This document shows positions 1 to 5,477 of a DNA stretch of 5,477 bases, one piece after another. Position numbers and translations under genes: made by a program. Under the pieces are notes generated by a model. The model was not told where the DNA came from. It saw only the letters and a list, made by a program, of their open reading frames with translations, and did no database searches. Within the stretch, counting starts at the first letter, position 1, and every line of letters begins with the position of its first letter. Origin of the DNA: a virus; the IMG/VR virus record IMGVR_UViG_3300045988_096731, positions 1 to 5,477 of that record; one strand, 5' to 3'.

Positions 1-96
1 ATGAAAGTTGGTACTCCGGTCGCGTTGTTTTGTTGGCTTGTACTAGCCATTTTAGTTGTCTCCTTAGTGATTAGTATATTGGATGTTTTTTTATAA
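1..96 (+). CDS. Duplicate copy of the 31-aa membrane peptide ORF, inside the terminal redundancy
   Basis: Identical sequence to 5337..5432. It is the same gene on the circular map. Confidence 0.55.
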   Translation: MKVGTPVALFCWLVLAILVVSLVISILDVFL

Positions 97-141
97 GGAG
101 TTGATGTTGTATGAAACGACAAAAAATGAGTAAAAAAAAGA
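1..141. repeat. Terminal redundancy, left copy (identical to 5337..5477); signature of a circular genome or linearisation artefact
   Basis: Base-by-base comparison: atgaaagttggtactccggtcgcg...aatgagtaaaaaaaaga occurs at 1..141 and again at 5337..5477. Confidence 0.95.
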
Positions 142-224
142 GTAATAAAAACTTCCGTCGCGGAATGAAAGTTAATCCGAAAAATAAGCGCCCCATCCCC
201 ATGCGCGGTGGTTTTAGAATGTAA
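111..224 (+). CDS. Small highly basic DNA-binding/packaging protein (gokushovirus ORF8/VP8-type, functional analogue of phiX174 J), 37 aa: MKRQKMSKKKSNKNFRRGMKVNPKNKRPIPMRGGFRM
   Basis: AAGGAG at 95..100 lies 10 nt before the ATG at 111, and TAA is at 222..224. 14 of 37 residues are K or R and none is acidic. The C-terminal P-x-RGG-x-R-hydrophobic tail resembles my recollection of the small basic proteins of SpV4 and Chlamydia microviruses. It sits immediately upstream of VP4. Confidence 0.7.
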   Translation: MKRQKMSKKKSNKNFRRGMKVNPKNKRPIPMRGGFRM

Positions 225-258
225 TGTTAGTTTCGATTTTTTTCGGAGTTGATTTGTC

Positions 259-1176
259 ATGCCATGTTATCATCCCATTCCGATGTGGTATAGTAAGGAT
301 GTGAATAAAGAAACCGGTAAACGCTCTTTGACGGCGAATTATGGTAATGCTTGGCGTCCGCTTGGTCGGCTTCCGGAGACGATTTACGTTCCGTGTGGTC
401 AGTGCGTTGGCTGCCGGCTTGAGTATAGCCGGCAGTGGGCCATGCGTTGTGTACATGAGTTTGAAATGGCCGGTCGTGTTGGATCCTTCCTCACTCTTAC
501 ATATAGTCCCGAACATTTGCCGGAAGATGGTAAAATTCATAAAGATGTTTTTCAAAAGTTCATGAAACGTCTTCGAAAACGGTTTGGCAGCGGTCTTCGC
601 TTTTTTGCTTGCGGTGAATACGGCCACAAGTTTAAAAGACCACACTATCATGCAGTTATTTTTGGCTTGCGATTCCCGGATTTAATGATCCATACAGTTA
701 AGCACGGTTTCCAGTATTATCGTAGTCCTACGCTGGAGAAGTTGTGGCCCTACGGATTCAGCCTGATCGGCAGCGTTACGTTTGAGTCGTGCGCTTATGT
801 CGCTCGCTATGTGATGAAAAAGCAAAAAGGTGATGATGTTGACGAATCTTTGCAGCCGTTTGTCTTGATGTCGCGTATGCCAGGTCTCGGTCATGATTGG
901 TACGAAAAGTATAAAAGCCAGGTTTATCCAAATGACTTTATTGTCGTCCGTGACGGTGTGACTTGTAAGCCGCCTGCGTATTATGATTCCTTGTTAGAAA
1001 AGGACGATCCTGATTTGTATGAGAAAGTCAAAAATGCCCGCCAAGACAAGTATCGTCGTGACGAGTCAATGACAACGGAAGAGTATGAAATTGCTCAGAT
1101 CCAAGAGCGGTTAAAAGCTCGCAAACTAACTAAACTTGTGCGCCAGCTGCATGACGATGTAGATATGTACGAGTAA
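259..1176 (+). CDS. VP4: Replication initiation protein VP4 (HUH rolling-circle endonuclease, phiX174 gpA family), 305 aa
   Basis: Typical gokushovirus VP4 features: N-terminal MPCYHPI, CGQCVGCRLEYSRQWAMRC, FLTLTY, and the HUH motif HYH (643..651, in RPHYHAVIFG). The two-tyrosine catalytic motif YVARY (Y codons at 796..798 and 808..810) compares with YVAKY in phiX174 A. GGAG at 245..248 lies 10 nt before the ATG. Confidence 0.95.
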   Translation: MPCYHPIPMWYSKDVNKETGKRSLTANYGNAWRPLGRLPETIYVPCGQCVGCRLEYSRQWAMRCVHEFEMAGRVGSFLTLTYSPEHLPEDGKIHKDVFQKFMKRLRKRFGSGLRFFACGEYGHKFKRPHYHAVIFGLRFPDLMIHTVKHGFQYYRSPTLEKLWPYGFSLIGSVTFESCAYVARYVMKKQKGDDVDESLQPFVLMSRMPGLGHDWYEKYKSQVYPNDFIVVRDGVTCKPPAYYDSLLEKDDPDLYEKVKNARQDKYRRDESMTTEEYEIAQIQERLKARKLTKLVRQLHDDVDMYE

Positions 1177-1192
1177 ATGTCATTTGACATTT
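1175..1192. repeat. Perfect inverted repeat AAATGTCA-TT-TGACATTT overlapping the VP4 stop codon
   Basis: 1175..1182 is the reverse complement of 1185..1192. It holds two of the five copies of the AAATGTCA motif (see findings). Confidence 0.8.
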
Positions 1193-1240
1193 TGCCCCCC
1201 CCGTATGGTACTGTTGTACTAACGAGAGGGCATTTTTTTT
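1193..1240 (+). terminator. Candidate intrinsic terminator downstream of VP4: imperfect GC-based hairpin followed by T8
   Basis: The basal stem is TGCCC (1193..1197) paired with GGGCA (1228..1232), plus C1198-G1226 and C1199-G1224 with single-A bulges. The apical stem is TGGTAC (1206..1211) paired with GTACTA (1216..1221, one G-U pair), with loop TGTT. It is followed directly by TTTTTTTT at 1233..1240. The stem is interrupted, so strength is uncertain. Confidence 0.45.
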
Positions 1241-1283
1241 AGATCAAAAAAACGAGCGATCCCTTTCTGTTTAATCCAAGCAA

Positions 1284-1305
1284 CACTCCCTCTCGGAAAG
1301 GAGTG
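1284..1305 (+). other. Hairpin CACTCC-N10-GGAGTG that sequesters an orphan SD-like AAGGAGTGAT
   Basis: CACTCC at 1284..1289 is the reverse complement of GGAGTG at 1300..1305. No ATG, GTG or TTG lies within 5-15 nt downstream of the GGAG, so it is not an evident translation start. Confidence 0.5.
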
Positions 1306-1343
1306 ATTTCAAGTTACTATTCTTGTACGTATTTTGACCGTTA

Positions 1344-1371
1344 TTGTTACTGCTGTTTTTGATTTTATGCT
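1344..1371 (+). promoter_or_regulatory. Weak candidate promoter for the VP5-VP3-VP1-VP2 block (TTGTTA, 16-nt spacer, TATGCT)
   Basis: TTGTTA at 1344..1349, a 16-nt spacer, and TATGCT at 1366..1371, about 12 nt before the VP5 SD. Both hexamers are imperfect. It is proposed only because a terminator-like element precedes it. Confidence 0.25.
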
Positions 1372-1398
1372 TAATATTTTAAAAGGAGTTGTTACGAA

Positions 1399-1677
1399 AT
1401 GCTTAAAGTTTATTCAATCTTGGATGATAAGGCACAGTGCTTTAATACGCCGTACTTTGCCCAGAATGACCTGGTTGCTAGCCGTTCTTTTAGTGATTTG
1501 TGTAATGATAGTCGGAGTCTTGTTAGTCAGCACCTCGGCGATTTCCACTTGTATTGTTTAGGTGAGTTTGATGATGAAAAAGGCATCCTTAAGCCGTATG
1601 ATATGCCTAATTTTGTTAGTCATGCCTTACAGTACGCTAATGTCGAAAGGAGCGATGCTGATGGAGATACGCTCTAG
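1399..1677 (+). CDS. VP5: Nonstructural protein VP5 (gokushovirus ORF5 family), 92 aa
   Basis: MLKVYSILDDKAQCFNTPYFAQNDLVASRSFSDL...DFHLYCLGEFDDEKG matches the remembered VP5 pattern (F-x-TPFF, A-x-R-x-FSD, L-x-x-G-x-FDD). AGGAG at 1384..1388 lies 10 nt before the ATG. The position between VP4 and VP3 is canonical. Confidence 0.85.
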   Translation: MLKVYSILDDKAQCFNTPYFAQNDLVASRSFSDLCNDSRSLVSQHLGDFHLYCLGEFDDEKGILKPYDMPNFVSHALQYANVERSDADGDTL

Positions 1678-2098
1678 ATATAATGCCGGCGTTCGGGAAG
1701 GTTGGAAATCTTCCGTTCTTTCTATGACGCAGCAGCAGTTTAAGGACGAAGCAGATATCAATTATATCGTTTCAATGTACGATTCTTCTGGCGTGATGCC
1801 TACGTTCCATGGTGATGGTCAGCCTGCGCAGCCTGTTTTCGGTGATTTTGCATCGCTGCCGGATAATGCGCAGGAGATGTACAATCGCATGATAGAGGCT
1901 AAAAATAACTTTGACAATTTGCCATTGGAGGTTCGCAAGCGTTTTAATTACGACCCTGCTGCTTTTTTGGAATTTGCTGACAATCCGGAAAATTTGGATG
2001 AGCTTGTGGCCATGGGTCTTGCTACAAAGACCGTTATTAAGTCTGATAATCATACGGAAAATACGGATAATAATGCAGGCGATAGTGCCAATGAATAA
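1661..2098 (+). CDS. VP3: Internal scaffolding protein VP3, 145 aa from the ATG at 1661 (the ORF is open from 1562)
   Basis: MEIRSRYNAG...FKDEADINYIV...LPLEVRKRFNYDPAAFLEFADNPENLDELVAMGLA matches the conserved gokushovirus VP3 core (FKDE-x-DIN, R-x-RF-x-x-DP-x-x-FLEF). The start was chosen because AAGGAG at 1647..1652 lies 8 nt upstream of the ATG at 1661. The ATG at 1655 is only 2 nt from the SD, and 1562 has no SD. The gene overlaps the VP5 3' end by 17 nt. Confidence 0.85.
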   Translation: MEIRSRYNAGVREGWKSSVLSMTQQQFKDEADINYIVSMYDSSGVMPTFHGDGQPAQPVFGDFASLPDNAQEMYNRMIEAKNNFDNLPLEVRKRFNYDPAAFLEFADNPENLDELVAMGLATKTVIKSDNHTENTDNNAGDSANE

Positions 2099-2170
2099 GC
2101 ATTTTCTCAATAAATGTCACTTTTTCTCAGAAAAGCTGAAAAACCGCATGGTTGCCACTTTCGTTTTCAG

Positions 2171-2205
2171 GTCGTACCAGTTCTACTTGATGTAACTGGT
2201 ACGAC
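2171..2205 (+). other. Perfect 12-bp stem-loop (GTCGTACCAGTT / AACTGGTACGAC) with the 11-nt loop CTACTTGATGT
   Basis: Each of the 12 pairs from 2171-2205 to 2182-2194 was checked individually, and G2170-T2206 adds a wobble pair. It lies in the VP3-VP1 intergenic region. No T-run follows, so it is not a classical terminator. Confidence 0.85.
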
Positions 2206-2208
2206 TGA

Positions 2209-2227
2209 CACCAATGTAAGATTGGTG
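2209..2227 (+). other. Second stem-loop, 7 bp (CACCAAT / ATTGGTG) with loop GTAAG
   Basis: 2209..2215 is the reverse complement of 2221..2227. It lies 3 nt after the first hairpin and 17 nt before the VP1 SD. Confidence 0.7.
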
Positions 2228-2259
2228 CACTAAATGTAGATGTTAGGAGATGCATAAAA

Positions 2260-3972
2260 ATGTCAAAAAGAGCTACTCAGCACAGTTTTGCTATAAGCCC
2301 TCAGAATCAAGTTCCCCGGTCTTCTTTCAAGCGCTCACATACAGTAAAAACTACACTGGATGCAGGCCGGCTTGTTCCGTTTTATATTGATGAAGTTTAT
2401 CCTGGCGACACCTTTAACTGCAAGGCGACGCTTTTCGGTCGTATGGCCACGCCCATCGTTCCGGCTATGGATAATGCTTATATGGATACTTTTTTCTTTT
2501 TCGTTCCGTATCGTCTTCTTTGGAAGCACTGGAAGGAGTTTAACGGCGAAAATCCGCTTGCCGGCTATCAAAGTACAGAGTACGAAGTACCGCAGATGAC
2601 GGCCACCAATGCGCAGGTTCAGACGCTTTGGGACTATTTCGGTTTCCCGACCGATGTAAAAAATAAGCTTTCGGTTTCTGCTTTCCCTTTCAGAGCATAT
2701 TGGAAGATTTACAATGATTGGTTCCGTGACGAAAATCTTCAAAACGCTGTGTCTATCCAGACTGGCGCGCCGCTTTCTTCGACATCTTCTGAAGACGACG
2801 CTTATGGCGGCGATGCTACGCAGGATGCTACAACGGCACAGTGTTTCTATCGCGGCAAGCGTCATGATTATTTCACAAGTGCGCTTCCTTGGCCGCAAAA
2901 AGGTCCCGGCGTAGAATTACCTCTTGGTCAAACCGCTTCTGTTTCCGGCTCGCTTCCGGTTTCCGGCTTGCTTCCGGTTACTGGAGCTGTTACTATTAAT
3001 CGCCCTTCTGAGTGGACTGGCGATGGTCCCCGTCTTCTCTCACTTACTAACCATGATTCTGAACCTTCTGTTTCTGCTGTTTATACTACTGGTGGTATTC
3101 AATTTCAACCAAGAGCATATCTTGATATGTCTGTTGCAAATGGCACTGCTGATGCTTCTCATGCTACAGCTGATGCGTCAAAAGCGGTGGTTGATTTGTC
3201 AAGTGCAACGGCAATTACAATCAATAGCTTACGTTCTGCTTTTGCGCTTCAACGATTTTATGAAAAAGATGCTCGTGGTGGTACCCGATACACTGAAATT
3301 ATTCGCTCCCATTTCGGTATTATTTCGCCGGATGCTCGTTTACAGCGCAGCGAATACCTCGGCGGTGATTCAACCCCGATTATGTTCAATCCCGTGCAGC
3401 AGACTTCGTCTACCGACACTACTTCTCCGCAAGGTAACTTATCTGCGTATGCTTTGATGAGCACGCGCGTCCACGGATTTAATAAATCTTTTACAGAGCA
3501 CGGCATTGTGATTGGTTTGTGCAATATTCGCACTGATTTGAGTTATCAGCAAGGTATCAATAAGACATGGCTTAGACAAACTCGTGAAGAATTTTATTGG
3601 CCCACTTTTGCTCATCTCGGCGAACAGGCTATTCTTAACAAGGAGATTTACGCGCAGGGTACTGAGAGCGACAACCAGGTTTTTGGTTACCAAGAACGTT
3701 ATGCTGAATGCCGTTATCATCCTTCTATCATTACCGGCAAGATGCGCTCGACATATGCACAGAGTACGGATGTATGGCATTTTGCGCAAAAATTCGATGC
3801 GCTTCCCGCTCTCAATGGTGAATTTATCCAAGACCAGGCCAGCTACCAAGCTATTAAGCGTATTAGTGCGGTACAGTCTGAACCGCAGTTTTATCTTGAT
3901 GTGTATTTAGATTTAAAATGTGCTCGCCCGATGCCGGTTTACGGCGTCCCTGGCATGCTTGATCACTTCTAA
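2260..3972 (+). CDS. VP1: Major capsid protein VP1 (Microviridae F-type capsid), 570 aa
   Basis: Conserved gokushovirus VP1 blocks are present: LVPFYIDEVYPGDTF, TPIVPAMDNAYMDTFFFFVPYRLLW, FRAYWKIYNDWFRDENLQ, LRSAFALQRFYEKDARGGTRYTEIIRSHFG, and YGYQERYAE-type (here FGYQERYAECRY). AGGAG at 2245..2249 lies 10 nt before the ATG. A long variable insertion at roughly 2760..3200 corresponds to the three-fold protrusion loop. Confidence 0.97.
   Translation: MSKRATQHSFAISPQNQVPRSSFKRSHTVKTTLDAGRLVPFYIDEVYPGDTFNCKATLFGRMATPIVPAMDNAYMDTFFFFVPYRLLWKHWKEFNGENPLAGYQSTEYEVPQMTATNAQVQTLWDYFGFPTDVKNKLSVSAFPFRAYWKIYNDWFRDENLQNAVSIQTGAPLSSTSSEDDAYGGDATQDATTAQCFYRGKRHDYFTSALPWPQKGPGVELPLGQTASVSGSLPVSGLLPVTGAVTINRPSEWTGDGPRLLSLTNHDSEPSVSAVYTTGGIQFQPRAYLDMSVANGTADASHATADASKAVVDLSSATAITINSLRSAFALQRFYEKDARGGTRYTEIIRSHFGIISPDARLQRSEYLGGDSTPIMFNPVQQTSSTDTTSPQGNLSAYALMSTRVHGFNKSFTEHGIVIGLCNIRTDLSYQQGINKTWLRQTREEFYWPTFAHLGEQAILNKEIYAQGTESDNQVFGYQERYAECRYHPSIITGKMRSTYAQSTDVWHFAQKFDALPALNGEFIQDQASYQAIKRISAVQSEPQFYLDVYLDLKCARPMPVYGVPGMLDHF
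2941..2976 (+). repeat. Tandem 18-bp duplication (17/18 identical) inside the VP1 variable loop, encoding VSGSLP-VSGLLP
   Basis: gtttccggctcgcttccg (2941..2958) is followed directly by gtttccggcttgcttccg (2959..2976). Confidence 0.85.
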
Positions 3973-3988
3973 AAGGAGTTGATGGTAT

Positions 3989-5032
3989 ATGAGTTGGTTA
4001 TCGTCGGTTGCCGGTGCTGCTCTTGGTATATGGTCGGGTAATAAATCGGCTAATGCCCAGGCTGCACTTTCGCGTGAGCAAATGCAGTGGCAATCGCAGG
4101 AAGCACAAAAAACTCGCGATTGGCAAGAAAAAATGTCTTCTACTGCTCACCAGCGTGAGATTGAAGATTTGCGTAAGGCTGGCTTGAATCCCATGCTTTC
4201 CGGCATGGGTGGCCAGGGCGCGTCTACACCTGCCGGTGCGACTGCTTCTTATTCTTCTAATGCTTATACTGGTTACGGTTCGGATGTTTCTAATGGTATC
4301 AATGCTATGACTGGTATGTATTCCGCTAAAACCAACCGAAAAATTCAGCAGCAGCAAGAAAAAAATTTGGAACAGCAAAATTTGAATCTTAGTGCAGATA
4401 CATATAAAAAGACGCAGGAAGGTCGTGCTGCATCGACTGAAGCAGATTATAAAAAGGCTATGTTAGAGACTCAGTTAGTGCAGCTACTCGCTAATGCGAA
4501 TAATTTACAGGCTAGTGCTGATTTTACAAAAGGCGTTGGCACTGCGAAAGCACAGTCTGAGATTGATAAATACAATGCTGAAACTCGGTATATTAGTGGC
4601 CCACAGACGGATGTCGCGAATGCGACGACTGCGAATCTAGGAGCGCAGACAAACCGGATTAATGCTTTACTGCCACATGAAATCGCGAAAATTGATAGCG
4701 ATATCGAAAAAAATGTACATGAAATTTTACGAATTGATTCTGAAACGAGTTTAAATCAGGTTAAAATGATGACTGAAAAGTATGTGCAAGGCGAACTTAG
4801 TGCCCGATCGCTTGTTGAGTATTTGCAAGCTAAAGGTCAGACTGAAGATAATGCGCTAAAGTTTGTAAATCGTGTGCGCGCTCAGATAGATCTAAAACAG
4901 TATCAAACTCAGAATCGCTATTCTGGTGTTACTCCGCAAGGCCCTTATGAACGTTTGGCCCGCATTCTTGGTAATGCGAAAGGTCTTGTTGATGCTTCCC
5001 CGTTTGGCCTCATCACGCAGATTCTTAAGTGA
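3989..5032 (+). CDS. VP2: Minor capsid / DNA pilot protein VP2, 347 aa
   Basis: The N-terminal region S-x-AHQREIEDLRKAGLNPML matches the hallmark VP2 motif (remembered as NTAYQR...AGLNPML). A Gly/Ala/Ser-rich segment and a long Q/N/K-rich helical region follow. AAGGAG ending at 3978 lies 10 nt before the ATG. The position after VP1 is canonical. Confidence 0.9.
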   Translation: MSWLSSVAGAALGIWSGNKSANAQAALSREQMQWQSQEAQKTRDWQEKMSSTAHQREIEDLRKAGLNPMLSGMGGQGASTPAGATASYSSNAYTGYGSDVSNGINAMTGMYSAKTNRKIQQQQEKNLEQQNLNLSADTYKKTQEGRAASTEADYKKAMLETQLVQLLANANNLQASADFTKGVGTAKAQSEIDKYNAETRYISGPQTDVANATTANLGAQTNRINALLPHEIAKIDSDIEKNVHEILRIDSETSLNQVKMMTEKYVQGELSARSLVEYLQAKGQTEDNALKFVNRVRAQIDLKQYQTQNRYSGVTPQGPYERLARILGNAKGLVDASPFGLITQILK

Positions 5033-5127
5033 TTTCGGTTTTCCCTTGATTGCCCTGTGAAATTGTTTCACTCTCGTATTAGTGGAACGGTGACGTGCTG
5101 CGGCGTTTAGTCTATCATCCCTTTCTA

Positions 5128-5156
5128 TTGACATTTTATTAGATATCTGTTAGAAT
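5128..5156 (+). promoter_or_regulatory. Near-consensus sigma70-type promoter: TTGACA, 17-nt spacer, TAGAAT with extended -10 TG
   Basis: TTGACA at 5128..5133, a 17-nt spacer at 5134..5150, and TAGAAT at 5151..5156 preceded by TGT (TGnTAGAAT). It lies in the 143-nt VP2-downstream intergenic region, 20 nt upstream of the ATG at 5176. Confidence 0.7.
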
Positions 5157-5165
5157 ACTAACAGA
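5146..5165. promoter_or_regulatory. Operator-like inverted repeat TCTGTTA-N6-TAACAGA spanning the -10 box and the predicted transcription start
   Basis: TCTGTTA at 5146..5152 is the reverse complement of TAACAGA at 5159..5165. The adjacent 8-bp palindrome AGATATCT sits at 5141..5148. The direct repeat TAGATAT occurs at 5140..5146 and 5171..5177, 31 nt apart, and the second copy overlaps the ATG. Confidence 0.45.
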
Positions 5166-5175
5166 GGTGATAGAT

Positions 5176-5340
5176 ATGAGAAAAACTCGTAGTATTTATT
5201 GTTCAGATGATGAGTACAAGCATCTGAAGATCGCATTACGTTTTATGCGCGTTTTTGATGCGCTGTCGGTTGATGACTTGTCTGATGAGCAGCGGTCTAA
5301 GTATTTCCTGGAAATCATAAAAGGAGATGATGAAGAATGA
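5176..5340 (+). CDS. Hypothetical 54-aa protein (MRKTRSIYCSDDEYKHLKIALRFMRVFDALSVDDLSDEQRSKYFLEIIKGDDEE); possible small DNA-binding (ribbon-helix-helix-like) regulator
   Basis: Hand translation gives ATG at 5176 and TGA at 5338..5340. A GAGGTGAT Shine-Dalgarno at 5164..5171 lies just upstream. The ORF starts 20 nt after a strong promoter and its stop overlaps the next ATG (ATGA). It is too short to appear in the supplied ORF track. The basic N-terminus, putative strand-helix-helix pattern and acidic tail are only suggestive of function. Confidence 0.6.
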   Translation: MRKTRSIYCSDDEYKHLKIALRFMRVFDALSVDDLSDEQRSKYFLEIIKGDDEE

Positions 5341-5432
5341 AAGTTGGTACTCCGGTCGCGTTGTTTTGTTGGCTTGTACTAGCCATTTTAGTTGTCTCCT
5401 TAGTGATTAGTATATTGGATGTTTTTTTATAA
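5337..5432 (+). CDS. Hypothetical 31-aa single-pass membrane peptide (MKVGTPVALFCWLVLAILVVSLVISILDVFL)
   Basis: The ATG at 5337 overlaps the upstream stop (ATGA). AAGGAG at 5321..5326 lies exactly 10 nt before the ATG, the same spacing as the confirmed genes. An uninterrupted hydrophobic core of about 20 residues is present. The stop TAA is embedded in the SD (TAAGGAG) of the next gene. Confidence 0.55.
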   Translation: MKVGTPVALFCWLVLAILVVSLVISILDVFL

Positions 5433-5477
5433 GGAGTTGATGTTGTATGAAACGACAAAAAATGAGTAAAAAAAAGA
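5337..5477. repeat. Terminal redundancy, right copy (identical to 1..141)
   Basis: Same as the left copy. It contains a full second copy of the 31-aa ORF (5337..5432) and the first 31 nt of the basic-protein gene (5447..5477, truncated by the window end). Confidence 0.95.

Follow-up and report, generated by a model that had tools for sequence, protein, structure and literature searches.

The window analyzed here, the whole stretch of 5477 nt, consists of a 5336-nt circle and a 141-nt terminal overlap (1-141 = 5337-5477). All genes are located on the + strand, and the nearest GenBank records are Gokushovirinae from pig faeces, with 84-87% identity. Coordinates of the genes and of the elements found between VP3 and VP1 are collected in Table 1. 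Relatives with 84-87% genome identity share about 95% identity over this VP3-VP1 intergenic region (2099-2259), which probably contains further cis elements; a 7-bp inverted repeat, CTGAAAA...TTTTCAG (2136-2170), lies directly upstream of hairpin I. The other gaps also carry recognizable features. The best sigma-70-like promoter match of the genome (TTGACA-17-TAGAAT, 11/12) is found after VP2 (5128-5156), in an intergenic region that also holds a terminator-like hairpin with a T-run (34-49 = 5370-5385), and the VP4-VP5 gap (1177-1398) contains an imperfect 26-nt inverted repeat at 1223-1295.

Table 1. Genes and intergenic elements of the window, with positions counted from its first nucleotide.
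Feature	Position	Strand	Remarks
VP4/Rep	259-1176	+	Pfam PF23343, E = 5e-22
VP5	1399-1677	+	
VP3 scaffold	1562-2098	+	Chlamy_scaf
Hairpin I, 5' arm GTCGTACCAGTT	2171-2182	+	Sequence variable in relatives, covaries with 3' arm
Hairpin I, loop CTACTTGATGT	2183-2193	+	11 nt, core ACTTGAT at 2185-2191
Hairpin I, 3' arm AACTGGTACGAC	2194-2205	+	Occupies the spacer position of the phiX174 30-nt origin
Conserved 3' box TGACACCAA	2206-2214	+	GAC begins exactly 15 nt after CTTGAT
Hairpin II, CACCAAT gtaag ATTGGTG	2209-2227	+	5' arm includes part of the box
VP1 capsid	2260-3972	+	Phage_F
VP2-like ORF	3989-5032	+	

A preliminary description of this DNA reported a perfect 12-bp hairpin on the coding strand between VP3 and VP1, with the heptamer ACTTGAT in an 11-nt loop. 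The sequence agrees on every point: the two arms of hairpin I are fully complementary, the loop reads as described with the heptamer in its place, and VP3 ends at 2098 while VP1 starts at 2260. The hairpin had also been called the most stable structure of the genome, and it does occupy the top-ranking 60-nt segment (-18.6 kcal/mol, with -13.7 kcal/mol at the second-ranking distinct site). No other perfect stem of the genome is as long, the runner-up having 9 bp at 411-435. When the 81-nt hairpin region is folded as single-stranded DNA it reaches -19.3 kcal/mol (z = -5.4), and 0 of 200 shuffled sequences fold as well. The extra copies of the loop sequence mentioned in the same description, CTTGATGT (864 and 3895) and CTTGATAT (3121), are all present, and further CTTGAT sites occur at 3958 and 5045 (+) and at 2306 (-). 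With the copy in the loop, the total is seven vs. 3.5 +/- 1.9 expected, so that the hexamer by itself is unremarkable and not significantly enriched. The composite motif ACTTGAT-N15-GAC has a single match in the window, at 2185-2209 (0.02 expected).

The hairpin is genuine, conserved throughout the gokushovirus group and not a product of chance. A blastn search with the intergenic region alone (2140-2262) matched 104 phage records, from pigs, rodents, lemurs, humans, honeybees, Ciona, blackfly, plant, springs and the sea, and in most of them the match consists of window positions 2171-2214 only. In a whole-genome search, two otherwise unalignable genomes align solely at the hairpin region, with 94% identity. 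The stem sequences of the relatives are very diverse (e.g., GTCGTACCAGTT, ACACACAGTT, GTGGGCACAGTTAAC, CACCGGAACCAGTTAC, GTCACCTACGCATATTACG); in the elements inspected from the similarity searches, CTTGAT is constant in the loop and the stem is followed by TGACACC. To avoid selection on the hairpin, an unbiased sample of 75 loci was picked by VP1 homology alone (48-55% identity), and 57 of these contain CTTGAT-N14/15-TGAC. The 61 distinct instances of the motif in the VP1-selected loci lie without exception on the coding strand, and 58 are enclosed by a perfect stem of 7-20 bp, as compared with 2 of the 223 other CTTGAT sites of the same loci. Most of the loci that lack the exact motif display the same architecture with a variant loop (CTTGTT, CTTGTA, CTTGTC or CTAGAT), and those with neither motif nor variant are mostly partial contigs. 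Scans of viral and genome collections returned matches that, among those listed, are mostly due to chance and were used as negative controls: chance matches of the linear motif in bacterial genomes have a stem in 3 of the 118 cases among the matches listed, one of them seemingly real, and those in large viral contigs, again among the matches listed, are almost always stemless. The position of the element is equally constant, since it directly follows VP3 in 66 of 67 loci regardless of the next gene. Thirty loci resemble the window in having VP1 next, and 36 resemble Chlamydia phage Chp2 in having VP4.

The preliminary description had named stem covariation and loop conservation in relatives as a check on the hairpin, and both are evident. 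Covariation was assessed in a gapless 41-nt alignment of 17 elements of one geometry; aligning hairpin and tails with MAFFT was unsuitable for pair counting, because the classes with 14- and 15-nt spacing introduce a one-sided gap. All 16 stem pairs show two-sided changes in the 17-element alignment. Paired cells amount to 88%, vs. 57% after shuffling and 29-42% after a shift of the partners by 1-3 columns. Each of the nine inner pairs is intact in every aligned element and occurs as 2-4 pair types, although these inner pairs are partly selected because the elements were chosen for at least 7 perfect pairs; the outer pairs are free of that selection, and the counts from the VP1-selected loci are independent of this alignment. 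A covariance model built from the 17 elements detects the window element at 35 bits, and in every case the + strand scores higher than its palindromic echo.

Conservation of the sequence, as opposed to the pairing, is confined to the loop and to the DNA that follows it. The logo of 58 unique elements from the capsid-selected relatives reads taCTTGATGTAAcTG...agTGACACca, in which CTTG and TGAC are invariant and the base after CTTG is A or T. Loop core and 3' TGACACC box are thus nearly invariant among relatives. Of 84 unique elements, 73 have TGAC at one of two distances from CTTGAT, 14 nt (55 elements) or 15 nt (18 elements). Given this nearly invariant core and box and their fixed spacing, a linear motif of some 30 nt forms the conserved unit, and its spacer is merely complemented by a 5' arm that is free in sequence. 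The start of the 3' arm, GTAACTG (2192-2198), is itself fairly conserved. The box, which was absent from the preliminary description, stands at a distance from the core that reproduces the phiX174 origin, and TGACACCAA is a candidate Rep binding ("key") sequence. It also takes part in a second stem. Hairpin II is kept with different letters in a close relative (L012), and a stem of at least 6 bp involving the box is found in 31 of 96 unique elements, vs. about 2.4% of shuffled tails; GACACC aaa GGTGTC is another example. Hairpin II is therefore a recurrent, but not universal, partner of hairpin I. Tandem iteron copies were looked for beside the stem and none was found; the TGACACC box is single, and in about 32% of elements it forms an inverted repeat.

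The best characterized counterpart is the 30-nt viral-strand origin of phiX174 and the Bullavirinae, CAACTTG^ATATTAATAACACTATAGACCAC, which is cut by the gene A protein and shares the core ACTTGAT with the window. The likeness had been noted in the preliminary description, and the phiX174 origin sequence given there proves to be correct (CAACTTGATATTAATAACACTATAGACCAC, with the GenBank rep_origin at 4306). Over the cleavage core, CAACTTG^ATA in phiX174, the window reads CTACTTGATG (8/10 identical, with ACTTGAT exact). The layout is also the same, with ACTTG^AT, 15 nt and GACCAC in phiX174 and ACTTGAT, 15 nt and GACACC in the window. In the phiX174 genome (0.01 matches expected), ACTTGAT-N15-GAC is found once, at 4301-4325, exactly on the annotated origin; as the heptamer was the starting point of the comparison, the independent information is GAC at +15 alone, roughly 1 in 64. 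Cleavage and religation of phiX174 take place at G4305/A4306 within the 30-nt ori+, and synonymous changes from Q107 to D115 of the overlapping coding sequence are harmful (bioRxiv 10.64898/2026.07.25.740675). By codon arithmetic these residues extend from CAA at 4299 through GAC at 4323-4325. The phiX initiator contacts separate bind and nick sites of the origin (PMC5714925). Location on the viral strand is likewise common to the phiX174 origin and the gokushovirus element. In this family the packaged strand is the coding-sense strand.

The two elements nonetheless differ in construction. The spacer has a mean A+T content of 54% across the gokushovirus relatives, whereas that of phiX174 reaches 87%. 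The phiX174 core has no comparable enclosing stem (2 bp at best), while the core of the window lies inside the loop of a 12-bp hairpin. The phiX174 origin is part of gene A; the gokushovirus element is intergenic and follows VP3. The box differs too, with GACACC in the window and GACCAC in phiX174. Two features of the phiX174 origin are thus missing here, namely an A+T-rich spacer and a location within the Rep gene. The window element appears to be homologous to the 30-nt phiX174 origin but built differently.

The presumed enzyme acting on the hairpin loop is VP4, the rolling-circle Rep. It contains the motif FLTLTY, an HUH motif (H129-Y130-H131) and the segment AYVARYVMKK with Y180 and Y184. 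Two catalytic tyrosines are a signature of Microviridae Reps (PMC3091885), and those of phiX174 are Tyr343 and Tyr347 (bioRxiv 10.64898/2026.07.25.740675). VP4 has YVARYVMKK where gpA has YVAKYVNKK (common pattern YVA[KR]YV.KK) and HYH where gpA has HFH, and BLASTP aligns the two proteins over the HUH region (E = 1e-5). In nearly all relatives with a recognizable Rep, this protein retains RPH[YF]H together with both tyrosines, the latter in an AYVARY..KK-like motif. Among these relatives, variant loops such as CTTGTT show no visible association with changes in the tyrosine or HUH motifs of Rep.

Named phages display the same arrangement to different degrees. In Chp2 the element (2902-2943) consists of a 14-bp stem with the loop TCTACTTGAT, followed by GGTGATAGC. 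SpV4 has a weak version, with a stem of only 5-6 bp. In phiMH2K (L150) a CTTGAT element and a match to the covariance model were looked for and neither was found, but a hairpin GGGTTCGG aagatatttctc CCGAAGCCC is present at 2903-2945 and is followed by TTGACAC. Because the architecture is the same and the loop lacks CTTGAT, this suggests a diverged nick specificity in Bdellomicrovirus.

Origins in which an HUH Rep acts on a stem-loop include the nonanucleotide loops of circoviruses, geminiviruses and nanoviruses, IR-II of pT181 and the origin of pMV158. They share two properties with the window: the nick site (predicted here) lies in the loop of a conserved hairpin whose stem is variable in sequence, and the Rep-binding sequence (the candidate box here) adjoins the stem. 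Such origins have been described in general terms (10.1101/2025.07.14.664782). The loop carries CTTGAT in the window, as opposed to TAATATTAC-type sequences in circovirus/geminivirus/nanovirus-style origins, and the Rep is of the two-tyrosine Microviridae type rather than the single-tyrosine CRESS type. Moreover, the window has no tandem iterons, its box being single or half of a small inverted repeat. The double-strand origins of the pC194/pUB110 plasmid family are nicked in CTTG^ATA by an HUH-type initiator. Both the nick-site core CTTGAT(A) and the HUH-type initiator are common to these plasmids and the window, but the plasmid Reps belong to another Pfam family (Rep_1); the comparison covers the core and the type of initiator. 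Among other microviruses, conserved intergenic hairpins with compensatory stem changes and conserved loops have been described for reekeekee- and roodoodoo-microviruses; in the available part of that study they belong to other clades and other positions (Cap-Rep or beside Rep) and are tentatively tied to minus-strand initiation, not to the phiX cleavage site (PMC9865509).

Taken together, positions 2171-2214 are best read as a viral-strand (+) rolling-circle origin of the phiX type, in which the spacer has become a hairpin arm and the nick site lies in the loop, with a probability of about 0.72. This was also the main proposal of the preliminary description, and it is supported by conservation, covariation and strand specificity, by the fixed CTTGAT-to-box spacing, which is that of phiX174, by the match to the mapped phiX origin and by the conserved Rep motifs. 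From the phiX174 cleavage site, the predicted Rep nick is G2189/A2190. As the spacer pairs with an upstream complement to form a hairpin of 7-20 bp, CTTGAT is left in the loop. On the supercoiled replicative form the inverted repeat may extrude as a cruciform, or it may fold in displaced single strands, and either event would make the core single-stranded. VP4 would then dock on the TGACACC box, which is half of a second small inverted repeat in about one third of the genomes, and Y180 or Y184 would cut G2189/A2190 and remain joined to the 5' end, with the 3'-OH priming strand displacement synthesis. After one round, the hairpin would form again and expose the site to the second tyrosine, whose strand transfer would release a circular viral strand for packaging. 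The same cleavage core would thus be exposed in two ways, by melting of an A+T-rich spacer in phiX174 and by a cruciform or hairpin in gokushoviruses. Some observations point the other way, namely the phiMH2K loop without CTTGAT, the 5-6 bp stem of SpV4 and one locus (L027) in which the element is on the opposite strand. The constant position directly after VP3, unexplained by an origin role, also counts against this reading.

Complementary-strand origins are known from the intergenic hairpins of phiX174 and G4 and from the single-strand origins of plasmids. Hairpin I could accordingly be a minus origin only, at which host primase, PriA or RNA polymerase primes the conversion of single-stranded DNA to the replicative form. 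A stable, strand-specific hairpin of single-stranded DNA in the main intergenic region would suit this role, which has been proposed, with no certainty in the available part of the study, for the conserved hairpins of other small microviruses (PMC9865509). However, loop and box are conserved across Chp2 and gut/faecal, Ciona, honeybee, marine and spring phages, and a host-specific priming signal should vary more among such diverse hosts. Nor would a priming site have any reason to contain the phiX Rep cleavage site with a GAC box at the phiX spacing. Minus-strand priming as the only function is therefore unlikely, but it may be an additional role of the hairpin. An action on the packaged DNA is less probable still: the hairpin would serve as a signal for packaging or DNA condensation, and a structural or DNA-binding protein (VP5 or J-like) would bind it instead of Rep cutting it. 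It is indeed a conserved, strand-specific structure of single-stranded DNA that occurs once per genome, and the older literature holds that the phiX origin is also required for packaging. Since that dependence works through the Rep-origin complex, packaging would be an added role more than a rival, and the identity with the phiX cleavage core and the conserved two-tyrosine Rep would be left unexplained.

A function in RNA is about as improbable. Because the element lies directly downstream of VP3 in nearly every locus (66/67), whichever gene is next, it could be a terminator or 3' stabilizer of the mRNA ending in VP3, or else a 5' element of the following mRNA. Yet there is no T-run after the stem, which is followed by TGACACCAAT in the window and by TGACACC in relatives, and a terminator needs neither a conserved loop sequence nor a box at a fixed distance. 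Scans of the window for consensus terminators and promoters did not flag the hairpin site, and the Rfam 15 covariance models gave no match there at E <= 1. The preliminary description had kept an mRNA element for the capsid transcript as an alternative; this is weakened by the 36 of 67 relatives in which VP4, not VP1, is downstream, and with VP1 next in only 30 loci the element is no leader of the capsid transcript. Integration at dif-like sites is known for some microviruses (PMC3091885), and an attachment or dif-like site for XerCD-mediated lysogeny would be the remaining reading, although it is hardly credible. Two integrated gokushoviruses are flanked by bacterial genes, L240 in a Sutterella contig (SDF symporter and AAA-ATPase genes) and L229 in a Ca. 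Enterousia contig (genes for ArgRS and an FtsJ-like methyltransferase). Both have their junction in the VP4-VP5 gap and keep the hairpin intact in the interior. Furthermore, the stem sequence is unconserved, whereas Xer arms are expected to be conserved. A separate stretch at 2223-2250 bears a weak resemblance to the E. coli dif sequence (17/28); it was rejected as a candidate, being variable among close relatives, overlapping the VP1 Shine-Dalgarno sequence and lying away from the prophage junctions.

If hairpin I is the viral-strand origin, the presentation of a phiX-type origin in a hairpin would be new for gokushoviruses, as far as the searchable literature goes: neither a gokushovirus replication origin nor this hairpin was found described there, subscription papers lying outside it, and an earlier mention is possible. 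Gokushoviruses are among the ssDNA phages most frequently recovered in gut, marine and freshwater viromes, and with an element of about 45 nt defined and a nick dinucleotide predicted, the question of their origin becomes directly testable. The element could serve as a natural zero point in the annotation of thousands of metagenomic genomes, its covariance model as a compact marker for gokushovirus DNA and prophages, and the element itself as a starting point for minimal ssDNA-producing vectors.

Two circular gene orders are found among gokushoviruses, hairpin-VP1-VP2-VP4-VP5-VP3 (30 loci) and hairpin-VP4-VP5-VP1-VP2-VP3 (36 loci). As the hairpin follows VP3 in both, one breakpoint of the module swap is at its 3' side. 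A further copy occurs in a Woeseiaceae MAG (L281, 440-500, on a 2.9-Mb contig), as a 13-bp perfect hairpin with the loop CCCTACTTGATA followed by TGACACC. It comes directly after an ORF whose translation reads as an AlpA-like HTH protein, with GmrSD and HEPN defence genes downstream; microvirus genes were not detected in the 8 kb of sequence available for this copy, the upstream side being cut off. As a tentative extension, rather doubtful at present, hairpin-CTTGAT-N15-GACACC may be the ancestral, portable origin of the phiX/gokushovirus Rep lineage, used also by non-viral DNA (Woeseiaceae), with its 3' side as a recombination breakpoint. Such an ancestral module would connect, in mechanism, the "linear" origin of phiX with the stem-loop origins of other HUH replicons, and a breakpoint at its 3' side would explain the two gene orders as a hairpin-anchored module swap.

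Unusual arrangements of the element occur in two of the loci. L220 (4224-4296) carries a tandem pair of hairpin and box (GCAGATTAT cttcttgtat ATAATCTGC taggTGAC), 45 nt apart. In L027 (320-440) the element is on one strand and the genes VP1 and VP4 are on the other, and a low-complexity (CACG)n run comes after the element. This arrangement represents either a true inversion of the origin or an amplification or assembly chimera at the hairpin. Within the window itself, the second most stable hairpin of the genome is located inside VP4 (411-435, CTGCCGGCT tgagtat AGCCGGCAG) and reads GGCTTGAGTAT, resembling the origin loop. Distant relatives have lost it; a minus-strand origin or a secondary site for Rep would be possible functions. 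In close relatives it shows two different compensatory double changes, CTGTCGGCT/AGCCGACAG and TTGCCGGCT/AGCCGGCAA, by which the pairing is kept.

Follow-up and report, generated by a model that had tools for sequence, protein, structure and literature searches.

Copies of a conserved TCT(A/G)TT box, set at a strict 11-nt phase, cover the promoter in front of the replication-initiator operon of this gokushovirus, and by their sequence and arrangement they look like a regulator-binding array in a phage group thought to have none. Our tentative proposal is that they form an operator array, with the small protein ORF54 as a candidate autoregulator that would repress the Rep operon promoter. A regulated switch at this position had been suggested in the initial annotation; the conserved promoter, a conserved sequence that promoter activity does not require, and the small clade-specific ORF behind them speak for it, but this support comes from a different feature than the one the annotation had cited.

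In viromes from the gut and the environment, gokushoviruses rank with the most abundant phages, and to our knowledge nothing is known of the control of their gene expression. The earlier remark that no dedicated regulator has been described for them agrees with the literature: no described regulator or regulated promoter was found in publications on Microviridae, and in the paper on gokushovirus EC6098 the word "repressor" does not occur, while "promoter" appears once, in a cited title (PMC7062461). A conserved operator-like array on the promoter of the replication initiator could establish regulated transcription in the family, which might explain carrier-state or temperate behavior. If the promoter is regulated, the promoter of an initiator operon would carry an operator array, for which this virus family offers no known precedent, and a new kind of small regulator would possibly be involved.

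The promoter and the predicted initiator operon

The window, that is, the whole stretch of 5477 nt that was analyzed, comprises the entire circular genome, 5336 nt in length, of a gokushovirus (Microviridae), with 141 nt repeated at its ends (positions 1–141 = 5337–5477) and with genes on the + strand throughout (Table 1). Its nearest public genomes are microviruses from pig faeces, at ~85% identity. For comparison, the region was gathered from GenBank phages, IMG/VR, metagenomes, and assemblies; individual relatives are referred to below by L numbers where needed.

Table 1. Coordinates of genes, promoter elements, boxes, and symmetry elements in the window
Feature	Position	Strand	Remarks
VP8-like basic protein, 37 aa	111–224	+	phrog_10695, E = 6.6e-8
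VP4/Rep (replication initiator)	259–1176	+	"similar to VP4" annotations; PF23343 REP in homologs; last gene of the predicted operon
Intrinsic-terminator-like element	1193–1240	+	GC-rich hairpin, then a run of T8; immediately downstream of the VP4 stop
VP5	1399–1677	+	
VP3	1562–2098	+	
VP1	2260–3972	+	
VP2	3989–5032	+	followed by a 143-nt non-coding stretch before ORF54
Upstream element	5111–5122	+	TCTATCATCCCT; off-phase, box-like; 10/12 complementary to 5163–5174 (SD region)
Box −4	5124–5132	+	TCTATTGAC, TCTA plus the first −35 bases; TCTATT at −4 in 31/37
−35 hexamer	5128–5133	+	TTGACA; TTGAC(A/T) or TTGATA across 37 unique relatives
Box +7	5135–5143	+	inside the spacer; TTTATTAGA in the window, TCTATTAGA or TCTATTTAA in most relatives
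TAGATAT direct repeats	5140–5146 and 5171–5177		second copy overlaps the ATG at 5176
Palindrome	5141–5148		AGATATCT, 8 bp
Box +18	5146–5154	+	TCTGTTAGA; left arm of the inverted repeat; coincides with the TRTG/−10 consensus
Inverted repeat	5146–5153 and 5158–5165		TCTGTTAG, loop AATA, CTAACAGA; 8+8 nt arms, 4-nt loop
Extended −10	5148–5156	+	TGnTAGAAT (TG 5148–5149, TAGAAT 5151–5156); 17-nt spacer from −35
Inverted box	5157–5165	−	ACTAACAGA, reverse complement TCTGTTAGT; forms the right arm of the inverted repeat and covers the predicted start site; centre 11 nt from that of box +18
Shine-Dalgarno (SD)	5164–5169	+	GAGGTG within AGAGGTGAT; conserved across all module types
ORF54	5176–5340	+	ATG-started, 54 aa; first gene of the predicted operon
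ORF31	5337–5432	+	hydrophobic 31-aa peptide; same sequence at 1–96 (terminal duplication)

All the motifs listed in the initial annotation were found where it had placed them, both by reading the sequence and by scans, and its view that the promoter is the best in the genome held. With a score of 11/12 plus the TG, this was the top promoter-like site when both strands were scanned, the runner-up being a 10/12 site on the minus strand, and simple arithmetic puts the expectation for a site of equal quality at ~0.005 per genome of this size. The arrangement TTGACA-17-TGnTAGAAT has the sequence features of the sigma-70/sigma-A extended −10 class, and T5146 together with the extended −10 fits the Gram-positive-type −16 motif TRTG. 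The ORF54 ATG lies 20 nt downstream of the −10. Both hexamers are retained in the 37 unique relatives, where an SD-bearing gene follows, and because the spacer is almost always 17 nt, these promoters align without gaps; columns +18 to +28 of the alignment are highly conserved. Position and sequence are kept in every relative, with TTGATT-16-TATAAT at the same place in L046, the most distant family member (VP4 49% identical; distant in every gene). We therefore predict that 5128–5156 is the main sigma-70/sigma-A-type promoter, near consensus, functional-looking, and conserved.

The terminator-like hairpin (RNA fold −22.3 kcal/mol, z = −3.3) is kept as far out as L046. Because it directly follows the VP4 stop, the promoter is predicted to head an operon of ORF54, ORF31, VP8, and VP4 (Rep), closed by this element. 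As the operon would include VP4, control of the replication initiator would fall under whatever acts on the boxes. No Rfam family matched.

A recombining module extends from the VP2 stop to VP8; it is swapped between genomes otherwise ~90% identical in VP1, VP2, and VP4, and alternative versions of it encode ORF54 proteins only 30–45% identical. Its content also varies: L003 and L040 carry an additional ORF between the promoter and ORF54, and in L172 and L043 the interval that separates the ORF54 homolog from VP8 either is too short for ORF31 or lacks a call of it. [quoted passage not shown] The pairing of ORF54 with ORF31, whose start overlaps the ORF54 stop (ATGA), is retained in the window, as it is in each of the three chromosomal copies described below; L172 and L043 differ as just stated. 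ORF31 itself has a pN/pS of 0.23–0.30 and homologs both in relatives and in the chromosomal copies.

Symmetry elements and phased boxes at the promoter

The initial annotation had proposed three interleaved symmetry elements as parts of the switch. Compared with 300 dinucleotide shuffles of the genome, 8-bp palindromes are fewer than expected (10 observed, 24 expected), and 7-nt direct repeats no more than 40 nt apart are common genome-wide (36 observed, 15 expected); of inverted repeats with arms of 8 nt and a loop no longer than 10 nt there are three distinct cases, against ~1 per shuffle. By these counts and the promoter score, the promoter and the inverted repeat exceed chance and the palindrome and TAGATAT pair do not. 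Nor were the latter two kept where the promoter is when related microviruses were aligned: in close relatives the palindrome AGATATCT is changed to AGATATAT, AGATATTT, or AAGTATGT, the second TAGATAT reads TAGACAT or TAGGTAT (TAGATATG changing to TAGACATG or TAGGTATG), and the first copy is missing from module types other than that of the window. Being at chance frequency and not conserved, both were rejected as operators; they appear to be by-products of the neighboring boxes and of the SD/start region.

The inverted repeat, noted earlier as TCTGTTA-N6-TAACAGA, is present and longer than had been described (Table 1). It folds at −6.6 kcal/mol (z = −5.4), the upstream element could pair over a long range with the SD region (10/12), type B promoters pair CTTTCTATTTAAA with TTTAAACATAGAAAG, and L046 has the same geometry around its −10 with unrelated arms, TCACCACTTT and AAAGGTGGTGA, and the SD in the right arm. 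Such features would suit a hairpin that forms either in read-through transcripts or in the single strand that is packaged, with the left arm within the promoter or upstream of it and the Shine-Dalgarno in the right arm. This hairpin would either mask the ORF54 ribosome-binding site in transcripts that come from upstream or act as a single-strand signal, for example a complementary-strand origin. The 8-bp hairpin is perfect, however, only in the sub-lineage of the window. Among nine type A variants, the counts of paired positions equal those of shuffled controls and one pair is broken in 5/9; the versions in L001 and L016 do not fold (0 kcal/mol); the left arm of the type B repeat is altered in L030, L040, and L043 with no compensation in the right arm; and L172 has no inverted repeat of any kind. 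The upstream element is specific to the subtype of the window, and the L001/L002/L028 subtype lacks this long-range partner. With no covariation, no folding in close relatives, and this lineage-specific occurrence, the hairpin was rejected as the conserved element. As L046 keeps an unrelated inverted repeat with the SD in its right arm, the masking hairpin stays alive as a minor, very unlikely alternative.

What is conserved is the box and its phase. In the 37 unique promoters, which are phylogenetically related and represent perhaps 5–8 deep lineages rather than 37 independent samples, forward copies of TCT(A/G)TT occur only at −15 (19/37), −4 (31/37), +7 (32/37), +18 (9/37), and once at +29 (1/37), counted from the start of the −35, so that the phase is strictly 11 nt; a copy in reverse orientation lies at +32 to +34 in 33/37. 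Taking the site as ~9 nt long (TCTRTTAGN) places the inverted copy, too, 11 bp from its neighbor, centre to centre, and the centres in the window fall at 5128, 5139, 5150, and, for the inverted box, 5161. The array thus extends over both hexamers, the spacer between them, and the predicted start site, with centres one helical turn apart, an arrangement of repeated sites at fixed helical phase of the operator type. Three TCTRTT boxes within 45 nt arose in 2/300 shuffles.

The spacer is the most informative part. Sigma-70/sigma-A promoters are not known to need a specified spacer sequence. When 27 unique promoters were aligned without gaps, drawn from lineages with ORF54 proteins only 30–40% identical, TTCTATT (+6 to +12) reached the conservation score of the hexamers, while positions +13 to +17 vary. 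Types A and B, for instance, are identical at 7/7 positions of TTCTATT and at 1/5 of the bases that follow, which read AGATA, TTAAA, TAGTG, or TAATA according to type. In L172 a direct box at +29, exactly in phase, replaces the inverted box; as no hairpin is possible there, it is the phase that is conserved and not a hairpin. The spacer footprint, the direct box of L172, and the uncompensated arms in L030, L040, and L043 together argue that the phased boxes, and not a secondary structure, are under selection. The array is kept alongside every ORF54 subtype (L030, L038, L040, L043, L045, L172, and L174), and in chromosomal copies the boxes persist though the −35 has decayed to TTGGTA or TTAACA.

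Not all boxes carry the same weight. The +18 box (TnTGnTA) is fully accounted for by TRTG plus the −10 consensus, and the inverted box abuts the extended Shine-Dalgarno AGAAAGGAGGTGAT, the complement of the 16S rRNA 3′ end; only the −15, −4, and +7 boxes are therefore independent evidence. That the +18 box is promoter consensus would also suit boxes intrinsic to the promoter, which would tune RNA polymerase through spacer or upstream contacts or through bending, would have arisen by slippage duplication of 11-mers, and would leave the promoter constitutive as in phiX174. A fresh 11-mer duplication is indeed carried by L038 (ATCTATTGATA ATCTATTGACA), tandem 11-mers containing TCTATT abound in unrelated viral contigs, and no regulator is recognizable. 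This reading is nevertheless unlikely in our judgment: deep lineages share a run of seven conserved spacer bases whose neighbors drift, and the box after the −10 either flips or stays direct with the phase kept, which fits a bound protein better than polymerase contacts.

The sole genome without TCTATT boxes, L046, has the most divergent ORF54; in every lineage examined the array and the ORF54 family occur together. Because L046 is distant in every gene, VP4 divergence gave no means of telling binding by Rep from binding by ORF54. A box at 1266 was considered as a second operator and rejected, since it is conserved no more than its surroundings. A scan of viral contigs for three phased boxes returned unrelated tandem 11-mers, with two family members among the 80 loci listed.

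Other functions for the repeats were also considered. Three 11-nt direct repeats beside an inverted repeat look like the bind locus of pMV158 and the iterons of geminiviruses, and VP4 sits in the operon that the 5128–5156 promoter would drive. Direct repeats and hairpin might accordingly make up a rolling-circle origin, in which iterons recognized by the VP4 Rep would adjoin a hairpin with the nick site, as in pMV158 or CRESS-DNA viruses, perhaps doubling as sites of Rep autoregulation. We regard this as highly improbable, since a much better origin candidate lies at 2170–2205; moreover, the boxes persist in captured copies that lack VP4, and the repeat at 5146–5165, not conserved and with no covariation, was rejected as an origin hairpin. 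The element at 2170–2205 consists of a stem of 13 bp, in which L038 and L172 show compensatory substitutions, and an invariant loop ACTTGATGT (CTTGAT loop), which resembles the nick motif of phiX174 and pC194; it is 94% identical in very distant microviruses.

An XerCD/dif attachment site like those of temperate gokushoviruses was rejected as well: the best match to the dif of E. coli or B. subtilis was 17–18/28, equal to shuffles, and was located at 2224, outside the promoter region. The LexA consensus is CTGT-N8-ACAG in Enterobacteria and GAAC-N4-GTTC in Firmicutes; the window has CTGT-N10-ACAG and its relatives TATGTT...AATAGA, so an SOS box was discarded.

ORF54 and its captured copies

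As a gene, ORF54 is real: it is conserved, forms an orphan family, and is confined to this clade of phages. It has 61 homologs, nearly all on contigs of 5.2–5.7 kb, and its pN/pS of 0.17–0.37 indicates purifying selection. The N-terminal half contains invariant residues (R5, S6, Y8, C9, E13, Y14, K18, and L21) within the motif R-S-[IV]-Y-C-[ST]-x-x-E-Y-x-R-[LI]-K, and the C-terminal half is hypervariable in the homolog alignments. The protein is net acidic overall, with a basic N-terminus. AlphaFold (AF2) gave models with a pLDDT of 76 and, with a deeper alignment, 85.5, both with an extended stretch of 10 N-terminal residues followed by two helices. The predicted order of secondary structures is compatible with a ribbon-helix-helix (RHH) monomer.

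Comparisons with known proteins gave no relative. No family matched in Pfam, PHROG, NCBIfam, or PADLOC, and sequence and profile searches of the PDB found no related protein. Foldseek searches of PDB and BFVD with the two AF2 models returned nothing below E = 1 and no RHH protein among the matches, and hhalign against Arc, Mnt, CopG, ParD, and NikR gave a probability of 0.1%. As the family, profile, fold, and hhalign comparisons were all negative, the RHH assignment was rejected, and the initial description of ORF54 as a candidate DNA-binding ORF drew no support from any of them. ORF54 is like the autoregulators of operator-type systems in its position, as the first gene of the operon that would be controlled; neither an RHH nor another DNA-binding fold was detected in it.

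We infer from these data that the boxes are protein-binding sites, that binding represses, and that ORF54 is the binder. In the proposed mechanism, a sequence-specific protein would bind cooperatively along one DNA face of the box array and block RNA polymerase, so that expression of the Rep operon would be throttled, as in the CopG-RepB logic of rolling-circle plasmids. The product of the first gene, ORF54, would be the prime candidate, its conserved, basic N-terminal half contacting DNA and its variable C-terminal half doing something lineage-specific. The grounds for choosing ORF54 are that it comes first among the operon genes behind the array, that its conserved half and the conserved boxes are found together, that its N-terminus is basic, and that it is among the two to three phage genes left beside the boxes in captured copies.

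The same cis evidence, that is, the phased boxes, the spacer footprint, and L172, would equally be expected if the boxes were real sites for another protein, either a host transcription factor that recognizes 11-bp-phased repeats (OmpR/PhoB-type or MraZ-type) or another phage protein such as VP5 or VP8. ORF54 might then be, for example, a host-interaction or anti-defence protein with a variable C-terminus, and both its lack of any DNA-binding signature and its hypervariable half in a swapped module, typical of host-interaction genes, agree with such a role. We consider another binder possible but doubtful. The array and the ORF54 family go together as described, even to the divergent ORF54 of the box-less genome; the boxes persist in chromosomal copies that lack VP4 and VP5; the sole host promoter seen beside a captured copy has no such boxes; and we know of no host-factor consensus that matches TCTRTT.

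The promoter-ORF54-ORF31 cassette was also found in bacterial chromosomes, in three contexts. In L034–L037 it is flanked by LysR genes and accompanied by a VP2 tail and VP8. In the other two it occupies a spacer position inside two different type I-E-like CRISPR arrays, as a 345-nt unit in an array of 61-nt period (L168–L170) and as a unit of 389 nt (L171). In the chromosomal copies, ORF54 and ORF31 are the only phage genes that remain at the boxes, apart from VP8 in one copy. Across three samples the copies inside CRISPR arrays are 99.8% identical; to the nearest free phage compared they are ~78–82% identical, and their ORFs are intact; this identity across samples, the divergence from free phage, and the intact ORFs argue against an assembly chimera. 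The neighboring genes (GlgD, a YabE-like protein, and DprA/ComM), together with the style of promoter and SD, point to a Firmicute as host of the captured copies. Of the scans of genome contigs for prophages or hosts, one was empty and the other gave two chance matches in Flavobacterium. A CreA-like match of neighboring CRISPR spacers to the cassette was rejected, the longest shared word being 9 nt.

An intact cassette inside CRISPR arrays suggests a function that matters to bacteria too. In a bolder reading, which we think quite improbable, ORF54 would be a new family of very small repressors, of unsolved fold, that binds the TCTRTT array, and on at least three occasions the cassette would have been taken up by bacteria, in two of them as an oversized CRISPR "spacer", for repressor- or exclusion-type immunity against these phages or as an addiction module guarding the CRISPR locus. 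If it were true, gokushoviruses would have a genuine transcriptional switch that sets the level of the Rep operon.

Comparison with known systems

The phiX174-type microviruses and gokushovirus EC6098 belong to the same family and share the gene set VP4, VP5, VP3, VP1, VP2, and VP8. The region between VP2 and VP8 is a variable hotspot in the relatives of EC6098 too (PMC7062461). Those phages are described as having no regulators. EC6098-type genomes differ in being 4.0–4.7 kb and in having there a non-coding region that can carry a dif motif; the present clade has the promoter-ORF54-ORF31 module instead and no dif-like site.

Direct repeats with a 10–11 bp period that overlap or flank the −35 are found at the dcw promoter bound by MraZ, in OmpR/PhoB boxes, and in the TTGC-N6-TTGC site of lambda CII. 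CII and PhoB are activators of weak promoters, whereas the phage promoter here is near consensus, and the folds of these proteins (AbrB-like for MraZ, winged helix for OmpR/PhoB, and an HTH tetramer for CII) were not detected in ORF54. MraZ, too, is the product of the first gene of the operon that it regulates (PMC12957436).

Small sites of 7–11 bp, direct or inverted and lying over a promoter, are also the rule for omega heptads, the P22 Arc and Mnt operators, and the met-boxes of MetJ. Their binders are all RHH proteins, with periods of 7–8 bp (omega and MetJ) or two half-sites 11 bp apart (Arc). Orientation is interchangeable and spacing is kept in these systems, as it is in the phages when L172 is compared with the others, although no homology of their binders to ORF54 was detected. 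In its flippable orientation and fixed spacing, the site grammar of the phage boxes resembles omega-heptad or MraZ-type arrays; membership of ORF54 in the RHH class is not demonstrable.

In logic, the closest known system is Pcr-CopG-RepB of plasmid pMV158, in which repeated sites are bound cooperatively on one face of the DNA. There, copG and repB are co-transcribed from Pcr and CopG blocks RNA polymerase (PMC2724298). CopG is an RHH protein that acts on a pseudo-symmetric element, whereas ORF54 has no RHH signal and the phage sites are mainly direct repeats of 11-bp period. Both systems nevertheless have a protein of ~45–55 aa encoded first in an operon that also encodes an HUH replication initiator, and in both a strong promoter is covered from −35 to −10 by repeated sites.

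Candidate replication origin and other non-coding elements

The spacer between VP3 and VP1 contains a 13-bp stem, GGTCGTACCAGTT-CTACTTGATGT-AACTGGTACGACT, with a single-stranded DNA folding energy of -13.3 kcal/mol (z = -4.0). The stem carries compensatory changes in two of the related loci (L038 and L172), its loop, which contains CTTGAT, is invariant, and very distant microviruses share a segment including the hairpin at 94% identity. This hairpin is likely the plus-strand replication origin and the site nicked by Rep.

The stop codon of VP4 is spanned by a perfect 18-nt palindrome, AAATGTCATTTGACATTT, and is directly followed by a conserved GC-rich hairpin with a T8 tract, downstream of the palindrome, which looks like an intrinsic terminator. 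Another non-coding element, of ~70 nt (CTTGATTGCC...CGTATTAGTGGAACGGTGACGT...GGCGTTTAG), is present in one copy per genome where found, and its location differs between genomes: it is upstream of the promoter in the window and in the relatives L001, L002, and L005, and L003 and L004 carry it in the VP4–VP5 spacer. L006, L007, L038, and L043 lack it. The first two of these have a different insert, of ~150 nt, between VP8 and VP4, with repeated CCTGGTTAGC(C/T)ATGTTTT.

Positions of the features in the window and in related loci
Feature	Locus	Position
13-bp stem, VP3–VP1 spacer	window	2170-2205
Conserved segment including the stem	window	2164-2214
18-nt palindrome at VP4 stop	window	1175-1192
GC-rich hairpin and T8	window	1193-1240
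~70-nt element	window	5044-5112
ORF31	window	5337-5432 (= 1-96)
Extra ORF behind boxed promoter	L040	2870-3010
CRISPR-borne cassette	L168 (also L169, L170)	1108-1700
CRISPR-borne cassette	L171	1-418
Remnant between LysR-type genes	L034 (also L035-L037)	7668-8392

ORF31 and variants of the promoter region

ORF31, whose start overlaps the ORF54 stop, encodes a conserved single-pass hydrophobic peptide (MKVGTPVALFCWLVLAILVVSLVISILDVFL) under purifying selection, and some lineages (L172 and L043) lack it. The peptide is a candidate lysis or superinfection-exclusion factor; to our knowledge, neither function has been identified so far in gokushoviruses.

In some relatives (L003 and L040), an extra ORF, which in L003 is Cys-rich (MKWYAYYCDLG...), separates the boxed promoter from the ORF54 homolog; this slot is therefore shown to be a hotspot for accessory genes. 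In the IMG/VR genome L021, TTTAA (5 nt) is duplicated in the promoter spacer, and the resulting length of 22 nt should disable the promoter. Either misassembly or a natural down-mutation may account for the duplication.

Cassettes in bacterial chromosomes

Two different type I-E-like CRISPR arrays hold, in spacer position, an intact gokushovirus promoter with the ORF54 and ORF31 homologs. The repeats around the captured cassettes are GTATGCCCCGCATGCGCGGGGATGATCC and GTCTTTCCCGCGTAAGCGGGGGTGATCC, and the cassette-bearing units measure 345 and 389 nt, versus 61 nt for a normal unit. The captured copies are 99.8% identical among three samples and share ~80% identity with the closest free phage; their -35 has decayed, while the TCTATT boxes are retained. 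A search of these arrays for a CreA-like guide against the cassette found none.

A third chromosomal copy, a remnant, sits between LysR-type genes, on contigs of up to 385 kb that carry the protein, and comprises a VP2 C-terminal tail, the promoter with its boxes, ORF56, ORF31, and VP8. The GC content of this island is 38%, versus 50% in the left flank, and the genes nearby (DprA, ComM, PPK/PPX, and DUF348-G5-3D) look Firmicute-like. This arrangement is consistent with a prophage that has undergone deletion, its attachment site having lain between VP8 and VP4.

Between VP2 and the boxes, just 3′ of the VP2 stop, a GC-rich hairpin (in one instance CGCGCGCAATAAAATGCGCG then TGATGTTAAAAA) is found in L034, L038, L045, L171, L172, and L174. 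In outline (GTCT..CGCG..GCG..TGAT) it bears a loose likeness to the type I-E-like CRISPR repeats on either side of the captured cassettes; it may simply be a terminator.

Follow-up and report, generated by a model that had tools for sequence, protein, structure and literature searches.

The mini-TM open reading frame of 31 codons that precedes the VP8 gene of the gokushovirus genome analysed here encodes a real protein and evolves under purifying selection. We consider it highly probable that the frame is a true gene, and nearly as probable that its product is a membrane peptide. The most likely single function is host lysis in the manner of small single-gene lysis proteins, a reading to which we give a probability of roughly one in three; judged from its sequence, the gene is a concrete candidate for a gokushovirus lysis gene. 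Gokushoviruses are among the most abundant ssDNA phages of guts and waters, do not have the E gene of phiX174, and only some of them have a peptidase. Their lysis has been treated as unexplained (PMC7062461). What was at first an oddity of one sequence is now a defined, conserved gene family.

The window, that is, the whole stretch of 5,477 nucleotides that was analysed, has identical ends and represents a circular genome (Table 1). The sequence-only reading had placed the mini-TM ORF at the 3' end of the window; the ORF is present there, but this is the second copy only, the first one standing at the 5' end. Pfam and PHROG matches identified VP1 (Phage_F), VP2, VP3 (Chlamy_scaf), VP4 (Rep), VP5 (Phage_ORF5) and a VP8-like basic protein. 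Core genes on a circular genome of about 4.5-5.5 kb are the criterion for Gokushovirinae, and both the core gene set and the circular genome are found here. DNA identity to GenBank Gokushovirinae from pig faeces is 84-87%. By source type, this is a pig/human-gut gokushovirus. Besides the mini-TM gene, the stand-alone genes are VP1-5, VP8 and ORF-U only, and Pfam and PHROG searches found no recognisable lysin or peptidase in the 5336-nt genome. The VP8-like gene lies directly 3' of the mini-TM gene in all genomes of the clade.

Table 1. Positions of the mini-TM gene, its neighbours and associated signals in the window.
Feature	Position	Strand	Details
Gokushovirus genome	5336-nt circle		Window ends identical, 1-141 = 5337-5477 (141-nt terminal duplication)
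Mini-TM gene, first copy	1..96	+	Within 1-141, identical to 5337-5477
VP8-like DNA-binding protein gene	111..224	+	37 aa, basic; phrog_10695, E = 7e-8
Alternative-frame hydrophobic ORF in VP5	1424-1561		Open frame in 24/24 VP5 variants examined
Putative sigma-70-like promoter	5128..5156	+	TTGACA-17-TAGAAT, TG before the -10 hexamer; consensus match at 11/12 positions
ORF-U ribosome-binding site, GAGGTG	5164..5169	+	6 nt before ATG 5176
ORF-U	5176..5340	+	54-aa acidic protein; two helices predicted, AlphaFold2 pLDDT 78; stop overlaps mini-TM start
Shine-Dalgarno AAGGAG of mini-TM gene	5321..5326	+	10 nt before ATG, within the last ORF-U codons
Mini-TM gene	5337..5432	+	31 codons + TAA; ATG 5337, TAA 5430-5432; evidence from homologues, dN/dS, frame test and AlphaFold2
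VP8 start, second copy	5431..5477	+	AAGGAG 5431-5436 overlapping mini-TM stop; ATG 5447

The mini-TM gene is joined to both neighbours. As the sequence-only reading had described, its start codon overlaps the stop codon of the preceding ORF in an ATGA (5337-5340), its TAA opens the TAAGGAG that contains the VP8 ribosome-binding site, and AAGGAG is found 10 nt upstream of its ATG; nothing else of the gene overlaps with other genes. The same reading had assigned a common spacing to VP8, VP4, VP5, VP1 and VP2. A full AAGGAG at 10 nt does precede VP8, VP5 and VP2 as well as the mini-TM gene, whereas the motif at 10 nt is TAGGAG for VP1 and no more than CGGAG for VP4; VP3 has AAGGAG at 8 nt. Of eight AAGGAG occurrences on the plus strand, five precede the starts of VP8, VP5, VP3, VP2 and the mini-TM gene by 8-10 nt. 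Over 26 nt, the initiation region of the mini-TM gene nearly repeats the corresponding regions of VP2 and VP8. The ribosome-binding site before the mini-TM gene is conserved in relatives. Competing features in the same place were rejected. A 27-aa ORF in another frame (5327-5410) starts 0-3 nt after the ribosome-binding site and contains stops in relatives. A minus-strand ORF (5315-5458) was dropped, as all genes of this virus family lie on one strand. A terminator-like hairpin within the ORF (5370-5385) was taken as a chance match because its arms are not complementary in relatives.

An open frame of 31 codons would arise by chance with a probability of about 0.18 (arithmetic from base composition), and hydrophobicity alone is not significant, since the T-rich strand also has several alternative-frame ORFs that are just as hydrophobic. 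What lifts the ORF above chance is its conservation. The sequence-only reading proposed to look for a syntenic hydrophobic mini-ORF, and this proved to be conserved, without interruption, throughout the close relatives. Each related genome with coverage of the region contains, at the same position, an intact homologue of 31, 33, 36 or 37 aa (about 33 contigs with at least 26 peptide alleles), which is kept even where the flanking DNA no longer aligns. The length variants of 96, 102, 111 and 114 nt are all in frame. Across three length groups dN/dS is 0.21, 0.26 and 0.41, the last value belonging to the 36-aa group, in which the signals are weak and the frame test cannot tell the frames apart. 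Variation is lowest at second codon positions, which account for 3 of the 26 variable sites among the 31-aa forms. The annotated frame is the only open one, and in two of the three groups its synonymous fraction exceeds that of the other frames. Forms of 31 and 33 aa resemble each other more than shuffled sequences do (p = 0.006), and both are flanked by homologous ORF-U and VP8 genes. In one contig (L174) the C-terminus of the peptide is shifted, which we took as an assembly artefact because the shift falls exactly at the contig junction. By its ribosome-binding site and these conservation and coding-frame signals, the ORF behaves as a genuine translated gene, which agrees with the initial view that it looks genuinely expressed.

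The family HMM scores 52-66 bits in genomes of the clade versus less than 16 bits in about 130 other gokushovirus loci. Relatives at 42-52% VP4 identity, including a Phascolarctobacterium prophage, do not carry the family, and a phmmer search of 1.8 billion representative proteins returned three close 31-aa relatives only. By these searches, the family is confined to a single genus-level clade.

The product, MKVGTPVALFCWLVLAILVVSLVISILDVFL, is predicted to be nearly all one hydrophobic helix, so the initial description of a single-TM peptide holds. The Kyte-Doolittle 19-residue mean is 3.0, the summed Hessa-scale energy is about -4.9 kcal/mol, and AlphaFold2 models a single helix over residues 5-30 with a pLDDT of 91. 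The two charges are also where they had been noted, a lysine near the N-terminus and an aspartate four residues from the C-terminus. The aspartate was found in all intact alleles collected, but the collection pattern itself required it; together with an LF(C/F)(W/C/H) motif, it persists across forms that are 36% identical. The only proline, P6, occurs in 31-aa forms only and is missing from the 33-37-aa forms, so the family has no E-like proline motif. A lipoprotein signal peptide was rejected: LFC is not a lipobox, and the cysteine is replaced by phenylalanine in two alleles. Searches with the peptide against Pfam, PHROGs, NCBIfam and PADLOC gave nothing usable (a match to phrog_2501 at E = 0.054 is noise).

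In a published screen of ssRNA phages, ORFs of 25 or more codons were nominated as lysis candidates if they had a Shine-Dalgarno site and a membrane helix (PMC7693330). The mini-TM gene has all three properties, with 31 codons (31-37 in relatives), AAGGAG and a predicted TM helix. In that screen, the majority of ORFs that combined a membrane helix with a ribosome-binding site showed no phenotype in E. coli (PMC7693330). The mini-TM region is the most variable in the genome (pi 0.2-0.3), which fits the expectation for a host-interaction gene. Being limited to one clade, the family cannot account for lysis by gokushoviruses in general. In enterogokushoviruses, which lyse E. coli, six genes are annotated and the mini-TM slot is a 'non-coding' region (PMC7062461), so a more general lysis mechanism may exist.

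By the positive-inside rule, the peptide would insert in the host inner membrane with its N-terminus in the cytoplasm and the aspartate at the outer face. As it has almost no soluble part, it could act within the bilayer only. If the peptide is lytic, helix-to-helix binding there might block a membrane enzyme of lipid II supply, as E does with MraY and LysM with MurJ. Direct membrane damage would be less likely than such a block. The gene has its own space in the genome, so a clean knockout should be possible in a synthetic genome; for gokushovirus EC6098, such a genome has been rebooted (PMC7062461).

Known single-gene lysis proteins, or amurins (PMC7693330), share several properties with the mini-TM family: both are very small (31-37 aa here), consist of about one membrane helix and have their own Shine-Dalgarno site, and in both cases a tiny genome without an endolysin shows fast turnover and non-homologous equivalents in related phages. 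LysM of levivirus M, for example, has 37 residues and blocks MurJ (PMC12506998). The mini-TM gene differs in that it stands alone in a DNA phage and is not overprinted, has no sequence similarity to these proteins and is known from sequence alone.

The E protein of phiX174 is an MraY inhibitor of 91 aa that depends on SlyD, has a proline-bearing N-terminal helix and a basic C-terminal domain, and is encoded within the scaffolding gene. The mini-TM peptide resembles it in being encoded by a microvirus and in having a hydrophobic membrane helix that would act within the inner membrane, but it has 31 aa rather than 91, no basic C-terminal domain and no family-wide helix proline, and its gene stands alone between ORF-U and VP8 and not inside the scaffolding gene. 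The earlier statement that no E homologue is recognisable proved right for the present genome (BLASTP gave no alignment at E <= 100, and there was no Pfam hit). BLASTP found no similarity between the peptide and phiX174 K. K and orfN of phiMH2K are also small hydrophobic accessory proteins of Microviridae, and orfN has a membrane-like stretch; both are overprinted on replication genes, whereas the mini-TM gene has its own space, and orfN is much longer (109 aa). The GenBank record of phiMH2K describes the overprinted orfN as 'similar to phiX174 E and K'.

Type I toxins (TisB, 29 aa; Fst, 33 aa; Hok, about 50 aa) are comparable in size and have a single helix, and killing via the membrane upon over-expression would look alike. 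Such toxins usually come from chromosomes or plasmids and have an overlapping antisense RNA as regulator. The mini-TM peptide has no homology to them, and its gene is phage-borne with a protein-coding partner upstream. No antisense-RNA partner is evident from the sequence, in which a promoter scan found no promoter-like site on the minus strand around the gene, but an RNA partner might still exist. Holins are encoded beside an endolysin and usually have a charged C-terminal tail; the peptide does not qualify as one, given that the genome has no endolysin or peptidase and that the C-terminal tail consists of DVFL only.

The only lysis genes proposed previously for gokushoviruses are M15/LAS peptidases. 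Some gokushoviruses encode M15 peptidases (PMC3394797). In other gokushoviruses, the genes of these enzymes lie in the same two slots, either ahead of VP8/VP4 or at the VP1/VP2 junction, but the enzymes are soluble, about 105 aa long, differ in mechanism and have no sequence relation to the mini-TM peptide (PMC3394797; PMC9239249). We found LAS/M15-like peptidases in the VP2-to-VP4 slot and at the VP1/VP2 junction of other gokushoviruses. In still other clades, those two slots are occupied by similar but unrelated mini-TM ORFs with ribosome-binding sites, in excess of shuffled sequence (5 genomes versus 0.3 expected); the mutual exclusion of mini-TM ORFs and peptidases is based on four genomes only. 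We put forward, as an unlikely extension of the lysis reading, that gokushovirus clades may have repeatedly invented unrelated membrane lysis peptides of 20-50 aa, much as ssRNA phages have, and that these would be interchangeable with the M15-like peptidase in the VP1/VP2 and VP2/VP4 slots. If so, few lysis proteins reported for any phage would be as small as the 31-aa peptide, whose aspartate would mark the contact with a membrane protein of the lipid II pathway in a gut diderm, e.g. a Negativicute. Should any of these mini membrane genes be lytic, the 'protein antibiotic' idea would reach a large phage group, and new weak spots in the cell envelopes of gut diderms could be indicated.

A profile scan for the host recovered only relatives at no more than 49% VP4 identity. 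Among relatives integrated in large bacterial contigs, the nearest ones come from Phascolarctobacterium, Desulfovibrionaceae and Sutterella, which are diderm bacteria. In 185,579 species genomes scanned for VP1, there was neither a close relative nor an integrated copy of the clade.

ORF-U and the mini-TM gene form a fast-evolving two-gene accessory cassette between VP2 and VP8/VP4. They always co-occur and overlap by ATGA or by 8 nt, which suggests translational coupling. Two deep cassette types circulate in the one clade and both contain ORF-U homologues (54-68 aa): a 54-aa ORF-U is paired with a 31-aa peptide, and a 59-68-aa ORF-U with a 33-37-aa peptide. ORF-U was called as a gene in six public contigs, and its residues K3, S6, Y8, C9, E13 and Y14 are invariant. 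No significant family or fold match came from a PDB profile search, from Pfam with 12 members as queries or from Foldseek with the model, so the idea of a ribbon-helix-helix protein or antitoxin stays a guess. The putative promoter upstream of ORF-U is the best sigma-70-like match in the genome and, by its position, would drive ORF-U, the mini-TM gene, VP8 and VP4. Its hexamers are conserved, with a varying spacer, in 27 of 34 distinct upstream contexts from both cassette types.

Such a cassette might also serve a purpose other than lysis. The peptide could be a non-lytic membrane effector that excludes superinfecting phages or alters a host membrane protein for the phage, with lysis done otherwise, and we regard this as somewhat unlikely. 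Rapid allelic turnover and the presence of two deep cassette types in one clade would fit phage-phage or phage-host conflict, and co-transcription with replication genes from the main promoter-like site would be expected. The family is missing from other gokushoviruses, which must still lyse, and superinfection immunity, with no mechanism given, has been reported for gokushovirus EC6098 (PMC7062461). An effector role would, however, leave the genome with no stand-alone lysis candidate; the peptide has no similarity to known exclusion or defence proteins in Pfam, PHROGs, NCBIfam or PADLOC, and there is no sign of a temperate or carrier state in the clade, which the VP1 scan did not find in integrated form. 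Even if not lytic, the mini-TM genes would be an unannotated class of phage membrane effectors that is mostly missed by standard gene callers and GenBank records.

That the two genes of the cassette are never apart, overlap and diverge in step, that ORF-U is itself conserved at six invariant positions, and that their order is like that of an antidote-then-toxin operon could also point to a two-protein module, in which the peptide anchors ORF-U at the membrane for replication or assembly or is a membrane toxin controlled by ORF-U. We find this distinctly unlikely: the pairing is also compatible with simple co-expression, the peptide offers almost no soluble surface to ORF-U, and the searches gave ORF-U no family or fold.

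The alternative-frame hydrophobic ORF within VP5 is, on the basis of its sequence, a rival lysis candidate. No coding stretch of the genome is more conserved than the 5' half of VP5 (pi 0.03-0.05); dS is 0.28 over the alternative-frame ORF versus 0.80 downstream, about three-fold lower, and synonymous variation almost vanishes in the codons shared with the membrane core of the alternative frame. If this ORF, or a core protein, was responsible for true lysis, the mini-TM peptide might be a dispensable modulator of burst size or timing similar to phiX174 K. The frame is open in all variants examined, and the overprinted E of phiX174 and the E/K-like orfN of phiMH2K are precedents. This possibility nevertheless appears very unlikely to us. 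The VP5 ORF lacks a ribosome-binding site, and conservation does not extend to its first ATG (1367). Distant gokushoviruses likewise show an open hydrophobic frame in the same VP5 register, the by-product to be expected of T-rich third codon positions. Codons 1-8 of VP5, which precede the conserved ATG, are conserved as well, so that an element of the DNA or RNA could account for the conservation.

Finally, it is extremely improbable that the mini-TM ORF is a translated spacer that only couples translation of ORF-U to that of VP8 and is hydrophobic through the T-rich strand: the stop inside the VP8 ribosome-binding site, the start overlapping the ORF-U stop, the fast evolution of the peptide and the default hydrophobicity of ORFs in T-rich sequence would suit such a role, but dN/dS is well below 1 with second codon positions protected, the aspartate and the LF(C/F)(W/C/H) motif persist among divergent forms, the gene has a strong ribosome-binding site of its own, and its length is held at 31-37 codons. 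The mini-TM gene has also been called independently in public records, as hypothetical protein DAI60577.1.

The 5477-nt window holds a whole circular genome, 5336 nt long, plus an exact terminal duplication of 141 nt (1-141 identical to 5337-5477); therefore, the ORFs at 5337-5432 and 1-96 are one feature, here termed the mini-TM gene, which encodes a small hydrophobic peptide. The gokushovirus core gene set is present, all on one strand. In GenBank the nearest relatives, with 84-87% DNA identity, are pig-faeces genomes filed as unverified Gokushovirinae/Microviridae. The mini-TM ORF was found as the sequence-only reading had described it, with AAGGAG at 5321-5326, 10 nt before its ATG, a start that overlaps the stop (ATGA) of the preceding acidic-protein ORF (ORF-U; the two together are the cassette), and a TAA within TAAGGAG, the VP8 ribosome-binding site. 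The match in spacing also claimed with VP8, VP4, VP5, VP1 and VP2 needs a slight correction: VP1 and VP4 have this spacing with the weaker motifs TAGGAG and CGGAG. Of the eight AAGGAG copies on the coding strand, five precede the starts of VP8, VP5, VP3, VP2 and mini-TM by 8-10 nt, and over 26 nt the mini-TM initiation region nearly repeats the corresponding regions of VP2 and VP8.

Features of the window genome, and ORFs in other gokushoviruses (L-numbers are individual contigs or loci compared with the window; the small hydrophobic ORFs are unrelated and have a ribosome-binding site upstream)
Feature	Position	Strand	Remarks
mini-TM gene, 31 codons	5337-5432 = 1-96	+	ATG 5337, TAA 5430-5432
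ORF-U, 54 codons	5176-5340	+	stop overlaps mini-TM start
VP8-like basic protein, 37 aa	111-224		one strand with other core genes
VP4/Rep	259-1176		one strand with other core genes
VP5	1399-1677		one strand with other core genes
VP3	1661-2098		one strand with other core genes
VP1	2260-3972		one strand with other core genes
VP2	3989-5032		one strand with other core genes
Alternative-frame ORF in VP5, 45 codons, MIRHSALIRRTLPRMTWLLAVLLVICVMIVGVLLVSTSAISTCIV, core WLLAVLLVICVMIVGVLLV	1424-1561	+	conserved ATG 1424, stop 1561
Small hydrophobic ORF	L046:885-1001
Small hydrophobic ORF	L118:4783-4875
Small hydrophobic ORF	L127:4630-4722
Small hydrophobic ORF	L132:1419-1490
Small hydrophobic ORF	L150:6005-6157
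LAS/M15-like peptidase	L064:4450-4767
LAS/M15-like peptidase	L068:9-392
LAS/M15-like peptidase	L080:100-417
LAS/M15-like peptidase	L052:326-643
LAS/M15-like peptidase	L078:966-1283
LAS/M15-like peptidase	L082:3067-3378

On this T-rich strand several alternative-frame ORFs are equally hydrophobic, so that hydrophobicity and an open frame alone mean little; the real evidence for a putative mini-TM gene is its conservation. The ORF is kept in both GenBank genomes alignable across the region, with mostly silent or conservative changes. Four more pig-faeces relatives, whose VP2-to-VP4 spacer DNA is unalignable, have at this position a hydrophobic ORF of 33 aa that also has a ribosome-binding site, and contigs from IMG/VR, JGI, ENA and Logan added 36- and 37-aa forms. 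The proposed search for a syntenic hydrophobic mini-ORF in related gokushoviruses thus gave a positive answer: an intact copy is present in all genomes of the clade (the genus-level group of the window phage) that cover the region (at least 26 peptide alleles on about 33 contigs), apart from one case that coincides exactly with a contig junction. The forms always differ in length by multiples of three. The dN/dS ratio (Nei-Gojobori) is 0.21, 0.26 and 0.41 in the 31-, 33- and 36-aa groups, respectively, and second codon positions are least variable. The annotated frame has no stops, versus one to five in the other frames, and the top share of silent differences in two of three length groups. 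The 31- and 33-aa forms are 36% identical, more similar than shuffles (p = 0.006), and have in common LF(C/F)(W/C/H) on the N-terminal side and a C-terminal S-x-(I/L/V)-D-(V/A)-(F/L)-(F/L). With the family HMM, all clade genomes score 52-66 bits and about 130 other gokushovirus loci stay below 16 bits. NCBI nr already lists the exact peptide, as a hypothetical protein of "Microviridae sp.", and no gene is annotated at this locus in any of the seven related GenBank records examined. These comparisons make a real, conserved membrane-peptide gene a well supported prediction. In MT135255 (L001:1804-1908), a homopolymer at the mini-TM 3' end reads T8 versus T7 and turns the C-terminus DVFL into DVFFIRS, which reflects a sequencing error or else a variant that is tolerated.

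AlphaFold2 predicted a single helix spanning residues 5-30 (pLDDT 91). The Kyte-Doolittle mean of the peptide is 3.0, and its Hessa-scale energies sum to about -4.9 kcal/mol. Lys2 lies at the N-terminal end and an Asp four residues from the C-terminus; the latter is found in every intact allele collected, by a regular expression that itself required Asp. By the positive-inside rule, these two residues suggest an N-in, C-out orientation. No Pfam, PHROG, NCBIfam or PADLOC model matched the peptide, and no similarity to phiX174 E and K was detected, in line, for this genome, with the earlier statement that gokushoviruses have no recognisable E homologue. Unlike E, the peptide has neither the conserved Pro, nor the C-terminal domain, nor the overprinted position; the likeness seen to type I toxins is in size and shape. 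A holin was ruled out because there is no accompanying endolysin. We file it by kind as a tiny phage membrane peptide, which by analogy would work most like the small single-helix Sgl proteins (single-gene lysis proteins of small phages) and belongs to none of their families.

The mini-TM family ends at the clade boundary (VP4 identity of about 78% or more) and is absent from the next relatives (VP4 identity 42-59%), including a Phascolarctobacterium faecium chromosomal prophage. No integrated close relative of the window phage was found among 185,579 species genomes. The nearest integrated relatives on large contigs, in the diderm gut bacteria Phascolarctobacterium, Desulfovibrionaceae and Sutterella, give a weak hint of the host; a Veillonella match lies on a short contig (7 kb). 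At L035:4429-8715, on P. faecium chromosomal contigs of up to 1.3 Mb, a complete gokushovirus prophage (VP1, VP2, VP8, VP4, VP5, VP3) adjoins a lexA-like gene and has a VP4 49% identical to that of the window; the 31-aa ORF in its VP2-VP8 gap is amphipathic and no membrane helix.

The survey was extended to 68 more distant gokushovirus contigs and to 50 genome loci. Here, unrelated mini-TM ORFs with an upstream ribosome-binding site recurred in two slots, VP1/VP2 and directly after VP2. The former holds a 20-aa ORF (MALVIWLAVVGTVVIFALGQ; L075:1955-2017), with a strong ribosome-binding site and a stop overlapping the VP2 start, as well as a 38-aa ORF in one Phascolarctobacterium-type prophage fragment and a 23-aa ORF in another. 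The 20-aa ORF belongs to another gokushovirus clade, where it is conserved in 11 contigs, L075 and its ten sister contigs from IMG sample 3300045988. The 38-aa ORF is missing from a close relative, the P. faecium prophage L035, indicating presence/absence polymorphism. The slot after VP2 holds 30-aa ORFs in Phascolarctobacterium and Sutterella prophages. A strict count gave 5 genomes versus 0.3 expected from shuffled intergenic sequence. The tabulated small hydrophobic ORFs, carried by gokushovirus prophages or contigs assigned to Phascolarctobacterium, Sutterella and Clostridia, lie at the VP1/VP2 junction or just 3' of VP2 or VP4. In six loci, slots that elsewhere hold mini-TM ORFs are occupied by genes for LAS/M15-like zinc peptidases of about 105 aa (motifs SxHxxGxAxD and HxH; weak Pfam M15_3 match), five upstream of VP4 and one at the VP1/VP2 junction. 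None of the four peptidase loci scanned has a mini-TM ORF, a number too small for an exclusion test. "Lysis-associated accessory genes" of other microvirus families have been placed between VP1 and VP4 (PMC9239249).

Gokushovirus lysis is acknowledged as unexplained (PMC7062461; PMC3394797), and no recognisable lysin was found in the window genome. The mini-TM gene shows all three features by which Sgl candidates have been nominated in ssRNA phages (PMC7693330), and blocking of MurJ is possible for a peptide of such size, as with the 37-aa LysM (PMC12506998). Nowhere in the genome is diversity higher than in the cassette (pi 0.2-0.3 versus 0.10-0.17 elsewhere), and this fast evolution and the sharing of slots with peptidases would fit a role in lysis. 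Three points count against it: the narrowness of the family; the enterogokushoviruses, which have six annotated genes and a VP2-VP8 spacer regarded as "non-coding" and lyse E. coli (PMC7062461); and the ssRNA phage screen, in which candidates combining a ribosome-binding site with a membrane helix mostly showed no activity in E. coli (PMC7693330). We estimate the probability that the peptide is an Sgl-like lysis protein at about 0.35. The finding would gain in interest if the recurrent gokushovirus mini-TM ORFs prove to be the missing lysis genes.

This claim, plausible and hypothetical, faces a rival candidate in the same genome, the alternative-frame ORF in VP5. Its frame is open in all 24 VP5 variants and coincides with the lowest diversity of the genome; synonymous variation is suppressed in the overlap (VP5 dS of 0.28 versus 0.80 downstream), and third-position diversity falls to about 0 over codons 25-42. 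The ORF is a possible E-like overprinted gene; a cis-acting element is the alternative. However, the ORF lacks a ribosome-binding site, the first ATG of the frame (1367) is not conserved and is often ATT, conservation extends to codons upstream of the conserved ATG, and across distant gokushoviruses T-rich third positions yield an open hydrophobic frame in this register as a by-product.

The mini-TM gene is always preceded by ORF-U, a 54-68-aa acidic protein in which K3, S6, Y8, C9, E13 and Y14 are invariant and two helices are predicted, with no family or fold match; the two ORFs overlap by 4 or 8 nt and diverge jointly as two cassette types. The best sigma-70-like site of the genome, a putative promoter (TTGACA-17-TAGAAT, extended -10), lies upstream of the cassette, its hexamers being conserved in 27 of 34 distinct contexts and in both types; ORF-U, mini-TM, VP8 and VP4 would form an operon. 

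As for the mini-TM peptide itself, some other membrane effector, for example one for superinfection exclusion, is a tentative second reading to which we give appreciable weight. A two-protein module with ORF-U seems unlikely. We consider it improbable that the peptide is a dispensable, K-like modulator with lysis encoded elsewhere, and hardly credible that it is a functionless translated spacer.

Two non-coding regions were also conspicuous. A block directly 3' of VP2 (5040-5110; 82-85%) is alignable even where the relatives' downstream cassette has diverged. It holds the palindrome GTGAAATTGTTTCAC at 5057-5071, which we take to bear no likeness to a dif site. The conserved island between VP3 and VP1 (2101-2250; pi about 0.04) contains a hairpin with a perfect 12-bp stem and an 11-nt loop (2171-2182 / 2194-2205), and positions 2164-2214 are 94% identical to the otherwise unrelated microviruses MG945491 (dog faeces) and PQ006928 (rodent faeces). 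A replication origin, a packaging signal and a terminator are the candidate roles for this island.
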